Shown: in pieces, positions 1 to 64,000 of the stretch | Layout of the letters: the number at the start of each line of letters is the position of its first letter | Numbering within the stretch: the first letter of the stretch is position 1 | NCBI GenBank assembly: GCA_002327925.1 | Contig: DCVA01000003.1 | Span: forward strand, 5,809 to 69,808 | Reading direction: 5' to 3' | Length of the DNA stretch: 64,000 nt | From: Anaerolineales bacterium UBA2200 | Lineage (GTDB): Bacteria > Chloroflexota > Anaerolineae > UBA2200 | Program-made: the position numbers and the translations under genes | The notes under the pieces: model-generated | Database searches by the model: none | Told to the model about the DNA's origin: nothing | What the model saw: only the letters and a program-made list of their open reading frames with translations

Positions 1-512
1 GTGCCAGGTCCGAGGCGGGTCCCAAGCGCCGATTGCTCGAGGACACGGTCAGCTTCCTGGAATGGGTGCTTTCCGCCTATCCCAACTTGAGCCTGGGCAT
101 CGAGAACTCGTGCCCTCAGGCCGGTGTGCACAAGATTGGAGAGGAGAACTCTGACCTGACGCGAGTGCTCGAACAGCTGGTGCATCCCAGACTGGGCATC
201 TGCTGGGACATCGGGCACCAGGTCAAGGCAGGACGACTGGAGCTGCCACCCATGGGGTGGTTGGGTCAGGTCAGGCACGTTCACATCCACGACCTGGACA
301 CGACCGGCCAGGATCACGTGCCGTTTCTCTTTGGCCGCGTCGATCCAGAGTACTGGCTGCCGCCACTGGCGCGGGCACGGTTCGGCGGCATTGTCACGGT
401 AGAGCTGAACGGCCAGCGCTGCTCGTTTCTCTGGCCGGACAGAATCGTTCCGGCCCTGATAGCCAGCGTCGAGCTGGTCGCACACGCGCTCAAGGGAGAC
501 GATCGGACGTAG
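1..512 (+). CDS. sugar phosphate isomerase/epimerase (xylose-isomerase-like TIM barrel), C-terminal part; 5' end lies outside the window
   Basis: The ORF frame is open to the window start. The translation (…HIHDLDTTGQDHVPF…GIVTVELNG) resembles AP-endonuclease 2/xylose isomerase-like TIM barrel proteins. Confidence 0.55.
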   Translation, partial: ARSEAGPKRRLLEDTVSFLEWVLSAYPNLSLGIENSCPQAGVHKIGEENSDLTRVLEQLVHPRLGICWDIGHQVKAGRLELPPMGWLGQVRHVHIHDLDTTGQDHVPFLFGRVDPEYWLPPLARARFGGIVTVELNGQRCSFLWPDRIVPALIASVELVAHALKGDDRT

Positions 513-542
513 CCCTGGAGTCGAGAGCGGAACGGGAGAGGC

Positions 543-1490
543 GTGATGACCAATGGCGTGATCGTGGAACAGAACCCGGGAGTTCACAGAAGCAGCTGGT
601 GGCGCAGGTGGGGCGAGGAGACAGTCGTTGCTTACCTCTTCCTTGCCCCGAGCATGATCATCCTCCTGGCCTTTGCCTTCTTTCCAGTGGTCTTCTCCAT
701 CGCGGCCAGCTTCACGCGCTGGAATCTGCCTTACCGTCCTGTCTGGACCGGCCTGACCAACTACCTGTACCTGTTCACAAACGAGGTCGGATGGCCCGCA
801 TTTCGGCAGGCCATCACCAATACCGTCTATTTCACCCTCGGCTCCGTTCCTCTGAACATGGCCATTTCGCTTCTCCTAGCACTCCTGCTAAACCAGAAGC
901 TGAAGGGCGTGGGGCTGTTCCGCACAGCCTATTTCCTGCCGACGATCACCTCCACGGTGGCCATGTCGGTGGTCTGGATGTGGCTCTACCATCCCTCAAA
1001 CTATGGGCTGTTCAACTCCGTTCTGCTAAAGATAGGGCTGCCGACCGAGCGTTGGCTTCGCGACCCCCTGCTGGCCATGCCCTCGCTCATTCTGATGGGC
1101 ATCTGGCACGGCATGGGCTACAACATCATCATCTTTCTGGCGGGCCTGCAGAACGTACCCGTTCAGCTCTATGAGGCGGCACGAATCGACGGCGCCGGCA
1201 CATGGGCCCAGTTCCGCAAGATCACCTGGCCGCTGATCAGCCCCACAACCTTTTATGTTCTGGTCATCGGGGTGATCAACGCAATGCAGGCCTTTGCCCA
1301 GATGCACGTCATGACCCAGGGGGGACCGCTGGGCAGAACGACCACCATCGTGTACATGCTGTACCACGAGGCCTTTGAGAGCTTTGCCATGGGCCGGGCG
1401 TCGGCCCTGGCGTGTTTCCTCTTCGTGATCCTGCTGGTACTGACACTGATCCAGTTCCGCCTTGCCGGATCGCAGGTGCACTATGAATAA
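543..1490 (+). CDS. carbohydrate ABC transporter permease (MalF/UgpA-type)
   Basis: 315 aa with six predicted TM segments. Typical sugar-permease N-terminus (ILLAFAFFPVVFSIAASFTRWNL) and an EAA-like loop (YEAARIDGAGTW). Confidence 0.85.
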   Translation: MMTNGVIVEQNPGVHRSSWWRRWGEETVVAYLFLAPSMIILLAFAFFPVVFSIAASFTRWNLPYRPVWTGLTNYLYLFTNEVGWPAFRQAITNTVYFTLGSVPLNMAISLLLALLLNQKLKGVGLFRTAYFLPTITSTVAMSVVWMWLYHPSNYGLFNSVLLKIGLPTERWLRDPLLAMPSLILMGIWHGMGYNIIIFLAGLQNVPVQLYEAARIDGAGTWAQFRKITWPLISPTTFYVLVIGVINAMQAFAQMHVMTQGGPLGRTTTIVYMLYHEAFESFAMGRASALACFLFVILLVLTLIQFRLAGSQVHYE

Positions 1491-2412
1491 TCACCCGCCC
1501 GGACGGACCCCCGCGGGGGAGGGCGATGCCAAAATGACCACGAAGCCGACCACCGGATCCGTGCCCTTGTGGCAGTCGCAGCGCGTACGCAAGGGCTTGG
1601 TCGCCGTGCTGTGGTACGCCTTGCTTTCTGTGACCGCCCTGGCAGTGATGCTGCCGTTCATCTGGATGATTTCCACTTCCCTGAAAGGTCCCAAGGAGGT
1701 CTTTACCTACCCGCCCAGCTGGATCCCAAGCGCATGGCGCTGGCAGAACTATATCGATGCCTGGGAGGGAGCGAAATTCGGACGCTACTTTCTAAACAGT
1801 GTCTTTGTGGCTCTGGCGGTAACACTGGGACAGGTAATCACCTGCTCGATGGCGGCCTATGCCTTTGCCCGCATGAACTTTAGGGGCAAGAACCTCGTAT
1901 TTGCCCTCTACCTCAGCACGACCATGATTTCGACCCAGGTTACCCTGGTACCCTCCTATCTGGTGATGAAGTGGCTTGGATGGATGGACAGCTACAAGGC
2001 ACTGATCGTGCCTTTCCTCACTAGCCCCTTCGCCATCTTTATGATGCGGCAGGCCTTTATGACCATGCCGCGAGAACTGGAGGAAGCGGCGCGGCTTGAC
2101 GGGTGCGGGCGGGTCCGCTTTCTGGTCCAGATCCTGCTGCCGCTCAGCAAGCCGGTCATCGCCTCCCAGGCGCTATTCGCCTTCATGGGCAACTGGAACA
2201 GTTACCTGTGGCCCCTGATCATCACCACCAGGCAGGATCTGCGCACTTTGCAGATCGGGCTGCGCTATTTCGTCAGCCAGGAAGGAGGCACACAGTGGGG
2301 TCTCTTCATGGCGGCCGCTGTGCTCGTTTCGCTGCCGGTGATTGTTATCTACTTTGTGGTGCAAAAGTCATTCGTGGAAGGCATCGCCACAACCGGTCTC
2401 AAGGGAACCTAG
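1483..2412 (+). CDS. carbohydrate ABC transporter permease (MalG/UgpE-type)
   Basis: Multi-TM protein with the EAA loop (LEEAARLDGCGRVRF). Its ATG overlaps the stop of the upstream permease (ATGAATAA), suggesting translational coupling. An alternative start is at 1534. Confidence 0.85.
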   Translation: MNNHPPGRTPAGEGDAKMTTKPTTGSVPLWQSQRVRKGLVAVLWYALLSVTALAVMLPFIWMISTSLKGPKEVFTYPPSWIPSAWRWQNYIDAWEGAKFGRYFLNSVFVALAVTLGQVITCSMAAYAFARMNFRGKNLVFALYLSTTMISTQVTLVPSYLVMKWLGWMDSYKALIVPFLTSPFAIFMMRQAFMTMPRELEEAARLDGCGRVRFLVQILLPLSKPVIASQALFAFMGNWNSYLWPLIITTRQDLRTLQIGLRYFVSQEGGTQWGLFMAAAVLVSLPVIVIYFVVQKSFVEGIATTGLKGT

Positions 2413-2466
2413 TGAGCCGGCGCGGGGCATCCTGAGCCCCTGCCCCCAATACAACCTGCCAGAGGC

Positions 2467-2497
2467 TTGACCGCGTCGGAGACTGGCTGGTCATACT
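2467..2497 (+). promoter_or_regulatory. possible internal sigma70-like promoter (TTGACC, 18-19 nt spacer, CATACT) ahead of the binding-protein gene
   Basis: Seen in sequence. The -10 element is imperfect. It is followed by a strong RBS (AAGAAGGAGG) before ATG 2520. Confidence 0.25.
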
Positions 2498-2519
2498 TCC
2501 AAAGAAGAAGGAGGACGAG

Positions 2520-3938
2520 ATGCGAGTGAGTAGGACACACGGATTCCGCCAGACCTCTGGCGCGGTGATCGTGGTCTGGGTTGTCGTGGCACTGCTTGCG
2601 GCGGCCTGCGGCGGGCCGGCGGAGCCCACGCCAACCACCGCCCCACCTGCACAGGTCCAGCCAACCGTCGCAGCTTCCACCCAGGCCCAGCCCACGCAGG
2701 CGCCGACTGGGGTGCCTGCGGCGACCAGTGCTCCCGCCGTCAAGCCGGACCATGTAACGCTGGACTTCTGGTACTCGCTGGGCGGGAACAGCGGCCAGGT
2801 GGTGGAGGAGCTCGTCAAGCTGTTCAACGAGAGCCAATCCTACATCACCGTCGTGCCCACCTACCAGGGCGGTTATGCAGAGATCATGGCCAAGACCTGG
2901 AATGCCATCTTTGCCGAGCAAACGCTGCCACAGGTAGCACAGCTCGGAGGCGCCCCTCTGGTCGGCGCTACTGGAGCGTGCGTGCCCATCACCGACTTTA
3001 CCGATGGGCCCAACGGTATCGACCGCAGCAAGATCTATGATGCCTTCTGGGACTATAACAAGGCGGAGGGAACCATCTGGTGCATGCCCTTCAACAACAG
3101 CATGCCCGTGTTGTATTACAACAAGGACCTCTTTGCCAAGGCGGGGCTGCCAACCGAGCAGGGGCCAGAGACCTGGGACGACGTCATCTCCTACGGCCAG
3201 GAATTGACCAGAGGCGACCAGTGGGGTTTCAACACGCACGACGACACGCACTGGTATCTGAGCACCATGATCCTGGAGAACGGGGGGCAGATCATCAACC
3301 AGGAGGAGACAGAGTGTCTGTACAACAGCCCCGAAGCCGTGGAGATGCTGCAGCTCTGGGGCGACATGGTGAACGACTACGAGATCATGCCTCCGGCGCA
3401 GCACAAGGAAGCGGGAACGGACTTTCTGGCGGGCGTTCTCGGCATGTTCTTCCGCTCCAGTTCCACTCTGCCCAGCCTGGTGCGTGACGCACCGTTTGAG
3501 CTGGGTGTGGGGATGGTACCCGCTGTAGAGGGCAAGGACCGCGTCGCCCCCATCGGCGGCGGAAGCCTGGTGATCTTTAAGAACAGCAACCCTTACATCC
3601 TGGAGGCAGCCTGGGAGTTCGTCAAATTCATGACCAGTGAGGCCAGCTCCCTCTACCTGTCAACGCACACGGGCTACCTGCCCCTCTACAAGAGTTCGTT
3701 GGAGTGGCCCGAAATGCAGGCCTACCTGGAGCAGAACCCCCTCGTCCGCGCACCTCTGGAGCAGCTCCAGTACGCTTACGCCATTCCGGTCTTTCCGTCG
3801 CTGGGAACAAGCGACAGCGCACTGCGTCAGGCGGTCGAGGCCGTGGAACTGGGCGCCAGCGATCCGCAGGCCGCCCTCGACCAGGCCAAGAAGATAGTGG
3901 ACCAGGACCTGATTACTCAGGCCCAGAACAAGCAGTAG
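2520..3938 (+). CDS. ABC transporter substrate-binding protein (extracellular solute-binding family 1), lipoprotein
   Basis: Signal peptide with lipobox (LLAAACGG) followed by a Pro/Thr/Ala linker. 472 aa with sugar-SBP-like composition. Lies downstream of the two permeases. Confidence 0.85.
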   Translation: MRVSRTHGFRQTSGAVIVVWVVVALLAAACGGPAEPTPTTAPPAQVQPTVAASTQAQPTQAPTGVPAATSAPAVKPDHVTLDFWYSLGGNSGQVVEELVKLFNESQSYITVVPTYQGGYAEIMAKTWNAIFAEQTLPQVAQLGGAPLVGATGACVPITDFTDGPNGIDRSKIYDAFWDYNKAEGTIWCMPFNNSMPVLYYNKDLFAKAGLPTEQGPETWDDVISYGQELTRGDQWGFNTHDDTHWYLSTMILENGGQIINQEETECLYNSPEAVEMLQLWGDMVNDYEIMPPAQHKEAGTDFLAGVLGMFFRSSSTLPSLVRDAPFELGVGMVPAVEGKDRVAPIGGGSLVIFKNSNPYILEAAWEFVKFMTSEASSLYLSTHTGYLPLYKSSLEWPEMQAYLEQNPLVRAPLEQLQYAYAIPVFPSLGTSDSALRQAVEAVELGASDPQAALDQAKKIVDQDLITQAQNKQ

Positions 3939-3965
3939 ACCAATCCAATCGAAGGAGAAGGAAGA

Positions 3966-5858
3966 ATGAAAGGGAGATTGCTCGTACTCTCGCTGGTTAT
4001 CGTTCTATCGCTCATCGTGTCGTGTGCCCAACCCACGCCGACACCCACGCCGACGCCCGTGCCCACGGCGACGCCTCGGCCGACGAACACCCCCGTGCCG
4101 ACTCCCACGCCGCTGCGCATCGAAAAGCCCACCGGCAACATCCTGTTCACCATTACCGGCGATATCACCCAGCCCAACGTGGACAATTCGGTGCAGGTCG
4201 ACGAGGCCGGCCTCGCCCCTTACGTCAAGGAATACACGATCGACGACCCCTGGGCGGGAAAGGGCATGAAGTACAACGGCGTGCTGCTCTCGAAGCTCTG
4301 GGAGCTTGCCGGCGCCGGGACAACGGCCAACGGTGTGACCCTGACTGCAACCGACGGAATGCGCCTGCGCATACCCAAGGAAGACCTGATGCAGTGGCCG
4401 ATCATTATTGTCACCCAGTTGGCCGGCAAGGCGCTGGTGGCGGAGCAGGGTGGCCCGGCGAAGCTGGCCTTCCCGGCGGAGGCGGCAGGAACCTATACCC
4501 AGGACGTCTGGATGTGGTATGTCAAGACAATCGAGATCGGAGTGCTTCCCACGGCCCTTGCCGCTCCAGTTGGGAATCCGCTGTTCACCGTGACCGGGAC
4601 GCTTGACCTGCCCAATGTGGAAAAGACCTGCGTGATTGATAAGGCCAACATCGCCTCCTACATCAAGGAATACACCCTCGACGACCCGTGGGCAGGCAAG
4701 GGTATGAAGTACGGAGGCGTACTCCTTTCCGAGATCTGGAAGCTGTGCGGCGGCACGGAGCAGTCCACCGACGCGATCCTCACAGCCAAAGACGGCTTTA
4801 CTGTGTACGTCGCCAAGGCGGATCTCGACAAGTGGCCCATTCTGGTTGCCCTGCAACTGGGAGGGCGGGACCTGGTAGACGAGCAGGGTGGCCCTGCCAA
4901 GCTGGCCTTCCCGGCAGAGGCAGGAGGAACGTACACAGACGCTCAGTGGATGTGGTACATCCAGACCATTCAGCTCGGCAAGCGCCCCAAGCCTTTGGCC
5001 GCTCCCAAGGGGGATGTTCTGCTAACGGTCAACGGAATGGTGGACCTGGCCAATGTGGACGGGACCTGCCAGCTAGACGCAGCCAACATCAAGAAGTACC
5101 TGAAGGAATTCACCCTGGATGACCCCTGGGCAGGCAAAGGCCAGCAGTACAGTGGCATCCTGCTCTCCGAAATCTGGAAGCGCTGCGGTGCCAACTATCA
5201 GGCCACGACCGCGATCCTTGTGGCAGAGGACGGGTACCAGGTCAACATCAGCAAGGACGACCTGCAGAAATGGCCGATCCTGATCGCCACACAACTGGCA
5301 GGCAAGGACCTGGTGAAAGAGCAGGGGGGGCCGGCCAAGCTGGTATTCCCTGCCGAGGCGGGCGAGAAGTATGACCAGGACCAGTGGATGTGGTACGTCA
5401 AGACGGTCACCTTCGCCAAGCCATCGAAGGCCCTGGCAGCTCCCACAGGCACGCCGCTGTTCACGGTCAAGGGCAAGGTAATGCAGCCCAATTCGGGGAA
5501 AGATTGCGTCGTGGATGCCGCAAACATCTCCAAGTACATCAAGGAGTACACCATCGACGACCCGTGGGCCGGCGACGGTCAGAAGTACAACGGAATCCTG
5601 CTCTCAGACCTGTGGAAGCGTTGTGGCGCGGCAGAGGCGGCCACAGCGGCCATTCTCACTGCCAGCGATGGCATGAAGGTCACCGTAGCCAAGGAAGACC
5701 TCCTCAAATGGCCGATCGTCATCGTGACACAGCTCGAGGGAAAGGATCTCTCAGACAAGCAGGGCGGCCCGGCCAAGCTGGCCTTCCCTGCCGAGGCGGC
5801 CGAGAAGTATCCCAAAGAAAACTGGATGTGGTACATCAAGACCATCCAGTTCGAGTAG
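3966..5858 (+). CDS. lipoprotein with four tandem ~146-aa domains of unknown function (possibly sulfite-oxidase/Mo-co-domain-like fold)
   Basis: Lipoprotein signal (SLIVSC) then a PTPTPTP linker, then four repeats. Each repeat carries TVxG…C…DDPWAGKG…LLS…WK.CG…DG…KWPI…QL.GK.L…EQGGPAKLAFPAEA…WMWY.KTI. Last gene of the ABC transporter operon. Confidence 0.8.
   Translation: MKGRLLVLSLVIVLSLIVSCAQPTPTPTPTPVPTATPRPTNTPVPTPTPLRIEKPTGNILFTITGDITQPNVDNSVQVDEAGLAPYVKEYTIDDPWAGKGMKYNGVLLSKLWELAGAGTTANGVTLTATDGMRLRIPKEDLMQWPIIIVTQLAGKALVAEQGGPAKLAFPAEAAGTYTQDVWMWYVKTIEIGVLPTALAAPVGNPLFTVTGTLDLPNVEKTCVIDKANIASYIKEYTLDDPWAGKGMKYGGVLLSEIWKLCGGTEQSTDAILTAKDGFTVYVAKADLDKWPILVALQLGGRDLVDEQGGPAKLAFPAEAGGTYTDAQWMWYIQTIQLGKRPKPLAAPKGDVLLTVNGMVDLANVDGTCQLDAANIKKYLKEFTLDDPWAGKGQQYSGILLSEIWKRCGANYQATTAILVAEDGYQVNISKDDLQKWPILIATQLAGKDLVKEQGGPAKLVFPAEAGEKYDQDQWMWYVKTVTFAKPSKALAAPTGTPLFTVKGKVMQPNSGKDCVVDAANISKYIKEYTIDDPWAGDGQKYNGILLSDLWKRCGAAEAATAAILTASDGMKVTVAKEDLLKWPIVIVTQLEGKDLSDKQGGPAKLAFPAEAAEKYPKENWMWYIKTIQFE
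4134..5855 (+). repeat. four tandem ~438-bp coding repeats inside the lipoprotein gene (units start near 4134, 4571, 5010 and 5447)
   Basis: Protein-level periodicity of ~146 aa with conserved motif blocks. The DNA units have diverged but are colinear. Confidence 0.75.
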
Positions 5859-5903
5859 GTTACGGGTTAGGCTGACCGTGCCGGGCCTGAATCTCTAGTC
5901 CGG

Positions 5904-5945
5904 AGAGTCCGGGGGCGATCGATCGCCCCCGGACTCTGTTCTTTC
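5904..5945 (+). terminator. 34-bp perfect palindrome (AGAGTCCGGGGGCGATC|GATCGCCCCCGGACTCT) followed by a T-rich tract; candidate intrinsic terminator of the ABC operon
   Basis: Seen in sequence, 46 nt after the lipoprotein stop. The GC-rich stem is followed by GTTCTTTCCC. Confidence 0.5.
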
Positions 5946-5972
5946 CCTCGCCACGACAGAGGCCGGCGACGG

Positions 5973-6000
5973 TTGACAAGCGATTCCGCAATGCTATAAT
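5973..6000 (+). promoter_or_regulatory. consensus sigma70 promoter TTGACA-N16-TATAAT upstream of alaX-L
   Basis: Both hexamers are perfect, which is unusual in ~65% GC DNA. The RBS AGGAAAGA precedes ATG 6047. Confidence 0.5.
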
Positions 6001-6046
6001 TCGTCCCGTTCGGTCCCAGTAGTCACTTTCGCCACACCAGGAAAGA

Positions 6047-7240
6047 ATGACCAAACGTCTCTACTACCAGGATTCTTACTGCCGCGAGTTCGATGCTTCC
6101 GTGGTCCGTTCGGTCGAGGGCAGCGCCGGAACCACAGGACTGATCCTCGATTGCACGAGCTTTTACCCAACCTCGGGCGGGCAGCCCCACGACCTCGGCA
6201 CGCTGGGCGGCGCGGTGGTCCTCGATGTGACCGAGCACGATGGCGAGGTGGTCCACTGGGTGGCGCGAGCTCCCGCGGCCCAGGCCGTGCACGGACAGAT
6301 CGACTGGCAGCGCCGCTTCGATTACATGCAGCAGCATACGGGCCAGCATATCCTCTCGCAGGCATTCCTCGAGCTGCTGAACGCCCGGACCGTCTCCTTT
6401 CACCTGGGCCAGGAGGCATGCACGATCGACCTCGACCGGGTGATCCTCGATCCGGCCGCCCTCGAGCGAGTGGAGGACCGGGCGAACCAGATCATCTTCG
6501 AGGATCGTGCCGTCACGGCAAGGATCGTGGATCCCGAGGATGTGCCTACATTGGGGCTACGAAAGGCGCCAACCGTCAGCAGCAACATCCGCATCATTGA
6601 GGTAGAGGGATTTGACCGCTCGCCCTGCGGCGGAACGCACTGCGCGCGGAGCGGCGAGGTGGGAACCATCGCCCTGCGCAAAGTGGAACGCCGCGGGGAG
6701 GAAACTCGCGTCGAATTCGTTTGCGGCTGGCGTGCCCTGCACGACCATCGCTGGAAGACCAGCACCATCAACGAGCTGGGGTTGGGCTTTAGTGTGAAGG
6801 ACCGCGAAGTCGGCGCCGCGGTACAGCGCCTGATCACGGATGCGACGGAGAATCGTCGTGACCTGCAGCAACTTCGCTCTGAGATGCTGCCTGCCGAGGC
6901 GCAGCGGCTTCTGGCCTCAGCCAGACCCTGGCGCGAGATGAGAGTGGTCGTGCAGTCCTTCGCGGAGCGCGAGGTACAGGAGCTGCGAAGACTGGCCACC
7001 CTTCTTACATCGGCTTCCGGCGTCATTGCCCTCCTTGGCACGAACGGACAGCAGGGCAGGCTGGTGTTTGTTCGCAGCAGGGATGTCGCCGCGGATATGG
7101 CGGCCCTGCTGAGCAAAACGTGCCAGAGTCTGGGGGGCAAAGGGGGCGGCCAGTCCGATCAGGCTCAGGGCGGCGGCTTTCCGGGAGAGAGAGTGGCCGA
7201 AGCCCTGGAGCTGGCCTACCGCACTCTGACCGAGCAATGA
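6047..7240 (+). CDS. alaX: alanyl-tRNA editing protein AlaX-L (AlaRS editing-domain homolog)
   Basis: Carries the editing-domain zinc motifs HTGQH and CGGTHC, with 397 aa typical of AlaX-L. Confidence 0.85.
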   Translation: MTKRLYYQDSYCREFDASVVRSVEGSAGTTGLILDCTSFYPTSGGQPHDLGTLGGAVVLDVTEHDGEVVHWVARAPAAQAVHGQIDWQRRFDYMQQHTGQHILSQAFLELLNARTVSFHLGQEACTIDLDRVILDPAALERVEDRANQIIFEDRAVTARIVDPEDVPTLGLRKAPTVSSNIRIIEVEGFDRSPCGGTHCARSGEVGTIALRKVERRGEETRVEFVCGWRALHDHRWKTSTINELGLGFSVKDREVGAAVQRLITDATENRRDLQQLRSEMLPAEAQRLLASARPWREMRVVVQSFAEREVQELRRLATLLTSASGVIALLGTNGQQGRLVFVRSRDVAADMAALLSKTCQSLGGKGGGQSDQAQGGGFPGERVAEALELAYRTLTEQ

Positions 7241-8118
7241 GGGGGCAGTCAATGCGTGAGATCGCTGCGGGAGTCTACTGCGAGACCAGCTATTGTTCCG
7301 GAAACGTGGGGTACGCCGTTACCGAAGACGGTGCCGTACTGGTAGATTCCCCCATGATGCCGAAGGACGCCTGGGACTGGCTGCGCAAGATCACCTCTAC
7401 CACCAAGAAGGGGATTGCCCTGCTGATCAACACCGACTACCAAGTCGAGCGCATCCTGGGCAACTGCTTCTTCCCGGCCTCGACCACCATCGGGCACCAG
7501 TTCACCTGGTCCGAGCTGCAACGCTACGATGAGGCGTACCTGCAGCGCCACATCAGCCACATGAGGGACTGCGACGCTCAGACTGCGGCCAACCTCAGCA
7601 AGACGCGCATTGTTCCGCCCGAGCTCACACTCACTTCCGACCTGACAGTGCACAAGGGCGGCCGCACCTTCCGGCTGATCTTTGCCGGAGGACACAGCCC
7701 GGCCAATATCATGGTCCACCTGCCGCATGAGCGAATCCTCTTCTCCGGCGATGTGGTTGTGAACGGTGAGCACCCCTGCCTGGCACAGGCCAACAGCATG
7801 CGTTGGCTGCACACGCTGGAGACCATTCGCAGGCTGAATGACCTGGATCTGGTGGTGCCAGGCAGAGGCGAACCCTGCAATCCGATGGCAACCGAGATGC
7901 TCTCGGACTATATCCAGAAGCTGCGCGAGCGCGTCCACGAGTGCTTCTCCGAGGGCTGCACGCGCCGCGAGTCGGTGGATCGGGTCCGAATGCTCGACTT
8001 CTACCCTGCACCGGCCAGCAGGCGTGAGGAGATCGAACGGCGGGTCCGTGCCAGCGTAGAGCGCGTATACGACGAGTTCAAGAAGGAAAACGAGAAGAAG
8101 CACCACCTGGACGGCTGA
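7237..8118 (+). CDS. MBL-fold metallo-hydrolase family protein (first His motif partly degenerate)
   Basis: Beta-lactamase-like fold signatures (…LINTDYQVE…, AGGHSPANIMVHLPHERILFSGD). The ATG overlaps the alaX stop (ATGA). An alternative start is at 7252. Confidence 0.6.
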   Translation: MRGQSMREIAAGVYCETSYCSGNVGYAVTEDGAVLVDSPMMPKDAWDWLRKITSTTKKGIALLINTDYQVERILGNCFFPASTTIGHQFTWSELQRYDEAYLQRHISHMRDCDAQTAANLSKTRIVPPELTLTSDLTVHKGGRTFRLIFAGGHSPANIMVHLPHERILFSGDVVVNGEHPCLAQANSMRWLHTLETIRRLNDLDLVVPGRGEPCNPMATEMLSDYIQKLRERVHECFSEGCTRRESVDRVRMLDFYPAPASRREEIERRVRASVERVYDEFKKENEKKHHLDG

Positions 8119-8174
8119 TTCCGCGGTGTGCCGTCCAGAGGATTCCCGCGGCCGGGCGCACACAGGAGCTGTCC

Positions 8175-10757
8175 ATGCCCTCCCAGGAGAACGCTTTTGC
8201 CCATGCCCTTCGGGGCATCCGCGCCATCGGAGTGCGAAACACGCTCCAGTCCGCCTTCTACCCGCTCAGACGCACCTTCCATCAGGGCAGTTTCTCAAAA
8301 GGTGGATCCTCGCCCTCGCTGCTGCAGGGTCTGGCGGCAGTGCTTCGCGGAGGGGCAGACCGGCCGCCGGCGCAGAGACCCAATCTCGCCGACTGCGACA
8401 CTCCGGGGGACGTAGTCTCGGCTGAGCGAGACGGGCAGGTCGTTACTATCCGCTGTGAGCGCGCCTCGCTGCAGATCACCGTCCTGGCGGCCGACACCCT
8501 GCGGGTGCGTTACGGCGTCTCCGGCACCTTCGCGACGGGCCCCTCCTACTCTGTGTGCAAAACGGACGACCAATGGGTTCCGGTCCCCTACTCCGTTGAC
8601 AATCTGGCGGAGGCTGTGGAGATACGTACGGACCTCCTGCTCTGTCGGGTGAGCCGTTCCCCGTGCCGCGTTTCGTTTCTGGATGATCGGGGAACCCCCG
8701 TTCATACTGACGCCCGGGGCATGGCCTGGTCTCGCGACCGGATAGCGCTCTCGACCGCCCTCGTGCCAGGGGCGCAGATCCTCGGGCTGGGAGAGAAGGC
8801 CTGCGGCCAGGACCGTCGCGGCCGGACGTTTACCCTGTGGAACACGGACCCTCAGAACTATCAACCTGGGGCGGATCCCCTCTATCTGAGCATCCCCATG
8901 TTCATCGCGCTTGTCGACGGCCGCGCCCACTCGGTGTTTTATGACAACTCCTACCGGGCCTCTCTCGACGTCGGGGCAACGCAGAACGACGAGTTGCTGT
9001 ACGCGGCAGACGGCGGGGAACTGTGCTACTACTACTTCCACGGCCCTGCCCTGCCCCAGGTCCTGGAACGCTACACAGAGCTGACCGGCCGCCCTGCCCT
9101 GCCTCCTCTCTGGTCGCTGGGCTTCCAGCAGAGCCGCTGGAGCTACTTTCCCGCCGACCGGGTGCGTGAGGTGGCCCGGCTCCTGCGCGAGCACCGCATT
9201 CCGTGCGATGCGTTGTACCTGGACATCCACTACATGGACGGCTACCGGGTCTTCACCTGGGATCGGCATCGCTTCCCGGACCCGACCGGTCTGCTGGCGG
9301 ATCTTCATCGGCAGGGCTTCCGGGTTGTGCTCGCGGTCGACCCTCATGTCAAGTCCGATCGCTCCTATCGCATCTGCGCCGATGGGCTGATGAAGCGAGT
9401 CTTCTGCACTTACCCGGATGGCAGGCCTGCAGGCGGGCCAGTTTGGCCAGGTGAGGCCTTCTTCCCCGACTTTACTGCTGAGCGGGTGCGCTGGTGGTGG
9501 GGCGACCTTTTCTCGGACCTGCTGGATGATGGCGTGGACGGTTTCTGGAACGACATGAACGAGCCAACGATCATCGGACCATCGGGCGATACCCTGGCCG
9601 ACTGCGTTCGCCATGACTGGGAGGGTCAGGGCGCCGATCATCGACAGGCGCACAACGTCTACGGTCAGCTTACCGCCAGAGCGACGGCAGAAGGGCTGCG
9701 GCGCCTCAGGCCGAACTCGCGTACCTTCGTACTGACCCGGTCAGGATGGGCCGGAGTGCAGCGCGATGCCTTCTCCTGGACCGGCGACAACAAGAGTACC
9801 TGGGAGCATCTGCGCCTGAGCCTGCCCATGGTACTGGGCAAAGGGCTGTCAGGTCTGGCGTTCACGGGAGCCGACGTCGGCGGGTTCGACGGCGACGCTG
9901 AAGGGGAACTGCTGGTGCGCTGGACCCAGATGGGTGCCTTCCTGCCCCTATTCCGCAACCATGCTTCCATCTGGAGCCGCGATCAGGAGCCCTGGGCTTT
10001 TGGCGAGAGCTACCTCGGCCCCATACGCGATGCCATCGAGCTGCGCTACCGGCTTTTGCCTTATCTCTACACGGCCGCCTGGCAATGCTCGCAGACAGGC
10101 GCGCCTCCTGCCAGACCGCTGGCCTGGGCCTTCCCCTCCGATCCACACGCCTGTCAGTTGGATAGTCAATTCCTGTGCGGCGACTCTCTGCTGGTGGCTC
10201 CGGTGGTAGAGCGAGGAGCAACTTGCCGGCAGGTCTACCTGCCGCGCGAGACCTGGTTCGACTACTGGACCGGTCAGCGACATCCGGGGCCCATCACACT
10301 GCACGCCGAGTCGCCCCTGGAACGGATTCCCCTCTGGGTAAGGGGGGGTACCGTTTTGCCAACCTGGCCGCTCCTGCAGCACACAGGCGAGGCAGAGCCG
10401 GATCGCCTGTTCCTGGATGTGTATTCGGGCAACGGCAAGAGCGTCCTCTACGAAGATGACGGGCTGAGCCAGGCCTACACCAGGGGTGACCTGAGGGTGA
10501 CCGAGTTCAGGCAGCGTCTGACCGACGCAGACCTCGAAATCACCGCCTCCCGCCACGGTGGGTACTGCCCTTCCTACGGCCTCTGCGAATGGCGCGTGTT
10601 CGGCCTGAGCCAGCCCTCGCAGGTCGAGGTAGACGAAAGGCCGCTCACGAATTGGCGATGGTTCCCCGATCAGCCGGGCGGCGTGCTGAGCTTTGAAACC
10701 GGGCCTCTGGTGCAGAGGGTGGTTATTCGCTTCGCGTCTGCGCCAGCAGCGCCATAG
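8175..10757 (+). CDS. glycoside hydrolase family 31 alpha-glucosidase
   Basis: GH31 nucleophile region [12 protein letters not shown] and an N-terminal beta-sandwich (…TLRVRYG). 860 aa. The exact start is uncertain because the N-terminal 60 aa are low-complexity. Confidence 0.9.
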
Positions 10758-12768
10758 CCCGGTCAACAATGGCCTTGACGCTAAAGCCAAGCTGCTCATA
10801 GAGCACCTGCTGCGGTGCAGAGGCCCCAAAGCGTTCTAGACTGATCACGGCTCCGCTGCGGCCGACCCAGCGATGCCAGCCCAGACCCGCTCCCGCCTCA
10901 ATGGCCAGGCGCACCGGGACTGAGGCCGGGAGTGTGGCCTCCTGGTATTCGGACGATTGGGCCGCGAACAGCTCCCAGCTGGGCATGCTGACCACCCGCG
11001 CCTGGACGCCGTTCTGCTTCAGCGCTTCCCGTGCCTGCAGGGCAAGGCTCACCTCTGAGCCGCTGGCCATCAGGACGATCGAGGAGCTACTCTCCCGGAC
11101 TGCCGGCCCGCGGGAAGGGCTCCCATCCGCGAGCACGTACGCGCCCCGGACCACACCGCCGACCCCCGCAAGAAGCGTCCGATCCAGCACGGGCAGCTTC
11201 TGCCGGCTCAGCACGAGGGCCACGGGCCCCTCGCGGTGCCGCAGCGCCCAGCGCCAGGCCTCCACGGTTTCACCGGCATCCGCCGGGCGAATGACGGTGA
11301 GCTGCGGGATCGCGCGCAGCGCAGCCAGGTGCTCGACCGGCTGGTGGGTGGGGCCATCCTCACCCAGACCGATGCTGTCGTGCGTGAACACGTAGACCAC
11401 GGGCAACTGCATCAGCGCGGCAAGGCGAATCGCCGGGCGCATATAGTCGGAGAACACCAGAAAGGTGCCGCCGTAGACCCTCAGCCCCCCATGCAGGGCC
11501 ATACCATTCAGGATGGCGCCCATGGCGTGCTCACGCACGCCAAAGTGCAAATTGCGACCGCCCGGTGTCTCAGCGCCAAAAGCGGAATAGCCGCGCAGGT
11601 AGGTGTTGTTCGAAGGGGAGAGGTCGGCCGATCCTCCGACCAGCTCCGGCAGAAGGGGGGCAATGGCGTTCAGCACCTTGCCCGATGCCTCGCGGGTGGA
11701 GGCGGTGGCTGCCGGATCCGGAAACGTCGGCAGGCTGCTTTCCCAGCCATCCGGGAGCTGGCCGCTTTGGCAGCGATACCATTCCCTTCCCAGCTCGGGA
11801 TAGGCCTCCCTGTATGCGTTCAGTGTGTCTATCCAGGCGGACTGGGCCCTCGCACCGGATTCCAGGGCCACTCGAAAGCGCTCCAGCACGGCAGGAGGGA
11901 TGTGGAAGTGCTCCCCGGCAGTCCATCCCAGAGCCTCCTTGGTGCGCCGGACCTCCTCCGCGCCCAGAGGCGCACCGTGTGCCTCAGAACTATCCTGCTT
12001 GCCCGGGCTGCCGTAGGCGATGTGCGTTCGCGCGATAATGAGCGATGGGCGCTCTGTCTGAGAGGTGGCCATGTCGAGAGCCGCGGCCACCCCGGCGAGG
12101 TCGTTCCCCTCTACACGCTGGACGAGCCAGCCGTAAGCCTCAAAGCGAGCCCCAACGTCTTCCGAAAAGGCCAGGCTCGTCGGGCCTTCAATGGTGATGC
12201 GGTTGTCGTCGTACAGGTAGATCAGCTTGCCGAGTTTCATGTGCCCGGCCAGCGAGGCTGCCTCCGAGCTGACGCCTTCCATCAGGTCTCCGTCGCTCAC
12301 CAGGCCAAAAGTGTGGTGATTCACCAGCTCCAGGCGGGGCCGGTTGAATCGTGCGGCCAGCATTCGCTCGGCAATGGCCATCCCCACACCCGAGGCAAAG
12401 CCCTGGCCCAGCGGACCAGTGGTCACCTCCACTCCCGGAACCAGTCCGTGCTCAGGGTGACCTGGCGTGCGGCTGTTCCACTGACGAAAGCGTTTCAGCT
12501 CTTCCAGGGGCAGGTCGTATCCGGTAAGGTGCAGCAGCGAGTAGAGCAACGCGCTGCCGTGCCCCGCTGAGAGCACGAAGCGGTCGCGGTCCGGCCACGA
12601 TGGATCGGCAGGGTTATGCTTCAGGAAGCGGGTCCAGAGTACAAAGGCCATTGCCGCGGCACCCATGGGCATACCGGGGTGGCCCGACTGGGCCTGCTCG
12701 ACCATATCCATGGCCAGCGTGCGGATTGTGTTGATGCACAGCTCGTCCGATGTGGCCTGTTTCAACAT
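10723..12768 (-). CDS. tkt: transketolase (full-length)
   Basis: 681 aa. N-terminus [18 protein letters not shown]… and a TPP-binding region. A GGAGG RBS precedes the ATG. The 3' end overlaps the GH31 3' end by 35 nt (convergent). Confidence 0.9.
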
Positions 12769-12878
12769 GAGCTTCCTCCAGATTCGTAATGCGCTGGCCT
12801 GTGCGGCTCGCCCGCCTCGGCATCATTATACCACCGGCCGTCGGGCAACCGGCCTGATCCAGGTGCCTCCGATTGCGC

Positions 12879-12908
12879 TTGTCACGGGACCCGCCATCGT
12901 TGTACAAT
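12879..12908 (+). promoter_or_regulatory. candidate promoter TTGTCA-N18-TACAAT ending 7 nt before ATG 12915 (leaderless transcript candidate)
   Basis: Seen in sequence. There is no room for an RBS between the -10 element and the ATG. Confidence 0.35.
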
Positions 12909-12914
12909 CTGCCT

Positions 12915-13583
12915 ATGGACACGCATGTGAGCCTCGGCCGGATTCGTCTGGCCCTGAAGAGACCTCTCCCCGGGCGCGCAGCGCAGGTGACCATGGCAAC
13001 CAGACCGCGTCCCGGTGACACACAGGAAATCCCTGACCCATGCCCCCATGAGGGAGCTGTGCTGGTCCTGTTGTGCGAGAGGGATGGTGCACTGGAGTTC
13101 CCGCTCACGGTCCGCGCCACGACCGTCCAAACGCACAAGGGGCAGATCTCCCTCCCCGGCGGAGCGCGCGAGCCCGGCGACAGGAGCTTTGAGGAGACGG
13201 CCCTCAGGGAGACGTCAGAGGAGCTGGGAATCCAGACCAAAGGCGTAGAGATCCTTGGAGCGCTGAGCCGACTCTTCATACCGCACAGCGGCTTCTGCGT
13301 GCACCCCTTCGTCGGCTTCAGCAAGCGCCAGCTTCGATGGCGCCCGGATCCCGCCGAGGTGGCACAGGCTTTCGACGCTCCCCTGGACAGGCTACTGGAC
13401 CCGGCGACGGTGCACGAAGAAGTTTATCTCTGGGATGGCCAGCGCTTTGCGGTGCCGGCGTACCATTTTGGCGAGCACAGGGTGTGGGGAGCCACGGCCA
13501 TGATTCTGGCCGAGCTGGTTGCCATCCTTCGGGGCAGCACCACTCTGCCCGGTGAATCCGACCGGCAGGAAGGCGAGCCCTAG
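12915..13583 (+). CDS. NUDIX hydrolase, CoA pyrophosphatase (NudL-like)
   Basis: Nudix box GGAREPGDRSFEETALRETSEELG, with NudL-like flanking sequence. The ORF-track start at 12873 is a TTG, and the ATG at 12915 is preferred. Confidence 0.75.
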   Translation: MDTHVSLGRIRLALKRPLPGRAAQVTMATRPRPGDTQEIPDPCPHEGAVLVLLCERDGALEFPLTVRATTVQTHKGQISLPGGAREPGDRSFEETALRETSEELGIQTKGVEILGALSRLFIPHSGFCVHPFVGFSKRQLRWRPDPAEVAQAFDAPLDRLLDPATVHEEVYLWDGQRFAVPAYHFGEHRVWGATAMILAELVAILRGSTTLPGESDRQEGEP

Positions 13584-14917
13584 AGCACCCGCAGGTAGCG
13601 GCCGATTTCCCAGGAACTGACCTGGATACGGTACTCATCCCACTCCTGCCGTTTGGCCTCGAGATAACGTCTGAAGGTGTGCTCTCCAAACGCTGCGGCG
13701 ATCACCTCGTCGCGCTCCAGCTCCTGCAGCGCTTCCTCCAGCGTGCCGGGGAGGGATACGATATCGCGTGAGCGCAGCATCAGCGAATCGAACTCGTAGA
13801 CGTTCTCCTCAACCGGTGCCGGGGGCATCAGGTCGCGGCGAATGCCGTCCAACCCGGCCGCAAGCATGGCGGCGAAAGCCAAATACGGATTGGCGCTCGG
13901 ATCCGGGCAGCGCAGCTCGCAGCGAGTCGAAGTCTCGCCATTCCCCGGGAGGCTCGCGGGGATGCGGATCAGGGCCGAGCGGTTGATCTGTCCCCAGCAG
14001 ATGTACACAGGAGCCTCATAGCCAGGCACCAGTCTCTTGTACGAGTTGACCGTCGGAGCAACCACCGCCGCCAGCGCGCGAGCGTGCATCATCTGCCCGG
14101 CGATAAAGTTGTACGCCAGACGCGAGAGATGGTAGGGATCATTCCTGTCATCAAAGACATTATGACCGTCCTTCGCCGCCAGGCTCTGGTGAACATGCAT
14201 GCCTGAGCCTGCGGCATGGAGCATGGGTTTGGGCATGAACGTGGCATAGAGTCCATCGTTCTGGGCCACCGCCTTGATGGTATATCGCAAGGTCACCACG
14301 GCATCGGCGCTGGTCAGAGCATCGGCATAGCGAAAGTCCACCTCCTGCTGACCCGGGCCGCACTCGTGATGAGCGGCCTCAACCGCGATGCCCATAGACT
14401 GGAGAGCCAGGGCGATTCGGTTGCGAACCTGGGAGGCCAGGTCGCGCGGCGAAAAGTCGAAATAGCCCGCATGATCCTGGGGCACGGGGGTGAGCTCGGC
14501 CTCTCCGTTGCCTTTGAACAGGTAAAACTCCACTTCGGGTCCCGTGTTGAAGCCAAACCCCATCGCGGCGGCGTCGGCCAGACTGTCCTTGAGGATACGC
14601 CGCGGGTCGCCCACAAAGGGCCGTCCCTGAGGGTCAAAGGCATCGCAGATCAGGCGAGCTGTGCGCTCCGGCGGCATCGTCCAGGGCAGAACCGCGTACG
14701 TGCCCGGATCCGGTCGAAGAACCATATCGCTTTCGGCGATTCGCGCAAACCCCTCGATCGAGGACCCGTCAAAGTTCATGCCATGTTCCAGAGCCGATGC
14801 CAGACCGGCCACTGGAATGGTAACATTCTTCACCGTGCCAAAGATGTCGGTGAACTGGAGGCTGATAAAGCTGACCCCGTCCTCACCGGCTCGAGCAAGA
14901 ACTGCCTCTGCTTTCAT
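13580..14917 (-). CDS. glnA: glutamine synthetase (type I-like, 445 aa)
   Basis: GS beta-grasp and catalytic-domain motifs (…FDGSSIEGF…, …HVHQSL…). A GGAGG RBS precedes ATG 14917. Confidence 0.85.
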   Translation of the reverse strand: MKAEAVLARAGEDGVSFISLQFTDIFGTVKNVTIPVAGLASALEHGMNFDGSSIEGFARIAESDMVLRPDPGTYAVLPWTMPPERTARLICDAFDPQGRPFVGDPRRILKDSLADAAAMGFGFNTGPEVEFYLFKGNGEAELTPVPQDHAGYFDFSPRDLASQVRNRIALALQSMGIAVEAAHHECGPGQQEVDFRYADALTSADAVVTLRYTIKAVAQNDGLYATFMPKPMLHAAGSGMHVHQSLAAKDGHNVFDDRNDPYHLSRLAYNFIAGQMMHARALAAVVAPTVNSYKRLVPGYEAPVYICWGQINRSALIRIPASLPGNGETSTRCELRCPDPSANPYLAFAAMLAAGLDGIRRDLMPPAPVEENVYEFDSLMLRSRDIVSLPGTLEEALQELERDEVIAAAFGEHTFRRYLEAKRQEWDEYRIQVSSWEIGRYLRVL

Positions 14918-15020
14918 GGTGCTTCCTCCATTCAGGCTTTGGAACACGCACACAAAGCGACGGCGACCTCTAGCGGAGATCGCCGTCGTTCTCCGAACTG
15001 ATGGCGTGCCTGGCAGCCCC

Positions 15021-16385
15021 TCAGGGCTGGCCCGGACGCTTCCTCAGGGCAAACCAGCCGATCCAGCCCAGCAGGCCCGCGGCTACCAGCACCTGCCGCG
15101 CCGCCTGTAGCAGCGACCAGTAGGGAAACGATTCGTTGACCCTGGTCATCCTGATCTGGTACCAGGCACTCGGTTCTGTGAGCACTCGTGGCTGCTCCAG
15201 CACAGCAGGCGTCCAGTCAAAGGCCATGTCCAGAGAGACGGACTGCTCTCCCACAAAGCGCGGCTGAACAGTCCACGACCAGAGCAGCGACGCTTCCGGT
15301 CCGGTAAGTACCTGCTCAAGAGTCGACGCCGCCTCGACCTCGAAGGTCGCCGCGCTGAGCTGTGTCTTCACGCCGAGCACATAGACGTCAAACGAGCTGG
15401 CGTCTACAACCGTCGCCCGGGGACGGAAGACCAGCTTTACCGGATAGGTGTTACCCACTTCCATCTGGTTCCACCAGTGAACTTCGACCACCCGTGGCGA
15501 ACCAGCCAGGATGACTGTCGGCGTGGCAAAAGGCGTGGAGGAGGGAGCGGCCTCGGTGGGCGACACAGTCTCAGGAGGCGGCGTGGGCAGCGCCGGCTCG
15601 TATCGAATGGTCAGTCTGGGCCTGCTCTCAGGGTCCCCGTTCTCGCTGGAGAAGAAGATGTGGTGAGACGGGACGGCAGATTCAAAGCTCTTGATCAGCA
15701 TTCCGAAATTACCCTGCGGCTCGCGCAGCCAGTACTGCACCAGGGCTGTCACGTCGAACTCGATCCACTGGGGATCGGACTTGGTGCTCACATTCTGAAA
15801 CGGGCCGGATTCTCGGTCCGAAAGCCCGTTGGCCCCCGCCTTTTCCCATGGCCTGCTCCAGCTCACCGTGCACGGATCCCAGAGGCCTCGTGGAAGGTAC
15901 AGACCCAGCTCCACACCCTTGTTGCCCTGCACGGCGTAGAGCTCCAGTGTCGCCTGAACGACCACGGCACTGGAATCGAGGCCGGCAATGGGCCCCGGCA
16001 ATCGAGTGAGGTCGAAGCGGATCAGGGTGGCGGCTTTGTCAGTGGTGACCACATAGAGCTCGCCCGAATCGCAGTAATTCTCGTCCGGGCGATAGAACTG
16101 GAGGTAGGTATCGCTGCATCCGGAGTATCCATCTCGGCCCTGCTGCAGGACGGTCGTCTTCTGCCTGTCGGTAGCAGGGGGACTCTGCGTGGGAGTGGCC
16201 GGCGGAGCGGAAGGAGACACGGTTGTCGGCCCGGGAGCGGGACCCCCCAGGGGTAGACCCGCCACGTCGTCGGGAAGAGCGAAGACCTCCACCAGCTCCC
16301 GCGGCATCCGGAGCTGGAGGGCTACCGTGAGGGCCATCGCCAGTGCCAGGGCCACCAGACTCAGACGTAAGAGCAAGCGTGCCAT
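15021..16385 (-). CDS. secreted/membrane-anchored protein with DNRLRE-like domain
   Basis: N-terminal signal/TM, then a Pro/Thr-rich linker, then a DNRLRE-type motif (DTYL…YVVTTDKAATLIRFDL) and a C-terminal TM helix. Confidence 0.55.
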   Translation of the reverse strand: MARLLLRLSLVALALAMALTVALQLRMPRELVEVFALPDDVAGLPLGGPAPGPTTVSPSAPPATPTQSPPATDRQKTTVLQQGRDGYSGCSDTYLQFYRPDENYCDSGELYVVTTDKAATLIRFDLTRLPGPIAGLDSSAVVVQATLELYAVQGNKGVELGLYLPRGLWDPCTVSWSRPWEKAGANGLSDRESGPFQNVSTKSDPQWIEFDVTALVQYWLREPQGNFGMLIKSFESAVPSHHIFFSSENGDPESRPRLTIRYEPALPTPPPETVSPTEAAPSSTPFATPTVILAGSPRVVEVHWWNQMEVGNTYPVKLVFRPRATVVDASSFDVYVLGVKTQLSAATFEVEAASTLEQVLTGPEASLLWSWTVQPRFVGEQSVSLDMAFDWTPAVLEQPRVLTEPSAWYQIRMTRVNESFPYWSLLQAARQVLVAAGLLGWIGWFALRKRPGQP

Positions 16386-16536
16386 GAGGAACGCACTCCT
16401 GTCATTCGTTGCTTACCCGCCCAGTATAGGTCATCGCGCTCCAATTGGCAAAATGCAGTCATGGGGGTTGAGGTCATCAGCACTTGACAGACGGTCAGGG
16501 GGCCATCATAATGCTGCCATACTGCGGAACCATACC

Positions 16537-17043
16537 GTGCACCTCAAACTCAGTTCGGTCGTCCTGTTGTTCCTGCTGACGATGGCCAGCTCGGGCTGTC
16601 GGTCGCGATCCACCTCGTCGCTGGCCATAGAGGTCGGCCAGCCAGTTGAACTCGGGGCGTGGCGCCTGATCGTTCACAGCGTGACGACCCTGACCGCCGA
16701 CCCCTGGCGCCAGCCGGAGCAAGGAATGCAGTTTCTGGCCATCGAGCTCACCGTGGAGAACACCAGCGCCAACATACGCTACATGATGCCCGAGAACCAG
16801 ATGCTGCTTGTCGGTCCCAACGGTGACAGGGCACCTCTCGACGCTTCAGCCGGCGTGCTGGCGGCCAGGCAGAGCCAGTGGATGGTCGTGCAGGGGGAGA
16901 TCGGACCTGGACGCCTGCTGCATGGCGGGGTTTCGTACGAGGTGCCCGCCGATCTCAGTGGCTGGCGCTGGGTCTTTCGCCCCGAACTGCTCCCCACCGG
17001 CCTGGAGGGAGTGCTGGACCTGAGGGAATTCAGCCCGCAGTAG
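16537..17043 (+). CDS. DUF4352-like lipoprotein
   Basis: GTG start gives the lipoprotein signal VHLKLSSVVLLFLLTMASSGC. DUF4352-type beta-sandwich motifs are present (ANIRYMMPENQMLLVGPNGD…YEVP). An alternative ATG start is at 16453. Confidence 0.55.
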   Translation: MHLKLSSVVLLFLLTMASSGCRSRSTSSLAIEVGQPVELGAWRLIVHSVTTLTADPWRQPEQGMQFLAIELTVENTSANIRYMMPENQMLLVGPNGDRAPLDASAGVLAARQSQWMVVQGEIGPGRLLHGGVSYEVPADLSGWRWVFRPELLPTGLEGVLDLREFSPQ

Positions 17044-17067
17044 CGAATCCTGGCTCGAGCCGGCAGC

Positions 17068-17721
17068 ATGCAGAAGCACACACCCACAGTGGCCCAACAA
17101 CTGCTGCAACTGCTCTTTCCGTCCCGCTGTGTCGCCTGTGGTCGCCATGGCGACTGGATCTGCCGCTCCTGCCTCAGCCAGGTCCTTTTCTACCACCCGC
17201 CCTGGCCGCTCCCGAGCCATAATCTCAGCCCGCTGCGCAGCGTTCACTGCGCGACCCGATTCGCCGGGCCCATGCGTACGGCAATCCACAGGTTCAAATA
17301 CGGCGGACTGCGCGCCCTCGCGCCTCTGTTCGGCCAGATGCTGGCCGAATGCTGGTATCTGGACCCTTTCCCGGTGGACGTCATTGTGCCGGTCCCACTG
17401 CATGCGGCTCGACTGCGCCAACGCGGATACAATCAGTCGGCGCTGTTGGCGCGTGAGCTGGGCCGCCATGCGGGATTGACCCTGTCTGAAGACTCGCTGC
17501 TACGTTGTGTGGACACCCCTCAGCAGACTCACCTGAACTTGGAGCAACGGATGGAGAACGTGAGCGGAGCCTTCTCATATGAAGGGAACACCCTGAGCGG
17601 GCAGAGCGTGTTGCTGGTTGACGACGTCTTCACAACGGGAGCGACCCTGCGTGCCTGCGGAGCGGAGTTGTTGCGTGCCGGCATCAGGGAGGTCTATGGG
17701 ATGACCCTGGCCCGAGACTAG
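17068..17721 (+). CDS. comF: ComF family protein (double zinc-ribbon + phosphoribosyltransferase domain)
   Basis: CVACGRHGDWICRSC zinc ribbon. PRTase motif VLLVDDVFTTGATL. Confidence 0.8.
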   Translation: MQKHTPTVAQQLLQLLFPSRCVACGRHGDWICRSCLSQVLFYHPPWPLPSHNLSPLRSVHCATRFAGPMRTAIHRFKYGGLRALAPLFGQMLAECWYLDPFPVDVIVPVPLHAARLRQRGYNQSALLARELGRHAGLTLSEDSLLRCVDTPQQTHLNLEQRMENVSGAFSYEGNTLSGQSVLLVDDVFTTGATLRACGAELLRAGIREVYGMTLARD

Positions 17722-17878
17722 TGGCCGTCTACGTGCCCCTGCGTCTGAAGACAGCCACTCGCAAGACGCCGGGACCCCGGCACACCGAAGGGCCGGCAGC
17801 CCGGGTCCTCAATTGGCTTTACGCTTTGTACTGTTTGTGATACAATTGCGCGTTTGACAAGTCCTTACAGGAGTAGAG

Positions 17879-19210
17879 ATGATACCAAGCATGCCCATAC
17901 AAATCGGTTGCCCGAGCTGTGGCAACAAGTACGCAGCCCAGGTGCAGAGCATCGTGGACGTTTCTCAGAACCCGGAGCTCAAGTCCGCTCTCCTGAGAGG
18001 GCAGTTGAACGTGGTCACCTGCCCCGCGTGCAAGACGCCAGCCATGGTCAGCGCCCCGCTGTTGTACCACGACCCAGACAAGTCGCTGCTGCTGCTGTTT
18101 GTGCCGCCGGAGCTGAATCTGCCTCTGACGGAGCGGGAGCGGCTCACCGGACAGCTTGTCAACGCACTCATGAGCGTGGTGCCCGCCGAGAAACGCAAGG
18201 GCTATTTCTTGAATCCTCGCCCTGCACTGACCATGCAGGGTTTGATCGATGAGGTCCTCAAGGCCGATGGCGTCACTCAGGAGATGCTCGAGAAACAACG
18301 TGCACGCTCCAGGCTGATTCAGGACCTTCTGGCCGTTCTGGACACGGAAGAGCAGCTCAACGCCCTCATCGAGCAGCACAGGGCGGAGATCGACTACCCG
18401 TTCCTGCTGACGCTCTCCGCCACACTGGAGGGCAGCGCAGTCTCGGGGCCGAAAATGCTGACGGAGCAGCTGCTCAAGCTGCGTGAGCTGTTGGTAGCCC
18501 GCACGGGCATAGCGCTCCCGGAACCGTTACCCCTGGACACCCCTGTCGCAGAGGTCCTGCAGCGCTCGCTGGCCTTCAAGGACAAGGATAGTCTGTGGGC
18601 CTTTGTTCTCTACAATCGGCCCCTGCTGGACTATGCCTTCTTCCAGGAACTCACGGCCTACATCGAGAAGGCCCCAAAGGAGCAGGCGGACGAGCTGGGC
18701 AAGCGTCGCAGCGACCTGTTGGAGATGACCGAGCGCCTGGACAAGGAAGCGCAGCAAGTCCAGCAGGCAAAGCTACAGGTCCTGCGGCAGACCCTTGCCA
18801 GTTCCGACCCGGCCAAGACCCTGCGAGAGAACAAGCAGGAGATCGACACTCTGTTTCTGGCCATGATCGGCGCTGCGCTACGCAGCGCAGAGAAGGAAGG
18901 CAAGACCGAGAACGTAGAGCGTCTGAAGATGGTCAACGAGGTGGCGCTGCAGGTGCTGCAGGACAGTCTCCCGCCGGAGCTGAGATTGGTCAACGACCTG
19001 CTCAGCGCCGAGTATCCCGAAGGCACGCGCCAGATCCTGGCCCAGCGCCGCAAAGAGTGGAACACCGATTTTCCCGAGATCCTGACCGCCCTGGCCGAAG
19101 ACGTGGAGGCACAGGGGCGCCCTGAGGCAGCCCAGCGTCTGAAGGAGCTGCGCAGCCAGGCGGAAACCATCCTTCAGGTCGGCGGCGAGATTCTGACCGC
19201 GCACTCCTGA
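17879..19210 (+). CDS. CpXC domain-containing protein with long C-terminal helical extension
   Basis: CpXC motifs (CPSCG…CPAC) in the first ~80 aa. An AGGAG RBS precedes the ATG. 443 aa. Confidence 0.7.
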   Translation: MIPSMPIQIGCPSCGNKYAAQVQSIVDVSQNPELKSALLRGQLNVVTCPACKTPAMVSAPLLYHDPDKSLLLLFVPPELNLPLTERERLTGQLVNALMSVVPAEKRKGYFLNPRPALTMQGLIDEVLKADGVTQEMLEKQRARSRLIQDLLAVLDTEEQLNALIEQHRAEIDYPFLLTLSATLEGSAVSGPKMLTEQLLKLRELLVARTGIALPEPLPLDTPVAEVLQRSLAFKDKDSLWAFVLYNRPLLDYAFFQELTAYIEKAPKEQADELGKRRSDLLEMTERLDKEAQQVQQAKLQVLRQTLASSDPAKTLRENKQEIDTLFLAMIGAALRSAEKEGKTENVERLKMVNEVALQVLQDSLPPELRLVNDLLSAEYPEGTRQILAQRRKEWNTDFPEILTALAEDVEAQGRPEAAQRLKELRSQAETILQVGGEILTAHS

Positions 19211-19245
19211 GACCTCCAGCAGGACTCGCGCCACACGCGGAATGT

Positions 19246-19290
19246 AAAGGCCCCGATTCTCCGTTGAGAATCGGGGCCTTTCTCTTGGCC
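19246..19290 (+). terminator. intrinsic terminator hairpin (16-bp perfect stem AAAGGCCCCGATTCTC/GAGAATCGGGGCCTTT, loop CGTT) + T-rich tail, between convergent genes
   Basis: Seen in sequence, 36 nt after the CpXC stop. Confidence 0.5.
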
Positions 19291-19325
19291 TGTGGAACGC
19301 GCGCGGCGCCTCAAAGGGTCTGTGC

Positions 19326-21902
19326 TCAGGCCCCCCACACAATCAGGCGAGGCTCGAAGGGATTGGGTAGATCCTCGTTGCGGGGCAGGACCCTCAGCGT
19401 GTACCCCCGCACGCCGCTGTGCTGGTTGCGCGACTTGCCCTCAAAGAGGGACACGCCCCTTCTCTGACGGACAAAGACCATCTGGGTGGCCCGGCCTTCA
19501 GTAATCTCGTGATCCGAGTCCAGCACGCCCTCATAGAGCTCGACTGACACGTCGTCCGGCGTAAGCTGACCCAGCTCCACGCTGGCGCGTACCACCAGCT
19601 CTGAGCCAACCGGCAGTTCCACTCCTCCGTCGTCTCCCAACGGGGCTGCCCGGCTGTCCGACTCGACGCCGACAATCTTCACCCCGGACCAGTGCTGGTA
19701 CAGACGGGCCTTCCATTCGGCGAGGGATCTCGCGCGGGCAAAGTTCTTGGCCGTGAGTCGGGAATGGCGCCACTCAGCCGGCTGATACAGACGCTCCGTA
19801 TATTCGATCGCCATACGACCTGTGCTATAGGCTGGCACCAGGCATCGGATCGAGTCTTTCATCCGCTGAATCCAGCCGCGTGGCAGCTCATCAGGCCCGC
19901 GATTGTAGAAGAGGGGAACGACCTCCTTCTCCAGCAGGTCGTAGATCGCGTTGGATTCGACTTGATCCTGATAGTTCAGATCCTCATAGACCTCGCCGCG
20001 GCCGATGGCCCAGCCGAGCTCCGGCCTGTAAGCTTCCGCCCACCAGCCATCCAGCACGCTCATATTGAGCCCACCGTTGACAGCTGCTTTCATGCCGCTG
20101 GTGCCGCTGGCCTCCTGCAGCAATCGGGGAGTGTTGAGCCACAGGTCCACGCCCTGCAGGAGATATCTTGCCACGTTCACATCATAGTCCTCGATGAAGA
20201 CGACGTTGCGCAAGCCCTTGTTGCGCAGCAGGTGAACCAGCTGTCGGATCAGTTCCTTGGCCGGGTTGTCCTGCGGGTGGGCCTTGCCGGCGAAGATAAG
20301 TTGCACCGGGCGCTCGACGTTGTTGAGGATGCCGGCCAGGCGCTCTGCGTCGCGCAAGAGCAGTGTGGCCCGCTTGTAGACGGCAAAGCGGCGCGCAAAG
20401 CCGATGGTCAAGGCCTGTGGGTCGAGGAGCTCGCCCGACCGCTCCACCTCGGCAGGCGGCGAGCCGCGCTGCTCCATCTGGTGGCGCAGCCTCCTGCGGG
20501 CAAAAGCCACCAGGCGCGTTCGTCGTCTCTCGTGAACACGCCACAACTCTTCATCGGGGATCTCGTCCACCGCTTCCCACGCGCTGCTGTCCGCCGGATT
20601 CTGACTCCAGCGCGGGCCCAGATAGCGGTCAAAGAGCGCGGCCATATCCTGCGAGATCCACGAGCGCGTGTGCACCCCATTGTTGATCGCTATGATCGGC
20701 ACTTCCCAGGTCGGCACGTCCGGCCAGATGTTCTGCCACAGCTCCCGCGACACGTCGGCGTGGATCTGACTCACCGCATTGGTCTGAGCCAGGCGCAGCG
20801 CCAGCACCGCCATGTTCACCGGCTCATCGGGGTTGTAGCGATTCAGGCGACCCATGGCCAGGAAATCGTCCCTTGAGATATGCAGGAGATCGTAGTACTG
20901 CCCCAGGTAGCGGTCGATCAAGTAAGGGCCGAAAAGGTCGATGCCGGCGGGGACGGAAGTATGGGTGGTGAATATGGTGCTGGTGGCGACGACCTCGCGT
21001 GCCTCGGCCAGGCTCAGCCCCTTGGTTTGCACAAGCTGGCGGATTCGCTCGATCGCCAGAAACCCGGAGTGACCCTCGTTCATGTGACATACACTGGGTT
21101 CGATGCCCAGGGCCTGAAGGGCCTTCAGCCCGCCGATTCCCAGCAGAACCTCCTGCCGGATGCGCATCTCGGCGTCACCGCCGTAGAGCTGGTGGGTAAT
21201 ATGTCGATCCTCAGCCTGATTCTGGGCAATGTTCGTGTCCAGCAGGTAGAGCGGCACCCGGCCGACCTGCACGCGCCAGATCTGCGCAACAACGCGACGG
21301 CCTGGATAGTCGACCTCGATGGTGACCGGGACCCCATCGTGCCTCTCGAGGCGCACAGGCAAGGAGTGAAAATCGTTCTCGATGAACTGTTCGCCCTGCC
21401 AGCCATCGGCGTTGAGGTACTGCCGGAAGTATCCTTGCTGATACAGCAGTCCCACGGCTGCCAGCGGCAGTCCCAGGTCGCTGGCCGACTTGAGATAGTC
21501 GCCGGCGAGCAGGCCCATTCCACCCGAGTAGATGGGCAGGCACTCAGTCAGCCCGTACTCAAGGCAGAAATAGCCGATGATTTTCTGGGCCACGTCAGCA
21601 TGATTCTTGTTATGCCAGGTCGTGGTGGAGGTCATGTAGCGTTGAAAGTCGGCGCTAACCCGTTCGAGCTGGGCCAGGAAACCATCCTCCCGCGCCGCGC
21701 TCTCCAGCCGGTCCTGCTCGATCAGCCCGAGCATCTGAACGGGATTGTGACCGGAGGCTTCCCAGGCATCCCGATCCAGCCGCCGAAAGAGCTCGATGGC
21801 CTCGGGATTCCAGGTCCACCAGAGGTTGTACGCCAGCTCCCTCAGCGCGCCGAGCGCCGGGGGCAGTGTGGGAGTGATATTGACAACGAACATCGGTCGC
21901 AT
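19326..21902 (-). CDS. glgP: alpha-glucan phosphorylase (GT35, DUF3417-containing maltodextrin/glycogen phosphorylase)
   Basis: 858 aa. N-terminus LAYNLWWTWNPEA is typical of alpha-glucan family phosphorylases. The PLP-site region is conserved. Confidence 0.9.
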   Translation of the reverse strand: MRPMFVVNITPTLPPALGALRELAYNLWWTWNPEAIELFRRLDRDAWEASGHNPVQMLGLIEQDRLESAAREDGFLAQLERVSADFQRYMTSTTTWHNKNHADVAQKIIGYFCLEYGLTECLPIYSGGMGLLAGDYLKSASDLGLPLAAVGLLYQQGYFRQYLNADGWQGEQFIENDFHSLPVRLERHDGVPVTIEVDYPGRRVVAQIWRVQVGRVPLYLLDTNIAQNQAEDRHITHQLYGGDAEMRIRQEVLLGIGGLKALQALGIEPSVCHMNEGHSGFLAIERIRQLVQTKGLSLAEAREVVATSTIFTTHTSVPAGIDLFGPYLIDRYLGQYYDLLHISRDDFLAMGRLNRYNPDEPVNMAVLALRLAQTNAVSQIHADVSRELWQNIWPDVPTWEVPIIAINNGVHTRSWISQDMAALFDRYLGPRWSQNPADSSAWEAVDEIPDEELWRVHERRRTRLVAFARRRLRHQMEQRGSPPAEVERSGELLDPQALTIGFARRFAVYKRATLLLRDAERLAGILNNVERPVQLIFAGKAHPQDNPAKELIRQLVHLLRNKGLRNVVFIEDYDVNVARYLLQGVDLWLNTPRLLQEASGTSGMKAAVNGGLNMSVLDGWWAEAYRPELGWAIGRGEVYEDLNYQDQVESNAIYDLLEKEVVPLFYNRGPDELPRGWIQRMKDSIRCLVPAYSTGRMAIEYTERLYQPAEWRHSRLTAKNFARARSLAEWKARLYQHWSGVKIVGVESDSRAAPLGDDGGVELPVGSELVVRASVELGQLTPDDVSVELYEGVLDSDHEITEGRATQMVFVRQRRGVSLFEGKSRNQHSGVRGYTLRVLPRNEDLPNPFEPRLIVWGA

Positions 21903-21961
21903 AGGTGTTTCACCTCTCTAGAGTTGGGCGACACCGACGGCGCCAAGAGCGGTCAGGGTCG

Positions 21962-23737
21962 CTAGTCGTAGGCCTTCTGCCGCCACACAGTAAAGCCCTT
22001 CAAACTGGAGCCGCCTATGAACTCGCGCAGGATGGAGTTGGACGGCACCAGGCTTGCTTCCAGGGGCACGAACCACCTCAGCAGAGCCAGCAGACGACGG
22101 CACTCAACATACTCAAGCGAGCTGGGTTCTACCTGATAGAGCAGCGGCTCCGCATAGGGCTTGAGAGCAGACAGCTCATAGGCCAGGGCAGAGTTGAACA
22201 TCACGTCTGCATGCTCCTGATGGGGAAAGATCCAGGTCTTTTCCCCGTCACGTACGCTCTCCCAGCGCCTCAGTGTGTCGATCGCCGAGTAGCCACGCTC
22301 ACGCGCATCGCGAACGATGCGGCGGATCAGTCGGGTCTCGGTCGTGGGTACCCGATTGTAGTGATCCAGGTTGAGCTGAGTCAGAGCCGAGACGTAGATT
22401 CGATAGATCGATTCGGCCGGCACGGTCGGCACGAGCCTGGGATTGAGGCCATGGATGCCCTCGAGCAGGATGATGTGATCCGCGCTCAGCCTCAGCCACT
22501 CGCCCTGCTCCCTGCGACCGGTCTGGAAGCTGTACCTGGGTAGCCGCACCAGCCGGCCGGCCATCAACTCTGACAACTGCGTGTTGAGCAGGTCGCGGTC
22601 GATGGCGTCTAGGTGTTCAAAGTTGTACTCGCCGTTGTCGGTCTTGGGCGTTTGTTCACGGTCGACGAAGTAATTGTCCAGTTCGACTGTGACCGGGCGC
22701 AGGCCTGCCGCGAGAAGCTGAACAGCCAGCCTCTTGGAGAAGGTGGTCTTGCCCGACGAAGAGGGACCGGCGATCAGTACCAGTCTGAGCGTGTCACGGC
22801 GCCTGGCTATCTCTGTGGCCACCTGTGCGATGCGCTGCTCGTGCAAAGCCTCCGAGACCAGCGCAACCTCACCGCCGCGACCGGCTTCGATGGCTTCATT
22901 CAGCGCTCCGACGTCGCTAATGCCGAGCACTCGCAACCAGTTGCCGTACTCGCGGAATACCCCAACCAGCTTGGGGTACTCCACCACGGGCTGCAGGCCC
23001 TCAGGGGCCTCGTGCCGCGGATAGCGCAGAATGAATCCGGTAGAGTAGTGCTGCAGGGAAAAAGTGTGCAGGTAGCCCGTGGAGGGCACCGTGTAGCCAT
23101 GGAAATAGTCTTCCACGCCACGCAGACGGTACAGCGTGACATAGTTGCGCTTTCGATAGCGCAGCAACCGCACTTTGTCCTGCTGCCCACGTCGGCCGAA
23201 GAGGTCGAATGCCTCCGCCACCGAGGCGCTGCGTTTCTCGATCGGCGCGTCTTCGGCGACAATCTCACGCATCCGTTGCTCGACGCGGGCCACTTCGCCC
23301 GGCTCGAGCGGCTCGCGCCCGTGCGCCTCGCAGAACAGCCCCCCAAAAGTGAGCGAGTGGTCCACATAGACCTGTACACCAGGGTAGAGCTCCTCCATGG
23401 CAACCACAAGCAAGAAGGCCAGGGAGCGGCGGTAGATCCTCATACCGTCGGCCTGGCCGATGTGAACCGGGGTGACCTCCACGTCATGCGTGATGGGGTG
23501 GGTCAGCTCGTATAGCTTAAAGTCGATGAGGCCAGCGACGATGGTGACGGGCCCACTATCATAAGCCGCCTCAACAAAAGCCTCGAGCTGGGTGCCAATG
23601 GGTGCCTCAAAGATGCGGCCGTCAGGGAACTTGACCAACGCCGTTGATCGCCCTGTCGATTCCCGGGGAGTGGCTTCTCCGCCACGATCGGTTAACCTGG
23701 GCTTGGCCAGGCTCTCTCGATGGACTGCTGAATTCAT
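21962..23737 (-). CDS. uridine kinase family protein with N-terminal ThrRS-like TGS/N2 domains
   Basis: P-loop GPSSSGKTTFSKRL plus a udk-like core. The N-terminal ~300 aa resemble the threonyl-tRNA synthetase N-terminal domains. Confidence 0.8.
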   Translation of the reverse strand: MNSAVHRESLAKPRLTDRGGEATPRESTGRSTALVKFPDGRIFEAPIGTQLEAFVEAAYDSGPVTIVAGLIDFKLYELTHPITHDVEVTPVHIGQADGMRIYRRSLAFLLVVAMEELYPGVQVYVDHSLTFGGLFCEAHGREPLEPGEVARVEQRMREIVAEDAPIEKRSASVAEAFDLFGRRGQQDKVRLLRYRKRNYVTLYRLRGVEDYFHGYTVPSTGYLHTFSLQHYSTGFILRYPRHEAPEGLQPVVEYPKLVGVFREYGNWLRVLGISDVGALNEAIEAGRGGEVALVSEALHEQRIAQVATEIARRRDTLRLVLIAGPSSSGKTTFSKRLAVQLLAAGLRPVTVELDNYFVDREQTPKTDNGEYNFEHLDAIDRDLLNTQLSELMAGRLVRLPRYSFQTGRREQGEWLRLSADHIILLEGIHGLNPRLVPTVPAESIYRIYVSALTQLNLDHYNRVPTTETRLIRRIVRDARERGYSAIDTLRRWESVRDGEKTWIFPHQEHADVMFNSALAYELSALKPYAEPLLYQVEPSSLEYVECRRLLALLRWFVPLEASLVPSNSILREFIGGSSLKGFTVWRQKAYD

Positions 23738-23895
23738 AGACGCGATTTGCCAGTATAGCACAACTCCACCAGCCAGCAAAGCAGAGTCGCCAACGCCTGT
23801 CAGCGAGCCGACAGAATGCTGTCAGGCACGTGGCAGCGAGATATGGTAGAATGGAGCCGTAGCATGCAAGCGCAAGCAGAGCAAGGAGGAAAGAG

Positions 23896-24564
23896 ATGGG
23901 AATCTTGAATCGGATCAGCACCATACTCAAGGCCAATCTGAACGACGTGCTGGACAGAGCAGAGAATCCAGAGGTGATGCTGGATCAGTACATTCGCGAC
24001 CTGGAGAACGCGGTCAGCGAGGCGCGAGAAGAGCTCATCAACTCGATGGCCGACGAGAAGCGGCTGGCCGCCAAGCTGGAAGAACGGAACCGTCAGGTCC
24101 GGATGTGGCAGGCCAATGCCGAGCAGGCCGTTCAGCTTGGCAAGGATGAAGCCGCCAAGTCCGCACTCCGCGCGGTGCGAGCCTATCAGGAGGAGGCACA
24201 GGCAGTCTCTGCCACCTGGCAGGAGCAGAAGGACAAGGTCGCCGAGCTGCAGGGGCAGTACGAGCTCGTTGAGAAGAAGCTGGCCTCCGTCAACAGCGAG
24301 AGGGACAGCTTGCTGGCGCGCTACACGACCACCCGCGTGAAGGAGAAGGTAACCACGGCCAAGGTCAAGGTCGATAAGGCCAAGGTTGCCATCAAGGGCG
24401 TGGAGCGCATGAAGGAGCGTATGGAGACCGAAGCCGCCAGGGCCGAGGCGCGCGAAGAGATGGCCTCCATGAGCTCAGCCGTTCAGGACGCCGAAAAGCT
24501 CCAGGCCGAGCTCGACATAGAGGCCAGGCTGGCCGAACTCAAGGCCAAGCTGGCTGCCAAGTAG
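23896..24564 (+). CDS. pspA: PspA/IM30 family protein
   Basis: MGILNRISTILKANLNDVLDRAENPE… coiled-coil, 222 aa. Strong RBS AAGGAGG. Confidence 0.85.
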   Translation: MGILNRISTILKANLNDVLDRAENPEVMLDQYIRDLENAVSEAREELINSMADEKRLAAKLEERNRQVRMWQANAEQAVQLGKDEAAKSALRAVRAYQEEAQAVSATWQEQKDKVAELQGQYELVEKKLASVNSERDSLLARYTTTRVKEKVTTAKVKVDKAKVAIKGVERMKERMETEAARAEAREEMASMSSAVQDAEKLQAELDIEARLAELKAKLAAK

Positions 24565-24578
24565 TCACCTTTGCGATC

Positions 24579-24620
24579 AGGAGACCGGGCCCAACTCCAT
24601 TGCCCGGTCTCCTCTTTGCT
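24579..24620 (+). terminator. hairpin (AGGAGACCGGGC…GCCCGGTCTCCT) + CTTTGCT, candidate terminator after pspA
   Basis: Seen in sequence. Confidence 0.45.
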
Positions 24621-24708
24621 GAACCCGGATGAAACGCTATAATGCGCCCGTGCGCCAAGCCCGGCCAGGACGGGGCCGGCCTCATTCCCGATCAGAGGAG
24701 ATGGGTTC

Positions 24709-26238
24709 ATGCGTTTTCCCCGGTCCAGCGGTATTCTCCTTCACCCCACGTCGCTACCCGGCCGTTGGGGCATTGGCGACCTCGGTCCCGAGGCCTTTCG
24801 GTTCGTTGACTTTCTGGAGCAGACAGGTCAGGGCATCTGGCAGGTGCTGCCCCTGGGCCCCACCGGCTACGGCGATTCGCCATACCAGTGCTTCTCCGCG
24901 TTCGCCGGCAACCCCCTGCTCATCAGCCCCGATCTCCTGCTGGAGCATGGGCACCTGCAACCCTCGGACATCGAGGACGCTCCCTTATTCCCCGCTGCGG
25001 TTGTCGATTATGGCCCTGTAATCCAGTTCAAATCGGCACTGCTGGCCAGGTCATTCTCGAACTGGACGAACCGCCCTCCGGACCAGGAGGAGCAGGCCAG
25101 ATTTGCGGCTTTCTGCGCCAGGCACAGCGCCTGGCTGGACGACTACGCCCTGTTCATGGCCCTCAAGGACGCACACGGCGGCGCCGTCTGGACGACCTGG
25201 GAGGGAGATATCTCCGCGCGGACGCCCTCTGCGCTGACGCTCTGGAGCGAGCTCCTGTCGGCGGAGGTCCGCAAGCACAAGTACCTGCAATACGTGTTCT
25301 TTGAGCAGTGGGGGGCACTACGCCGCTATGCGGCTCAGCACGGCGTGCGTATGGTAGGGGACATCCCCATCTTTGTGGCACACGATAGTGCCGACGTATG
25401 GGCCCATCCCGAGCTGTTCTCGCTGGATGAGGCGGGCAATCCCACAGTCGTGGCGGGTGTGCCGCCTGACTACTTCAGCGCCACCGGACAGCTCTGGGGC
25501 AACCCCCACTACCGCTGGGAGCGTATGGCAGAATCCGGATACGCCTGGTGGATCGACCGATTTCGTGCCACTCTGGAGATGGTGGACATAGTACGGCTGG
25601 ATCACTTCCGCGGATTTGAAGCGTACTGGGAGGTTCCTGCCAGCGAAAAGACCGCAGTGCTCGGCAGGTGGGTCAAAGGACCTGGCGCCGATCTCTTCCA
25701 TGCCGTGGAGACGGTTCTGGGAAAGCTGCCCATCATCGCCGAGGATCTGGGACTGATCACACCGCCTGTGGCTGCACTGCGCGAACAGTTCGAGCTGCCC
25801 GGCATGCGCATCTTCCAGTTCGGTTTCGCCAGCGACGGCAAGGATCCCTTCCTGCCTCATAACTACATTCGCAACTGCGTGGTCTATACGGGAACGCACG
25901 ACAATGACACGGTGCTCGGCTGGTTCAACTCGGCACCCGCAAAGGAGCGCGAGGCAGCCCTGGCCTACTGCGGAACGGATGGCACTCACATTTCGTGGGA
26001 TCTGGCACGCTGGCTGCTTGCTTCCGTGGCAGACACAGCCATCGTGCCACTGCAGGATCTACTGGGTCTGGGCCCAGAAGCGCGCATGAACTATCCCAGC
26101 CGTCTGGGAGGCAACTGGAGCTGGCGATTCGAAGCCAGCGCACTGACGACCGAGCTGCGAACAGACCTGCGAAGGCTCACCGAGATTTACGGGCGCGTCA
26201 ATCCTGTTTCGCAGTCCGGCTCACAGCCGTCCAGCTAG
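24709..26238 (+). CDS. malQ: 4-alpha-glucanotransferase (amylomaltase, GH77)
   Basis: N-terminus SGILLHPTSLPGRWGIGDLG. GH77 catalytic regions are present. 509 aa. Confidence 0.9.
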   Translation: MRFPRSSGILLHPTSLPGRWGIGDLGPEAFRFVDFLEQTGQGIWQVLPLGPTGYGDSPYQCFSAFAGNPLLISPDLLLEHGHLQPSDIEDAPLFPAAVVDYGPVIQFKSALLARSFSNWTNRPPDQEEQARFAAFCARHSAWLDDYALFMALKDAHGGAVWTTWEGDISARTPSALTLWSELLSAEVRKHKYLQYVFFEQWGALRRYAAQHGVRMVGDIPIFVAHDSADVWAHPELFSLDEAGNPTVVAGVPPDYFSATGQLWGNPHYRWERMAESGYAWWIDRFRATLEMVDIVRLDHFRGFEAYWEVPASEKTAVLGRWVKGPGADLFHAVETVLGKLPIIAEDLGLITPPVAALREQFELPGMRIFQFGFASDGKDPFLPHNYIRNCVVYTGTHDNDTVLGWFNSAPAKEREAALAYCGTDGTHISWDLARWLLASVADTAIVPLQDLLGLGPEARMNYPSRLGGNWSWRFEASALTTELRTDLRRLTEIYGRVNPVSQSGSQPSS

Positions 26239-27082
26239 CACGGTATTCCGCTCCCTCGCCGCCAGCAGGGATCGCGGCAGGCGAGACGTCCCATCTGCCT
26301 CTGTAACCAAGCTGCAGCGCCGTGAGCTCAAAGTGACACATTGCGATGCCCATATCGACCCGCTGCAGGTCGGGCAGCTCCGCCATGGAGGTACCCCGCC
26401 TGTACCCAGGCGTTCGCTGCAGGATAAAGTGCCACGCATCGCCCGACCTCACAACACGCCAGGGTTGTTTGTTGGACGCAGATGGAGCGCGGCGTACCAT
26501 GTCCAGGACCGCCGCGAACTCCCCCGCTGACTCCCGGCTCAGTGGCACACCCGGGCGTCCCTCGAAGAACAACTCTTCCCAGGGCCGCCTGCTGACCGAG
26601 CCGGCTCCCGCTCGGAAGATCCGATCCACGACCCTCACCCGGTCCGCGATGAGGCCCAGCGCCACAACCGCGGGCATGGTCTCGCCATCGCGCAACTCAG
26701 CCCGGGCGGCAAAGTTGCTGCGGCGATAGGTGCCTCCCAGCCAGCAACTGCCCAGATCCAGATCTGTGGCCAGCAGGACGCTTTGCTCCAGCGCGTATCC
26801 CACATCCTCCATATCCATCTCACCCTTACTCACCACACCGACCAGGAAGCCAGCCGGGTTACGGATCACGCCGTACGTACCCAGACCCCGCAGATTCTCT
26901 CCCTCAGAGTCGGAGGAGGCGAGCAGGAGCAGCCGAAGTGGCGTCCCGAACGGCCCGGCCGTAAGGGAAGAGAACAAGCCCTGCAGCTTGCCCCGTGCCT
27001 CTTCGGGAAGAGGCGCTGACCGGTAGGAACGGCACGAGTAGCGAGCTTGAACAAGTTCGGACACAGGTCGACTGTAGATCAC
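26198..27082 (-). CDS. nitroreductase family protein (SagB-type)
   Basis: Nitroreductase signature (ASNKQPWRVV) on a two-lobed scaffold. GTG start with a GGAGGG RBS. The 3' end overlaps the malQ 3' end (convergent). Confidence 0.7.
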   Translation of the reverse strand: MIYSRPVSELVQARYSCRSYRSAPLPEEARGKLQGLFSSLTAGPFGTPLRLLLLASSDSEGENLRGLGTYGVIRNPAGFLVGVVSKGEMDMEDVGYALEQSVLLATDLDLGSCWLGGTYRRSNFAARAELRDGETMPAVVALGLIADRVRVVDRIFRAGAGSVSRRPWEELFFEGRPGVPLSRESAGEFAAVLDMVRRAPSASNKQPWRVVRSGDAWHFILQRTPGYRRGTSMAELPDLQRVDMGIAMCHFELTALQLGYRGRWDVSPAAIPAGGEGAEYRASWTAVSRTAKQD

Positions 27083-27112
27083 CAGTCCCTCCGGAAGAGG
27101 AATAGATACGCC

Positions 27113-28117
27113 TCAAGCGTCGGTCTGCTGCGGGCGTTCGCAGCCGGACCGCCGGCCGGAACGACCCAGGTAGGGCGACCGGCTCAGCAGCCAGGCATGC
27201 ACTGCAGGCCGGCAGGCCCGGATCATCGGACGCCCCAACCCGACCAGAGACCGGATGGCGGCGGCATGGTCCTCCACAGTGTGACGCTGATAGTGCAGCA
27301 GTCTGCTGCTGAGGCTTGTGTCCAGCCAGTCGGTGGGGTAGGGAGCAGTGGAAAAGGCCGCCGCAGGCAGCATCCCCACTCCGGTTGCCTCCAATACCTG
27401 GCGCACCATATCGCGGTAGTATAGCTGGCAACGCTCACCACCGCCAATCAGCAGCGTTTGACCCCAGACCTGATCGGTGCGGAGGGCGTTGGCAAAGGCG
27501 AGGGCCGCATCGCGATGGTGCACGAACTCGATACGATTGTCCAGTGGGACATCGAACATCCCGGACGAGAACAGTAATCGCCTGGGAAGGGCCGCAGCCA
27601 GCCGCAGAATCGACCACTCGAGCCGCGATGAACGGATCATCTCCTCGCAGGCCACTTTGTGTGATGAGTACGGGTCCACAGGTCCGACCGGATCTGCCAC
27701 AACCCGCGGCGGTGGCCGGTCCTGCGTCAGCCCAAACACGGCCATCGAAGAGGCAAACAACAGCCGAGCGGGATTGGAACTGGCTTCCATGGCGCGGATG
27801 AGATTGGCCGTGCCGCCGACGTTCACATCCCTTGCCAGGTCCGGGCATTTGTCCATGTCGAGACCCGTAGACGACAATTCGGGGATCAGAAACGCCAGGT
27901 GCAGAACGATATCCTGGCCTTGCACGGCCGCCAGGGCGTCCTCCGGCCGGCGCAGGTCGCCCCACGTGACCTCCACGCCGTGGGGAAGGTCACGCGCGAG
28001 CCTGTCGTTGGCGCGGCTGTGCAGGTCAAAGCACCGCACCCGGTGCCCCTGCATCACCAGCTCGTCCAACGTAACCTGACCCAGGTTGCCAAAGGCACCC
28101 GTGAGCAGCACCCTCAT
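27113..28117 (-). CDS. NAD-dependent epimerase/dehydratase family (SDR) protein
   Basis: Rossmann motif MRVLLTGAFGNLG. The AGGAGGAG RBS lies inside the TetR 3' end, with a 1-nt gap after the TetR stop. Confidence 0.75.
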   Translation of the reverse strand: MRVLLTGAFGNLGQVTLDELVMQGHRVRCFDLHSRANDRLARDLPHGVEVTWGDLRRPEDALAAVQGQDIVLHLAFLIPELSSTGLDMDKCPDLARDVNVGGTANLIRAMEASSNPARLLFASSMAVFGLTQDRPPPRVVADPVGPVDPYSSHKVACEEMIRSSRLEWSILRLAAALPRRLLFSSGMFDVPLDNRIEFVHHRDAALAFANALRTDQVWGQTLLIGGGERCQLYYRDMVRQVLEATGVGMLPAAAFSTAPYPTDWLDTSLSSRLLHYQRHTVEDHAAAIRSLVGLGRPMIRACRPAVHAWLLSRSPYLGRSGRRSGCERPQQTDA

Positions 28118-28118
28118 C

Positions 28119-28718
28119 CTAGCTCCTCCTGCGCAAGCCATCGAGGATCAGCGCCACACCATTCTCCGCCGCCCTCCCCCAGTCAGCTCCGTCCGGATCG
28201 AGCAGCCCCTGCAGCATCATCCCAACAGCCAGTGCAAGGATCGTCTGAGCGGCCGCCTCAGAATCCACCCGACGGAGTGAGCCTTCATCGATTCCGTTCT
28301 CAACCATCCCGGCAAAGAGGTCCCGGTACTGGCGGTAGGGCTCGATAATCGTCTTCCAGGCAACTGGATCGCGTGCCGCCTGGGCCCAGAACGCCAGGAA
28401 CATGGGCAGCTGCCCGTGGGCGTCGCGCAGAACCTGCCTGGCCATATGGGCCATTCCCAGGAGCCGTGTCGGAGCCAACTCCTCGGTCACCATGGTCTGC
28501 CTGACCCTGCCTTCGATCTGCCGCAGCCAGGAGTCGAGTAGCTCCAGGAACACGGCTTGCTTCGTCGCAAAGTGGTAGTAGAAGGCGCCCTTGGTGACAC
28601 CCGCTGCGCTGCAGATGTCCGCCACGCCCGTGGCGTCATAACCCTGTCGGGAGAACTCAGCCAGAGCCGCAGACAATATGCGGACACGGGTCTGCTGCCC
28701 TCGTGCTTGCGCTGCCAT
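28119..28718 (-). CDS. TetR/AcrR family transcriptional regulator
   Basis: TetR HTH (RVRILSAALAEFSRQGYDATGVADICSAAGVTKGAFYYHF). The ATG at 28718 has a GGAGGA RBS. The ORF-track N-terminal extension is rejected. Confidence 0.8.
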   Translation of the reverse strand: MAAQARGQQTRVRILSAALAEFSRQGYDATGVADICSAAGVTKGAFYYHFATKQAVFLELLDSWLRQIEGRVRQTMVTEELAPTRLLGMAHMARQVLRDAHGQLPMFLAFWAQAARDPVAWKTIIEPYRQYRDLFAGMVENGIDEGSLRRVDSEAAAQTILALAVGMMLQGLLDPDGADWGRAAENGVALILDGLRRRS

Positions 28719-28727
28719 ACTCCTCCG

Positions 28728-28751
28728 ATCATACCGACTGGTCGGTATGAT
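28728..28751. promoter_or_regulatory. perfect 24-bp palindrome ATCATACCGAC-TG-GTCGGTATGAT, candidate TetR operator
   Basis: Seen in sequence immediately upstream of the TetR RBS, in the TetR/EF-G-paralog divergent intergenic region. Confidence 0.5.
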
Positions 28752-28890
28752 TATCCCATCCCACTCGTCCTTTGTCAAGTCCCCGACAACGGGCTTCAGT
28801 GCGAGGCGGAGGCCGGTTTGACAGCCGGCTTGAGTTGTGGTAGACTTGCAGGTCGCACGCGAGTCGCGGGCGATTACGCGGGACCCTGTA

Positions 28891-28938
28891 ACGAGGCAGT
28901 CGCAGTGGTAAAGCGCCCTGGCTGCCTCGTTTGATTTG
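28891..28938 (+). promoter_or_regulatory. leader hairpin (9-bp stem ACGAGGCAG/CTGCCTCGT) followed by TTGATTTG; possible attenuator in the EF-G paralog 5' UTR
   Basis: Seen in sequence ~70 nt upstream of ATG 29006. A TTGACA-N17-TAGACT promoter-like pair lies further upstream (28819-28847). Confidence 0.3.
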
Positions 28939-29005
28939 GCCAGGTGCCAGTAGAGAAGCAAGGCGCGCCAGTGCGGCGCCAAAACAAAAGGATTGGTAGG
29001 GACTT

Positions 29006-31090
29006 ATGACTAGCGAGAACAATCAGCCGAGATCTGAGCTAACTCTCATCCGAAACATCGGCATTATTGCCCATATCGATGCTGGCAAGACCACTACGAC
29101 CGAGCGGATTCTGTACCATACTGGACAGACTCGCCGTATGGGCAATGTGGACGAGGGAAGCACCGTTACCGACTTTATGGACCAGGAACGCGAACGGGGC
29201 ATCACCATTCAGTCCGCCGCCGTCACGTGCCAGTGGAAGGATCACACGATCAACATCATCGACACTCCCGGGCACATCGACTTTACCGCCGAGGTCCAGC
29301 GCTCCCTGCGCGTTCTGGACGGAGGGGTGGTGGTCTTTGACGGAGTTGCCGGAGTCGAGCCCCAGTCGGAGACTGTCTGGCGCCAGGCCGACCGCTTTGG
29401 CGTACCCAGAATCGGTTTTGTGAACAAGCTGGATCGCCCAGGGGCCAATTTCCACCGTACTCTGGATATGGTGCGCGAGCGTCTGGGCTCAAATCCGGCA
29501 GCCATACAGCTGCCCATTGGCATCGAGGCCGACCTGGCTGGAGTGATCGACCTGGTTGAGATGGTCGCCCTCTGGTTCGACGCAGACGACGAGATTCGCG
29601 TGACGGAAATCCCGCCTGAGCGGGAGACGGAGGCCCGGACCTGGCACCAGCGGCTGCTCGAGCAGCTGGCTGACCTTGACGATGACATCGCAGTGCTCTA
29701 TCTCGAAGGCAAGCCTGTGCCAGCCGATCAGATCCGTCAGGTGCTGCGCCGGGAGACAGTAGCCGGGCGCATCGTGCCTTTCCTCTGCGGTTCGTCTCTG
29801 CGCAACAAAGGCGTGCAGTCGTTGCTGGATGCCATCGTCGCCTATCTGCCCGCTCCGAGCGACATCGCCGCGATCCACGGTATTGTGCCCGGATCCGACG
29901 AGGATGTCGCATGTCACGCCGATCCCACAGAACCTGCAGCAGCGCTGGTGTTCAAGATCGTCACCGACCCCTACATGGGACGTCTGGTCTATTTCCGGGT
30001 CTACTCAGGCACTGTGCGGCATGGCCATGCCTTAATCAACGTGAATCGCAACGAGACGGAGCGAACGGGACGTATCGTGCGCATGCACGCCGACCGACGA
30101 GAAGAAGTCGAGGAATTGCGCGCCGGCGATATCGGCGCAGTACTCGGTTTCAAGGCCGCAGGAACCGGCGAGACGTTGTGCGACCCTCAGAGACCGGTTC
30201 TGCTGGAGAAGATCCAGTTCCCGGTGCCGGTCGTCCATCTGGCCATCGAACCTCAGAGCAAGGCAGACAGCGCCAAACTCGGGCTATGCCTGCAGCGACT
30301 CTCCGATGAGGACCCGACCATTCAGGTTCGCCAGGACGATAGGACAGGGCAGACGATCATCGCCGGAATGGGCGAGCTGCACCTGGAGGTTTTCGTCGAG
30401 CGAATGAAGCGCGAGTTCAATGTACATGCGCGTGTGGGTCAGCCTCAGGTCGCCTACTGCGAGACCATCACGCGACCTGCTCGGGGTGAACATCGCCTGG
30501 TTCGCCAGACAGGCGGGCACGGCCAGTATGCGCACGTGGTCCTTACCATGGAGCCCCTGACCCCGGGGAGCGGGTTTGTGTTTGAGGACCTCCTGCACGG
30601 CTCGGCTGTCCCGCGCAAGTTCGTGCCTGCCATCGAATCCGGCATCCGCGATGCTCTGCAGCGTGGCATTCTGGCGGAGAATCCGGTAATCGACCTGAAA
30701 GTATCCGTGATTGACGGCAGCTTCCACGAGGTGGACTCGTCCGAAATGGCCTTCCGTGTTGCTGCTTCGATGGCCTTTCAGGATGGGGCAACCCGAGCGG
30801 CTCCGGTGATCCTGGAACCGATGATGCGCCTGGAGGCGATCGCTCCAGAGGAATACACGGGTGAGGTGATGGCCGACCTCAAGATACGTCGGGCGAACAT
30901 CACGGGGATGGAGCGCCGGCACGAGACTCAGTCGGTCACCGCGGACGTGCCCCTGGCTACCATGTTCGGCTACGCCAGCGGCCTGCGCTCACGCACGCAG
31001 GGACGAGGTACGTTCACCATGGAGTTCGACCACTATGCCGCTGTGTCTGAGGCGATCCAGCGCATGCTGAGCCTCCAGAAAGCGGCCTGA
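29006..31090 (+). CDS. fusA: elongation factor G paralog (EF-G2-like translational GTPase)
   Basis: G1 motif AHIDAGKTT and G3 motif DTPGHIDF. Full five-domain length (694 aa). Confidence 0.9.
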   Translation: MTSENNQPRSELTLIRNIGIIAHIDAGKTTTTERILYHTGQTRRMGNVDEGSTVTDFMDQERERGITIQSAAVTCQWKDHTINIIDTPGHIDFTAEVQRSLRVLDGGVVVFDGVAGVEPQSETVWRQADRFGVPRIGFVNKLDRPGANFHRTLDMVRERLGSNPAAIQLPIGIEADLAGVIDLVEMVALWFDADDEIRVTEIPPERETEARTWHQRLLEQLADLDDDIAVLYLEGKPVPADQIRQVLRRETVAGRIVPFLCGSSLRNKGVQSLLDAIVAYLPAPSDIAAIHGIVPGSDEDVACHADPTEPAAALVFKIVTDPYMGRLVYFRVYSGTVRHGHALINVNRNETERTGRIVRMHADRREEVEELRAGDIGAVLGFKAAGTGETLCDPQRPVLLEKIQFPVPVVHLAIEPQSKADSAKLGLCLQRLSDEDPTIQVRQDDRTGQTIIAGMGELHLEVFVERMKREFNVHARVGQPQVAYCETITRPARGEHRLVRQTGGHGQYAHVVLTMEPLTPGSGFVFEDLLHGSAVPRKFVPAIESGIRDALQRGILAENPVIDLKVSVIDGSFHEVDSSEMAFRVAASMAFQDGATRAAPVILEPMMRLEAIAPEEYTGEVMADLKIRRANITGMERRHETQSVTADVPLATMFGYASGLRSRTQGRGTFTMEFDHYAAVSEAIQRMLSLQKAA

Positions 31091-31103
31091 GCGAGGAGGT
31101 CCT

Positions 31104-31886
31104 GTGACCAACGCTACCCTGACGGCACTGGAGAACAAACCCAGGCCCTACGTGATGGCCCATCGCGGCAATCGGGTGGCCTGCCCGGAGAACACGCTGG
31201 CCGCTTTTCGCCGGGCGCTGGCCGACGGGGCGGACCTGCTGGAGACTGACCTGCACCTGAGCTCGGACAACCACTTTGTATGCATCCATGACGGCACGCT
31301 GGACCGCACAACAAACGGCACGGGCGAAGTCGCCGCCAAGGAGCTGGCGGAGCTCAAGTCCCTCAGTGCATCGTACGGTCGTGCCGAGTTCATCGAGGAG
31401 CGTATTCCGACTCTGTCCGAGGTAGCAGCACTGCTGCCTCCCGATGTTGCGCTGGCGCTAGAGCTCAAGACCGACCGCTTCCTGGAGACGGAGGTTTGCC
31501 ATGCGCTGGCCAGAGAGCTCGAGCAGAGCGGCGTTCGAAACCGGACCCTCGTGATTTCCTTCTCTCTACCAAGGGTGCTGGCTGTGCAGGCAGCGGCTCC
31601 GGACCTTGCGGCCGGCTGGATCACCCTGGGACGACTGCGGCCGATCCGACAGGTGCGCTTGCTGGGACCCTTCTGGCCCATCCTGTTCTTCAACCCAGTC
31701 TACGTCTGGGCAGCTCATCGTCGGGGTCAGGTGGTGTGCCCGCTCGATCCGACCCCGGACCGCCGCCTCTGGTGGTACCGCGCTTTGCGCTGCGATGCTG
31801 TCCTGACCGATAATCCTGAAGCTACGTGCCGCGCCCTGGGCCGCCCGGCTCATGGCGCAGCGGAGAATCCATCACCTCAGGCATAG
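31104..31886 (+). CDS. glycerophosphodiester phosphodiesterase family protein
   Basis: GDPD motifs (MAHRGNRVACPENTLAAF…ETDLHLSSD). Confidence 0.85.
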   Translation: MTNATLTALENKPRPYVMAHRGNRVACPENTLAAFRRALADGADLLETDLHLSSDNHFVCIHDGTLDRTTNGTGEVAAKELAELKSLSASYGRAEFIEERIPTLSEVAALLPPDVALALELKTDRFLETEVCHALARELEQSGVRNRTLVISFSLPRVLAVQAAAPDLAAGWITLGRLRPIRQVRLLGPFWPILFFNPVYVWAAHRRGQVVCPLDPTPDRRLWWYRALRCDAVLTDNPEATCRALGRPAHGAAENPSPQA

Positions 31887-31904
31887 CAGCCCATCCACGG
31901 CGGG

Positions 31905-32633
31905 CTAACGCAGAGGGTGGTACAGGGGGTCGCGCAGGTCGATGCCAGCACTGAGCAGGGACGGCAGCGAGGCCACGTTCGGAATGCGGCAGCCCGGGCA
32001 GTCGGCGTAGAGGCCATAGGGATCCAGATGCACGGCGGCAATGCCGGCCTGGTTGGCTCCGAGTACGTCGATGCGGTAAAAGTCACCCACATAGAGACAG
32101 GCCTCTGGCTCCAGGCCCAGCTCTTGCAGAGCGTGCTGGAACAGACGAACGTCCGGCTTGGTGAAGCCCACCACATGCGAGTCGTACACCTTCTCGAAGA
32201 AGGATCGCAGACCTGCCTTTGTGAGCTCCTGCTCCACGCGGCCGTCCGCATTGGAGATCACGGACATCGAATACCCGGCCTTCTGAAGATCCTCAAGAGC
32301 CTGATGCACCCAGGGATACGTGACGTTCCACAGACTGCTCTCAAGGTCCTTGTCTCTCAGACGGCTGGCCGCCTCCGGGATACGTTGCACCCCAACTCCT
32401 GCCCGTTCCAGAACCCATTCGAAGAAGCGGAAGGTGCCCGGCGCGCCGCTCATCAACTGCTCATCCAGTTGGCGCACATAGCGCGCCATCAGCAGGTCCA
32501 GGTACTCAGCCGGAACATCCGCCCCAAAGTCCAAGATCACCTCACGCATGACATTCGGGTTGGGGAACATCATCGTGCCCCCCACATCGAGCAGCAGATA
32601 CGGTGTCAACTCAGAAGCCTCCTGTCCAGCCAT
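31905..32633 (-). CDS. HAD family hydrolase
   Basis: HAD motif I LLLDVGGT and motif IV VGDFYRIDVLGANQAG. The start is taken at the internal ATG (MAGQ…). Confidence 0.7.
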   Translation of the reverse strand: MAGQEASELTPYLLLDVGGTMMFPNPNVMREVILDFGADVPAEYLDLLMARYVRQLDEQLMSGAPGTFRFFEWVLERAGVGVQRIPEAASRLRDKDLESSLWNVTYPWVHQALEDLQKAGYSMSVISNADGRVEQELTKAGLRSFFEKVYDSHVVGFTKPDVRLFQHALQELGLEPEACLYVGDFYRIDVLGANQAGIAAVHLDPYGLYADCPGCRIPNVASLPSLLSAGIDLRDPLYHPLR

Positions 32634-32704
32634 AACAAAGCCCGGCCTCCAGCGCAGCGGATTTTGCGGCACTGGCCATGCCGGGCCATCGCGACCAGCG
32701 GCAG

Positions 32705-33812
32705 CTAACTCTGCGCTTCCCCAACCTGCGATTTCAGCCAGGACTGCATGAACGAGTCCAGGTCGCCATCAAGCACAGCGTCGGTATTCCCCACTTCGTA
32801 GCCGGTGCGCAGGTCCTTGACCATGTGATAGGGGTGAAGCACATACGAGCGGATCTGGTTCCCCCACCCGGCAGATACATGTTTGCCTTTCAGCCTGGCC
32901 CGCGACTCGTCACGCTTGCTCTCCTCCAGGTCGTAGAGCCGCCCTCGGAGCACCTTCATGGCCATCGCTCGATTCTGTGCCAGCGAGCGCTCGTTCTGAC
33001 AACTGGCGATGATGCCGGTGGGCATGTGCGTGATCCGGATTGCGGTGGCGTTCTTCTGCACATTCTGACCGCCGTGACCGCCGGCATGGAAGGTATCGAT
33101 ACGCAGGTCGTCCGGGTTGATCTGCACGTCGATGTCGTCCTCGAGGTCCGGTACGACTTCGATCAGCACGAACGAGGTATGCCTGCGGTGCGCCGCGTCG
33201 TACGGCGAGAGTCGAACCAGGCGATGAACGCCCCGCTCGCTTTTCAGATAGCCGTACGCATACTCGCCCATCACGGAGACCGTGGCGCTCTTAATCCCTG
33301 CCTCTTCGCCCGGCATTGTGTCCAGCATCTCCGTCTCGTATCCGCGGGCTTCGGCCCAGCGCAGGTACATGCGCAGCAGCATCGCGGCCCAGTCCTGCGA
33401 CTCCGTCCCTCCAGCGCCGGCGTGAAGGGAGAGAATGGCATTGCCTGTGTCGTGCTTGCCGCTGAAGGCCAGCCGGAACTCCAAGTTCTCCAGCTCGCCT
33501 TCGACCTCCTCGACATCGCGCGCCAGCTCCTCTGCCATTGTGGAATCGTGCTCTGCCTCGGCCAGTTCGATCAGCTCCAGCATCTCCCGGATTCGACCGG
33601 ACAGCCCGCGCCAGAGGCTGACCGTTTCCTTGTAGCGGGTCATCTGCTGCATGGTCTTCTGGGCCCCATCCACATCCTCCCAGAAGCCGGGCTGCGTAGA
33701 GAGACCTTCCAGGCGCAGGATTTCCTTTTCGGCGCTGGCAACGTCAAAGACGCTCCAGAAGCTGGTTTACCCGTTCGTCCAGTACATTCAGCCTTGCTCT
33801 CAGTTCTTCCAT
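32705..33812 (-). CDS. prfB: peptide chain release factor 2, requiring a programmed +1 ribosomal frameshift at CUU UGA C (minus-strand coordinates 33749-33743)
   Basis: ATG at 33812 with a GGAGAGG RBS gives MEELRARLNVLDERVNQLLERL, then an in-frame UGA inside the canonical CTT TGA C shift site. The +1 frame continues DVASAEKEIL…VDGAQKT… into the 322-aa ORF, which carries the GGQ motif (HGGQNVQK) and RF2 homology. Confidence 0.9.
33743..33758 (-). other. prfB autoregulatory frameshift site: internal SD-like GGAG followed by CUU UGA C
   Basis: Read directly from the minus strand: CTG GAG CGT CTT TGA C. Confidence 0.8.
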
Positions 33813-33875
33813 ACCTCTCCCGTTTCCACCAGCCCTGATGGAGACCCATCTGAGCCCAGATTCATGGACCGGCGG

Positions 33876-34805
33876 CTACAGGCCGCCTTGATCGAACAGG
33901 CCCTCCACGAACTCGCTGGCACGGAATTCGGCTACATCCTCGGCCTGCTCACCCGTTCCCACGAAGAAGATGGGCAATTTGAGCTCACGGACGACCGAGA
34001 AAACAATGCCGCCCTTGGCAGTGCCGTCCAGTTTGGCCAGGAAGAGCCCGGTCACGTCTACCGCCTCGCCGAAGGTACGGGCCTGTGCCAACCCATTCTG
34101 CCCGGTTGTGGCGTCCAGCACCAGAAGGGTCTCATGCGGCGCTCCCGGCAGCTGCCGCGATGCCACTGAGTGGATCTTGCGCAGCTCCTGCATCAGGTTG
34201 TGTTTGGTGTGCAGTCGCCCTGCGGTATCCACTATGAGCACGTCCACCCGTCGAGATAGAGCAGCTCCCACAGCATCAAAAACCACCGCGCCAGGGTCGC
34301 CCCCGGCCTGATGCGCGATCAATTCGATACCCAGGCGATCCGCCCAGACCTTGAGCTGATCAATGGCAGCCGCCCGAAACGTGTCGCCCGCCGCCAGAAG
34401 AACCCGCTCTCCGCGCAACTGGTGATAGCGTGCCAGTTTGGCGATGCCGGTGGTTTTGCCCGAACCGTTGACTCCCACCACCAGCACAACCGAAAGGGGT
34501 CGCTTTTCCCCAGGCAGGTAGGACCGCCCGGGCACATTCAGCAGGGCCGTCATCTCCTCCTGGAGCAGCGCCTGAACCCTGTCTGCCTGGCGGATGTGCT
34601 CGCGGGCGGCCCGCTCGCGCAACGAGCTTACCAGCGCGACCGTCGTTTCCACGCCGACGTCGGCCTGAATGAGCAGCGCTTCAAGCTCTTCCCAGGTCTC
34701 TTCCGTCAACTCTGTCTGCGTGAGCAAACCGGCCAGCCGCCCGAATACGGACTGACGCGTGCGGGTGAGGCTGTTGCGCAGCTTGTCGGGTCTCTTAAAG
34801 ATCAT
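33876..34805 (-). CDS. ftsY: signal recognition particle receptor FtsY (short form, NG domain)
   Basis: SRP GTPase motifs (GVNGSGKTT, DTAGR, and a degenerate GxxD). Confidence 0.9.
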   Translation of the reverse strand: MIFKRPDKLRNSLTRTRQSVFGRLAGLLTQTELTEETWEELEALLIQADVGVETTVALVSSLRERAAREHIRQADRVQALLQEEMTALLNVPGRSYLPGEKRPLSVVLVVGVNGSGKTTGIAKLARYHQLRGERVLLAAGDTFRAAAIDQLKVWADRLGIELIAHQAGGDPGAVVFDAVGAALSRRVDVLIVDTAGRLHTKHNLMQELRKIHSVASRQLPGAPHETLLVLDATTGQNGLAQARTFGEAVDVTGLFLAKLDGTAKGGIVFSVVRELKLPIFFVGTGEQAEDVAEFRASEFVEGLFDQGGL

Positions 34806-34905
34806 ATCCTCATTATAGCCAATGCCGGAGGTCCGACAAGCCCCCGGAACGAAAGAGCGACCAGAACCTGCGTGGTCCTAGTCGCTGCACGACGCGATTG
34901 GAGTG

Positions 34906-35973
34906 TCAGACTGCGCTTTGCTTTCGCCGCAACCACAGGCTCAGTAGCAGCAGGATCAACACCAGACCGCCCAGTGTAAGCTCCAGCCGCAGCAGCAAGT
35001 TGCGCACAGTAGCCAGACGGTCTCCTGAGTCGGAGGCAGGCGCGGCGGAGGCATCCCGCTCTACAGGCGACCTCGACTCGCCAGGTCCGTGTTCAACCGG
35101 GCCTGCATCGGGAGGTGACTCGACGATCTCGGGCATCGGTGTCGGCAGCGACATCGCAGTGGGGGCAGGGGCCGCTGTTGGCGCAACGGTTGCTCCATAG
35201 GTAGGCAGGGCTGTTTCTTCCTCAGTCGCAACAGGCGACGCTACTGCTCCGTCCGGCGTTGGGCTTGGAGCGTCAGGCGGCCCCGCCGGGCGACTGAAAG
35301 TCTCGGTCGGCATCGACTGCACCATCAGCACCTGACTGTCTGAGCTCGCCTCCAAAGGCTCGGTCGGTGAACCTGCTCCTGCTGTCGCGATGACCTGATT
35401 ATCGCTCGGCCCGGGCGCCGCCGGCAACGGCGCTGGCGCCATCAAAGCGACCGTGCCAGCTTCATCTGTCGGTGCAAGGCCATCTTCAACGGATTTGGCC
35501 ATCAGCGGCTCTTCCACCCCGCGCTGGGTCGCCTCGGGGACGGGAGCCGTTGACTGAAGCGTGGCCCCCCAGCCAGAGCGCAGCAGCAGGTCGCCAGAGA
35601 CCACCAGAACCAGCAAGGCAGTAGCCACTGAGGTCGCCAGCTGCAGGTAGCCGAAGGTAAACCGGCTGCGCTGCGTCAGCGGCGGACGATTGCGCTCGAC
35701 CCGCTCCCCTTCGCTGCGGGGACGGCTGCGCACGCCCTCACTGAGGGGGATGGCGAAGGAGCGCGGCACCTGCAGCATCGGAGCCCGGCGCAGCAAAGCC
35801 ACGGTAGCCCTGAGCTCCGCAAGCGTGGCGCGGCACTCGGCGCACTCGGCCAGGTGCCGGTCGATACGAGCCCGCTCACGCGGGTTGACTTGCTCATCGA
35901 TATAAGCGCTGAGGTTCTCCAGGCAAAAGCCGTGCTCAACCTGCCGCGGTTTCTTGATCCAGCCCCACATCAT
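34906..35973 (-). CDS. anti-sigma factor (zf-HC2 type) with extracytoplasmic Pro/Ala/Thr-rich region and C-terminal TM segment
   Basis: zf-HC2 motif HLAECAECR, a TM helix, a long low-complexity region and a terminal hydrophobic helix. The start overlaps the sigma-factor stop. Confidence 0.7.
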   Translation of the reverse strand: MMWGWIKKPRQVEHGFCLENLSAYIDEQVNPRERARIDRHLAECAECRATLAELRATVALLRRAPMLQVPRSFAIPLSEGVRSRPRSEGERVERNRPPLTQRSRFTFGYLQLATSVATALLVLVVSGDLLLRSGWGATLQSTAPVPEATQRGVEEPLMAKSVEDGLAPTDEAGTVALMAPAPLPAAPGPSDNQVIATAGAGSPTEPLEASSDSQVLMVQSMPTETFSRPAGPPDAPSPTPDGAVASPVATEEETALPTYGATVAPTAAPAPTAMSLPTPMPEIVESPPDAGPVEHGPGESRSPVERDASAAPASDSGDRLATVRNLLLRLELTLGGLVLILLLLSLWLRRKQSAV

Positions 35974-35989
35974 CCGATGCCTCTTTGTA

Positions 35990-36586
35990 TCACAGTGTCC
36001 CGTCGGAGCGGGACCTGGTTGTAAGACGACCGCCACGGGTCGAAAGTTCCTCGTGGCTCTGTATGTACTCTCGCATGCGCGCTCTACCGCGACTCAATCG
36101 TGACTTGACCGTTCCCAGCTCCACGCCAGTCGACTGAGCGATCTCCTCGTACCCAAGCCCCTGGATATCGGACAGGACCAGAGTAACCCGCTGGTCGGGA
36201 GGCAGCTCGTCCAACCCGGCCTGGATAACTCGCCCCAGATCCTGGCGCAGCGCGTACTCTTCGGGAGATTCGGCCTTGTCCATCAGCCAGGTACTGTGGT
36301 CCGGATCCACCTCGAGGTCATCCAGTGAAGTGGTCGGACGGCGCCGCGCAACCCGCAACTGATCATAGCAGGCATTGGTTACGATGCGCAGCAGCCAGGC
36401 CCGGAAATTGCCGCCGCGGAACCCGGAGAGGGCATGAAACGCCGACAGAAACGCCTCTTGAGAGGCATCTGCAGCGGCGTCCTGATCGTGCAGCACACGA
36501 TAGGCCACGTTGTAGACGACGGCCTGGTGCATCAGCACAAGTTCATTGAAAGCTGATACGTCGCCCTGTCGAGCTGCGGCGATCAA
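35990..36586 (-). CDS. ECF (sigma-70 family) RNA polymerase sigma factor
   Basis: Region 2 and region 4 motifs are present. The first in-frame start is TTG at 36586 and no upstream ATG or GTG exists, so start confidence is lower. Confidence 0.8.
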   Translation of the reverse strand: MIAAARQGDVSAFNELVLMHQAVVYNVAYRVLHDQDAAADASQEAFLSAFHALSGFRGGNFRAWLLRIVTNACYDQLRVARRRPTTSLDDLEVDPDHSTWLMDKAESPEEYALRQDLGRVIQAGLDELPPDQRVTLVLSDIQGLGYEEIAQSTGVELGTVKSRLSRGRARMREYIQSHEELSTRGGRLTTRSRSDGTL

Positions 36587-36639
36587 GCTCTGCTCATCCC
36601 TGACCGTTCTGACTTCTCCCCATCGCAGACTGAGAGCCG

Positions 36640-36669
36640 ATTATACAATTCGACCCGGGACAGGTCAAC
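36640..36669 (-). promoter_or_regulatory. sigma70-type promoter TTGACC-N18-TATAAT on the minus strand upstream of the ECF sigma/anti-sigma operon
   Basis: Seen in sequence as the reverse complement of GGTCAA at 36664-36669 and ATTATA at 36640-36645. Confidence 0.4.
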
Positions 36670-36701
36670 TGCTCTTACGTCAACGGAAAGCGCAGATCCA
36701 T

Positions 36702-36730
36702 TTGACTAAACAAGTCGACTACTCTATACT
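36702..36730 (+). promoter_or_regulatory. sigma70-type promoter TTGACT-N17-TATACT ending 9 nt before the tRNA-Leu 5' end
   Basis: Seen in sequence with consensus spacing. Confidence 0.5.
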
Positions 36731-36739
36731 TCACTTCAG

Positions 36740-36822
36740 GCCGAAGTGGCGGAACGGTATACGCGGCGGTCTCAAAAACCGCTGGGGGTAGCCCTGTGTG
36801 GGTTCGAATCCCACCTTCGGCA
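36740..36822 (+). tRNA. tRNA-Leu (anticodon CAA), class II with long variable arm
   Basis: Acceptor stem GCCGAAG/CTTCGGC. Anticodon stem GCGGT/ACCGC with loop CTCAAAA. T arm GTGGG-TTCGAAT-CCCAC. Discriminator A. No encoded CCA. Confidence 0.8.
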
Positions 36823-36895
36823 TAGGATGTTTTGTACCGGTACTGCCGTCGGGGCCCTGTGGAGCCCCGCATTTTGTGTCAAAGGGAGATGAGTC

Positions 36896-37819
36896 ATGCC
36901 TCTTGTAACCAGTAAAGAGATCCTCCAGACCGCTCTGGCCAACCACTTTGCCATCGGCGCCTTCAATGCCAACAATATGGAGCAGATCCAGGGCATCATC
37001 GAGGCCGCGCAAGAGGAGCGTTCCCCGGTTATCCTGCAGGTCAGTCAGGGGGCCATCCGCTATGCCGGGCTCGAGTTCGCTGCCGCGATGGTACGTACTG
37101 CGGCCAGCCTGGTGGACGTTCCGGTGGTCCTGCATTTGGACCACGGCTATGATTTTGAGCAGAATGTGCAGTGTCTGCGTGCAGGGTTCACGTCCTTGAT
37201 GTACGACGGGTCCAAGAAGTCATTCGACGACAACGTGGCCATGACCCGCAAGATCGTTGAGATTGCCCACATCGCCGGCATCCCGGTCGAGTCCGAGTTG
37301 GGACGGGTGGCCCAGTCAACGGACAAGCTCACGCACGAGCAGGTATGCGCATTGATGACTGACCCGCAGGAGGCCAAACGATTTGTTGAGCTGACCGGGG
37401 CCGACTCGCTGGCCGTGGCCTGTGGTTCGGTGCACGCGATGCAGGCCCAGGCGGCCGAACTGGATATCGCCCGGATCAAGGCCATTCACGAGCAGATACC
37501 GGGGACCCCGCTCGTGCTGCACGGTTCGTCCGGGGTCAAGACGGATAGCTTTATGGCCGCCATTGATTTCGGCATCAGCAAGATCAATGTTGCCACCTAC
37601 CTCAACCAGGCATTCACGCGAGGTATGCGCGAGGCACTGGCCAAGTACCCGGACGAAGTGGATCCGCGCAAGTTCCTTACTCAGAGCCGCGAGTACGTGA
37701 AAGAGGCGGTCCGCGAAAAGATCCGCCTGTTCCGCAGCGCGAACACCATCGACGCCAGCGGCGGCTTCCGCAGCCCCTCAAAGCAATACCGCAGCGCCGA
37801 CATTGGCGCTGCCGAGTAG
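36896..37819 (+). CDS. fba: class II fructose-bisphosphate aldolase
   Basis: Class II aldolase motifs (FNANNMEQ…, VVLHLDHG). 307 aa. Confidence 0.9.
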   Translation: MPLVTSKEILQTALANHFAIGAFNANNMEQIQGIIEAAQEERSPVILQVSQGAIRYAGLEFAAAMVRTAASLVDVPVVLHLDHGYDFEQNVQCLRAGFTSLMYDGSKKSFDDNVAMTRKIVEIAHIAGIPVESELGRVAQSTDKLTHEQVCALMTDPQEAKRFVELTGADSLAVACGSVHAMQAQAAELDIARIKAIHEQIPGTPLVLHGSSGVKTDSFMAAIDFGISKINVATYLNQAFTRGMREALAKYPDEVDPRKFLTQSREYVKEAVREKIRLFRSANTIDASGGFRSPSKQYRSADIGAAE

Positions 37820-37865
37820 CGCCGCGGCGCCACTTGCGTCCTGACTCACACACAGAGGAGGATCT

Positions 37866-38912
37866 ATGCGCATTGGAGTGCTAACCGGGGGCGGTGATGT
37901 ACCCGGCCTGAATCCGGCGATTCGTGCCGTAGCGCGCCGGGCATTTGACGAAGGTTGGGAAGTCTATGGCATCATGGAGGGCTGGAGGGGCCTGCGCGAC
38001 GGGCTGATCCGCCCGCTGAGTCGTGAGGATGTCTCGGGAATCCTGCACGTCGGGGGGACGATGCTTGGCTCCTCGCGCACCAACCTGGCGAAAAAGCCGG
38101 GCGACGTCGAGAAAGCCATGGCGAACGCCGGCAAGTTCGGGCTCGACGCGATTGTGGCCATCGGCGGCGACGACACGCTGGGCGTCTGCGCCCACATGAG
38201 CCGTCACGGCATGCCAGCGATCGGAATCCCGAAGACGATGGACAACGATATTCCGGGCACCGACTATTGCATCGGCTTCAATACCGCCGTCACGACGGTG
38301 GCCGACGCCATCGACAAGCTGCACAGCACTGCCGAATCGCACCACCGGGTCATCGTCGTTGAAGTGATGGGCCGCTATACAGGCTGGGTTGCCGTGATGG
38401 GAGGCATAGCCGGCGGCGCCGACTACATCTTGATCCCCGAAGTTCCAACCTCCATTCCCGAGGTCTGTGAGCACGTCAGGCAGCGCTGGGCCTCGGGGAA
38501 AAGGTTCAGCATCATCGCTGTGGCTGAGGCGGCCTGCATCAAAGAGGTGGTGTCAGCCGAGGCCGGATGTGGGCCGCAGACCGATGATTTTGGTCATGTG
38601 CGGCTGGACACGCGCGGTCTGGGATCAACGCTGGCCACCGCCATTGAGGATCGGCTCAAGGATGAGCTGCACCTGGAAGCACGCTTTGTCGTGCTGGGAC
38701 ATCTGCAGCGCGGAGGCTCGCCATCGGTCTTTGACCGGGTTCTGGGGACTCGCCTCGGCGTCCATGCGGTCGAACTGATCAAGGAAGGCAAATTCGGCAG
38801 GATGGTCGCACTGCAGGGAGACAGCATCACAGACATTCCGCTGGAAGAGGTAGCCGGCAAGCAGCGCAAGGTCGACGCGGACCTCTGTGCCCTGACCAGA
38901 ATGTTCTACTAG
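37866..38912 (+). CDS. pfkA: 6-phosphofructokinase (ATP- or PPi-dependent)
   Basis: N-terminus MRIGVLTGGGDVPGLNPAIR and the PFK catalytic region (MGR, GGDDT). A GAGGAGG RBS precedes the ATG. Confidence 0.9.
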   Translation: MRIGVLTGGGDVPGLNPAIRAVARRAFDEGWEVYGIMEGWRGLRDGLIRPLSREDVSGILHVGGTMLGSSRTNLAKKPGDVEKAMANAGKFGLDAIVAIGGDDTLGVCAHMSRHGMPAIGIPKTMDNDIPGTDYCIGFNTAVTTVADAIDKLHSTAESHHRVIVVEVMGRYTGWVAVMGGIAGGADYILIPEVPTSIPEVCEHVRQRWASGKRFSIIAVAEAACIKEVVSAEAGCGPQTDDFGHVRLDTRGLGSTLATAIEDRLKDELHLEARFVVLGHLQRGGSPSVFDRVLGTRLGVHAVELIKEGKFGRMVALQGDSITDIPLEEVAGKQRKVDADLCALTRMFY

Positions 38913-38922
38913 AACGAAAAAG

Positions 38923-38952
38923 CGGGGTCTGGACGTGCCAATCCAGACCCCG
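38923..38952. terminator. bidirectional intrinsic terminator hairpin (11-bp stem CGGGGTCTGGA/TCCAGACCCCG), flanked by an A-tract on the left and a T-rich tract on the right, between convergent pfk and the SH3 gene
   Basis: Seen in sequence. Confidence 0.5.
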
Positions 38953-39021
38953 GTTGCATTTCCGTGCAGCGAAGCAAGATGCGCTTCCTGGTCTGCCCTC
39001 CCTGGCGTGAGTCTCGCCGGG

Positions 39022-39531
39022 TCAGGGAGTCACTGGCTCCAGCCACTCACCCGCGACCCACCCGACCTGTCCATCCGGCACCTGAACCTTCCACCAGATG
39101 TAGCCATCGCCGCTCTCCGGCCCCTCCAGTACCTGCAGCAACGTCCCATCCTCTACGAAGAGCAGCGTCTCCTGGTTGAGCCCAGGTCCTGCGCGCAACT
39201 TGAGCTTGGCGTCCTCAGTGCCAGTCACCACAACCTGCCCTCCGACAGCAACTACAGGCACGGGTGTCTCGGTCGGTTCAGGGACAACCGTGGCGGTGGG
39301 TACGGCGGTCGGGAGCGGGGTCGCGGTGGGGACTGGCGTCTGGGTAGGTAAAGGAAGAGGACTTAGTCTGGCGTCCAGACCGGATAGCTTGCAGAGGCCG
39401 ATTGCCGCAATCAGCACCAGGACCGCAGCGCCTGCGGTCAGATAGTAACGAGGCAATTCCGTTCGCGGCCTCCGGCGAGGCCTTGGTGTTGGTTCCGGTT
39501 CCTGCTCCGCCTTGACAGCATCTGGCAACAT
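39022..39531 (-). CDS. membrane-anchored SH3 (SH3b) domain protein
   Basis: One TM helix, a Pro/Thr linker, and a C-terminal bacterial SH3-like region (GYIWWKVQVPDGQVGWVAGEWL). Confidence 0.6.
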   Translation of the reverse strand: MLPDAVKAEQEPEPTPRPRRRPRTELPRYYLTAGAAVLVLIAAIGLCKLSGLDARLSPLPLPTQTPVPTATPLPTAVPTATVVPEPTETPVPVVAVGGQVVVTGTEDAKLKLRAGPGLNQETLLFVEDGTLLQVLEGPESGDGYIWWKVQVPDGQVGWVAGEWLEPVTP

Positions 39532-39594
39532 GACGAGTACCCTCCCATGGGGAATAGCCGGGCCCTTATGGGCCCCGTTCTACGACCAACGACG

Positions 39595-41325
39595 TCAGTG
39601 CTCTACCCTGCGTTCCCTGCTGGCCAGCCTGGCGACCAGGTCATTCAGCTGTAGCGCGTTGACCACATCTCCGGCTTCTGCCCACCCGCGACGGGCTGTG
39701 GCCACGCCATAATCCATCGTATCCAGCCCGTCTGTACTGTGCGCGTCACTGTTGATGGCCAGGCTTACGCCTTTTTCCACGGCCCGACGGATGTGCACAT
39801 CATCCAGGTCCAACCGGTTCGGCGTTGAATTCACCTCGAGGATGACTCCCGTCCGGGCTGCCACCTCGATCACACGATCCAAATCCAGATTGGTGGCCTC
39901 CCTCTGTCCCAGCAGGCGTCCTGATGGATGGCCGAGCACATCCACGTGTGGATTGCGCATCGCGCGGACCACCCGCTCAGTGATGGTGTCGCGATCCTGC
40001 CTCAGGCCGGAGTGTACGGAGGCGATCACCACATCCAGCTCCCGCAATACATCATCCGGGTGATCCAGACTGCCATCGGCACGAATCTCGACCTCAGCAC
40101 CCTGAAGCAGCCGGAAGCCTGGATACCGGCTATTCAGCGCTTCCAGCTCCTGCCGCTGCTCCCGGAGGCGCTGTGCATCGAGTCCATTGGCTACCCCCAG
40201 ACCATGCGTGTGATCGGAGATCACCAGGTATTCGTAGCCGCGGGAGAGAGCCGCCTGTGCCATCTCCTCCACCGTGGCTGCCGCATCGCTCCAGTTCGTG
40301 TGGGCGTGCAGGTCGCCGCGGATGTCGGAGCGCTGCACCAGCTTCGGCAGTCGATTCTCCAGCGCCGCCTTCAGCTCGCCCCGGTCCTCACGCAGCTCGG
40401 GAGGAATCCAGGGTAGGCCCAGCGCCGCGTACACTTCCTCTTCGGTGCGGCAGAGCAGCTCCTCATCACCGCGCTTGAACCCGTATTCACTCAGGCTGAG
40501 GCCTTGCCTCTGAGCCAGAGCACGCAGGGCAACGTTGTGATCCTTGCTCCCGGTGAAATACTGCAGCAGGGAGCCATAGTGCTGCGGCTCCAGCGCGCGC
40601 AGATCCACCTGCAGTCCGTTATGGAGGATCACGGAGGCGCGAGTTGGACCATGGGAGAGCACCTCGGCCACCCCATCGAGCTTTACGAAGGCCCCTGTTG
40701 CCTGCTCCGGGCGGGCACAGGCCGCCAGAAGGTCGATGTCGCCAATGGTGTCCTTCATCCGGCGCAGGCTGCCCACCGGCTCGACCGTTTCCACCCTGAG
40801 AGCCTGGCGCAGAGCCGCAGCCAGACCATTGGCCACAGGCCAGGCCACGCCGAGCTCGATACGTTTGCTGCGCCGATAGAGGGTCTGGATGCCCTCCAGG
40901 ATGCGTTGCTCAGAGCGGGCTCCCATGCCGGGCAGGCTTTGCACCCTGCCCTCCCGGGCTGCCCGTTCGACATCCGCCACACTCACGGCGCCGAGCTCAC
41001 GCCAGAGCAGTTTGGCCGTGCGAGGACCAACCTCCGGAATTCCCAGCAGGCTCACGACACCGACCGGAACCTCTTCCTGCAATTGCTCCAGGTAGCCGAG
41101 CCGACCTGTGCGAAGCAGCTCATCCAGCTTCTTGGCCAGGGCCTCACCCACACCGGGGATCTCTTTGAGCCTGCCCTCGCGCCACACCTGAGCGATGTCG
41201 CGTCCCAGGTTTTCGATACTGTCGGCAGCCTTGCGATAGGCGAGCGACTTGTAGACTACCTCGCCCTTGATCTCGAGCATATCGGCGATCAAACGCAGCA
41301 GCTCAGCGATATCGCGGTTGGTCAA
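39595..41325 (-). CDS. polX: DNA polymerase X family protein with PHP 3'-5' exonuclease domain
   Basis: Pol beta-like N-terminus (…LEIKGEVVYKSLAYRKAADSIE…GVGEALAKKL) and the PHP domain His motifs (DLHAHTNWSD). 576 aa. Confidence 0.9.
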   Translation of the reverse strand: MTNRDIAELLRLIADMLEIKGEVVYKSLAYRKAADSIENLGRDIAQVWREGRLKEIPGVGEALAKKLDELLRTGRLGYLEQLQEEVPVGVVSLLGIPEVGPRTAKLLWRELGAVSVADVERAAREGRVQSLPGMGARSEQRILEGIQTLYRRSKRIELGVAWPVANGLAAALRQALRVETVEPVGSLRRMKDTIGDIDLLAACARPEQATGAFVKLDGVAEVLSHGPTRASVILHNGLQVDLRALEPQHYGSLLQYFTGSKDHNVALRALAQRQGLSLSEYGFKRGDEELLCRTEEEVYAALGLPWIPPELREDRGELKAALENRLPKLVQRSDIRGDLHAHTNWSDAAATVEEMAQAALSRGYEYLVISDHTHGLGVANGLDAQRLREQRQELEALNSRYPGFRLLQGAEVEIRADGSLDHPDDVLRELDVVIASVHSGLRQDRDTITERVVRAMRNPHVDVLGHPSGRLLGQREATNLDLDRVIEVAARTGVILEVNSTPNRLDLDDVHIRRAVEKGVSLAINSDAHSTDGLDTMDYGVATARRGWAEAGDVVNALQLNDLVARLASRERRVEH

Positions 41326-41432
41326 GCCCGGCCTCCAGCACCATTATATTGCCCCGGGGCAGCGGTTGACAAACCCCTCCTCCTCCGCTAGAATCGCCTC
41401 TGTTGTCTGATCTCCCGGCATTGAGGAGTCTC

Positions 41433-42098
41433 ATGAAGCTGTCTGTGCTGATACCCGTATTCAACGAAGAGGCAACGGTCAGGGACATACTTGATCGCGT
41501 GCTGGCTGTGCCGGTAGACATGGAGGTTGCAGTCGTCGACGACTGCTCAACCGATGGCACCTGGCAGGTCTTGCAGTCGATCCAGGAACCTCGAATTCGC
41601 GTCTTCCGCCACGAGGCAAACCAGGGCAAAGGTACGGGAATCGTCACAGCACTGAGTCACGCCACAGGCGACCTGGTGATCATACAGGACGCCGACCTCG
41701 AGTACGAGCCCAACGACTACCTCAAGTTGATGGAGCCGATCGTTGCTGGCAGGGCACGGGTGGTGTACGGGGTACGCTCTCTGACCGGCCAGAAGACCTT
41801 CGTTCGCCTGGGCAACCAGTTCCTGACACTGGCGACGAACCTGCTCTACGGGTCGCACGTCTCGGACATGGAGACCTGTTACAAGATGCTGCCCAGAGAG
41901 GTTATGTTGAGTCTTGCCTTGCAGCCCAGCCGCTTCCAGATCGAGCCAGAGATCACAGCCAAGCTGCTGCGTAAAGGATACCACATCCACGAAGTACCGA
42001 TCTCCTATCAACCACGCGCGGCCAAGAAGCTCAACCCTTGGAAGGATGGCCTGCCCGCCCTCTGGACGCTGATCAAGTACCGTCTTGTGCGCGTGTAG
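41433..42098 (+). CDS. family 2 glycosyltransferase (polyprenyl-phosphate sugar synthase-like)
   Basis: GT2 motifs (LSVLIPVFNEE, DDCSTDGT, DADLEY). A GAGGAG RBS precedes the ATG. Confidence 0.85.
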   Translation: MKLSVLIPVFNEEATVRDILDRVLAVPVDMEVAVVDDCSTDGTWQVLQSIQEPRIRVFRHEANQGKGTGIVTALSHATGDLVIIQDADLEYEPNDYLKLMEPIVAGRARVVYGVRSLTGQKTFVRLGNQFLTLATNLLYGSHVSDMETCYKMLPREVMLSLALQPSRFQIEPEITAKLLRKGYHIHEVPISYQPRAAKKLNPWKDGLPALWTLIKYRLVRV

Positions 42099-42906
42099 CC
42101 GTCCCGCCGGTGATGGGCTCTGTTGACGGTCGGCCAATCACCTGCTCCCGGCAGACCCGCACACAGATGCCGCAGACCTCGGCCTGCAGCCCCAGCGCCG
42201 TGATGCGGCGGCGGCACATCTCCCGGTAGTCATGGCGGCCCGGGCCGGTCGTATCCGCACCATGACTGGCCAGAATCGGGCAGGCATCCAGGCAGGCGCG
42301 ACACTCTCCGCATCCGGCCAGCTTGCGGCTGTGGGGCGCCACCTTCCCGGGCAGAAAGAGGGTAGCGAGGCGCAGCGCCGGACCTGCCTCGGGAGTCACA
42401 ATCAGCCCGTGTAGTCCACGCCAGCCCAGCCCGGCCGCCTCGGCAAAGGCCCTGTGGGAAACGCAGTGCGCAAAGTACTGGTCCACGTGTGACACGGTCC
42501 CCGCCCAGCCTTCGACCGTAGCCTTCTCGGCCACTCCGCCGAACTCGCGTGCCAGCCGGTCGCAGATGTGGTTCAGTGCACGGTTAGTCTCTGTGTATGC
42601 CCCGGCGTAGGCGTTCCACGCATCGTCCGCGCCGGCTACCGACTGCCAGACGGGGGGAACCGCCAAAATCTCGGCCGGGTGGTAGAGCAGGCCCAGCGAC
42701 ACTGCGCAGACTTCTCTCTGGATTCGCGCAGAATCCAGAAGCATCTGGAGTCTTCGGCCCTGCTCGGGAAGCAGCCGCACGCCCTCCACGGGGGTGGCGG
42801 CGATCAGGCCCTTGCGACCAGCCCGCGCGCACAGGCGTAGGAATGACTCGCGGACAGAACCGAGCGGGCATAGATCCGAGCCGAACCGTCCCTCGAGTGC
42901 TGCCAC
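42073..42906 (-). CDS. 4Fe-4S cluster protein, epoxyqueuosine-reductase (QueG)-like C-terminal region
   Basis: CGECRACLDACP and CGICVRVC ferredoxin-type motifs. GTG start 1 nt after the CoA-transferase stop. Confidence 0.5.
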   Translation of the reverse strand: MAALEGRFGSDLCPLGSVRESFLRLCARAGRKGLIAATPVEGVRLLPEQGRRLQMLLDSARIQREVCAVSLGLLYHPAEILAVPPVWQSVAGADDAWNAYAGAYTETNRALNHICDRLAREFGGVAEKATVEGWAGTVSHVDQYFAHCVSHRAFAEAAGLGWRGLHGLIVTPEAGPALRLATLFLPGKVAPHSRKLAGCGECRACLDACPILASHGADTTGPGRHDYREMCRRRITALGLQAEVCGICVRVCREQVIGRPSTEPITGGTATRAQDGT

Positions 42907-42907
42907 C

Positions 42908-44074
42908 CTACACGACCCCTTCGCTTCTTAGCCGCTCGACGTCCTCCGGTGAGTACCCCAGCTCCGCCAGCACCTGTGCCGTGTACTCTCCCAACTTGGG
43001 CGCGGCCGCAGACGGCTCGTCGCGCGCATTGACAGGAGTGAGCAGGAGCTCTTGCTGCCAGAGACCGCGCGTCTGCATCTGGGGATGAGACATGGCCTCG
43101 GCCAGCGAAAGGATTGGCTCGCAGCAGCAATCTCTGGTTGAGAAGAGCTCCACCCAGTAGTGCTGCGGCTGAGTGCGGAACAGCGCGGCCAGGTCGGCAA
43201 TCAGCGCCCTCTGATTGGATTCGTACTGTCGCGGCCACCACTCTTCGCGTCCCACCGCGACACAAAAAGCCTGCCAGAAGTGCGGCTCGAGCGCAGCCAC
43301 GGACATATAGCGGCCATCCTCGGTCCGATAGCGGTTGTAGCAGGCCAGTCTTCCACTGAGCCAGCTGCTGCCCCGCTGCGGCGAGTTGCCGCTGGAGATC
43401 ATCTCCGCAAGAGGCAGGGCCATCAGCGATGTTACGCTGTCGAGCATCGACATATCCAGGTAGCATCCCTGGCCCGTGCGTTCCCGCGCGAGCAAGACCG
43501 AGGTTATGGCCAGCGCTGTCCACAGGCCAGCCACCATGTCCACCAGAGGAACTGCCGAGAGAGCGGGCGCCTCGTCCTCAGCCCCGTTGAGATCCAACCA
43601 GCCGGACAGAGCCAGACAGCTCAGGTCGTGACACGCCCTGTCGCGATAGGGGCCTTCCTGCCCGTAGCCGCTCAGTGAGGCATAGACAAGGCGCGGATTG
43701 TTCTCCTGCAGCGCTGCGTAGTGCAACCCAAGCCGCTCCATCACCCCGGGCCGAAAGCCCTCCAGCAGAACATCAGCGCCGCTGACGAGCTGCATCAGAA
43801 TCACACGGCCCTGAATGGACTTGAGGTTGCAGGTGATACTCTTCTTGTCGCGGTTCAGCAGCCGGAACAGCGCCGGCTGATTGTCCGCTTCGGTCGAGTC
43901 TCTTCCGCCCGGGATGAGGGACAGCGGATAACGCGTTGGGTCGCCAAAGTTGCGCTCTTCAACCTTGATGACCTCGGCCCCCAGGTCGGCCAGTACCAGA
44001 GATGCGAACGGCCCGGGCGCCAGCCGGGTGAGGTCCAGAATGCGCGTTCCGAGCAGGGGTCTGGATACCATCAT
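42908..44074 (-). CDS. CoA transferase family III (CaiB/BaiF) protein
   Basis: N-terminus LLGTRILDLTRLAPGPFASLVLADLGAEVIKVE and the catalytic Asp region are conserved. Confidence 0.85.
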   Translation of the reverse strand: MMVSRPLLGTRILDLTRLAPGPFASLVLADLGAEVIKVEERNFGDPTRYPLSLIPGGRDSTEADNQPALFRLLNRDKKSITCNLKSIQGRVILMQLVSGADVLLEGFRPGVMERLGLHYAALQENNPRLVYASLSGYGQEGPYRDRACHDLSCLALSGWLDLNGAEDEAPALSAVPLVDMVAGLWTALAITSVLLARERTGQGCYLDMSMLDSVTSLMALPLAEMISSGNSPQRGSSWLSGRLACYNRYRTEDGRYMSVAALEPHFWQAFCVAVGREEWWPRQYESNQRALIADLAALFRTQPQHYWVELFSTRDCCCEPILSLAEAMSHPQMQTRGLWQQELLLTPVNARDEPSAAAPKLGEYTAQVLAELGYSPEDVERLRSEGVV

Positions 44075-44145
44075 GAGCCAAAACCTCCATTAGCCAGGTC
44101 GACCCATTATAGCCGCACGCCGACTCGCCAGCAAGGCGGAGGCAC

Positions 44146-44174
44146 TTGACATTGAGTAGGTGCCGCCATAGAAT
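44146..44174 (+). promoter_or_regulatory. sigma70-type promoter TTGACA-N17-TAGAAT upstream of the membrane-protein gene
   Basis: Seen in sequence. The RBS AAAGGAG precedes ATG 44241. Confidence 0.45.
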
Positions 44175-44240
44175 GGAACGGAGCGTGGCAGACGGGAATG
44201 ACCCGACAGGGCGGGTGCGGTCGTCGAAAGGAGAACAGCC

Positions 44241-44717
44241 ATGACTGAAGAACAACGCCAGAACGATAGCGCAGGAATGCCCCCGGAAACGGGCGGCAAA
44301 AAGTACGATGAGAAGGATGAGAAGGAGCGACGCGAGGACCAGGAGAAGCACAACGAGAAGGAAGAGAAGGAAACGACCCAGCAGGACCCGCTCAGTCGCA
44401 TCATGTGGGCTATCTTCCTCATTGCCGCCGGCCTGATTCTCCTTGCCCAGACCCAGGGGTACATCACCTGGGATCAGTTCGGTGGATTCTGGAGCTTGCT
44501 GTTTCTCACGATCGGCGTTTTCACACTGGCAGAGGTTCTTCTCCGCCTGTTGCTGCCGGCCTACCGCAGACCGGTGGCGGGCCAACTGGTGACAGGCATC
44601 GTCTTCCTAATCCTCGGCCTGGGCGGGATCATAGGTCTCGAATTCAGCGGAGCCATCATCCTCATAGCCCTCGGATTGGCGATTCTGGTGGGCGGGCTGA
44701 CACGCGGTCGTTTCTGA
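44241..44717 (+). CDS. hypothetical membrane protein (charged KE-rich N-terminus + 4 TM helices)
   Basis: Hydropathy pattern and RBS only. No recognizable family. Confidence 0.55.
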   Translation: MTEEQRQNDSAGMPPETGGKKYDEKDEKERREDQEKHNEKEEKETTQQDPLSRIMWAIFLIAAGLILLAQTQGYITWDQFGGFWSLLFLTIGVFTLAEVLLRLLLPAYRRPVAGQLVTGIVFLILGLGGIIGLEFSGAIILIALGLAILVGGLTRGRF

Positions 44718-45875
44718 TCAGGGCACTCCGAAATCGAGGCGGCTGATCTGGTCCCAGTAATACGCCAGCCTGGTCCAGCGACCCTCGCGGCCGATGCAGC
44801 GAAAGTACGGAGGGTCGAAGGCCAGGATCAAATCGCCAATACGATAGCGCGGCAGAATGGGTGTTGACACTACCAGGCTGCCCGTCTCTCCGGGCGACAT
44901 CTCGTGCAGTTGAATGACGCCACGCTTCGTTGCCACTTCAAAGAAGAAGAGATCATAGTTCGGAACCCACGCCCGGCGACTATCGCGCTGCTGTCCGAAC
45001 ATGCCCTCGGTCGCCCCGTAGATCTCCATGATGGTAACCGGCCCGTACATCGCGCGCAGCGCAGGAACATAGCGCGTGTTGATGCCCGGTACGCTGCCCA
45101 GGGTCATCACGCGCGCCTTCCACAGGTCCCTGGGATAGACACCATGGGCACGCTTCAGATAGCGGCCAAAGGCAACCGCCGTAGGCGCCACGCCTCCCAC
45201 CACGGAGACATTCTGGTCCCTGCAGCGTTCATAGGCGAGCTCGAAACGGCGCTCCCAGTCGGCTCTGGTCTTGCCCCCGGCCAGCGCGTCGATGTCTTCC
45301 TGTGCGGGCAGAGAACGTAAGGGAGTCCACTGGGACACGTACTTGACGTAGATTCCCGAGCTGTACCCATACTCCACATCGCGCTGCCCCATCCGCACTG
45401 AGCCCACCACGGACGGAAAGTTGAGGTTCAGATTGAAATGCCGGAAGACCTCGTACTCGCCAGAGCGGAGCGTGTACTGCATCACGGCGCGTCCTGCGGC
45501 CACTCGCTTCATGATGTCGGTGGGTGTCATGGGGATGAACTTGGACTCACCGCGCGTTGTTCCGCGGGTGATCGCCCATCCCGCAGGCTCCTCGTAGAGG
45601 AGGAGATCCGTCTCACCTGCCATCGTGCGCTTGATGAGCGGCTTCAGGCTCTCGTAGGTAACGATGGGGAAGTTGCTGCGATACCTCTCGACCGTGGTGA
45701 CCCCGGCAGCGTTGTGTTCCTGCCCGTAGCGCGTTCGAGCATAGCCATCCACTAGGTCCTTCAGTACCTGCCCTTGTGCAGCAGCCGGGTCGTTCACCGC
45801 CTCATGCCACGGCTGCACGAATGCCGACAGCATGTCACGGGTCTGCTGGTCCTCCGTCGTCGTTTCCCCAGCCAT
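44718..45875 (-). CDS. GH3 family (auxin-responsive-promoter-like) adenylate-forming enzyme
   Basis: GH3/ANL-type motifs (SGTTRGESKFIPMT, YGATEGMFG). Confidence 0.75.
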   Translation of the reverse strand: MAGETTTEDQQTRDMLSAFVQPWHEAVNDPAAAQGQVLKDLVDGYARTRYGQEHNAAGVTTVERYRSNFPIVTYESLKPLIKRTMAGETDLLLYEEPAGWAITRGTTRGESKFIPMTPTDIMKRVAAGRAVMQYTLRSGEYEVFRHFNLNLNFPSVVGSVRMGQRDVEYGYSSGIYVKYVSQWTPLRSLPAQEDIDALAGGKTRADWERRFELAYERCRDQNVSVVGGVAPTAVAFGRYLKRAHGVYPRDLWKARVMTLGSVPGINTRYVPALRAMYGPVTIMEIYGATEGMFGQQRDSRRAWVPNYDLFFFEVATKRGVIQLHEMSPGETGSLVVSTPILPRYRIGDLILAFDPPYFRCIGREGRWTRLAYYWDQISRLDFGVP

Positions 45876-45927
45876 GCCGTACCTCCTGACCCTCGGAACA
45901 GGTTAGGCCGACCACGAGCAGCGCCGG

Positions 45928-46773
45928 TCAGCGCGTGATCAGAAACGCCAGCTCGCCCGGGAACTCGAAACGCTCGATGCGCCCGGGCTGTCCAGAGACC
46001 AGTGCGCGAAAATGCTCCTCATAGTTGCGCGGCATCCCCCTGTCACGTCCCCCGAGAGAACGCATTGGGAAGGATACCAGCACGCGTTTGGCCGGGACGG
46101 TTTCCAGCAGTCGCCTTCCTGACGTGTTGTCCAACTGCTCCAGGCAGGGGAGACTTTTGAGCATCAGCGCCAGGTCGGCCTCTCCCGTAAGCTGTCCCGC
46201 TGAGAGGGCCAATGGCAGGTTGGCGGCCGCATCGCATGCTTCGGCCAAACCGGATACCCCCAGGAGGGGCAGTGCCTGTCGCAGGAAGGCGGCGAGGTCG
46301 TCATACATATCGCAGGCCAGATAGAGCGCTCCCGGAGCCAGGGGCATCCAGGGTATGCTCAGCGGAGCCAGGCCGCAGGCAATGTCCAGAACCGTCTTCG
46401 GGGGCTCGAGGCCGGCCAGTGATTCGGTGAAGAACCGCTCGAGAATCGGCAGCCGCTCTCTGGTCGACGACTGGTGCTGCATGATGCTACGACAGGCAGC
46501 GCGAAGCTCGTCCGGACGGCCACCCTGAGCCGCCCGTCGCATGACTTCCAGCCAGAAGGGATAATCCGCTTCCTCATCGAGGAATGCGCCACCCACCCGG
46601 TGCAGCCGGCTCTTGGTAGCCTTGAGCGCCGCCTTCCACGACCGCCTGGCAGACAACTCACGAGCGCCAACGCGTCGTACCAGATCAGGGCACACGGAAG
46701 CGTACTTCTTGCTTTCAGCGACAGCCCGGACGAGACGCTCCAGGTCATCCATTCTGGCCCTGGCGCAGCACAC
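45928..46773 (-). CDS. 16S rRNA (guanine1405-N7)-methyltransferase, ArmA/Rmt/FmrO aminoglycoside-resistance family homolog
   Basis: Motif-by-motif match to RmtB/ArmA: ESKKYASVCPDLVRR, HQSSTRERL, VLDIACGLAPLS, ADLALMLKSLPCLE and VLVSFPMRSLGGRDRGMPRNY. Confidence 0.8.
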   Translation of the reverse strand: MCCARARMDDLERLVRAVAESKKYASVCPDLVRRVGARELSARRSWKAALKATKSRLHRVGGAFLDEEADYPFWLEVMRRAAQGGRPDELRAACRSIMQHQSSTRERLPILERFFTESLAGLEPPKTVLDIACGLAPLSIPWMPLAPGALYLACDMYDDLAAFLRQALPLLGVSGLAEACDAAANLPLALSAGQLTGEADLALMLKSLPCLEQLDNTSGRRLLETVPAKRVLVSFPMRSLGGRDRGMPRNYEEHFRALVSGQPGRIERFEFPGELAFLITR

Positions 46774-47893
46774 GCAGCCGGGAGATGAGCTGCATCATGA
46801 AGCGGAGGTTGTGCAGCGTTGCCAGTCGGTAGAAGAGGCTGTCGCCCACACGGAACAGGTGATGCAGGAGGGCCAGAGAGTAGTCCGTGCAGCACAGGCA
46901 GTCGCAGTGCAGCGAAACGGGTTGACGAGACCGCATGTGCTTCTCGTCCTGCACATACACGTAAGAGTACCAGTTGTCCGTGAGCGAGCTGGCTGCAGGA
47001 TCCTCATCGAAGCGGAAGAGGCGGCCATGACGGGCATCGCGAGTGGGCATTGTGCTGTCAAACAGGCTGTACCCCATACGAGCGCAGGTGACCAGATTTC
47101 CCGGCTGGCCCACCCCCAGAGCATGCAGAGGGAATTGAGTCGGGATCAGCTCGCGCGTCCAGGCGATGACATCATGCAGCAGCTGGCCCCTGCTGTCGAG
47201 AGGCCAGCCTCCCAGACCATAGCCGTCGAAACCGATTTCCAGCAACTGCTCCGCGCAGCGCTTGCGCAGATCGAAATCACCCCCGCCTTGAACCACGGCA
47301 AAAAGCAGCGGGCTATCTTTGCCGCGATCAGCCACCCTGCGGTCGAACTCTTCGCGGCAGCGCCGCGCCCACTTCACGGTTCGCTGAACAGACTGGACCT
47401 GGTCTTCAGCTGGCTGGTCGACATCGGTGCAGTCATCGAGGCAGACGACGATGTCGGCCCCATATTCGAGCTGCAGTTGAACGCTCTTTTCGGGGGTGAG
47501 CTGGAAACGCCTCTCCGAGCCTTCAGGGCGGAACAACATTCCGCGTTCGGTGAGACTGCCGTAGCTGGGATTCTGGTGAATGAGCGAATAAATCTGGAAT
47601 CCGCCCGAATCCGTGACGATGGGCCCGTTCCAGCCAAAGAGGCCATGCAGTCCGCCAAGCGCCTTGATGGTGGAGGAACCCGGCTTCTGCATCAGGTGGA
47701 ACACGTTCATCTGCAGCGCTTCCACCCCACAACCCAGGAGATCTCTGGCCTCGAGCCCTCTCACGACTCCCTGAGTAGCATCGGGAAGGAAGAGTGGCAA
47801 CCCTACCTCGCCATGGGGCAGAGCCAGCGACCGGCGCAACTGCCCTGACCGATTAGGCTCCCGCACATTGTCTGGCACAATCCCCTCGCTCAT
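46745..47893 (-). CDS. tgt: tRNA-guanine transglycosylase family protein (queuine tRNA-ribosyltransferase-like)
   Basis: WNGPIVTDSGGFQ, MPTRDARHGRLF and zinc site CDCLCC…HHL. The GVGKPEDL region reads GVGQPGNL here. Its 3' end overlaps the rmt start by 29 nt. Confidence 0.85.
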   Translation of the reverse strand: MSEGIVPDNVREPNRSGQLRRSLALPHGEVGLPLFLPDATQGVVRGLEARDLLGCGVEALQMNVFHLMQKPGSSTIKALGGLHGLFGWNGPIVTDSGGFQIYSLIHQNPSYGSLTERGMLFRPEGSERRFQLTPEKSVQLQLEYGADIVVCLDDCTDVDQPAEDQVQSVQRTVKWARRCREEFDRRVADRGKDSPLLFAVVQGGGDFDLRKRCAEQLLEIGFDGYGLGGWPLDSRGQLLHDVIAWTRELIPTQFPLHALGVGQPGNLVTCARMGYSLFDSTMPTRDARHGRLFRFDEDPAASSLTDNWYSYVYVQDEKHMRSRQPVSLHCDCLCCTDYSLALLHHLFRVGDSLFYRLATLHNLRFMMQLISRLRVLRQGQNG

Positions 47894-47994
47894 AGACCCT
47901 CATAGTGCACTGAAATGGCCAATTCTGCAAAAGGCCGCTTGCCTGCTGAAGCAGACGTGAGTAAACTGCGACCATTCTGCCAGCATGAGGATTC

Positions 47995-49302
47995 ATGGGT
48001 TCTGACCCCTGTACAACGTCCGTCGGCGCCGTTGCCGAGAGAGAAGCCTACGAGACCCAGATCCAGCGGGACCTGCGTTGGAATTTCGCCGTCAATGTGG
48101 CCGATGGGGCCTTCTTCTGGCTCGCACTGAGCTTTGCCGCACCCAGCACGATCATGCCCCTGTACGTCAGCCATCTGACAGACAATGCCCTCCTGATCGG
48201 CCTTGTCACAGCCATCAACGGGGCCGGCTGGTATCTGCCCCAATTGCTCACGGCGAATTATGTCGAGCGTATGCCTGTCAAGAAGAAGCTGGTTATCAAC
48301 CTCGGCCTGTTCACTGAGCGGCTGCCCTTTGTGGTGATGGCCGCCTCGGTCTTTGCCTTCGCCGGCTCGCGCCCTGATCTGGCTCTGGTCTTCTTCTTCC
48401 TGACCTTTACCTGGCACACCCTGGGCGCGGGCATCATTGCCGTGGCATGGCAGGATATGGTGGCCAAGGTCATCCCCTCGCGCTACCGGGGCAGACTGCT
48501 GGGATTGGCCAATGCTATGGGCACAACGACCGGAATGCTGGGATCCGCGGTGGGCGCCTGGATCCTGGCACGCTACCCATTCCCCACCAACTATGGGATC
48601 TGCGTGTCCCTGCTGGCGCTGTTCATCCTCGCCTCGTGGGGCAGCCTGGCCCTGACCCGCGAGCCGCCTCTGCACTCCTCCAAACCCGTCATCTCCCTCA
48701 GGCAGTACGCTCAGCGCCTGCCCGAGATTCTACGCCGCGACCGCAACTTTGCCGCCTATCTGGCCACCCGGGTGATGACGGCTTTCGCCAAAATGGGAAT
48801 AGGGTTTGTCGCCGTATACGCAGTCCAGCGCTGGAAGATGAGCGACAGCCAGGCCGGCCTCTACACCACGGTGCTTCTGGCGGGAGAGACGGCAGCCTAC
48901 CTGGGCGCCGGAGCACTTGGAGACAAACGAGGGCACAAGCTGGTGCTGGAGCTCAGCCTGATCCTGCTGGCCCTGGCCATGCTGGTCTCCTTCCTGGCAC
49001 CCTCCCCCGTATGGATGTACGTGGGCTTCGCCGCAATGGGCACACTGATCGCGGCAGACATCCTCTCGGGGATCGCCATTACCATGGAGTTCAGCAATCC
49101 GGAAGACCGGCCCACCTACATCGGCCTGGCCAATACCGTACCTGGACTCTTCTCTGCGGTGGCCCCGCTTCTGGGCGGGTTGATCGCACTGCGGGCCAGC
49201 TACACGGCTCTGTTTCTCACTGCCGCGTTACTGTCACTGGCAACCTGGGGTGTGCTTCACTGGCTGGTTCGCGAACCGAGGCATGCCCCAAGGGCCGGGT
49301 GA
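47995..49302 (+). CDS. MFS transporter
   Basis: 12 predicted TM segments and an MFS-like loop between TM2 and TM3. Transcribed divergently from tgt. Confidence 0.8.
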   Translation: MGSDPCTTSVGAVAEREAYETQIQRDLRWNFAVNVADGAFFWLALSFAAPSTIMPLYVSHLTDNALLIGLVTAINGAGWYLPQLLTANYVERMPVKKKLVINLGLFTERLPFVVMAASVFAFAGSRPDLALVFFFLTFTWHTLGAGIIAVAWQDMVAKVIPSRYRGRLLGLANAMGTTTGMLGSAVGAWILARYPFPTNYGICVSLLALFILASWGSLALTREPPLHSSKPVISLRQYAQRLPEILRRDRNFAAYLATRVMTAFAKMGIGFVAVYAVQRWKMSDSQAGLYTTVLLAGETAAYLGAGALGDKRGHKLVLELSLILLALAMLVSFLAPSPVWMYVGFAAMGTLIAADILSGIAITMEFSNPEDRPTYIGLANTVPGLFSAVAPLLGGLIALRASYTALFLTAALLSLATWGVLHWLVREPRHAPRAG

Positions 49303-49314
49303 ACGCTCCACTGA

Positions 49315-50073
49315 CTACGGCGCTCGCCTAGCCGCGTAGAGCCCATAGCCGATGAGCGGCAGGAATCGCCTCCATGCTCCCAGCATAGTACGGCTGAGGA
49401 AGACTCTGCTCAGGCGCAGGTTCGCCAGGCCTTTCGTCATTGCCTGAACGTATCCCCCCAGGCCATCGACCTGACGGTGGCTCCTGGCCTGTTCACGCAG
49501 GCTGAAGCGACGTACATCATCCCGCAGCTGGTCGAAGCCGGCTTCTGCGAGGAGGCGGCGCCACCCATTCGCTTCCTGAGCATGGATGCCGAAAGTAATC
49601 TGTAGAATCTCCTCAAGCTCGCGCGGAGGCGATTGCAGGAGAGTCATCTCGTTCAGCCCAACGACGCCGCCCGGCCGCAGAATGCGGCGAAACTCCGCCA
49701 GCACGTCTGCCGCCCGGCAGAAGGCCAGAACCGATTCGGCGATTACGAGGTCGAACTCACCATCAGCGAACGGCATGTTGTGCCCGTCGGCTCTAGTGAC
49801 ACGCGGGTCCCGCAGCAAACACTGCTTGTCCACCCGTCTACGGGTAGCGGCAGTGTTCACAGCGAGGCAATCCAGGGCAACGAGGCGAACCCCGTAGTCA
49901 CGCACCAGCATCACAGCCGTGTGACCTGTGCCACAGCCCACGTCCAGCACCCTCTCTCCGGGGTGCATTCCACACAGCGCGAGCAGGCGACGGGTCCCCT
50001 CCGGACCTCCGAGATGCTCTGTGATCCCGGCCATCTCCCAGATGCTCCGCGGAACAGCCGCAAGGGTACTCAT
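49315..50073 (-). CDS. class I SAM-dependent methyltransferase
   Basis: Motif I VLDVGCGTGH and an acidic motif II. Confidence 0.8.
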   Translation of the reverse strand: MSTLAAVPRSIWEMAGITEHLGGPEGTRRLLALCGMHPGERVLDVGCGTGHTAVMLVRDYGVRLVALDCLAVNTAATRRRVDKQCLLRDPRVTRADGHNMPFADGEFDLVIAESVLAFCRAADVLAEFRRILRPGGVVGLNEMTLLQSPPRELEEILQITFGIHAQEANGWRRLLAEAGFDQLRDDVRRFSLREQARSHRQVDGLGGYVQAMTKGLANLRLSRVFLSRTMLGAWRRFLPLIGYGLYAARRAP

Positions 50074-50154
50074 TCTAGCCTCACTTCGCAGACCAGTTCT
50101 CCACCGCGCTAGCAGCCGGCGAATGGCCCTGCCTCGTGACCGGGGCCTGTGCGG

Positions 50155-50688
50155 TTATCGAACTTCCGGTGCCGCGTCGCTCGACGACAGCAGATCCATG
50201 TAGGCGCCCTGCACCAGGTCCTCCTGGCGAACACCCAGGGCCTCCATCAGTCTGACCGCCACCTGGCGTCCGGACTCCTCGGGTTCTTCAGGCGCCAACA
50301 TCACCTCCAGCTCCAGAAAGCTCCCCAGCCCCTCCACGAGGTCGAGATGGATGCGCGTGCGCCCGACCATGTAAAGCCAGCGCTGCTTGCGCACGACCCC
50401 ACGCACGCCGAGACCCGCCGAGAGCACCGCCAGCAGTGATGAGGGATCGGCAACAGGCGTTACGAAGTAGTTGGACGTCTTGGGACCAGCCCGGTCGGCG
50501 CGCTCGTAGTAGATGAGCTGTGCCTCACTCGGCGACAGCACCCGCAGTTTCAGCCGCCCCTTCGGCACCTGGAAGAAGGTGTCCTCCTGTGTCAGCAGAG
50601 TACAGGGTTCACCGCTCAGTCTGGCTGCGTTATGCCTCGCCGCCTCCAGGTCTGCAACTCTGGCCTTGATCTCTACGTTTCTAGGCAT
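50155..50688 (-). CDS. CYTH-domain protein (class IV adenylate cyclase / triphosphate tunnel metalloenzyme)
   Basis: EIKARV (equivalent to CyaB ExExK) and HLDLVEGLGSFLELEVM are CyaB-like. ATG 50688 has a GGGAGAGGAAG RBS. The ORF-track N-terminal extension is rejected. Confidence 0.8.
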   Translation of the reverse strand: MPRNVEIKARVADLEAARHNAARLSGEPCTLLTQEDTFFQVPKGRLKLRVLSPSEAQLIYYERADRAGPKTSNYFVTPVADPSSLLAVLSAGLGVRGVVRKQRWLYMVGRTRIHLDLVEGLGSFLELEVMLAPEEPEESGRQVAVRLMEALGVRQEDLVQGAYMDLLSSSDAAPEVR

Positions 50689-50992
50689 CTTCCTCTCCCG
50701 ATTCGAGCCGGACATCGACGATGCCGTGTTCCAGCGCGTACTGTCGTGCCTCGTCCTCGTCCACGAAGGAGCGCACGATCTCGTACTCACGCCACATTCT
50801 CTGCCCGTTGCTCTCCACCTCGATCACTGGCCTCTGCACCTCGCCCGGGCGAGGGGGAGCAATGTCGAGCAGGCAGATCCTGCGTGTCGTCAGCTCCGCG
50901 CAGATCTTGCAGCGTTGGGGTCCCCTCGAGCAGTGGGCCAGGCGCAGCCGCCTGATGATGAATCGGGGGTGATCCGCCAGGATCTCAGCCAT
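50681..50992 (-). CDS. small Cys-containing hypothetical protein (103 aa)
   Basis: AGGAGG RBS. Its start overlaps the Nudix-MazG stop by 8 nt and its stop overlaps the CYTH start by 8 nt (translational coupling). No family recognized. Confidence 0.55.
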   Translation of the reverse strand: MAEILADHPRFIIRRLRLAHCSRGPQRCKICAELTTRRICLLDIAPPRPGEVQRPVIEVESNGQRMWREYEIVRSFVDEDEARQYALEHGIVDVRLESGEEDA

Positions 50993-51878
50993 TGGTGCCT
51001 CCTACGTCGTGCGTTGATGCTGCACCTTCGATCCAGCCTTCGGCCAGGAGCTGCTGATAGGAGCACTCGACAGAAGCGCGCAGCTCCGGCTCGACCCCAA
51101 AGTGCTGCGCCACCCGCAGCGCGTTCAGAAGTACGTGTTTGATCTCCAGAGCCAGGTGGGTCGGGCTGGGCTCGCCCATCTTCTCGGCCTTTATGCCCGC
51201 GCCCATAAAGTGGTTGACCTGCTGCGCCAGCTCACCGCACTCCTCTAGCAGACACGTCATGATCTGGAAGGCATCGTTCCCAGCGGGAAAACGCCGACTC
51301 AGCCCCGTGGCAACCGCCCGCAGCTTGTAGAGCTGATCCTGGTCCGCCGGGTAGTTGCCGGCGCTCCCTGAGAGGCCGGAGGCCAGAGCCGTGGCCGAAG
51401 CGGCGTCGAGAGGGCACAGCCCGACACTGCCTACGGTCTCATTATCCGCGAGGAACTCAATGTGCCCGTGCAGACGCTTGCCGGCCAGAGCAAGGGGCAA
51501 CCAGTAGAGGCTGTCGCCCCACATCCGAGCGTACGGGATCTCCTGGTACTCGAACCACTGCGGCACCATCTCGTCACTCTCGGTCGGAGTGCCCGCCCAA
51601 CCGTGAGCCACGAAGGCGTGGACGATCTGACTCCATTCGGGGCGATGGGGAAACAGGAAGTCGAGATGCGCCACATATTCCAGCTCGCCGGGCGAGACAA
51701 CGAGGCCCGACTCCTCCATCAGCTCACGTGCGGCGGCCACGGAGGTGGTCTCGCCTGGCTCCACCTTGCCGCCAAAACCGTCGAACTTGCCCTCGCCGAA
51801 GCCGCCTTTCTTGTATCCAAGCAGCACTCGCTGTGGCGAGCCGGCATCGAGGACAAAGCACAAAGTGGCGTCTTTCAT
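50985..51878 (-). CDS. NUDIX hydrolase (MutT-like) fused to MazG-type nucleotide pyrophosphohydrolase domain
   Basis: Nudix box GGKVEPGETTSVAAARELMEESGL in the N-terminal half. MazG/EEcxxE-like helices (LLEECGELAQQV…EIKHVLLNALRVA) in the C-terminal half. An AGGAGAG RBS precedes ATG 51878. Confidence 0.8.
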   Translation of the reverse strand: MKDATLCFVLDAGSPQRVLLGYKKGGFGEGKFDGFGGKVEPGETTSVAAARELMEESGLVVSPGELEYVAHLDFLFPHRPEWSQIVHAFVAHGWAGTPTESDEMVPQWFEYQEIPYARMWGDSLYWLPLALAGKRLHGHIEFLADNETVGSVGLCPLDAASATALASGLSGSAGNYPADQDQLYKLRAVATGLSRRFPAGNDAFQIMTCLLEECGELAQQVNHFMGAGIKAEKMGEPSPTHLALEIKHVLLNALRVAQHFGVEPELRASVECSYQQLLAEGWIEGAASTHDVGGTNG

Positions 51879-52089
51879 CTTCTCTCCTGCTCGCACCCGA
51901 GTTGACCAGACCGATGGGTCCGCCGGCCGACAGAATCGTGCCCGGCTACTACCATTCTATCGCCGGGTGAGCCGCGCGCCAAGTGCAAGGCAGCACCCGT
52001 ATCGTCATGGCAGGTCTCTCGTCTTCAAGATTGGAGCCTTGTAGCGAGATGGTCTCTGGAAGCGCCCCAAGGCACAAGAGGAGGGAACA

Positions 52090-52233
52090 ATGACTGACCT
52101 GGCACTGCTCGTGGCACTGCTCATCACAGCTGTCTGCCTGGCGATGCATAATCGCCGGCTGGCCGATGACGATCCGATAGGCCTGAATCCTGGCGTGCAC
52201 ACGCCAGAACCGGGCCGGCAGCCCTCGCACTAG
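52090..52233 (+). CDS. candidate small membrane protein (47 aa, one TM) in a 426-nt gap
   Basis: Strong RBS GAGGAGGG 5 nt before the ATG. Hydrophobic helix LALLVALLITAVCLAM. Followed by an intrinsic terminator. Below the ORF-track length cutoff. Confidence 0.35.
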   Translation: MTDLALLVALLITAVCLAMHNRRLADDDPIGLNPGVHTPEPGRQPSH

Positions 52234-52256
52234 GCCCACTCTCCTGCCATAGCGAT

Positions 52257-52293
52257 CAGCCCGACCTGGAAACAGGCCGGGCTGACTCTTTTT
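52257..52293 (+). terminator. intrinsic terminator: 12-bp stem (one mismatch) CAGCCCGACCTG/CAGGCCGGGCTG, loop GAAA, then ACTCTTTTT
   Basis: Seen in sequence. The T-run is on the plus strand only. Confidence 0.55.
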
Positions 52294-52322
52294 CACCTCT
52301 CGAAAGCCTTCTTCTCGCCGGG

Positions 52323-53324
52323 CTAAGAGCGAGACTTGGCTTCCAACACCTGTTCGGCCGCCCTGACGATATCCGCCGCTGTGAGCCCGAACTCCTTGAA
52401 CAGCTCGTCGGGATTTCCGGACTCGCCAAAGCGATCCTGAATGCCGATGAAGCGCATAGGCACAGCGTGGGTCTGCACGACAACCTCGGCGACCGCACTG
52501 CCAAATCCGGCTTGCACCTGATGCTCCTCCACCGTGACAATGGCGCCTGTCTCCCGCGCTGCGGCGGCGATGGCCTCTCGGTCAATCGGCTTAACCGTAT
52601 GCATGTTCAGCAGCCGGGCAGAGATGCCCTTTGCCTTGAGTGCCTGAACGGCCTTCATACACTCGTACAGGATTGGCCCGTTGTTGATGATCGTCAGGTC
52701 CTTGCCATCATGGACCAGATTGGCCTTTCCCATCTCAAAGGGGTCCTCCGGCCCGGTGACCATGGGCACTGGCTCGCGGCCAAAGCGGACATAGACAGGT
52801 CCGACATATTTGCAGGCCCAGATAACCGCCTTCTTCGTCTCGTAATAGTCGCAGGGTACGATGACCACCATATTGGGCAGCACGCGCATGGTCGCCACGT
52901 CCTCGAGCGCCTGATGCGTCGCACCGTCCGGGCCAACCGAGATGCCGCCGTGCGCCCCGGCAATCTTGACGTTCAGCTTGCTGTAGCAGGTCGTGGTTCG
53001 GATCTGGTCCCACGCCCGCCCGGCTACGAAGACTCCATAGGTGCTGACCCAGGGGATCTTGCCGGCCAGACTGAGACCCGCTGCCGCGTTAAGCATATTC
53101 TGTTCGGCGATCCCGAACTCGAAGAAGCGCTCCGGATACTTCTTCCAGAACCAGAGCGCTCGCGTCGAGTCGCTCAAGTCCGCACCCAGAACGACGATCC
53201 GCTCGTCCAGCGCTCCCATCTCCACCAGGGCATCGCCGTAGCCATCCCTCGTCGGCTTCCACTTGATTTCTGTCCCATCCAGTTGGGGCTCTGTAGCTGT
53301 CATGATGAGCTCCTTAAAAGTCAA
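52323..53324 (-). CDS. transketolase, C-terminal (pyrimidine-binding) subunit
   Basis: 333 aa with homology to the transketolase C-terminal half. It overlaps the N-terminal subunit gene by 11 nt. Confidence 0.85.
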   Translation of the reverse strand: MTFKELIMTATEPQLDGTEIKWKPTRDGYGDALVEMGALDERIVVLGADLSDSTRALWFWKKYPERFFEFGIAEQNMLNAAAGLSLAGKIPWVSTYGVFVAGRAWDQIRTTTCYSKLNVKIAGAHGGISVGPDGATHQALEDVATMRVLPNMVVIVPCDYYETKKAVIWACKYVGPVYVRFGREPVPMVTGPEDPFEMGKANLVHDGKDLTIINNGPILYECMKAVQALKAKGISARLLNMHTVKPIDREAIAAAARETGAIVTVEEHQVQAGFGSAVAEVVVQTHAVPMRFIGIQDRFGESGNPDELFKEFGLTAADIVRAAEQVLEAKSRS

Positions 53325-54156
53325 AGTACTCGGCCGGGCAGGCCAGTTCCTGCAGGGCCTGGCGCGCCTCGTCCGGCTTGGGGGCCTTGCCGTGCCATTC
53401 GGCGCGGTTCTCCATGAACGAGACTCCTTTCCCCTTGACCGTCTTGGCCAGAATTACCGTTGGCTGACCCTTCGCCAGGGCGGCGCGGTCAAAGGCCTGA
53501 ACGCATTCGGCCATGTTGTGGCCGTCGATCTCGATCACGTTCCAACGGAAGGAACGCCACTTGTCCGCCAGGGGCTGCAGGCCCATGACATCCTCGACCC
53601 AGCCATCGATCTGCAGGCCGTTGTTGTCCAGCACGACACACAGATTGTCGAGCTTGAAGTGCCCGGCCGACATGATGGCCTCCCAGGTCGAACCCTCCTG
53701 GTTCTCCCCGTCGCCCATGATACAGTAGACTCGATTGGGCTTGCCGTCCAGACGCAGTCCGAGAGCCAGACCCACGCCGATGGAAAGACCCTGGCCCAGT
53801 GACCCTGTGCCCACTTCGATCCCCGGACACTCCAGGTTGGGGTGTCCCTGCAGCCGGCTGCCGTACTTGCGGAACGTCTTGAGCTCCTCTCGCTCCAGGT
53901 AGCCGGCCTCGGCCAGCAGAGAGAAGATGAGCGGCGTGACGTGCCCCTTGGAGAAGATGACGCGGTCGCGACCCTCCCAGGTGCATGTGTGCGCCAGGTG
54001 CTTTAGGGTGTGAAAGTACAGCGCGACGCTAAAGTCGGTTGCCGACAGAGACCCTCCCGGGTGCCCGGACTGAGCGTGAACCAGCGCATAGATGATGTCG
54101 CAGCGGACACGCCTGGCAATCTGCTCGAGCTCGGCGATTTTTTCTTGATCCACCAT
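53314..54156 (-). CDS. transketolase, N-terminal (TPP-binding) subunit
   Basis: SGHPGGSLSATD… and the GDG TPP motif. The ATG at 54156 has a GGGAGAGA RBS. The ORF-track extension is rejected. Confidence 0.85.
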   Translation of the reverse strand: MVDQEKIAELEQIARRVRCDIIYALVHAQSGHPGGSLSATDFSVALYFHTLKHLAHTCTWEGRDRVIFSKGHVTPLIFSLLAEAGYLEREELKTFRKYGSRLQGHPNLECPGIEVGTGSLGQGLSIGVGLALGLRLDGKPNRVYCIMGDGENQEGSTWEAIMSAGHFKLDNLCVVLDNNGLQIDGWVEDVMGLQPLADKWRSFRWNVIEIDGHNMAECVQAFDRAALAKGQPTVILAKTVKGKGVSFMENRAEWHGKAPKPDEARQALQELACPAEYFDF

Positions 54157-54170
54157 TCTCTCCCTTCCCT

Positions 54171-55448
54171 TTATTGGTAGACTACCTTTCCCTTCTTGAT
54201 CACGGAATACACGGGATTGGTGCCAAAGCGATAGGCGAGCGACCGGTAGTCGCTTTCGTCCAGGATCACGGCGTCCGCCTGGTAGCCGGGCCACAGTCTG
54301 CCCAGATCCGAGCCCCTGCCAATGGCAAATGCCGCGTTCACTGTGCTGGCCACCAGGGCCTCGGCGGGAGTCAAGTGCATGAAGCGGCAGGCAAGAGCCA
54401 TCACGAAAGGCATGGACTCGCAGTAGCAGGTGCCCGGATTGAGGTCGGTGGCCAGAGCCACGATCATCCCTGCGGCGATCATGCTCCTGGCATCCCCGTA
54501 CTCGTGTAGTCCCAGGCCGAACGGGGTGCCCGGGAGCAGGACCCCGACCACACCCGCGCCGGCCAGGGCCGACATCTCTTGAGATGAGGTATGCAGCAGA
54601 TGCTCGGCCGACACGGCTCTCAGGTCAGCCGCCAACTGTGCCGCACCCAGATGGGCGAACTCGTCAGCGTGTACCTTCAGGCCCAGACCCAGCGAGCGAG
54701 CAGCGCGCAGAATGCGCTCCGTCTGCGAGAGGTCGAACGCCCCTTCATCGCAGAACACGTCGCAGTAGCTCGGCATGGGTGTCGAACCGGTCTGTGAATG
54801 CCTGCCGCTGCCAGTCACTACCGGCAGCATCTCGTGTACCACGAGGTCGACGTACTGCCCGGTTCGACCTGAGAACTCCTCGGGGACAGCGTGGGCTCCC
54901 AGAAAGGTCGGGACCAGCTCGATGGGGCTGCACCGGCTCAGGTGGTGAATGGCCGCCAGGGAGGTTAGCTCATGGTTCGTCGTCAGGCCATAGCCGGTTT
55001 TTGCCTCGACCGTGGTAGTTCCGTGGGCCAGAAAACGCGACAACCGTGGCAGGGCGGCGGACACCAGCTCATCCATCGAGGCGGCGCGAGTAGCCCGCAC
55101 GGTGCTCATAATCCCACCGCCAGAGGCCATGATCTGCTGGTAGGTCGCCCCGCTGAGGCGCTGCTCGAACTCGTTCTGGCGTGAACCGGCAAAGATCAGG
55201 TGAGTGTGGGGATCGATAAAGCCAGGTACCACGGCGCGGCCACCCGCGTCGATCACCTGGCGAGCATCGTAGGACTGGCGAATCTCAGGGGTAGTGCCGA
55301 CGGCAAGGATGGTCTGGCCATCAATCGCCATCGCTCCATTTTCGATAGGACCCAGTTGACCCAGGGCCGGGCCGCGGGCGGGGCCTGCCCCGGACAGCGT
55401 CAGCAGGGCGCTGGCCTTCTCGACGATGCAATCAACCGTCTGGACCAC
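54171..55448 (-). CDS. hutI: imidazolonepropionase
   Basis: Amidohydrolase fold (GFIDPHTHLIFAGSR, KVHADE). 425 aa. Confidence 0.85.
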   Translation of the reverse strand: MVQTVDCIVEKASALLTLSGAGPARGPALGQLGPIENGAMAIDGQTILAVGTTPEIRQSYDARQVIDAGGRAVVPGFIDPHTHLIFAGSRQNEFEQRLSGATYQQIMASGGGIMSTVRATRAASMDELVSAALPRLSRFLAHGTTTVEAKTGYGLTTNHELTSLAAIHHLSRCSPIELVPTFLGAHAVPEEFSGRTGQYVDLVVHEMLPVVTGSGRHSQTGSTPMPSYCDVFCDEGAFDLSQTERILRAARSLGLGLKVHADEFAHLGAAQLAADLRAVSAEHLLHTSSQEMSALAGAGVVGVLLPGTPFGLGLHEYGDARSMIAAGMIVALATDLNPGTCYCESMPFVMALACRFMHLTPAEALVASTVNAAFAIGRGSDLGRLWPGYQADAVILDESDYRSLAYRFGTNPVYSVIKKGKVVYQ

Positions 55449-55570
55449 ATTGCTCCTCAGTCGCTTTGCTCAATGGACAGTGTATCCGCGTTCGGGCTCT
55501 TGGTCAACCCGCTCGCGCCACAGGAGGTTACCGGGAGGGGCTGGAAAGGTCCGGGGAAGCCTCAGGGTCG

Positions 55571-56545
55571 TCAGGCCGGCCTTGTCACCACATAGTCTAC
55601 CATGGCGTAGAGCTCGCCACGTGCAACTCCATCCGGAAATCCGGCCAGAATGGACCTGGCCCGGTCGGCGAAACCGCGTGCTTCATCCATCGCCATCTCG
55701 ACGGATCCGGAGCCGCGGATCGCATCCACGGCCGCCTTGATTGCCGGCTCTCCCCGTTGCCCTTCGAGCACCCGAGTGACCACCTCCGTATTGCGATGCT
55801 GCTCCAGAAACAGCAACACAGGAAGAGTCACCAGCCCCTGTCTCAGGTCACTGCCCGCCGGTTTGCCCAGCGTCACCTCATCTGCGCTGATATCCAGCAC
55901 GTCATCGACCACCTGAAAGGCCATACCGAGCTCGCGCCCGAAGGAGGCCAGAGTGGCCACTGTGGAGTCAACCGCGCCGGCGACCATAGCGGCCATCGCC
56001 GCCGACGCGGCGAACAGGGCAGCCGTCTTGGCCTCTGTGCCAAGGTAGTACTCTTGCTTGCCTTGCACCACGCCGGTCGATCCGAGCGTCTCCCTGATCT
56101 CACCCGCACTAACCCGGCGCAGGCCGTCGGCCAGACTGCGCAGGATGCGAGGGTTTTGCAGCTCTGCGACGAGTGCAACGGACTGGGCGAGCAGGAAATC
56201 GCCGGCCAGGATGGCCACACTGGTCGGCCAGATTGTGTGCAGAGTCGGGTTCCCGCGGCGCAGGTCCGACTGGTCGATGATGTCATCGTGCACCAACGTA
56301 GCGGCGTGCAACAGTTCGATGGCAGCGGCCAGCCGCTGCAGAGGCAAGGAAGGTGCAGAGAACAGTGATCCGGTCAGCAGAACCAGGCCGGCACGCAGAC
56401 GCTTGCCACCCATGAGGTGGGGCTCCAGAGCGGCGCGCAAAGGCTCGTTCGCTGCTGCGATGGCCTCCAGAAGAAGCTGTTCCACCTCCGCCAGCTCTGC
56501 TCGAATGGACCTCAGAGGAATGATGCTGACCGCACTATTCGGCAC
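55571..56545 (-). CDS. polyprenyl diphosphate synthase (trans-IPPS family)
   Basis: First Asp-rich motif LVHDDIIDQSDLRRG and second motif (DDVLD). The start overlaps the radical-SAM stop by 11 nt. Confidence 0.85.
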   Translation of the reverse strand: MPNSAVSIIPLRSIRAELAEVEQLLLEAIAAANEPLRAALEPHLMGGKRLRAGLVLLTGSLFSAPSLPLQRLAAAIELLHAATLVHDDIIDQSDLRRGNPTLHTIWPTSVAILAGDFLLAQSVALVAELQNPRILRSLADGLRRVSAGEIRETLGSTGVVQGKQEYYLGTEAKTAALFAASAAMAAMVAGAVDSTVATLASFGRELGMAFQVVDDVLDISADEVTLGKPAGSDLRQGLVTLPVLLFLEQHRNTEVVTRVLEGQRGEPAIKAAVDAIRGSGSVEMAMDEARGFADRARSILAGFPDGVARGELYAMVDYVVTRPA

Positions 56546-57797
56546 TTGTCACCTCGGCGGAAGCACATGGCTCGAGGAAGCAGAACGGATCCTCGGCAAG
56601 AAGGTCGCCGGTTGTGGCCAGAGCACGGCCGCGGCAGCCTCCACACAAACGACGGTACGTACACCTGCCACAGCGACCGCCAAGACGCGCCTCGCGCTGC
56701 TGCAGGTCCTGGATCACCGCAGAACGGTTCAGAGTATCCAGGAATCCCTCTTCCCGGGCGTCTGCGCAGGCAAGCTCGATAAAGGGGCAGGGCCACACTT
56801 TGCCATTGGGCTTGATGTAGACAAAGCCCCGACCGGCCGAGCACCCGTGAAAGACCCACTCAGCCAGGCGAAGACGATGCCCCGAGCGGATACCTGCACG
56901 CTGCAACAGGAAGGGCCAGTACTGGGGGCCGGCAACTGGCTCCATGATGGCGCGAGCGTCCTCCTGGGCGCGGGCCATGAAGCGGATCAACTTCTCGTTG
57001 GCGCTCAAGTCCAGAGACGCAGCCCCGATGCCCTTCCCACGACCAACAGGCACAAGCTGGTAGAACAGCAGGATGCCCGCACCGAGCGCTTCCACGAGCT
57101 GGACCAGCGGCTCCAACTGGTCCAGATTGTACTCCATGGCCGTGATGTTGACATGAAGAAGGATCCCTGCTTTCCTGAGTGCCCTCATTCCAGCCAGCGC
57201 GGCATCGAAGGCGCCTCGTGACCCCCGGATGCGGTCGTGGCTTGCCGCGTCAAAACCATCGAGGCTCACGGCGGCGATCACAACTCCCTGCCGGTTCAGA
57301 TCACGTGCCACGGCCTCATCGACCAGGGTGGCGTTGGTGGCTATCGTGTTGTTGAAACCGAGCGCATGTGAGTAAGCCAGAAGCTCGAACAGATCTTGCC
57401 GCAACAGCGGTTCACCGCCGGTGAAGGCCATCATGCGGAAATCCGCGTTCGTGGCCAGCTCGTTCAGCATACGCCTCGCCTCAGGCGTGGTGAGCTCGTC
57501 GGCCGAAGGCCTGCCTGCCGAGGTGTGGCAGTGGATGCAGTGCAGATTGCACGCCGTGGTCATTTCCCAGACCGGGTGCGGCGGAAAGCCGATACACCCC
57601 ATTCCTCGCGATCCGGCCGCGCCGGGCAGGCAGCGAAACCCGTAGCGGGCGAACCACCCCGGTATCCCCCTCCAGTGAGCAAGCGCACCCACGTACAGAG
57701 CGCTGGCAGCCTGCCTCAGGATGAGACCTGGCGGCCACCAGTAGGGAGCCACCACCCGCTTCGGACGCGGTCCCCAGGCCTCATCCCACCTGACCAT
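56535..57797 (-). CDS. radical SAM protein with C-terminal SPASM domain and ~60-aa hydrophobic N-terminal extension
   Basis: CNLHCIHC (CxxxCxxC) motif. C-terminal CxxC…CxxxxxC…CGGC SPASM cysteines. The ATG lies 5 nt after the UbiA stop with a GAGGT RBS. Confidence 0.8.
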   Translation of the reverse strand: MVRWDEAWGPRPKRVVAPYWWPPGLILRQAASALYVGALAHWRGIPGWFARYGFRCLPGAAGSRGMGCIGFPPHPVWEMTTACNLHCIHCHTSAGRPSADELTTPEARRMLNELATNADFRMMAFTGGEPLLRQDLFELLAYSHALGFNNTIATNATLVDEAVARDLNRQGVVIAAVSLDGFDAASHDRIRGSRGAFDAALAGMRALRKAGILLHVNITAMEYNLDQLEPLVQLVEALGAGILLFYQLVPVGRGKGIGAASLDLSANEKLIRFMARAQEDARAIMEPVAGPQYWPFLLQRAGIRSGHRLRLAEWVFHGCSAGRGFVYIKPNGKVWPCPFIELACADAREEGFLDTLNRSAVIQDLQQREARLGGRCGRCTYRRLCGGCRGRALATTGDLLAEDPFCFLEPCASAEVTSAE

Positions 57798-57801
57798 CGG
57801 G

Positions 57802-58767
57802 TTACCTCACAAATGCCGGAATGTAAGAAGCGGTCACGCCGAGGTTTATGGCCAGGTTGGCGGCACAGAGACGCTCCAGAGCACGCCGGTCCCGCCAGCG
57901 CCCTGCCAGCACTGCCCCGGTCACCCGGCACGATAGCAGTGCCACAGGTGCCGCAGGAAGCAGGACTACCTTCGGCACACCTCCGGTCAGGGAAGCCAGG
58001 AAGGCAATCCAGGTCCCTACCGAAACCAGCGCGTAGAGCCTGGCCGAACGCTCCAGACCGAGCCGGACGGCAAGGTTGGTCTTGCCGGAAGCCAGGTCGG
58101 CAGCGTGGTCGGGAAACTCGTTGAGCAGAATGACGTTAAAGATGCTCAGCCCGATGGGCAGAGCCACCCAGTGTACCACGTCAGGAACCAGCCCCGTTTG
58201 AAGATAGCACCCGACGGCCACCGGAAGCCAGCCATAGCAGAACGCGATCCACAGCTCGCCCCAGCCCCGCTTGACCCAGCGAACCGGTCCGGTGGAGTAG
58301 AAGAACCCGCCTACGGCCCCCATGGCCCCCAGGGGGAGCGTCCACATCCCTGTGCCATAGACCTGACTAAGCAGCAATCCAACCCCGCCGGCCAGAAGCA
58401 GACACAGCAGCGATGCCCACAGAGCAACCGCACGGGAGAGCAGGCCCCGCTGCACCACCTGCGACCCTCCGGAGAACCGGCTGCCACCGATCTGCCCGGA
58501 CAGGGCATCCTCTGCCACGTCCCAGTACTCCCCCGCATAGTAGGTGGCCAGAAGGATCAAGACCACCCCCAGCACGCCCCAGGCCAGGACCTGCCAGGAA
58601 AAGACCTGCTCCAGGCGCCAGGCGACAAGCGTGCCCAGCAGGAAGGGCAGTATGCCCACGATATGAAAGGGAGGCCTGGACAGAGCTATCCAGGCACGCA
58701 GCTTGCTCATCAGCCATCTCCACCCCAGCACCCTATGGTCCCCAGGCGAACGCGCCGCCAGCGCCAT
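57802..58767 (-). CDS. UbiA family prenyltransferase (integral membrane)
   Basis: 8-9 TM helices. Second motif NEFPDHAAD. The first Asp-rich motif is atypical (EYWDVAED). Confidence 0.75.
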   Translation of the reverse strand: MALAARSPGDHRVLGWRWLMSKLRAWIALSRPPFHIVGILPFLLGTLVAWRLEQVFSWQVLAWGVLGVVLILLATYYAGEYWDVAEDALSGQIGGSRFSGGSQVVQRGLLSRAVALWASLLCLLLAGGVGLLLSQVYGTGMWTLPLGAMGAVGGFFYSTGPVRWVKRGWGELWIAFCYGWLPVAVGCYLQTGLVPDVVHWVALPIGLSIFNVILLNEFPDHAADLASGKTNLAVRLGLERSARLYALVSVGTWIAFLASLTGGVPKVVLLPAAPVALLSCRVTGAVLAGRWRDRRALERLCAANLAINLGVTASYIPAFVR

Positions 58768-58839
58768 GTTGCGGCGGCTGCACTATTGTCGTGCAGAGGT
58801 GCTTCTTTGGCAAACCGCAAAACCGGATCGTATTGTCCT

Positions 58840-58867
58840 TTGACAAACCGGCAGGTCACGGTATAAT
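58840..58867 (+). promoter_or_regulatory. consensus sigma70 promoter TTGACA-N16-TATAAT; predicted TSS at or near ATG 58876 (leaderless GntR transcript candidate)
   Basis: Perfect hexamers seen in sequence. The -10 element ends 8 nt before the second in-frame ATG. Confidence 0.45.
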
Positions 58868-58869
58868 GT

Positions 58870-59682
58870 ATGCAGATGTCTGCAGACAGCGCTCCACTTC
58901 GAGCGGAGGTCAGTCCAACGGAGCACTACAGCCAGGTTGTCGATAAGAGCAGGCCAGAACCCGTCTACGAGCAGATCGCAGACTGGATGACCTACAAGAT
59001 CACGGTCGGCGACTGGCAGAGTAACGACCGTCTCCCTTCCGAGCCGGCGCTGGCTAAAGCCATGGGAGTGAGTCGCAGTTCCCTGCGCAAGGCGATGGCC
59101 AGGTTGACGTCCGCTCACCTCCTCCTTCAGATCCAGGGCAAAGGCACCTTCGTGCGCAGCGAGGCCTTCGAAGGCCGCATGGAACAGCGACTGCGCAGTG
59201 TGACCGAGATCCTCGACGCGGATCACCTGCCGCATAGCACTACCGTGCTCGAGCAGCGTATGGCTGCACCCCCGCCCAAGGTCTGCCTTGTGCTTGGTCT
59301 GCAGCCAGGCGAGTCGGTGTTGTATCTGAAGTGGCTTGTGCATCTGAAGGAGACTCCCTTCCTGTACACGGAGGTATACCTCCCCGGCGAAAGCTGTGCC
59401 ATACTGCTTCACGCGGATCTCACACTGCAGACCGTCTACACTACTCTCGAGCGAGCGGCAGGCATCCGAATCGCGCGCGCGCATGACGTGTTCGCCGCAG
59501 TCTCGGCCCCTTCGGCAGTCGCCCGGCGGCTGGACGTGGAACGCGGCACGCCAACACTCTTCATCGAGCGCACCCTCTTCGATGACCAGGGGCGTAAGGT
59601 CCTTTATGCAGAAACCTGGTCGAGGAGCGATCGCCTGCGCCTGTCCATGGAAAGCTATCGCAAGTCAGACGAAGGCAACTAG
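58870..59682 (+). CDS. GntR family transcriptional regulator, HutC subfamily (UTRA effector domain)
   Basis: HTH PSEPALAKAMGVSRSSLRKAMARL and a C-terminal UTRA-like domain. The start is probably 58876 or later. Confidence 0.8.
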   Translation: MQMSADSAPLRAEVSPTEHYSQVVDKSRPEPVYEQIADWMTYKITVGDWQSNDRLPSEPALAKAMGVSRSSLRKAMARLTSAHLLLQIQGKGTFVRSEAFEGRMEQRLRSVTEILDADHLPHSTTVLEQRMAAPPPKVCLVLGLQPGESVLYLKWLVHLKETPFLYTEVYLPGESCAILLHADLTLQTVYTTLERAAGIRIARAHDVFAAVSAPSAVARRLDVERGTPTLFIERTLFDDQGRKVLYAETWSRSDRLRLSMESYRKSDEGN

Positions 59683-59734
59683 AGCCGTCCCGGTTCGTGA
59701 CATCGACGTCAGTCTGGACTAGAGGAGTCTGCCG

Positions 59735-60818
59735 TTGGTCGAAGAAGCTCTGACCCTGCTGAACGAGTCACGGCATCACCCCCAGCACCATTCCCACCCA
59801 AGTTCGTGTCCGTCGTGCGGCGCACGGGCCAGACGTATCCCTGTAACCATCATCGGGGGCTTCCTGGGCGCCGGCAAGACCACCCTTCTCACGCACATAT
59901 TGCGCCAGCCGCAACGACCCAGAGCCGAGGTCATCATCCGTGAGTTCAGCGACGTCGGAGTGGATGGCAGACTAATCCCTGAGGGCTCGGCGCGCGTGCA
60001 CGTGGTTTCGGGCGGAAGCCACTTTATCGATCCCCAGACTATCCTCTACTGGAAGCTGAAGGGCCTCTACGAGAACCCCGACAACCGCCAGGGCAGCACT
60101 CCAGATCCGGGGCCGGACTTTGACTACCTTCTTCTCGAAACCAGCGGACTGGACCTGCGAGTTCCTGATCACCCTCTTCTGGCTGGACCCCATGAGAGAC
60201 TACTACCGCCTCGACGGCTGTGTCGTGGTCGTGGATGCCGAGTACGGTGAAGAGAATCTGGATGAGTACCCGGTGGCTGCCGAGCAGGTAGCACTGGCTG
60301 ACCTCATTTTGCTCAACAAGATGGACCTGGTCGATCCTTCGCGTGTCGACCGGCTCCAGCGCAGACTGCAACGCATGAACCCCGTGGCACAGATCATCCG
60401 TACTGAGTACTGCGCCACGGACCTGCACGGGCTCTTGAACGTGCGCCTGTTCGAATCCGTGCCTGCTGCGGCCAAGATGCGTGAAACCGATCCCGATCAG
60501 GATGGGAGAGAGACAGTGGACCGAATTCGCAGCGTCGTGCTGACCGAGCGGCGCCCTCTGGATAAGGACAGGGTCAACCTCTGGATCAAGGACCTCTTCA
60601 TGACCCGCGGCTACAAGATCCTGCGAGGCAAGGGCTTTTTGAACTTTAGCGGGAGCGAGTACCGCTACGTGTTTCAGAGCGTCCGCCGTACTTTTCACTC
60701 GCAGGCGGACCGGCTGTGGCAACCGGACGAACCGCGCGAGAGTGTGATCGTTCTGATCGGCGAAGGGCTTGAAGACCAGACGGTTCTGCAGCAGTCGTTC
60801 AGCGCATGTGTGGCCTGA
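59735..60818 (+). pseudogene. COG0523 (CobW/G3E) family GTPase interrupted by a +1 frameshift near 60154-60160; lacks the canonical GCxCC metal motif; His-rich N-terminus
   Basis: The first frame gives P-loop GGFLGAGKTT…LLLETSGLD. The second frame (+1) continues EFLITLFWLDP…LDGCVVVVDA…LILLNKMDLV and the C-terminal domain. TTG start with an AGAGGAG RBS. Confidence 0.65.
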
Positions 60819-60852
60819 TCTACAACAACGAACACAAGGAGCGAGGAAGCGA

Positions 60853-61215
60853 ATGGCGGATGGCAGGGAGCTGATCGAGGAAACGTATCAGATCATCATC
60901 AATCTGACCGGAAATGTGGGCAACATCGTGAACGGCCTCTCGGCCGACGAGGCGGTCGAGTTCAAGTCCGAACTGGAGGCGGCCATGAAATGGGTCAAGC
61001 TGTGCCGCGACAAGGTGTGGCTGCGCGGCAAGCAGGGAACCGACATGGCCCAGGACTGCCTGGATTCTGCCAAGCGACTCGAGGTCATTGCGGTCTCCAA
61101 CTCAAGCGGAGAAGCAGCTGACGCCGGGGCTGCTGTGGAGGGAGTTGCCGACCTGTCGCTGCGTCTGGAGACGCTGGCGCGGCTGATCGCCAGCAAAGTC
61201 CAGGTATTGACCTAG
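60853..61215 (+). CDS. hypothetical protein (121 aa, helical)
   Basis: RBS AAGGAGCGAGGAAG precedes the ATG. No family recognized. The ORF-track upstream extension is rejected. Confidence 0.5.
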   Translation: MADGRELIEETYQIIINLTGNVGNIVNGLSADEAVEFKSELEAAMKWVKLCRDKVWLRGKQGTDMAQDCLDSAKRLEVIAVSNSSGEAADAGAAVEGVADLSLRLETLARLIASKVQVLT

Positions 61216-61596
61216 TCCGACAGTTCAACGGTAGGCGGAGGGAAAAGAGGGCCAGCACCCAGAGACCAGAGAGTTGCGCTGCCAGTGCAACCTCCGACCC
61301 ATAACCTCCCCCGGGGAGGGCTAGGCGCCAGGGCACGGTGAGCAATCGCCATACCTGCCATTCTCGCAAAGGAGGCAACCAGAGCTGTGGTACCGTCTTC
61401 TCGACGGTTCATCGCTCGCGTTGCCTCCTGTGCGTTCCGAGGATGCCGGGCCACACGAGACGGAAGGAGGACGACCCGCGCCCATTTCACTGAGGAACCG
61501 TGTCGCTGTTGCGCGCAGCAGTCAAGCTACCCCGAAGCAGTCCCTCCCGCCCGGCGGGAGTGAGAGTCAAGCTCGACGAAAGGAGCCGAATACCAC

Positions 61597-63177
61597 ATGG
61601 CAAGTCCAGTCTTCTATATGAATGACCGCGCCAACTCGCTTCCGGAAAGTCTCAAATTCAAAGCGGTCAAGGTATTCCGGGATGCGGGCCTCGGAGAGCT
61701 GTTCAAGCCCGGTGACACGGTAGGCGTCAAGATCCACATGGGCGAATACGGCAACACGATGAACCTCCGGCCGCAGATGATTCGCTCCATCGTGGAAGAG
61801 ATCAAGAAGCTCAAGGGCAAGCCGGTTGTCGTTGATTGCACCACGATCGCCTTCAACGAGTACACATCACGCGGCACCAAAGAGGACATGCTCTGGACTG
61901 CAGCCCGCCATGGCATGACCGAAGAGACGTTGAGCTGCCCGATCTGGGTGTGCGATGGGGACTACGGCCTGGACGACGTCAAGGTCGAAATCCCTCACGG
62001 CACCTTCCTGAAGCACACGTACATGGGCAAGCAGCTCAAGGACCTCGATGCGATGATTGTGGTCACCCACTTCAAAGGGCATCCGATGGGCGTTTTCGGC
62101 GGCGCCATGAAGAACGTGGGCATTGGCTGCGGGTCCAAGCGCGGCAAACTCTGCACGCACCTGCTGAACCATCCGGACTATGGACGCCTTGCCTGGACCG
62201 TGAATCCCAAGGCCGTGGAGGCAGCGCAGCAGGGAGAGAAGCCATCGGTGCTCGACCGGTTCATCTCCAACTGTCCGTTTGGAGCACCCTCGGTAAAGGA
62301 CGGCGTGTTCCAGACCGACACGGATCGCTGCCATCAGTGCGCAAGCTGCTTCGGCCCGGCGCTCTTCTCGGGGATTCTCGCGCCCCCTCCCGAGATCATG
62401 CGGTTCTGGGCCATCACCATCCCTGATGCATTCTCCGGCTACGTCCATGCCATCGGCAAGAACAAGGTTGGCTACGTCACCTATGGCATAGACATCACAC
62501 CCTGGTGCGATTGCGTCAACTTCCACGACCGCCAGCTGGTTCCCAATATGGGCGTCTTTGCCTCCAAGGATCCAGTAGCCATCGACATGGCCTGCCTGGA
62601 GATGGCGGAGGCATCCGCCGGCATGCCCGGCTCCAAGGCAGACGACTTTGGCTTCGGCGACCCAGGCACAGAGCGCTTCACCAACCTCAGCAGTATGGCC
62701 ACGGTCAGCCAGTGGGCGCAGATCCACTCGGGCATCTACAACGGTCTGGGAACGTCAGAGTATGAACTGATAACCTCCAAGCCGGCGCCGGAGTTCGACT
62801 TCTGGATGCCCAAGTACAGCCCGGAAAAACCGTGGGGCCTGGTGAACCGCAAGGGCCTGCACGGCGGCGAGTGGAAGCCCGAGTATCCGTACACCCACGA
62901 CCGACCCAAGATCTCCCTGGCCGAGGCGAGCCTCAAGCCCAAGGGCAAGGCCAGCGAGCGCGAACTCCAAGCCGGAGACAGGCTCGCTGCGCAGGCCGCA
63001 AGCAGAGAGAGCCGCGAGCCGCGAAAACGAAACGGAGGAAATGATGAACGGCGGATATGTCGGAAAGATGCTCTTTGTGGACCTCAGCAAGGGCACCACA
63101 GAGACTCAGGAGCTAACGGAAGGCCTGGCCAAGAATTTCATCGGTGGCTACGGCATCGGGGCCCGGGTACTCTATGA
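61597..63177 (+). CDS. DUF362 family protein (putative Fe-S/ferredoxin-like); C-terminal ~50 aa and the 137-nt overlap with the next gene are doubtful
   Basis: RBS AAAGGAG. DUF362-like N-terminal region (GDTVGVKIHMGEYGN) and cysteine clusters (CHQCASC, CDC). The tail is Arg-rich, as expected for out-of-frame high-GC sequence. Confidence 0.65.
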   Translation: MASPVFYMNDRANSLPESLKFKAVKVFRDAGLGELFKPGDTVGVKIHMGEYGNTMNLRPQMIRSIVEEIKKLKGKPVVVDCTTIAFNEYTSRGTKEDMLWTAARHGMTEETLSCPIWVCDGDYGLDDVKVEIPHGTFLKHTYMGKQLKDLDAMIVVTHFKGHPMGVFGGAMKNVGIGCGSKRGKLCTHLLNHPDYGRLAWTVNPKAVEAAQQGEKPSVLDRFISNCPFGAPSVKDGVFQTDTDRCHQCASCFGPALFSGILAPPPEIMRFWAITIPDAFSGYVHAIGKNKVGYVTYGIDITPWCDCVNFHDRQLVPNMGVFASKDPVAIDMACLEMAEASAGMPGSKADDFGFGDPGTERFTNLSSMATVSQWAQIHSGIYNGLGTSEYELITSKPAPEFDFWMPKYSPEKPWGLVNRKGLHGGEWKPEYPYTHDRPKISLAEASLKPKGKASERELQAGDRLAAQAASRESREPRKRNGGNDERRICRKDALCGPQQGHHRDSGANGRPGQEFHRWLRHRGPGTL

Positions 63178-64000
63178 CCGGATGAAAGGCGGAGTCGATC
63201 CGCTGGGGCCGGACAACATCCTCGGCTTCGTCACCGGTCCCCTGACCGGTACGGGGGCGTTGTTTGGCAGCCGGTACATGATCGTGCACAAGTCGCCCGT
63301 CACAGGCGGTTGGAATGACGCGAATTCGGGCGGCTACTTTGGCCCGGAACTGAAGAAGGCCGGCTTTGATGCCGTCTTCTTCTCGGGGGCAGCGAAGAAG
63401 CCAGTGTACCTGTGGGTGCAGGACGGCAGGGCCGAAATCCGCGATGCCAGGAAGCTGTGGGGCAAGGACAGCGTCGAGACCGTGGAGGAGCTGATCGCCG
63501 AGACGGGTGCGAAGAAGCTGCGCGCTTCGGTTATCGGACCTGCCGGCGAAAAGCTCTCTCTGATGGCCTGCCCGATCAACGAGACGCACCGCGCACCCGG
63601 CCGCGGCGGTGGCGGCGCTGTGATGGGCTCAAAGAAGCTCAAGGCAATCGTCGCGCTGGGATCCGGCGAGATTCGTGTGGCCAACCCAGCCGCCTTCAAG
63701 GCAACAACCCGCGCCGTCACCGCGCACATGAAGACCGATCCCATGGCGCAGATGGTGGTGGGCGCTTTCTCCGAGTACGGAACAGGAGCCGGTACGGGTA
63801 TGTCGGCTCTCAGCGGCGACTCGCCGGTGAAGAACTGGGGCGGCGTGGGTATCGTGGACTTTGGCGAAGAGGCGGCGATGAAAGTCAGCTGCCCGACCTT
63901 CGATGCCCAGTTCAAGACCAAGAAGTACGCCTGCGCCTTTTGCCCGCTGGGCTGCGGAGCCGAGTACAAGGCGGACCAGTGCAAATGGCCGGTCGGCGAG
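63041..64000 (+). CDS. aldehyde:ferredoxin oxidoreductase family (tungstopterin enzyme), N-terminal part; continues beyond the window
   Basis: Own translation from ATG 63041/63044 with a GGAGGA RBS gives MMNGGYVGKMLFVDLSKGTTETQELTEG…GGYGIGARVLYD…GPDNILGFVTGPLTGT…IGPAGEKLSLMACPINETHRAPGRGGGGAVMGSKKLKAIV. This matches the AOR N-terminal domain. It is absent from the ORF track because no stop occurs before the window end. Confidence 0.85.
   Translation, partial: MMNGGYVGKMLFVDLSKGTTETQELTEGLAKNFIGGYGIGARVLYDRMKGGVDPLGPDNILGFVTGPLTGTGALFGSRYMIVHKSPVTGGWNDANSGGYFGPELKKAGFDAVFFSGAAKKPVYLWVQDGRAEIRDARKLWGKDSVETVEELIAETGAKKLRASVIGPAGEKLSLMACPINETHRAPGRGGGGAVMGSKKLKAIVALGSGEIRVANPAAFKATTRAVTAHMKTDPMAQMVVGAFSEYGTGAGTGMSALSGDSPVKNWGGVGIVDFGEEAAMKVSCPTFDAQFKTKKYACAFCPLGCGAEYKADQCKWPVGE

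Follow-up and report, generated by a model that had tools for sequence, protein, structure and literature searches.

PruR-type proteins, described in 2024, are single-domain pterin sensors of Proteobacteria tied to c-di-GMP enzymes or kinases, and they served here as the reference set (A. tumefaciens Atu3496; PDB: 7kos, 7kou, 7rkb, 7kom, 7kp2) (PMC11194511). In PruR, Trp-70 sits at the position of the molybdenum-ligating Cys and the hairpin is truncated, while the pterin is sandwiched by Tyr-104 and Trp-160 and receives a hydrogen bond from Asn-102 (PMC11194511). Replacements of Asn-102 by Asp and of Tyr-104 by Phe are both seen within recognized PruR groups, with Asp in groups C and D (PMC13259868). 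The PruR papers make no mention of tandem, ABC-linked, or Chloroflexi homologs. The second comparison was made with the SUOX-fold enzymes that carry the molybdenum cofactor (Moco), namely the sulfite oxidases/dehydrogenases SorA/SorT, SoxC, YedY/MsrP, and assimilatory nitrate reductase (PF00174).

The protein described here is a 630-aa lipoprotein from an uncultured member of the Chloroflexota (Anaerolineae), encoded in a 64-kb stretch of DNA that was analyzed as a whole and is referred to as the window. Like PruR of Proteobacteria, each of its domains is a secreted, truncated SUOX fold of about 146–150 aa without catalytic or dimerization domains. PruR, however, is one soluble domain, whereas the window protein carries four in tandem on a lipid-anchored Pro/Thr tether. 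PruR is encoded in a two-gene operon with either a DcpA-type DGC/PDE (WX7E periplasmic domain) or a sensor kinase; the four-domain gene ends an ABC importer operon within an ADP-ribosylglycohydrolase (ARH) cluster and has no DcpA-type or kinase partner.

Operon and architecture of the four-domain lipoprotein

A sequence-only reading of the locus had described an operon in the order permease, permease, binding protein, and 630-aa lipoprotein, and this order was borne out (Table 1). The UgpA-like permease 1 scored 136 bits against a cut-off of 335 bits and the UgpE-like permease 2 175 bits against 297 bits; they share 78% and 85% identity, respectively, with their counterparts in a related locus, L006. 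The start of permease 2 probably lies downstream of the listed TTG. The solute-binding protein (SBP) has UgpB as its best PDB match (6x84, E = 3.7e-37) and has a lipobox, LLAAAC, as well as a long tether rich in Pro, Thr, Ala, and Gln. The earlier term "sugar ABC transporter" is only a family label; the genes are CUT1/UgpABE-like, and they score under every NCBIfam equivalog cut-off. In agreement with the remark that the operon lacks an ATPase gene, the ABC ATPase signature LSGGQ was absent throughout the 64-kb window. The AP_endonuc_2 gene cut by the window edge, which ends with its stop codon, showed 54% identity to L006 AP_endonuc_2 (tblastn); it belongs to the same conserved cluster, on its upstream side, and extends the operon 5'.

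Table 1. Coordinates of the operon, the lipoprotein and its parts within the window.
Feature	Position	Strand	Evidence
AP_endonuc_2 (xylose-isomerase-like TIM barrel), 3' part, cut by window edge	3..512	+	frame-3 translation, tblastn
ABC permease 1, CUT1, UgpA/MalF-like	543..1490 (5' end approximate)	+	PF00528 E=1.6e-18
ABC permease 2, CUT1, UgpE/MalG-like	1462..2412	+	PF00528 E=1.3e-22
Solute-binding lipoprotein, SBP_bac_1/8, UgpB-like	2520..3938	+	PF13416 E=1.5e-33
630-aa lipoprotein, four PruR-type SUOX-fold domains	3966..5858 (incl. stop)	+	ORF, PF00174, PDB, AF2, dN/dS
Signal peptide and lipobox, aa 1-20, Cys20	3966..4025	+	sequence, ortholog Cys20, disorder in model
Pro/Thr-rich tether, aa 21-49	4026..4112	+	sequence, Tandem Repeats Finder, model
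Repeat 1, aa 50-195: PW motif, D-G-M, WMWY; without Cys27/Cys66 pair	4113..4550	+	repeat alignment
Repeat 2, aa 196-341: PW, D-G-F, WMWY, Cys27/Cys66 pair; modelled unit	4551..4988	+	alignment, AF2, Foldseek
Repeat 3, aa 342-487: PW, D-G-Y, WMWY, Cys27/Cys66 pair	4989..5426	+	repeat alignment
Repeat 4, aa 488-630: PW, D-G-M, WMWY, Cys27/Cys66 pair	5427..5855	+	repeat alignment
Intrinsic-terminator-like hairpin: 15-bp stem, 11 G-C pairs, 4-nt loop, T-rich tail	5904..5947	+	sequence
Perfect sigma-70 consensus TTGACA, 16 nt, TG-TATAAT	5973..6000	+	sequence

The gap of 27 bp between the SBP gene and the lipoprotein gene contains a ribosome-binding site, and the ATG start of the latter is preceded by GGAGAAGGA. 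Downstream, the hairpin, which makes a strong terminator at 5904–5937, and the promoter form the operon boundary, the promoter serving the next, unrelated gene, which is AlaX-like (6047–7240). Judged by this gap, terminator, and promoter, the four-domain gene is co-transcribed as the terminal gene of the CUT1 importer operon, a placement that the sequence-only reading had also made.

The N-terminus of the lipoprotein is MKGRLLVLSLVIVLSLIVSC, with the lipobox I-V-S-C. Cys-20 is invariant among 10 orthologs, and residues 1 to 45 are disordered in the full-length model. Twin-arginine is not conserved among the orthologs, where motif inspection alone found KGR, KR, RR, and RTR; the earlier assignment of a lipoprotein rather than a Tat signal thus holds. 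Comparison of the gene with its orthologs gave dN/dS values of 0.14–0.19, indicating purifying selection, and these values together with the confident model of one repeat (see below) show that the gene is real.

The division into four units of about 146 aa noted earlier proved exact: the repeats are ungapped, with a period of 146 aa, zero indels, and a pairwise identity of 51–64%. The motif DDPWAG recurs at residues 93, 239, 385, and 531, (E/K)QGGPAKL at 160, 306, 452, and 598, and WMWY at 182, 328, 474, and 620. Tandem Repeats Finder detected no 438-bp repeat at the DNA level in this gene, which indicates that the quadruplication is old and led us to reject a recent duplication or an assembly artefact as the source of the repeats. 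The sole DNA-level tandem repeat is a 12-bp unit at 4031–4058, inside the Pro/Thr tether. Moreover, each repeat is orthologous to the repeat of the same number across all nine aligned full-length homologs.

Fold and putative ligand cleft

The resemblance to the SUOX/YedY fold that had been noticed by eye was confirmed by profile and structure. PF00174 matched the protein with E = 2.7e-29 in four stretches, covering only profile positions 50–149 of 169. Repeat 2, modelled with AF2, reached a pLDDT of 95.9, and a Foldseek search placed the model on PruR (7rkb, 7kos, 7kou) with a TM-score of 0.85 and an rmsd of 2.1–2.3 Å. SoxC, SorA, YedY, and chicken SO followed with TMq 0.64–0.74 and E-values of 4e-5 to 1e-3, the matches to 2xts, 2blf, 1xdq, and 1sox having a probability of 1.00. 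Amongst solved relatives, PruR (7rkb/7kos) was also the best by sequence, with E-values of about 1e-11 for the whole protein and 3e-16 for the repeat profile, and the best PDB alignment was that of 7rkb over residues 488–623 in repeat 4. In the structural alignment, a repeat and PruR share 18–22% identity. No SBP family in Pfam matched the 630-aa protein, whose fold is of SUOX type instead of PBP type. According to the predicted structure, the repeats are cofactor-free, truncated SUOX-fold domains whose closest known relatives are the PruR proteins rather than enzymes. A cofactor-free SUOX-fold domain of this size is otherwise known only from PruR of Proteobacteria.

The core fold, the GGP-x-(K/R)-L-x-FP motif, and the D-G-(Y) strand are shared with the SUOX Moco enzymes, and PF00174 and SoxC are themselves Moco families, which could point to a genuine extracellular Mo- or W-pterin oxidoreductase of the MsrP/YedY or sulfite dehydrogenase kind. 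Lys-117, retained where the enzymes have the Arg of GGPxRL, is a basic residue that would suit this reading; PruR has lost it. Unlike the enzymes, however, each repeat has Trp in place of the Mo-ligand Cys in the alignment to PruR, a shortened hairpin, and a core of 146 aa spanning about 100 of 169 profile positions. Position 47 is Trp, Phe, or Tyr in 228 family domains and never Cys. Domain searches of the protein and its loci found no PF03404 dimerization domain, heme domain, or MsrQ, and export is by a lipoprotein/Sec signal instead of Tat. The NCBIfam SoxC score of 45.8 bits falls far under the 420-bit cut-off. An oxidoreductase is therefore refuted for practical purposes. The sequence-only reading had reached the absence of Moco from the export signal; the Trp substitution and the truncated domain are more direct evidence for it.

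What the domains retain of PruR is a predicted site. DDPW, present in all four repeats, aligns with the Pro-Trp (TTPW) of 7rkb, 7kos, 7kom, and 7kp2, so that Pro-Trp replaces the Mo-Cys in both proteins, and by alignment both appear to have a C-terminal stacking Trp and an Asn/Asp-x-aromatic triplet at the cleft. The putative stacking residue, Trp-135, corresponds to PruR Trp-160 by HMMER alignment to two Vibrio PruR structures and by C-terminal spacing rather than by structural superposition; it is kept in 178 of the 228 family domains. Trp-47 and Trp-135 co-vary: both are kept in 33 and both lost in 7 of 40 orthologous repeats, with no single loss. The Asn-102 position is Asp in all four repeats, while the Tyr-104 position is Met, Phe, Tyr, and Met in repeats 1 to 4. 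Alignment thus suggests that the small aromatic cleft that holds the pterin ring in PruR crystals is retained, with the Pro-Trp Trp, Asp (Asn-102), Met/Phe/Tyr (Tyr-104), and the stacking Trp as its putative lining. The earlier phrase "cofactor-less scaffold" was right about the missing cofactor, but a small-ligand domain of pterin type is the better description, since the pterin-binding PruR proteins are the closest family.

Relatives and their gene neighborhoods

The family is small, with about 1,150 matches among 1.84 billion cluster representatives, and the searches recovered only about a dozen four-domain sequences. A repeat-profile scan of GTDB species-representative genomes found no relative, and both the four-domain family and the source organism are absent there. 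A scan with EF-G assigned the window no more narrowly than to Anaerolineae, at 67–73% identity. A scan of metagenomes gave five loci: three were four-domain (one new and two contigs already in the set) and two were distant single-domain loci. One further candidate, P0090 (4,985 aa, "26 stretches" in the profile search), was taken as a low-complexity false positive, because it is a Thr/Ala/Ser-rich repeat protein and a domain re-scan gave no match.

Operon synteny is kept in about 10 metagenomic orthologs. The order (FGGY-SorC-)ARH-AP_endonuc_2-permease-permease-SBP-lipoprotein was found in L001, L002, L004, L006, L008, and L017, with differing downstream genes. One- and two-domain relatives, at 30–51% identity, adjoin ABC, ECF, or MFS transporters, and an ARH-family gene is always present. 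A two-domain protein lies directly 3' of the SBP gene in L102. In L009, the genes near a single-domain protein are those for SorC, ARH, AP_endonuc_2, permeases, and an ECF module; despite the permease pair, no SBP was found in its 16.5 kb. In L103 and L104, two-domain proteins are found together with PfkB, ARH, an ECF module, and a phosphodiesterase (PF01663) that is secreted, and L103 has an MFS gene in addition. Across these five independent arrangements, a small number and all metagenomic, the constant partner is not the ABC transporter in itself but a catabolic cluster centered on ARH, and the transporter type varies (ABC, ECF, MFS).

Besides ARH, the cluster encodes a SorC-type regulator. 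Its other members differ from locus to locus and are drawn from FGGY and/or PfkB kinases, an AP_endonuc_2 protein, a Zn-ADH, and a class-I aldolase. NCBIfam gave only sub-threshold similarity for its enzymes (ribokinase/ribose-1-P kinase, xylulokinase, DhnA-type aldolase, DraG). A literature search for the substrate of the cluster returned only an analogy to Bacteroides Rus loci and the yegTUV operon of E. coli, a triad of the same enzyme families that is uncharacterized (PMC10819704). In the Rus loci of Bacteroidetes, an importer and ribokinase-type kinases are joined by a variable set of enzymes that release ribose, ADP-ribosylglycohydrolases among them, and the loci serve to scavenge ribose from ribosylated compounds (bioRxiv 10.1101/574913). 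Unlike the window cluster, they are SusC/D-based outer-membrane systems without a SUOX-fold binding protein, and the analogy is limited to the catabolic cluster. The gene neighborhood supports a functional link between the lipoprotein and this cluster and stops short of a hand-over mechanism.

A role in signaling like that of PruR was also considered, in which the four domains sense extracellular pterin, possibly its redox state, and act on a membrane partner (the ABC transporter, or an unlinked cyclase or sensor kinase) without supplying it with substrate. The PruR proteins, the sole characterized members of the family, act in this manner (PMC11194511), and distant single-domain relatives at 24–34% identity (L012, L013, L014, L021) have a histidine kinase gene directly 3'. 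In the loci examined, however, no kinase, GGDEF/EAL, or DcpA-like gene adjoins any four-, two-, or single-domain member of the DPW...QWMW subfamily, a terminator follows the gene in the window, and four tandem sites on a long tether are better suited to capture than to a sensor complex of 1:1 stoichiometry. We consider signaling rather unlikely; the domains seem to serve nutrient capture.

Proposed role and significance

Our preferred reading, to which we give a probability of roughly 0.5, is that the lipoprotein could serve as a cofactor-free, multivalent module to capture a putative pterin-like, ribose-containing small molecule. Held outside the membrane by its lipid anchor and flexible tether, it would display four domains as beads on a string and would not act as a redox enzyme. 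The domains may bind the heteroaromatic, pterin-like moiety of a scarce ribose-containing molecule at the cell surface and so concentrate this molecule close to the neighboring permease and tethered SBP; relatives may do likewise for importers of the ECF or MFS type. In the cytoplasm, the ARH-like enzyme would free the sugar for consumption by the linked kinases and aldolase.

Multi-SBD ABC importers of the GlnPQ type place several tethered binding modules beside one importer, raising the capture rate. The window protein likewise has several tethered extracytoplasmic modules beside an importer, but these are of SUOX fold and separate from the permease, and a conventional SBP is also present. 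Since the operon already has that SBP, it is not evident why another binding protein would be required. That the lipoprotein is the operon's own SBP was rejected for the window, where a UgpB-like SBP adjoins. Met in place of PruR Tyr-104 in two of the four repeats (1 and 4) counts against the capture model.

Tethered tandem domains are a typical feature of surface proteins that bind carbohydrate, and the operon belongs to the CUT1 "sugar" class in a wider window rich in alpha-glucan genes (GH31, GH77, phosphorylase). These observations would suit a surface scaffold that has lost small-ligand function and binds polysaccharide or organizes the envelope near the transporter. We regard this as very doubtful: no carbohydrate-binding family or fold was matched in Pfam or Foldseek, the residues aligned with the pterin cleft of PruR are conserved and co-vary, and the relatives adjoin ECF/MFS transporters and a nucleotide-pyrophosphatase-type enzyme, not glycoside hydrolases. 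Glycan binding, as the sequence-only reading envisaged it, found nothing in its support.

A broader extension of the capture model, which we think unlikely, is that cofactor-free SUOX-fold binders form an unrecognized receptor class for ABC, ECF, and MFS importers, scavenging a pterin-type, ribose- or phosphodiester-containing cofactor from neighboring cells. The secreted phosphodiesterase and the cytoplasmic ARH-like enzyme would then dismantle the cofactor, candidate ligands being pterin glycosides, molybdopterin dinucleotides, and methanopterin-like compounds. If this were true, ECF transporters would gain an external binding protein, which by definition they lack.

The present findings add a cysteine-less SUOX fold that occurs as one-, two-, and four-domain lipoproteins in Chloroflexota, and they link a PruR-type fold to genes of uptake and catabolism, not to signaling genes. 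Should a pterin-like nutrient be what the domains bind, they would represent a new kind of accessory receptor for importers and a route by which anaerobic communities scavenge pterin or cofactor compounds, and they would provide a substrate handle for the widespread cluster of ARH, PfkB/FGGY kinase, and aldolase.

Architecture and fold of the four-domain lipoprotein

The sequence-only reading had described a 630-aa lipoprotein built of four ~146-aa repeats, and analysis of its ORF, lipobox and repeats agreed in every detail. The protein begins with a signal peptide, MKGRLLVLSLVIVLSLIVSC, that ends in a lipobox; the lipobox Cys is invariant in ten orthologs. The basic residues preceding the hydrophobic core differ among orthologs (KGR, KR, RR, RTR); therefore, no twin-arginine motif is conserved in the signal peptides of the protein and its orthologs. 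Residues 21–49 form a Pro/Thr tether, followed by four ungapped repeats (residues 50–630) with a period of exactly 146 aa and mutual identities of 51–64%. Since Tandem Repeats Finder detected no 438-bp DNA repeat and each window repeat is closest to the same-numbered repeat in every ortholog, the sequences argue for an old quadruplication and exclude an assembly artefact. The gene has a dN/dS of 0.14–0.19 against four orthologs. The solute-binding protein (SBP) of the same operon carries an unusually long Pro/Thr/Ala/Gln-rich tether (about 55 aa) after its lipobox, a parallel to that of the 630-aa protein.

The SUOX-fold resemblance proposed by eye was confirmed by Pfam, PF00174 (Oxidored_molyb) matching four stretches of the protein (E=2.7e-29), and by structure prediction. 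Each stretch spans only about positions 50–149 of the 169-position model. Among solved structures, the best relatives in sequence are 149-aa "pterin binding proteins" rather than enzymes: 7rkb and 7kos/7kou (E about 1e-11; 3e-16 using a 40-repeat profile), with 7kom and 7kp2 next. AlphaFold2, given the 40-repeat alignment, modeled repeat 2 with pLDDT 95.9 and pTM 0.90. A Foldseek search of the PDB with this model ranked five entries of PruR, a pterin-binding periplasmic protein, first (TM 0.85 and rmsd 2.1–2.3 Å to 7rkb, 7kos and 7kou), ahead of SoxC, SorA, SorT, chicken and plant sulfite oxidase, YedY and nitrate reductase (TMq 0.61–0.74). In the full-length model, all four domains are well folded and the N-terminus is disordered; a pTM of 0.58 denotes an arrangement without confident fixed geometry, and the domains are predicted to sit like beads on a string.

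Although the protein shares the fold of the SUOX enzymes, their defining catalytic features are missing, and a true Moco enzyme is hardly credible: a Trp occupies the Mo-Cys position, the domain is incomplete, partner domains are absent and export relies on a lipobox, in agreement with the claim that Moco cannot be carried. Of the proposed "cofactor-less binding scaffold", the cofactor-free part stands, as there is no Mo-Cys; in place of a mere scaffold, the domains appear to be of the PruR type, for a pterin-like small ligand. A glycan-binding or structural scaffold gains no support from fold or family matches and is improbable.

A candidate ligand cleft

PruR is a truncated SUOX fold whose Pro-Trp motif puts Trp70 where the enzymes have their Mo-ligating Cys, and the pterin ring is sandwiched by Tyr104 and Trp160 and hydrogen bonded by Asn102 (PMC11194511). 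HMMER alignments gave the equivalents in the window repeats: P69-W70 corresponds to DDPW in all four, Asn102 to the invariant Asp of D-G-x, and Tyr104 to Met, Phe, Tyr and Met in repeats 1, 2, 3 and 4, respectively. Trp160 corresponds to the second Trp of WMWY, judged by alignment with the Vibrio PruR Trp and identical spacing to the C-terminus. Recognised PruR groups include members with Asp for Asn102 and with Phe for Tyr104 (2026 review, PMC13259868). Unlike PruR, the window repeats retain a basic residue (Lys) where the SUOX GGPxRL has Arg.

The Pro-Trp and stacking Trp residues were both kept in 33/40 orthologous repeats and both replaced in seven (repeat 3 in four orthologs, repeat 4 in three), with no single loss. 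Across 228 wider-family domains, position 47 is Trp, Phe or Tyr and never Cys, position 81 is Asp or Asn, position 83 is mostly Tyr, Met or Phe, and W135 is present in 178. Because the Trp pair is kept or lost together and the cleft positions are constrained, we argue that this aromatic cleft is the candidate functional site of the repeats.

No repeat of the window protein departs from the canonical motifs. In some orthologs one or two repeats are remodelled, namely repeat 3 of P0003, P0006, P0007 and P0010 and repeat 4 of P0005, P0007 and P0010 (loci L004 and L006); this suggests that the ligand site there was altered or lost and that the four domains have sub-functionalised. Their concerted changes are PW to PK/PS, WMW to WVS/WVK and GGPAKL to GGPVRL/GAPARL; KWP to (G/N/S)LP is confined to remodelled repeat 3. 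Cys27 and Cys66, missing as a pair from repeat 1 of each of the ten orthologs, probably form a disulfide in the other repeats.

Operon and genomic contexts of relatives

Features of the window and of related loci
Feature	Contig	Position	Strand	Remark
AP_endonuc_2 gene, 3' end	window	3-512		upstream of permeases
SBP gene	window	2520-3938		
630-aa lipoprotein gene	window	3966-5858	+	ATG eight bases past GGAGAAGGA
Repeat 1	window	4113-4550		neither Cys27 nor Cys66
Repeats 2-4	window	4551-5855		Cys27 and Cys66
Hairpin	window	5904-5937		15-bp stem, T-rich tail; 3' of 630-aa gene
Promoter	window	5973-6000		TTGACA-16-TG-TATAAT, perfect
AlaX-like gene	window	6047-7240		tRNA_SAD/DHHA1; downstream of promoter
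GH31 alpha-glucosidase-type gene	window	8175-10757		
DUF3417/phosphorylase gene	window	19326-21902	-	
GH77 4-alpha-glucanotransferase gene	window	24709-26238		
ECF energising module, full, and one-domain SUOX-fold lipoprotein	L009	8591-11901		
CUT1 permease pair	L009	13738-15547		orthologous, 65% identity
PF01663 phosphodiesterase/nucleotide-pyrophosphatase	L103	10951-12189		N-terminal signal-like segment; directly 3' of two-domain gene
PF01663 phosphodiesterase/nucleotide-pyrophosphatase	L104	1969-3252		as for L103

Domain matches upheld the operon order first proposed, two BPD_transp_1 permeases and an SBP_bac_1/8 lipoprotein lying between the AP_endonuc_2 gene and the 630-aa gene. The transporter is of CUT1 type; because its best NCBIfam matches (UgpA, UgpE, UgpB) fall far under cut-offs, "sugar transporter" is best read as naming a family rather than a substrate. 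Among solved structures, UgpB is the SBP's best relative. An LSGGQ signature is absent throughout the 64-kb window, in line with the suggestion that an ATPase gene lies elsewhere; CUT1 systems commonly share one such ATPase. Only 27 bp, with no terminator, separate the SBP gene from the 630-aa gene. The latter is co-transcribed with the importer genes as the last cistron, and the hairpin and the promoter of an unrelated gene lie beyond it.

That promoter scores 12/12 against the sigma-70 consensus plus an extended -10 TG, unusually canonical for a Chloroflexota genome at 62% G+C. The region is also rich in alpha-glucan metabolism genes (GH31, DUF3417/phosphorylase, GH77), which look unrelated to the operon that ends at the terminator. 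Window EF-G shares 67–73% identity with Anaerolineae MAGs, and the DNA comes from an uncultured member of the Chloroflexota that has no close representative genome.

The repeat family is rare: 1.84 billion cluster representatives yielded 1,154 matches at E<=1e-3, 258 at <=1e-10 and nine at <=1e-30. Most relatives are single-domain (165–210 aa), a few have two or four domains, and 98/159 carry lipobox-like signals. About ten full-length four-domain orthologs (67–78% identity) were found, all metagenomic and none in GTDB representatives. P0090 (4,985 aa, Thr/Ala/Ser-rich repeats; E=1.9e-18, "26 stretches" against the repeat profile) was rejected as probably a low-complexity false positive, giving no domain-level match on re-scan. 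Five further SUOX-fold lipoproteins with four domains and about 600 aa (P0049, P0084, P0097, P0100, P0165) have acidic Pro/Thr/Ala/Glu-rich tethers, lack the Pro-Trp motif and show other motifs (ADGY, P(I/L)RLV, HPKKG, C-x-DC); lipoproteins with tandem SUOX-fold arrays seem to have more than one origin.

The suggested co-occurrence with ABC transporters recurred in six four-domain loci (L001, L002, L004, L006, L008, L017), ordered (FGGY kinase - SorC regulator -) ADP_ribosyl_GH - AP_endonuc_2 - permease - permease - SBP - four-domain protein, with differing genes 3' of the last. A two-domain protein immediately follows the orthologous SBP in L102. L009 reads PfkB - ADH - DeoC-type aldolase - FGGY - SorC - one-domain protein (40% identity) - EcfA - EcfA' - EcfT - unknown - ADP_ribosyl_GH - AP_endonuc_2 - permease - permease; L103, SorC - ECF S-component (RibU-like) - EcfAA' - EcfT - PfkB - ADP_ribosyl_GH - aldolase - ADH - FGGY - MFS - two-domain protein (about 30% identity) - PF01663; and L104, EcfT - two-domain protein - secreted PF01663 - PfkB - ADP_ribosyl_GH. 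The other enzymes of the ADP-ribosylglycohydrolase cluster resemble ribokinase/ribose-1-P kinase, xylulokinase, DhnA-type aldolase and Zn-ADH, all under equivalog cut-offs. L103 and L104 are unrelated contigs (GC 0.60 and 0.45), and their two-domain protein and PF01663 enzyme look like a conserved extracytoplasmic pair. Since L009 has permeases and a one-domain protein with no SBP gene within 16.5 kb, the SUOX-fold protein could itself serve as receptor.

Across these loci the transporter varies (ABC, ECF, MFS) while the ADP-ribosylglycohydrolase-family gene is constant. In distant single-domain relatives (24–34% identity; L012, L013, L014, L021) a histidine kinase follows directly, a PruR-type signalling arrangement. 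This difference places the window protein in a putative sub-lineage (DPW ... GGP(A/V)KL ... QWMW) tied to uptake and catabolism, not signalling. A regulatory role like that of PruR, with pterin sensing coupled to modulation of a partner, would accord with the family's known biology; it is nevertheless unlikely, as a kinase or cyclase neighbour is missing and a terminator lies behind the gene.

Proposed role

We favor, at a probability of about 0.5, the four domains as a capture module for a pterin-like, ribose-containing small molecule. They would bind its heteroaromatic part extracellularly, and four sites on a flexible tether would raise its concentration by the tethered SBP, or by an ECF/MFS importer in relatives, some of which may trim the compound with the secreted phosphodiesterase. 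After import, the ADP-ribosylglycohydrolase-like enzyme would free the sugar, which the kinases and aldolase would then use. In the catabolic part only, there is a functional parallel in the Bacteroidetes ribose-utilisation loci, where ADP-ribosylglycohydrolases are recruited too (bioRxiv 10.1101/574913). The uncharacterised yegTUV operon of E. coli encodes a transporter together with an ADP-ribosylglycohydrolase and a PfkB kinase (PMC10819704).

The 630-aa protein is homologous to PruR and predicted to work like it, yet departs from the PruR system definition in lacking the single-domain architecture and a DcpA or kinase partner. Neither PMC11194511 nor PMC13259868 mentions tandem, ABC-linked or Chloroflexi homologs. 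The 630-aa protein represents a lipid-anchored branch of the PruR-type pterin-binding fold that has several domains and is linked to transporters and catabolism. As an extension of a protein class that was defined very recently, it is clear, rare and amenable to testing.

Follow-up and report, generated by a model that had tools for sequence, protein, structure and literature searches.

What does a homolog of the ArmA/Rmt aminoglycoside-resistance methyltransferases do among the housekeeping genes of a Chloroflexota chromosome? We addressed this question in the 64-kb stretch of Anaerolineales bacterium UBA2200 DNA analyzed here, referred to below as the window. The minus-strand open reading frame at 45928–46773, which the initial annotation read as 281 amino acids from a GTG start, was confirmed in the window sequence. 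Its start, however, is likely the ATG at 46752, giving 274 amino acids, because both the public gene call and the homologue alignments begin there; the public protein P0001 is 100% identical to this product. The seven extra codons up to the GTG (46753–46773, minus strand) lie in frame inside the 3′ end of a tgt gene and are probably untranslated. The tgt stop codon occupies 46745–46747, so that tgt and the ATG-start methyltransferase gene (45928–46752, minus strand) overlap by 8 nt (46745–46752, minus strand), read directly as ATGGATGA. Overlaps of 4–41 nt are typical in related loci, and 8 nt is the commonest class (15 loci). The overlap suggests translational coupling of the two genes, in agreement with the link to a tgt homolog that had been noted at the outset. 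A crude GC3-based gene picker favored long antisense open reading frames over both genes; these were rejected as high-GC artefacts, since homology strongly favors the minus-strand genes.

The methyltransferase itself comes as no surprise, as it belongs to a known family and has already been auto-annotated. All motif blocks from which the ArmA/Rmt (FmrO) assignment was originally made are in the translation (ESKKY...CPDLVRR, HQSSTRERL, VLDIACGLAPL, DLALMLKSLPCLE, and VSFPMRSLGGRDRGMPRNY), and profile searches bore the assignment out. The Pfam family PF07091 (FmrO) matched with E = 1.7e-51 and 175.6 bits, far over its gathering cut-off of 27, and profile positions 2–241 of 255 were covered. The score against NF000466, the NCBIfam equivalog model of the Rmt family, was 200.7 bits and thus under the cut-off of 250, so that the NCBI rule would give the protein no automatic equivalog name; the subfamily models for the acquired RmtA-H and ArmA enzymes yielded 58–98 bits vs. 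cut-offs of 500–550. Among solved structures, Sgm (3lcu) was the best match (E about 1e-44 to 3e-45, 36.6% identity), and RmtF, RmtB, RmtC, and ArmA were matched at E = 1e-26 to 1e-13. Identity to characterised family enzymes ranged from 25 to 37%.

The AF2 model of the window protein (pLDDT 91.2, pTM 0.89) predicts a two-part fold, consisting of a helical N1/N2 30S-binding domain and a class I Rossmann methyltransferase domain. Sgm of Micromonospora zionensis (PDB 3LCU/3LCV) and other producer FmrO enzymes have the same N1/N2 helical and Rossmann C-terminal domains, and the model superposes on Sgm along its full length, N-terminal 30S-binding domain included. When the model was searched with Foldseek, the 16 top PDB matches were all m7G1405 enzymes, with Sgm first (TM 0.87–0.92), RmtF second (0.80–0.84), and RmtB, RmtC, and ArmA thereafter; the next matches had TM <0.5. 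An 8-residue insertion at approximately residues 181–188 is unique to the window protein in both the alignment and the model. On the basis of Pfam, NCBIfam, Sgm, P0001, AF2/Foldseek, and the functional residues described below, we describe the gene as an FmrO/Rmt-family 16S rRNA (guanine1405-N7) methyltransferase homolog of the 'first-copy' Chloroflexota type.

RmtC, for which a cryo-EM structure on the 30S subunit is available (8GHU), served as the mechanistic template, although RmtC and ArmA are only 25–26% identical to the window protein. Residue roles were taken from work on RmtC (PMC10288597; bioRxiv 10.1101/712810). For every RmtC residue essential for SAM binding, 30S docking, or G1405 flipping, the window protein has the same residue or a conservative replacement. 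In the alignment, RmtC K20/Y21/K47/R50/H54/Y60/R111 correspond to K16/Y17/K44/K47/H51/F57/R100 of the window protein, and D134/D160/K204/K236/R241/M245/Y249 to D123/D148/K199/R231/R236/M240/Y244. The SAM-binding set of RmtC (R111, D134 in motif I, D160, and D188) is kept as R100, D123 (in LDIACG), D148, and D174, where the D188 match is taken from the ACD/ADL/CDL block since MAFFT offsets RmtC by one column. The residues that dock the enzyme on 30S, distort h44, and position G1405 are kept as well (K16, Y17, K47, H51, F57, K199, R231, R236, and M240). Seven residues (H51, R100, D123, D148, K199, M240, and Y244) are invariant in 80/80 relatives. As for the substitutions, RmtC Y60F is still active (PMC10288597; 10.1101/712810), and Sgm shares its SAM and G1405 residues with the window protein, down to the F aligned with Y60 and the G aligned with S239. 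Only the RmtC subclade has the basic N2-domain residues R68 and K72. The loop matching RmtC 237–246 has low pLDDT in the model, which is expected because this segment orders on the ribosome.

These residues bear on the possibility that this FmrO-fold enzyme has changed its substrate over time, for instance to some other guanine of rRNA or tRNA, and would neither form m7G1405 nor confer resistance. The score under the NCBIfam equivalog cut-off, the modest identity to characterised enzymes, and the linkage to a tRNA-type enzyme are all compatible with such drift, and a divergent second FmrO paralog present in some relatives indicates that the family can diversify. However, the RmtC-type residues for docking on h24/h27/h44/h45 and for flipping and positioning G1405 are all kept, several of them without exception among the relatives, and the superposition on Sgm extends through the 30S-binding domain. 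Furthermore, the acquired RmtB, RmtD, RmtE, and RmtG, which are proven m7G1405 enzymes, share the tgt-linked arrangement. We therefore consider a changed substrate quite improbable.

The chromosomal housekeeping setting, originally described for the gene's vicinity, holds for the whole 64 kb. No transposase, integrase, or other mobile element and no IS or integron trace was found in the window, and the neighbours include EF-G, FtsY, GlnA, transketolase, PFK, FBA, PolX, glycogen enzymes, and transporters. Several metagenomes yielded this same contig, with the housekeeping neighbours unchanged. Rfam and tRNA scans of the window returned only a tRNA-Leu(CAA) at 36740–36822 and no rRNA, and no RsmH or RsmI homologue was found in the 64 kb. 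Downstream of the methyltransferase gene by 52 nt and on the same strand lies a gene for a protein with a GH3 N-terminal domain (44718–45875, minus strand; Pfam GH3, 89 bits), which is possibly co-transcribed with it; this neighbour is lineage-specific, being present in only 6/80 related loci, those of the closest relatives. On the other side, a divergent intergenic region of 101 nt (47894–47994) separates tgt from an MFS gene (47995–49302, plus strand) and is, by its position, the presumed promoter region of the tgt-methyltransferase transcript. A sigma-70 consensus scan gave no site in 47894–47994 and only uninformative sites nearby; in the intergenic regions of interest around the operon, promoter and terminator consensus matches did not exceed chance. 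The divergent MFS gene that had been placed beside the methyltransferase gene is thus present, but it adjoins tgt instead.

We next examined relatives across species genomes. A single-protein scan gave no match, and an alignment-based scan was needed; it identified relatives in at least 586 species genomes, mostly of Chloroflexota and from several classes. The family comprises 1,569 clusters at 50% identity (E ≤ 1e-10). In 66 of 77 informative loci, the gene immediately upstream of the methyltransferase gene is tgt-like, and the two usually overlap. The C1402 methyltransferase genes rsmI and/or rsmH join the tgt-methyltransferase module in relatives: rsmI immediately precedes tgt in 24 loci, whereas in 4 loci without tgt it immediately precedes the methyltransferase gene, and both RsmI and RsmH assignments are above their curated cut-offs. 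In neighbour-joining trees, the method used for all phylogenies here, the window gene falls in a Chloroflexota-type clade (98% bootstrap) apart from RmtB/D/F/G and RmtC/ArmA, with Sgm, a producer enzyme, as its sister (91% support). From the distribution and the monophyly of the clade, we infer vertical inheritance of the methyltransferase. The link to tgt, underweighted in the initial annotation, is the most conserved and most informative feature; it speaks for a housekeeping module of RNA modification and not for an antibiotic-driven gene.

A different explanation would be a dedicated resistance gene, protecting against aminoglycosides from neighbours or self-made ones and acting with the nearby MFS exporter. 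Experiments have established no role for the family other than aminoglycoside resistance or self-resistance (PMC10288597; 10.1101/712810), and the sister relationship to Sgm agrees with it. Sgm, however, provides self-resistance in an aminoglycoside producer, whereas the window gene is Tgt-coupled, belongs to a Chloroflexota-wide clade, and has no aminoglycoside-biosynthesis genes within 64 kb, which speaks against the producer self-protection first suggested for it. The MFS gene, although close by, loses its value as a functional hint, since the adjacency is kept in only 2/80 related loci. What is conserved instead are the RNA-modification genes tgt, rsmI, and rsmH, and the methyltransferase is carried by hundreds of species. 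Moreover, many carriers in Anaerolineae and Clostridia are strict anaerobes, and strict anaerobes take up aminoglycosides poorly. Antibiotic selection is accordingly a weaker reason for conservation, with aminoglycosides, as a matter of general knowledge, being a weak selective force on many of these carriers. Taken together, these observations make a dedicated resistance gene unlikely.

The partner gene (46745–47893, minus strand) encodes a 382-amino acid Tgt-family paralog, which we call rmt-linked Tgt (Pfam TGT, 307 bits; alignment; motif census). It scored 305 bits against TIGR00449 (cut-off 47.6) and 303 bits against TIGR00430, the model for bacterial queuosine Tgt, just under the cut-off of 306.75. 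Like canonical Tgts of the queuosine pathway (E. coli, Z. mobilis), it belongs to the TGT fold family and has the catalytic Asp residues (E. coli D89 and D264), D143/C145, the Q, and the CxCxxC...H zinc site; the kept catalytic Asp residues and zinc site identify it as a TGT-superfamily enzyme. In contrast, the preQ1-pocket motif GGLAVGE with E235 of the E. coli-type Tgt is replaced by GGWPLDS. Across rmt-linked Tgts, W is found in 61/62, P in 62/62, L in 62/62, and D in 61/62. The partner is 30–42% identical to canonical Tgts, whereas canonical Tgts of different phyla are 39–54% identical among themselves; its identity to canonical Clostridial Tgts is 30–37%, and a bipartition with 100% bootstrap support separates rmt-linked from canonical Tgts. 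The context also differs, with methyltransferase and MFS genes in place of the canonical queA-tgt-yajC. These features suggest that rmt-linked Tgts, with GGWPLD for GGLAVGE, form a distinct paralogous subfamily. A Rosetta-stone search gave no Tgt-methyltransferase fusion among the family matches; one candidate, P0404 (907 aa), was rejected because it combines RecN/SMC-N with FmrO and is probably a merged gene call. Our literature search found nothing relevant on a Tgt paralog in Chloroflexi.

The same Tgt subfamily is also found beside clinical genes. It lies next to plasmid-borne rmtB2, rmtD1/2, rmtE2 (as a truncated tgt), and rmtG, with the motif GGWPL in the plasmid Tgts and GGFPVN in the rmtE2 remnant. 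We found no tgt remnant upstream of rmtF and no tgt neighbour of rmtC or armA within 150-nt flanks. The acquired RmtB, RmtD, RmtE, and RmtG thus share family and immediate upstream neighbour with the window gene, and the plasmid tgt/rmtG overlap is likewise 8 nt. They differ in being 30–33% identical to the window protein, in forming a separate clade (92% support), and in their IS91/ISCR, IS26, and Tn3 flanks on conjugative plasmids.

A closer counterpart to rmtG was found elsewhere. The Clostridia-type MAG GCA_965348695.1 (locus L101) carries a chromosomal rsmH-tgt-rmt-rsmI operon set among aminoacyl-tRNA synthetase and cell-wall genes. Its proteins share 94% (Tgt), 88% (RsmH), and 77% (Rmt) identity with the plasmid rmtG module, and its Rmt passes NF000466 with 283.5 bits; an operon of this type is the apparent source of the rmtG module. 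It has in common with the window the tgt-then-rmt order, overlapping genes, Tgt subfamily motifs, and a chromosomal housekeeping context. Unlike the window locus, it has the two C1402 methyltransferase genes at its flanks; it also comes from another phylum, and its Rmt, 33% identical to the window protein, belongs to another clade. In the literature, one review mentions an rsmH-tgt-rmtG operon in a single sentence, and beyond this we found nothing relevant on the origin of 16S-RMTases in Clostridia or Chloroflexi.

These comparisons leave the reservoir idea of the initial annotation with little ground. The gene order at this locus does match that of the captured fragments beside rmtB2, rmtD, rmtE2, and rmtG, as a direct or recent progenitor of a clinical armA or rmt gene would predict. 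Nevertheless, the window protein is at most 33% identical to any of 1,587 plasmid records, scores far below every acquired-subfamily cut-off, and lies outside the acquired clades in the tree with Rmt, ArmA, and Sgm. Since much closer chromosomal RmtG/RmtD relatives exist in Clostridia-type genomes, we regard such a progenitor role as extremely improbable.

Overall, we favor, with a probability of roughly 0.68, the reading that the window gene encodes a functional SAM-dependent m7G1405 methyltransferase acting on h44 of the assembled 30S subunit as a constitutive housekeeping modification of the decoding centre. The Chloroflexota-wide chromosomal clade, the coupling to Tgt, and the rsmI/rsmH genes in relatives argue for the housekeeping role. 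By analogy with RmtC-30S, the helical N-terminal domain would dock on the h24/h27/h44/h45 surface via K16, Y17, K44, and K47. H51, together with the loop that carries R236 and M240, would then pinch and distort h44, flipping out G1405, which K199 and R231 would position while F57 stacks on the base. With SAM held by R100, D123, D148, and D174, the N7 of G1405 in helix 44 would be methylated. Selection would not act on resistance to 4,6-disubstituted deoxystreptamine aminoglycosides, which would arise as a by-product. Chloroflexi relatives are termed 'uncharacterized homologs' in the literature, and Nosrati 2019 has Chloroflexi FmrO homologues in one figure legend. Our literature search returned no publication that describes m7G1405 in the native rRNA of Chloroflexota, their aminoglycoside phenotype, or a test of any Chloroflexota methyltransferase homologue.

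A bolder joint reading, which we put forward as speculation and rate as doubtful, extends to the partner. The Tgt-like protein would not be a queuosine enzyme and would found an uncharacterised transglycosylase subfamily acting with the m7G1405 methyltransferase, often together with RsmI/RsmH, in a decoding-centre module of at least Chloroflexota and Clostridia, of which clinical rmtB/D/E/G would be ISCR-captured fragments. In the partner, Trp-Pro-Leu-Asp takes the place at which the 7-substituent of the base is read by canonical Tgt. The pocket so remodelled could accommodate a cationic guanine methylated at position 7, or else a guanine of helix 44 in 16S rRNA. In such a pair, the methyltransferase would be the m7G 'writer' and the Tgt an 'editor' or 'eraser' that works by base exchange.

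In environmental and gut lineages, the family seems to serve a widespread housekeeping function encoded on the chromosome, and it would not be a trait of producers and pathogens only. If so, the reading of metagenomic 'rmt-like ARG' matches changes. The conserved, coupled tgt-rmt pair, often with rsmI/rsmH, accounts for the tgt fragments long known by rmtB, rmtD, rmtE, and rmtG, and its synteny is a marker for tracing donors, as illustrated by the one Clostridia-type locus that matches the rmtG module at 77–94%. The partner Tgt, a distinct paralog with an altered base pocket, is a tangible target for biochemistry. Should m7G1405 prove native to these phyla, it would be a new intrinsic modification of the decoding centre and would bring them intrinsic resistance to kanamycin/gentamicin-class drugs.

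The initial annotation placed a reading frame at 45928..46773 on the minus strand, with a GTG start and a 281-aa product. The frame is present precisely so, and every motif block quoted for it was found in its translation. Its stop end and reading frame stand, whereas the GTG start gives way to an ATG at 46752, preferred from the public gene call and from homolog starts. P0001, the exact public match to the window protein, begins at this ATG and is 274 aa long, and homologs start at the same position in the alignment. The resulting gene (45928-46752, minus strand) shares its first 8 nt (ATGGATGA) with the end of the upstream tgt homolog, stop codon included. The proposed FmrO-family assignment was borne out by Pfam (PF07091, 175.6 bits, E = 1.7e-51; gathering score 27), and sequence matches among solved structures were Sgm (E = 3e-45), RmtF, RmtB, RmtC and ArmA. 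The protein scored 200.7 bits on the NCBIfam Rmt-family equivalog model, below the curated cut-off of 250, and 58-98 bits on the RmtB-H subfamily models, compared with cut-offs of 500-550. The gene is a fresh member of an already known family, auto-annotated in JGI and NCBI, and a Chloroflexota-type clade of FmrO-family proteins is mentioned in the literature (bioRxiv 10.1101/712810).

Residues were mapped on an alignment of the window protein, Sgm, seven acquired enzymes and 80 relatives, using RmtC residue roles established by mutagenesis and the 30S complex structure (PMC10288597; bioRxiv 10.1101/712810). Counterparts of all mapped RmtC residues, including those for SAM and G1405, were found in this alignment. 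The 30S docking residues K20/Y21/K47/R50 correspond to K16/Y17/K44/K47, the h45/h44 distortion residue H54 to H51, and the flipped-base stacking residue Y60 to F57. The SAM-binding residues R111/D134/D160/D188 correspond to R100/D123/D148/D174, the G1405-contact residues K204/K236 to K199/R231, the loop residues R241/M245 to R236/M240, and Y249 to Y244. All 80 relatives are invariant at H51, R100, D123, D148, K199, M240 and Y244. Phenylalanine at the Y60 position is shared by the window protein, Sgm and RmtD/E/F/G, and the RmtC Y60F mutant is active (PMC10288597).

The AlphaFold2 model of the window protein had a mean pLDDT of 91.2, and its top 16 PDB matches were all m7G1405 enzymes (TM 0.87-0.92 for Sgm), beyond which scores dropped to generic methyltransferases. 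Confidence dipped in the segment matching RmtC 237-246, a loop that is disordered in crystals and becomes ordered on the ribosome. An 8-residue insertion, LALSAGQL (46189-46212, minus strand; residues ~181-188 of the 274-aa protein), lies between Rossmann strands three and four; it is unique to the window protein, occurring in none of the 80 relatives and in no reference enzyme, and was modelled at low confidence (pLDDT about 66). Judged from sequence and model, the protein has all features known to be required for m7G1405 formation and would be expected to catalyze it; an altered substrate is less well supported.

More than 1,289 relatives of the window protein were found in a 5.8-billion-protein collection, the nearest being 50-57% identical and, where named, from Chloroflexi, Anaerolineae and Ktedonobacterales. 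An exhaustive profile search yielded 1,569 clusters at 50% identity (E ≤ 1e-10), and when each species was represented by a single genome, an alignment-based scan detected a relative in at least 586 species genomes. The best 80 of these were nearly all Chloroflexota (Anaerolineae, Ktedonobacteria, Chloroflexia, Caldilineae and Thermoflexales), joined by two bins from Armatimonadota and one from Poribacteria. In a neighbour-joining tree, the Chloroflexota-type proteins formed a single clade (98% bootstrap) with Sgm as its sister (91%), apart from RmtB/D/F/G (92%) and RmtC/ArmA (88%). Since the window protein is only 25-33% identical to the acquired enzymes and falls in this separate clade, the suggested reservoir form did not recently give rise to any of the clinical genes, and the reading that it is their direct progenitor is less well supported.

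Synteny was counted in the 77 related loci whose upstream sequence extended for 1 kb or more. A tgt homolog lay directly upstream on the same strand in 66, nearby in 3 and was absent from 8, and the junction was usually an overlap of 4-41 nt, with 8 nt the commonest class. The link to tgt noted in the window, where the two genes overlap by 8 nt, is the informative feature of the locus. In two loci, L026 and L054, the tgt frame appears to reach its stop only after ~464 nt of the methyltransferase gene; a frameshift, a misassembly or an unusual gene arrangement could account for this. A gene assigned to rsmI above the curated cut-off lay directly upstream of tgt in 24 loci (e.g. L007, L008, L010, L013, L023, L026 and L030; rsmI at ~4170-4830) and directly upstream of the methyltransferase in four of the eight loci without tgt (L020, L055, L061 and L070). 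RsmI is the 16S rRNA Cm1402 2'-O-methyltransferase, acting in the helix-44 decoding centre, so its adjacency even where tgt is missing gives the methyltransferase a tgt-independent link to a further enzyme that modifies this helix.

A second, divergent FmrO-family gene follows the first in tandem in 18 of 80 related loci (L010, at 6818-7633, and L009, L013, L018, L023, L025, L026, L030, L035, L049, L051, L052, L057, L059, L064, L065, L068 and L077) and is absent from the window. About 32-35% identical to the window protein, these copies group in a separate clade whose sister is that of the first copies. The position of Met245, essential in RmtC, is occupied by V/L and that of K47 mostly by Q, suggesting a different specificity. 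Separately, P0404, a 907-aa protein from the representative library, joins a RecN/SMC N-terminal part to FmrO at the C-terminus and probably reflects gene calls that were merged, not a genuine fusion.

The rmt-linked Tgt genes (window 46745-47893, minus strand; L091 4903-5988; L092 4905-5996; L093 4998-6071; L101 6917-8008) define a subfamily common to Chloroflexota, Clostridia-type chromosomes and the plasmid tgt beside rmtB2, rmtD and rmtG. In all of them the catalytic Asp residues, the zinc site (CxCxxC...H) and, in the pocket, D-x-C and Q are retained. Where canonical Tgts have GGLAVGE (Z. mobilis L231-A232-V233-G234-E235), the motif that reads the base 7-substituent, they have GGWPLD(x), in which P and L each occur in 62/62 and W and D each in 61/62; the canonical FDECxP becomes LDxCTH, and the rmtE2-linked tgt remnant has GGFPVN at the pocket motif. 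Canonical Tgts representing four phyla fall on the other side of a split with 100% bootstrap; they are 30-42% identical to the rmt-linked proteins but 39-54% identical to one another across those phyla. Canonical Clostridial Tgts (queA-tgt-yajC, GGLAVGE) share 47-51% identity with Tgt of E. coli, Bacillus and Bacteroides, against only 34-37% with Clostridia-type rmt-linked Tgts. All rmt-linked Tgts score slightly below the TIGR00430 cut-off (284-303 vs 306.75). The pocket motif, bootstrap split, low identity and sub-cut-off scores agree in pointing, indirectly, to a paralogous subfamily rather than ordinary Tgt.

Among the reference genes fetched, tgt also lies immediately upstream of several acquired rmt genes, each beside IS91/ISCR-type elements. 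This holds for rmtD1 and rmtD2; rmtG is arranged as rsmH-tgt-rmtG with the same 8-nt overlap as in the window, rmtE2 follows a truncated tgt, and rmtB2 stands in the order tgt-metallophosphoesterase-rmtB2. No tgt remnant was found upstream of rmtF. A RmtB/D/F/G profile search gave 2,359 environmental relatives, including P0139, 77% identical to RmtG, from a chromosomal operon of tRNA synthetase, rsmH, tgt, rmt and rsmI. The rsmH-tgt-rmt-rsmI operon (locus L101, 5979-9609; GCA_965348695.1, contig CBDSAN010000088.1) matches the plasmid rmtG module (L092, 3967-6783) at 94% for Tgt, 88% for RsmH and 77% for Rmt. Its Mur ligase, Ddl and Spo0A neighbours mark the genome as Clostridia-type, and a second chromosomal locus has the same gene order. 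This points to relatives of the L101 organism as the likely source of rmtG, and, given chromosomal operons of the same order and such high Tgt and RsmH identity, the plasmid tgt-rmt modules look like captured parts of chromosomal RNA-modification operons. A parallel case is sul4, which, as cited in PMC6416219, is ISCR-flanked, adjoins a partial folK and has been linked to Chloroflexi DHPS genes.

Window context was taken from source-contig gene tables (four metagenome assemblies with identical neighbours) and Pfam scans of the remaining ORFs. The content is chromosomal housekeeping only: sugar ABC transporter, transketolase, glutamine synthetase, glycogen phosphorylase, 4-alpha-glucanotransferase, PspA, EF-G, FtsY, FBP aldolase, PFK, PolX, sigma factor, NUDIX, CYTH, polyprenyl synthase and UbiA, at a uniform GC of 0.60-0.66. 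As the initial annotation held, gene tables and Pfam scans of the 64-kb window revealed no transposase, integrase or integron; they also contained no aminoglycoside-biosynthesis genes, and neither rsmI nor rsmH was found there. The divergent MFS gene described as lying beside the methyltransferase adjoins tgt instead and is conserved in only 2 of 80 related loci. Downstream, a 385-aa GH3 N-terminal-domain-only gene (44718-45875, minus strand), weakly similar to the lyso-ornithine lipid synthetase OlsH, is kept in only six related loci, those of the six closest relatives. A second SAM-dependent methyltransferase (49315-50073, minus strand; DVU_1556 family, 109.7 bits, below the cut-off of 155) lacks conservation in related loci and is probably unrelated. 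Two plus-strand antisense ORFs favoured by a simple length/GC3 gene picker, one of 411 aa overlapping tgt and the methyltransferase (46613-47848) and one of 99 aa overlapping the methyltransferase (46025-46324), were rejected as genes, being without homology support and typical of high-GC DNA.

The reading with the best support is that of a constitutive 16S rRNA m7G1405 methyltransferase; together with a specialised Tgt paralog it would make up an ancient module linked by translational coupling, which in many relatives also includes the C1402 methyltransferases. A dedicated resistance gene is less well supported, as the conserved neighbours are RNA-modification genes and the window lacks biosynthetic and mobile genes. 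These same observations, with the breadth of distribution, lead us to favour a housekeeping role in the decoding centre, with aminoglycoside resistance as a probable side effect. Many carriers are strict anaerobes, which take up aminoglycosides poorly, making antibiotic selection a weaker explanation. In the searchable literature, we found no account of the tgt-rmt(-rsmI/rsmH) module being conserved across phyla or being the same as the tgt remnants next to rmtB, rmtD, rmtE and rmtG, and no recognition of the linked Tgt as a distinct paralog with a remodelled pocket. Drawn solely from sequence analysis, the conservation of this module, the identity of its plasmid remnants and the paralogy of its Tgt merit follow-up.

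Follow-up and report, generated by a model that had tools for sequence, protein, structure and literature searches.

Several described systems combine radical SAM chemistry with the attachment of an isoprenoid chain. In the futalosine pathway, radical SAM reactions on the head group and the UbiA-type prenyltransferase MqnP together yield an isoprenoid quinone by a route compatible with anaerobic life. Its radical SAM enzymes MqnC and MqnE have no SPASM domain and fall into a different radical SAM subgroup. The UbiA superfamily also includes the heme O and chlorophyll synthases. On the way from heme b to heme O, vinyl formation precedes prenylation and the heme O synthase CtaB/COX10 alkylates the vinyl with a prenyl diphosphate. 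Tes, GDGT-MAS and related proteins are radical SAM enzymes that carry extra iron-sulfur clusters and act on membrane isoprenoids, and peptide maturation is the function of many SPASM enzymes. The radical SAM enzyme AhbD makes vinyl groups through oxidative decarboxylation of the propionates of Fe-coproporphyrin III (PMC8305020). The cassette described here, from an Anaerolineales genome, likewise joins a radical SAM enzyme to a UbiA-superfamily prenyltransferase, but in contrast to the futalosine pathway two or three genes seem to be enough. It fits no characterised pathway, and no description of this prenyltransferase-radical SAM pair was found in the literature.

Gene organisation

The window analysed is the whole stretch of 64,000 nucleotides (64 kb). 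As originally predicted, the cassette consists of three minus-strand ORFs whose Pfam domains fit the enzyme class of each. The first gene (57802..58710) encodes a prenyltransferase assigned to a distinct MenA/UBIAD1-like subfamily of the UbiA superfamily (PF01040, NCBIfam, AF2 model). The second (56535..57797) encodes a radical SAM/SPASM enzyme of 420 aa that forms a new subfamily next to AhbD, NirJ2 and TIGR04053 (PF04055, PF13186, NCBIfam, AF2 model). The third (55571..56545) starts with GTG and encodes a trans-polyprenyl diphosphate synthase of 324 aa (PF00348). The longest prenyltransferase ORF extends to 58767 and would encode 321 aa. The ATG at 58710, giving 302 aa, is the more likely start because public gene calls (P0236) use it, orthologue alignments begin there and it has a GGAG 9-12 nt upstream.

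The ORFs are translationally coupled. Between the prenyltransferase stop codon (57802-57804) and the radical SAM ATG at 57797 lies a gap of 4 nt (57798-57801), one shorter than the 5 nt first predicted, and the radical SAM stop overlaps the synthase start by the predicted 11 nt (56535-56545). Each of the three starts is preceded, 7-12 nt on its 5' side, by a Shine-Dalgarno-like GGAG or GAGG. This coupling supports the reading that the three genes form one unit of transcription and translation, which, taken jointly with the pathway proposed below, stands at about an even chance of being right. A candidate operon promoter (TTGCCA, 17 nt, GACAAT; 58785..58813, minus strand) was found purely by pattern match upstream of the prenyltransferase gene, in a consensus scan that returned 5 sites where shuffled sequences would be expected to give 0.6.

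Conservation and genomic neighbourhood

The survey covered 65 related loci in species-representative genomes, all of them MAGs, and every cassette member comes from an uncultured organism. A prenyltransferase gene lies directly upstream of the radical SAM gene in all 53 loci where the upstream DNA extends for 900 nt or more. The synthase is less constant, being found at most 600 nt downstream of the radical SAM gene in 30 of 49 loci, with about 40% lacking an adjacent synthase. Pairwise identities of the prenyltransferase and the radical SAM enzyme are tightly correlated (r=0.93, Mantel p=0.001). The pair spans Anaerolineae, WOR-3, Planctomycetes, Clostridia and other bacteria as well as archaea (Methanomicrobia/Halobacteriota, Bathyarchaeia and Hermodarchaeota). 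Such an arrangement is far beyond chance; the invariable adjacency and the correlation together indicate that the radical SAM enzyme is not a stray neighbour. Synteny conserved across bacteria and archaea, together with co-evolution, bears out the initial proposal that the three genes are a functional unit.

In different lineages the pair occupies unrelated neighbourhoods, which suggests that no other dedicated local gene is needed, and horizontal spread of the cassette is the best reading. The related loci have in common no nearby gene that would make, methylate or hydroxylate a head group, which counts against the pathway proposed below. The window contains no men or mqn genes, and neither the window nor the annotated flanks of related loci contain ahbA/B/C or other tetrapyrrole genes. 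No conserved small ORF or precursor peptide was found in or beside the cassette among the related loci. The sole conserved small gene near it encodes an INSIG-like polytopic membrane protein, which lies upstream in divergent orientation in 27 of 49 related loci and is absent from this window. A profile of this partner protein matches INSIG-2 (E=1.9e-5), INSIG (3.2e-5) and the mycobacterial homologue MvINS (4xu4, 7.5e-3). Compared with INSIG it is about half the size and aligns only with INSIG residues 128-210. DUF2878 is matched by 21 of 22 members and DUF817 by 15 of 22, all below the gathering threshold. Both INSIG and UBIAD1 are binding partners of HMG-CoA reductase in animals (title of PDB entry 8djk).

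The prenyltransferase

The prenyltransferase scores 89.6 bits on PF01040 (gathering threshold 34.2), which places it in the UbiA superfamily, and its AF2 model (pLDDT 91) shows an all-helical UbiA fold with TM 0.64-0.71 to DGGGPS, UBIAD1, AfUbiA and ApUbiA. Its fold is matched best by DGGGPS, an archaeal lipid synthase (6m31, E=8e-7), and the sole sequence match in the PDB is UBIAD1. MenA models are the best NCBIfam matches, reaching 87.4 bits where the cut-off is 264; TIGR00751 (MenA) gives 56.4 against 102.15, and no MenA model in NCBIfam reaches its curated cut-off. No Mqn model occurs among all 11 NCBIfam matches. With respect to the UbiA clades named in the original prediction, HMM scores and the PDB sequence match put the protein on the MenA/UBIAD1 side.

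The first Asp-rich, metal-binding motif is the variant GEYWDVAED (58507..58533, minus strand). It had been noticed as atypical (EYWDVAED), and the alignment of 45 close orthologues confirms that the variant is real, with E61, D64, E67 and D68 invariant. Closer orthologues have GEYWDxxED, while GEYFD, GEYHD and GEIHD are among the forms seen in distant members. The variant retains the carboxylates and swaps the Asn and Asp of the MenA-type N-D-x-x-D-x-x-x-D. The second Asp-rich motif, D-x-x-x-D in MenA and here NEFPDHAAD followed by GK (58096..58122, minus strand), is canonical. In the orthologue alignment its residues N197, E198, D201, D205 and K210 are invariant, and it aligns with NEYRDINHD of MenA. 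The UbiA fold, the canonical second motif with GK and a long-chain trans-prenyl diphosphate synthase as partner are shared with MenA/UBIAD1, whereas the first motif (GEYWDxxED in place of NDYFD) and the absence of a men/mqn context set the protein apart from MenA.

Ordinary menaquinone synthesis would read the UbiA protein as MenA, the synthase as the source of the tail and the radical SAM enzyme as either a mis-annotated heme synthase or a neighbour unconnected with the pathway. JGI names fit this, 1,4-dihydroxy-2-naphthoate octaprenyltransferase being given to orthologues of the prenyltransferase and AdoMet-dependent heme synthase to some of those of the radical SAM enzyme, as does the rank of the MenA models. 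Against it stand MenA scores far below every cut-off, the conserved variant of the first motif and the lack of men and mqn genes in the window, while the 53/53 adjacency and the correlated identities rule out a chance neighbour. In a Dethiobacter MAG, moreover, synthase, new prenyltransferase and radical SAM enzyme are followed, in this order, by a genuine MenA (141 bits, cut-off 102), which carries NDYFDFLNGVD where the prenyltransferase of the window has GEYWDVAED. The cassette therefore adjoins quinone metabolism in this organism but is distinct from MenA. A plain MenA identity for the UbiA protein, once raised as a way in which the prediction could fall, does not hold, and the menaquinone reading is strongly disfavoured and very improbable.

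The polyprenyl diphosphate synthase

The synthase scores 209 bits on PF00348 (polyprenyl_synt) and contains two DDxxD motifs on the minus strand, the first being DDIID (56273-56287) and the other DDVLD (55892-55906). DDIID is preceded by LHAATLVH, with small residues at -4/-5, and every bacterial orthologue next to the cassette is similar. Small residues before the DDxxD mark long-chain enzymes such as IspB and HepT. PF00348, the two DDxxD motifs and these small residues predict a synthase of the medium- or long-chain type (HepT, IspB, SPS). NCBIfam cut-offs provide no equivalog-level assignment of chain length: HepT scores 225 against 457, solanesyl-PP synthase 213 against 383, octaprenyl 150 against 412, and the hexaprenyl large subunit model gives 193, below its cut-off. 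At archaeal loci the pair is accompanied by a synthase of its own, about 286 aa long. Archaeal hosts make C20 lipid precursors anyway, and a dedicated enzyme in such hosts points to a special chain length.

The radical SAM/SPASM enzyme

Pfam identifies the radical SAM core (PF04055, 88.8 against a gathering threshold of 29.5) and the SPASM domain (PF13186, 26.8 against 21.5). The core contains the CX3CX2C motif that binds the SAM-cleaving [4Fe-4S] cluster (C83-N-L-H-C87-I-H-C90; 57528..57551, minus strand), with C83, C87 and C90 invariant. The SPASM region (56580..56843, minus strand), supported by the PF13186 match and the alignment, has seven invariant cysteines (C319, C337, C376, C379, C385, C388 and C406) in the pattern C-x12-G-x4-C ... 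C-x2-C-x5-C-x2-C ... C, read from the sequence, and is expected to hold two auxiliary [4Fe-4S] clusters. The original prediction of a SPASM domain is upheld by the domain score and the seven-Cys motif. So is the distinction from MqnC/E, no Mqn model being among the best 25 NCBIfam matches.

The best HMM matches, namely AhbD, NirJ2, AhbC, NirJ1 and NirJ, all act on tetrapyrrole side chains. AhbD (TIGR04545) scores 276.3 against 500, NirJ2 255 against 500 and TIGR04053 240 against 395; in NCBIfam none of the three window proteins reaches a curated family score. Two other family members give 274 and 308 bits on the AhbD model. Across three divergent members the top scores go to AhbD, NirJ2 and TIGR04053, with AhbD first in two of them (276-308 bits) and NirJ2 slightly ahead in the Kapaibacterium member. 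Among the classes initially suggested for the enzyme, the HMM results thus select the AhbD/NirJ-like one. Like AhbD, NirJ2 and TIGR04053, the enzyme combines a radical SAM core bearing CX3CX2C with a full seven-Cys SPASM region. It differs from AhbD in its score, in a 76-aa extension with an invariant GMGCIG, in having VAGPQYW where an AhbD-like protein has TCAPHY, and in that its family is always paired with a prenyltransferase and not seen with ahbA/B/C in the window or the annotated flanks. Its sequence identity to an AhbD-like protein that scores near the cut-off is about 31%.

This kinship raises the lipidation of a tetrapyrrole. AhbD-like vinyl formation on an iron-porphyrin propionate would be followed by a UbiA enzyme that alkylates the vinyl, or esterifies a propionate, with a polyprenyl chain. 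The product would be a lipid-anchored, heme-like cofactor for anaerobes, made by the logic of heme O or chlorophyll synthase. Besides the HMM ranking, weak matches of the prenyltransferase to ChlG and BchK (E=3e-7 and 5e-5; E=3e-11 in the Kapaibacterium member) speak for it. The reaction logic resembles that of AhbD followed by CtaB/COX10, but the prenyltransferase has no heme O synthase match in NCBIfam at E<=0.001 and matches MenA models best, and the adjacent synthases are of the long-chain type rather than C15 or C20. Tetrapyrrole genes are linked to the cassette neither in the window nor in related loci, whereas a near-genuine AhbD (490 bits on the AhbD model) adjoins AhbC at another locus (L068). 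The radical SAM enzyme itself lies far under the AhbD cut-off and lacks one cysteine of the AhbD-like protein. Tetrapyrrole lipidation is accordingly judged unlikely.

The N-terminal extension

Residues 1-76 (57570..57797, minus strand) form a family-specific extension. Every NCBIfam model begins to align at residue 66-81, and the extension is missing from the AhbD-like and AhbC-like proteins compared. Among 37 sequences of 42-72% identity, Q29, W42, W48 and the motif G62..G65-M-G-C68-I-G70..H74..W77-E78 are invariant; GMGCIGFP is encoded at 57582-57605 (minus strand). Searched alone against 1.84 billion representatives, the extension retrieved 24 proteins, nearly all with the match at the N-terminus, and in two long proteins the match was weak and internal. 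The extension had been predicted to be hydrophobic or amphipathic and to suggest a membrane or lipid substrate. Its existence is confirmed, but a role as membrane anchor is not supported, given the lack of a transmembrane helix (maximum 19-residue Kyte-Doolittle mean 0.99), weak amphipathicity and a confidently modelled structure (pLDDT 76-95). It probably forms a substrate lid or a docking surface for the prenyltransferase, and the invariant Cys68 may act as a cluster ligand whose counterpart in AhbD-like proteins lies elsewhere.

The AF2 model of the whole enzyme (pLDDT 91) finds SkfB, PqqE, SuiB, BlsE and anSME as its best solved folds, and CteB-type enzymes are also among the closest; its fold matches thus comprise SPASM as well as twitch enzymes. 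This likeness to SkfB, PqqE, SuiB and CteB-type enzymes would suit RiPP maturation, in which the SPASM enzyme modifies a ribosomal peptide and the prenyltransferase then lipidates it. Peptide-maturase models nevertheless score below AhbD in NCBIfam, and the extension is Trp/Gly-rich, confined to the family, covered by no model and not recognisable as a RiPP recognition element. Junctions of 4 nt and -11 nt, with no conserved small ORF in or beside the cassette, leave the polytopic membrane protein of related loci as the lone conserved small gene. The combination of a peptide-maturase family with a cognate precursor peptide, which would have spoken against the original prediction, is thus not seen, and RiPP maturation is disfavoured and hardly credible.

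The original prediction had also drawn an analogy to Tes and Grs. In a corresponding scheme of membrane-lipid remodelling, a DGGGPS-like enzyme would make a polyprenyl ether lipid in which the radical SAM enzyme forms C-C bonds, rings or bridges. The fold match of the prenyltransferase to DGGGPS, the presence of the cassette in both archaea and bacteria, the frequent lipid-binding, INSIG-like membrane partner and the aromatic-rich extension are all consistent with this. The analogy itself finds no support, as GDGT-MAS (7tol) matches the radical SAM core alone (E=5.6e-5, residues 78-183 only; Foldseek rank 50, TM 0.41), with no full-length similarity in sequence or fold. No HMM match of the prenyltransferase to DGGGPS occurs at E<=0.001. 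DGGGPS and GGPP synthase would be present in archaeal hosts in any case, yet a different synthase comes with the cassette, and its long-chain type suits quinone tails better than bilayer lipids. Lipid remodelling is considered quite improbable.

Proposed pathway

The preferred reading, given roughly equal chances of being right or wrong, is that the cassette is a self-contained, oxygen-independent route to a membrane-bound polyprenylated small molecule. The trans-polyprenyl diphosphate synthase, its class evident from its domain and motifs, would build an all-trans polyprenyl diphosphate, presumably longer than C20. The MenA/UBIAD1-like prenyltransferase, whose diphosphate/Mg2+ motifs are intact with the first one altered, would then move the chain to an acceptor. 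The likeliest acceptor is an aromatic head group that bears a carboxylate and is not 1,4-dihydroxy-2-naphthoate itself, although a fold that matches DGGGPS as well as UBIAD1 weakens the case for an aromatic acceptor. Before or after prenylation, the AhbD-like radical SAM enzyme would use the 5'-deoxyadenosyl radical to oxidise the head group, most likely through oxidative decarboxylation of a side chain by analogy with AhbD, NirJ and MftC. The original prediction had put forward cross-linking, cyclisation or a modified prenylated cofactor as candidates. Oxidative decarboxylation is the nearest characterised chemistry, but the analogy is weak because two SPASM enzymes that share about 30% identity often act on unrelated substrates. 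The expected product is a quinone-like or otherwise redox-active lipid.

A wider, more tentative proposal is that the cassette may be the core of a so far unrecognised pathway, independent of oxygen, whose products would form a new class of polyprenylated redox lipids or cofactors. In it a MenA-like and an AhbD-like enzyme would make the head group and attach the tail, and horizontal transfer would have carried it among anaerobic, uncultured lineages of bacteria and archaea. If this is true, membrane electron carriers could reach lineages thought to be without quinones.

Gene organization

The cassette consists of three minus-strand genes encoding a UbiA-family prenyltransferase (ORF at 57802-58767; PF01040, 89.6 bits), a radical SAM/SPASM enzyme (56535-57797; PF04055 Radical_SAM, 88.8 bits, and PF13186 SPASM, 26.8 bits against a cut-off of 21.5) and a polyprenyl diphosphate synthase (55571-56545; PF00348 polyprenyl_synt, 209 bits). 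These ORFs and their Pfam domains bear out the original prediction of a three-gene set, with small corrections. The sequence bears out the predicted 11-nt overlap, in which the synthase gene, with its GTG start, begins before the radical SAM stop; the gap between the first two genes, put at 5 nt, is 4 nt (57798-57801, from the UbiA stop to the radical SAM ATG). The ATG at 58710 is the better candidate for the prenyltransferase start (302 aa), because the public gene call (P0236) uses it, orthologues align from that point and it is preceded by a GGAG at a distance of 9-12 nt. GAGG is present 7-11 nt upstream of both the radical SAM and the synthase starts, and a putative promoter-like site lies upstream of the cassette at 58813-58785 on the minus strand. 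The short gap, the overlap, the start signals and the promoter-like site make it plausible that the three genes form a single operon. No terminator was detected at the cassette in the window, and no Rfam riboswitch match was found near the operon (sole match, E=0.33). The 64-kb window contains no men, mqn or heme genes and is otherwise ordinary bacterial housekeeping DNA.

Downstream, a second putative promoter-like site (55507-55479) precedes hutI, which is tightly followed by a transketolase split into separate genes for its N- and C-terminal halves (52323-55448, minus strand). This is an odd grouping, and hutI, with 452 bits against a cut-off of 298, encodes a genuine imidazolonepropionase. 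With neither hutI nor the transketolase conserved alongside the cassette and a separate promoter-like site before hutI, both were rejected as cassette parts, and they are unrelated to it. On the other side, 3 nt separate the end of a perfect sigma-70 consensus (TTGACA, 16 nt, TATAAT; 58840-58870, plus strand) from the annotated ATG of a divergent gene for a GntR/UTRA regulator (58870-59682). This spacing would mean a leaderless transcript or a real start further downstream. The regulator is not conserved beside the cassette in other loci. A CobW-type G3E GTPase at 59735-60818 (plus strand) is represented by two overlapping ORFs (59735-60250 and 60120-60818), and public calls on identical contigs give 171 and 208 aa in one case versus a single 232 aa in another, which suggests a frameshift or a pseudogene.

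The prenyltransferase

The models nearest to the prenyltransferase are those of MenA, which it matches far below their cut-offs (87 bits vs 264 in NCBIfam; 56 bits vs 102 for TIGR00751). Its only sequence match in the PDB is UBIAD1 (E=3e-4). The AlphaFold model (pLDDT 91) adopts the UbiA fold and matches DGGGPS, UBIAD1, AfUbiA and ApUbiA at a TM of about 0.7. PDB fold searches with this enzyme and with the radical SAM enzyme confirmed the folds and did not discriminate between substrates. The first Asp-rich motif, flagged as atypical in the original prediction, is indeed a conserved variant, GEYWDxxED among orthologues in contrast to NDYFD in MenA; the second is canonical. In a Dethiobacter MAG (L063:5754-10517) the order is synthase, cassette prenyltransferase and radical SAM, followed by a genuine MenA (141 bits for TIGR00751, above the cut-off of 102). 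The new prenyltransferase is thus not MenA, even though it lies beside quinone metabolism in this organism. This is the only locus seen with a physical link between the cassette and menaquinone synthesis.

The radical SAM enzyme

The radical SAM enzyme carries a CX3CX2C motif (C83, C87, C90) and seven invariant cysteines in the SPASM region. Its best NCBIfam scores are to the heme b synthase AhbD (276 bits, cut-off 500), NirJ2 (255, cut-off 500) and TIGR04053 (240, cut-off 395), followed by AhbC, NirJ and MftC, with peptide maturases lower. Two divergent members have the same top three families, led by AhbD in the archaeal protein and by NirJ2 in that of Kapaibacterium. Genuine siroheme-pathway enzymes for comparison were provided by an Armatimonadota MAG (L068:7905-10225), where an AhbD-like gene scoring 490 bits (cut-off 500) lies in tandem with an AhbC-like one scoring 607 (cut-off 650); L069 has a similar arrangement. 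The Armatimonadota AhbD-like protein is 31% identical to the window enzyme. Unlike the latter it has no N-terminal extension, and it has a cysteine in TCAPHY where the cassette enzyme reads VAGPQYW.

Resemblance to AhbD raises the possibility of a lipidated tetrapyrrole, made by an AhbD step followed by the logic of heme O synthase. However, the prenyltransferase gives no CtaB signal, the chain is of the wrong type and tetrapyrrole genes are not linked. Maturation of a RiPP is rejected since no conserved precursor peptide or recognition domain was found in or beside the cassette. The structure model (pLDDT 91) matches the folds of SkfB, PqqE, SuiB, BlsE and anSME, and as modelled the enzyme resembles SPASM and twitch enzymes generally. 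GDGT-MAS (Tes) appears only at rank 50 of the fold search; the enzyme is not Tes-like, and the analogy with Tes and Grs drawn originally is not supported. Lipid cross-linking or cyclisation, the chemistry of that analogy, has as its sole support the fold-level similarity of the prenyltransferase to DGGGPS. A defence function was also considered and dropped, as PADLOC yields only a generic radical SAM core match to prokaryotic viperins (70 bits).

A membrane-anchor reading of the N-terminal extension (residues 1-76) is not supported, as no transmembrane helix is present in these residues. An extension-only search of 1.84 billion representative proteins matched 24, nearly all at the N-terminus, with two long proteins among them matching weakly and internally. 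The segment is modelled at pLDDT 76-95 and contains invariant Q29, W42 and W48 and the motif G-M-G-C68-I-G..H74..W77-E78. The extension is characteristic of the cassette radical SAM family and not a generic membrane anchor. It could form a substrate lid or an interface with the prenyltransferase, and Cys68 might stand in for the cluster ligand that AhbD-like proteins have and the cassette enzyme lacks.

The polyprenyl synthase

The synthase has its two DDxxD motifs at 56273-56287 (DDIID) and 55892-55906 (DDVLD). Small residues before the first DDxxD are a trait of long-chain enzymes such as IspB and HepT; here they are found as LHAATLVH, and the feature is shared by all cassette-adjacent bacterial orthologues. 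The best NCBIfam matches are heptaprenyl, solanesyl and hexaprenyl synthases, each under its cut-off. At archaeal loci the dedicated synthase is shorter (~286 aa). Archaea make C20 precursors in any case, and their possession of a dedicated synthase argues for a special chain length.

Distribution and co-evolution

Scanning a single genome from each species yielded 65 related loci, all in MAGs. Closed genomes with the cassette include CP070834, CP070686, CP070802, CP070795 and CP070705 from WOR-3 and OY970258 from an archaeon. The bacterial hosts are Anaerolineae/Chloroflexota, WOR-3, Planctomycetes, Clostridia/Moorellales, Dethiobacter, Kapaibacterium and Auribacterota, and the archaeal hosts are Methanomicrobia/Halobacteriota, Bathyarchaeia and Hermodarchaeota. 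The UbiA gene lies immediately upstream of the radical SAM gene in all of the 53 loci that have 900 nt or more of DNA on that side, typically with a gap of a few nt, and a polyprenyl synthase follows the pair within 600 nt in 30 of 49. On this synteny and the HMM scores, a plain MenA next to a stray radical SAM gene was rejected. Flanking genes differ wholly from lineage to lineage, which makes the prenyltransferase-radical SAM pair a self-contained module.

Pairwise identities of the two proteins are correlated across 36 loci (r=0.93, Mantel p=0.001). Between bacteria and archaea, identity is 47-83% (mean 69%) for the radical SAM enzyme and 38-70% for the prenyltransferase. At the level of sequence comparison, the correlation and the high inter-domain identity indicate strong constraint together with horizontal transfer. 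The window radical SAM enzyme is ~70% identical to copies on archaeal chromosomes (L001/L014 on OY970258, and others), and one such chromosome is a genome closed at 2.58 Mb, with a gene for an LSM protein. These observations imply that the archaeal copies are not binning artefacts and that transfer between domains has occurred.

A few loci have class I methyltransferases nearby, consistently so only in three related archaeal MAGs, and a linked methyltransferase was rejected as a partner on this ground. A DUF362 iron-sulfur protein and an NAD-dependent epimerase are encoded upstream of the cassette in one Anaerolineae clade (L028, L029, L033, L035, L039 and L053). Remote DUF362 genes lie near the cassette in L013, L030, L070 and the window (61597-63177). 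A functional link was rejected, with synteny confined to that clade and scattered remote matches elsewhere, and the proximity is probably lineage synteny.

An INSIG-like membrane protein

Of the 49 loci with enough DNA, 27 carry a divergent gene for a small polytopic membrane protein (~105-130 aa) immediately upstream of the prenyltransferase (e.g., L002:1522-1899, L028:6588-6899 and L014:6596-6892, all minus strand). It is absent from the 64-kb window. A structured RNA was considered for this region, which gave a conserved 'ORF' signal on two strands; six-frame translation revealed the membrane-protein gene on the opposite strand, and Rfam identified only one tRNA, in one locus, among the upstream regions of the related loci. 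The protein has invariant polar residues inside hydrophobic, predicted membrane segments (W36-H37, E56, N69-P70, R92) and an invariant PWFP. Profile searches match INSIG-2 (E=1.9e-5), INSIG and a mycobacterial INSIG homologue, with sub-threshold matches to Pfam DUF2878 and DUF817. It is likely to be a lipid-binding accessory protein. Animals have an INSIG/UBIAD1/HMG-CoA reductase circuit, which is echoed by an INSIG-like protein beside a UBIAD1-like prenyltransferase.

Proposed pathway and significance

The three enzyme classes, their translational coupling, obligate pairing and co-evolution are established, and the general idea of the original prediction, that a SPASM radical SAM enzyme modifies a prenylated lipid or cofactor, is supported. 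The synthase would supply a chain longer than C20, and the MenA/UBIAD1-like enzyme would join it to an acceptor, probably an aromatic carboxylate other than 1,4-dihydroxy-2-naphthoate. Oxidation of the head group by oxygen-independent radical chemistry would fall to the AhbD-like enzyme. NirJ and MftC carry out oxidative decarboxylation, and by analogy this would most likely be the reaction here, because the nearest characterised relatives (AhbD, NirJ and MftC) perform it. For AhbD it is likewise oxidative decarboxylation (PMC8305020).

Full-text literature searches found no paper on a prenyltransferase-SPASM radical SAM pairing. The cassette draws on known enzyme superfamilies, and its arrangement of them is uncharacterised, widespread and cross-domain. 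The database labels 'MenA' and 'AdoMet-dependent heme synthase' on its genes are probably wrong or misleading and could misdirect metabolic reconstructions of the host organisms. Isoprenoid quinones and related lipid cofactors determine the mode of respiration and serve as taxonomic and geochemical biomarkers. In many lineages with the cassette, among them Anaerolineae, WOR-3, Bathyarchaeia and Asgard-related archaea, the membrane electron carriers are poorly known; these lineages are uncultured and occur in abundance in sediments, peat and digesters. The cross-domain conservation of the pair is unexplained by any characterised pathway, and the cassette offers a clonable handle of ~3.2 kb toward the discovery of a novel lipid or cofactor and of a novel radical SAM reaction.
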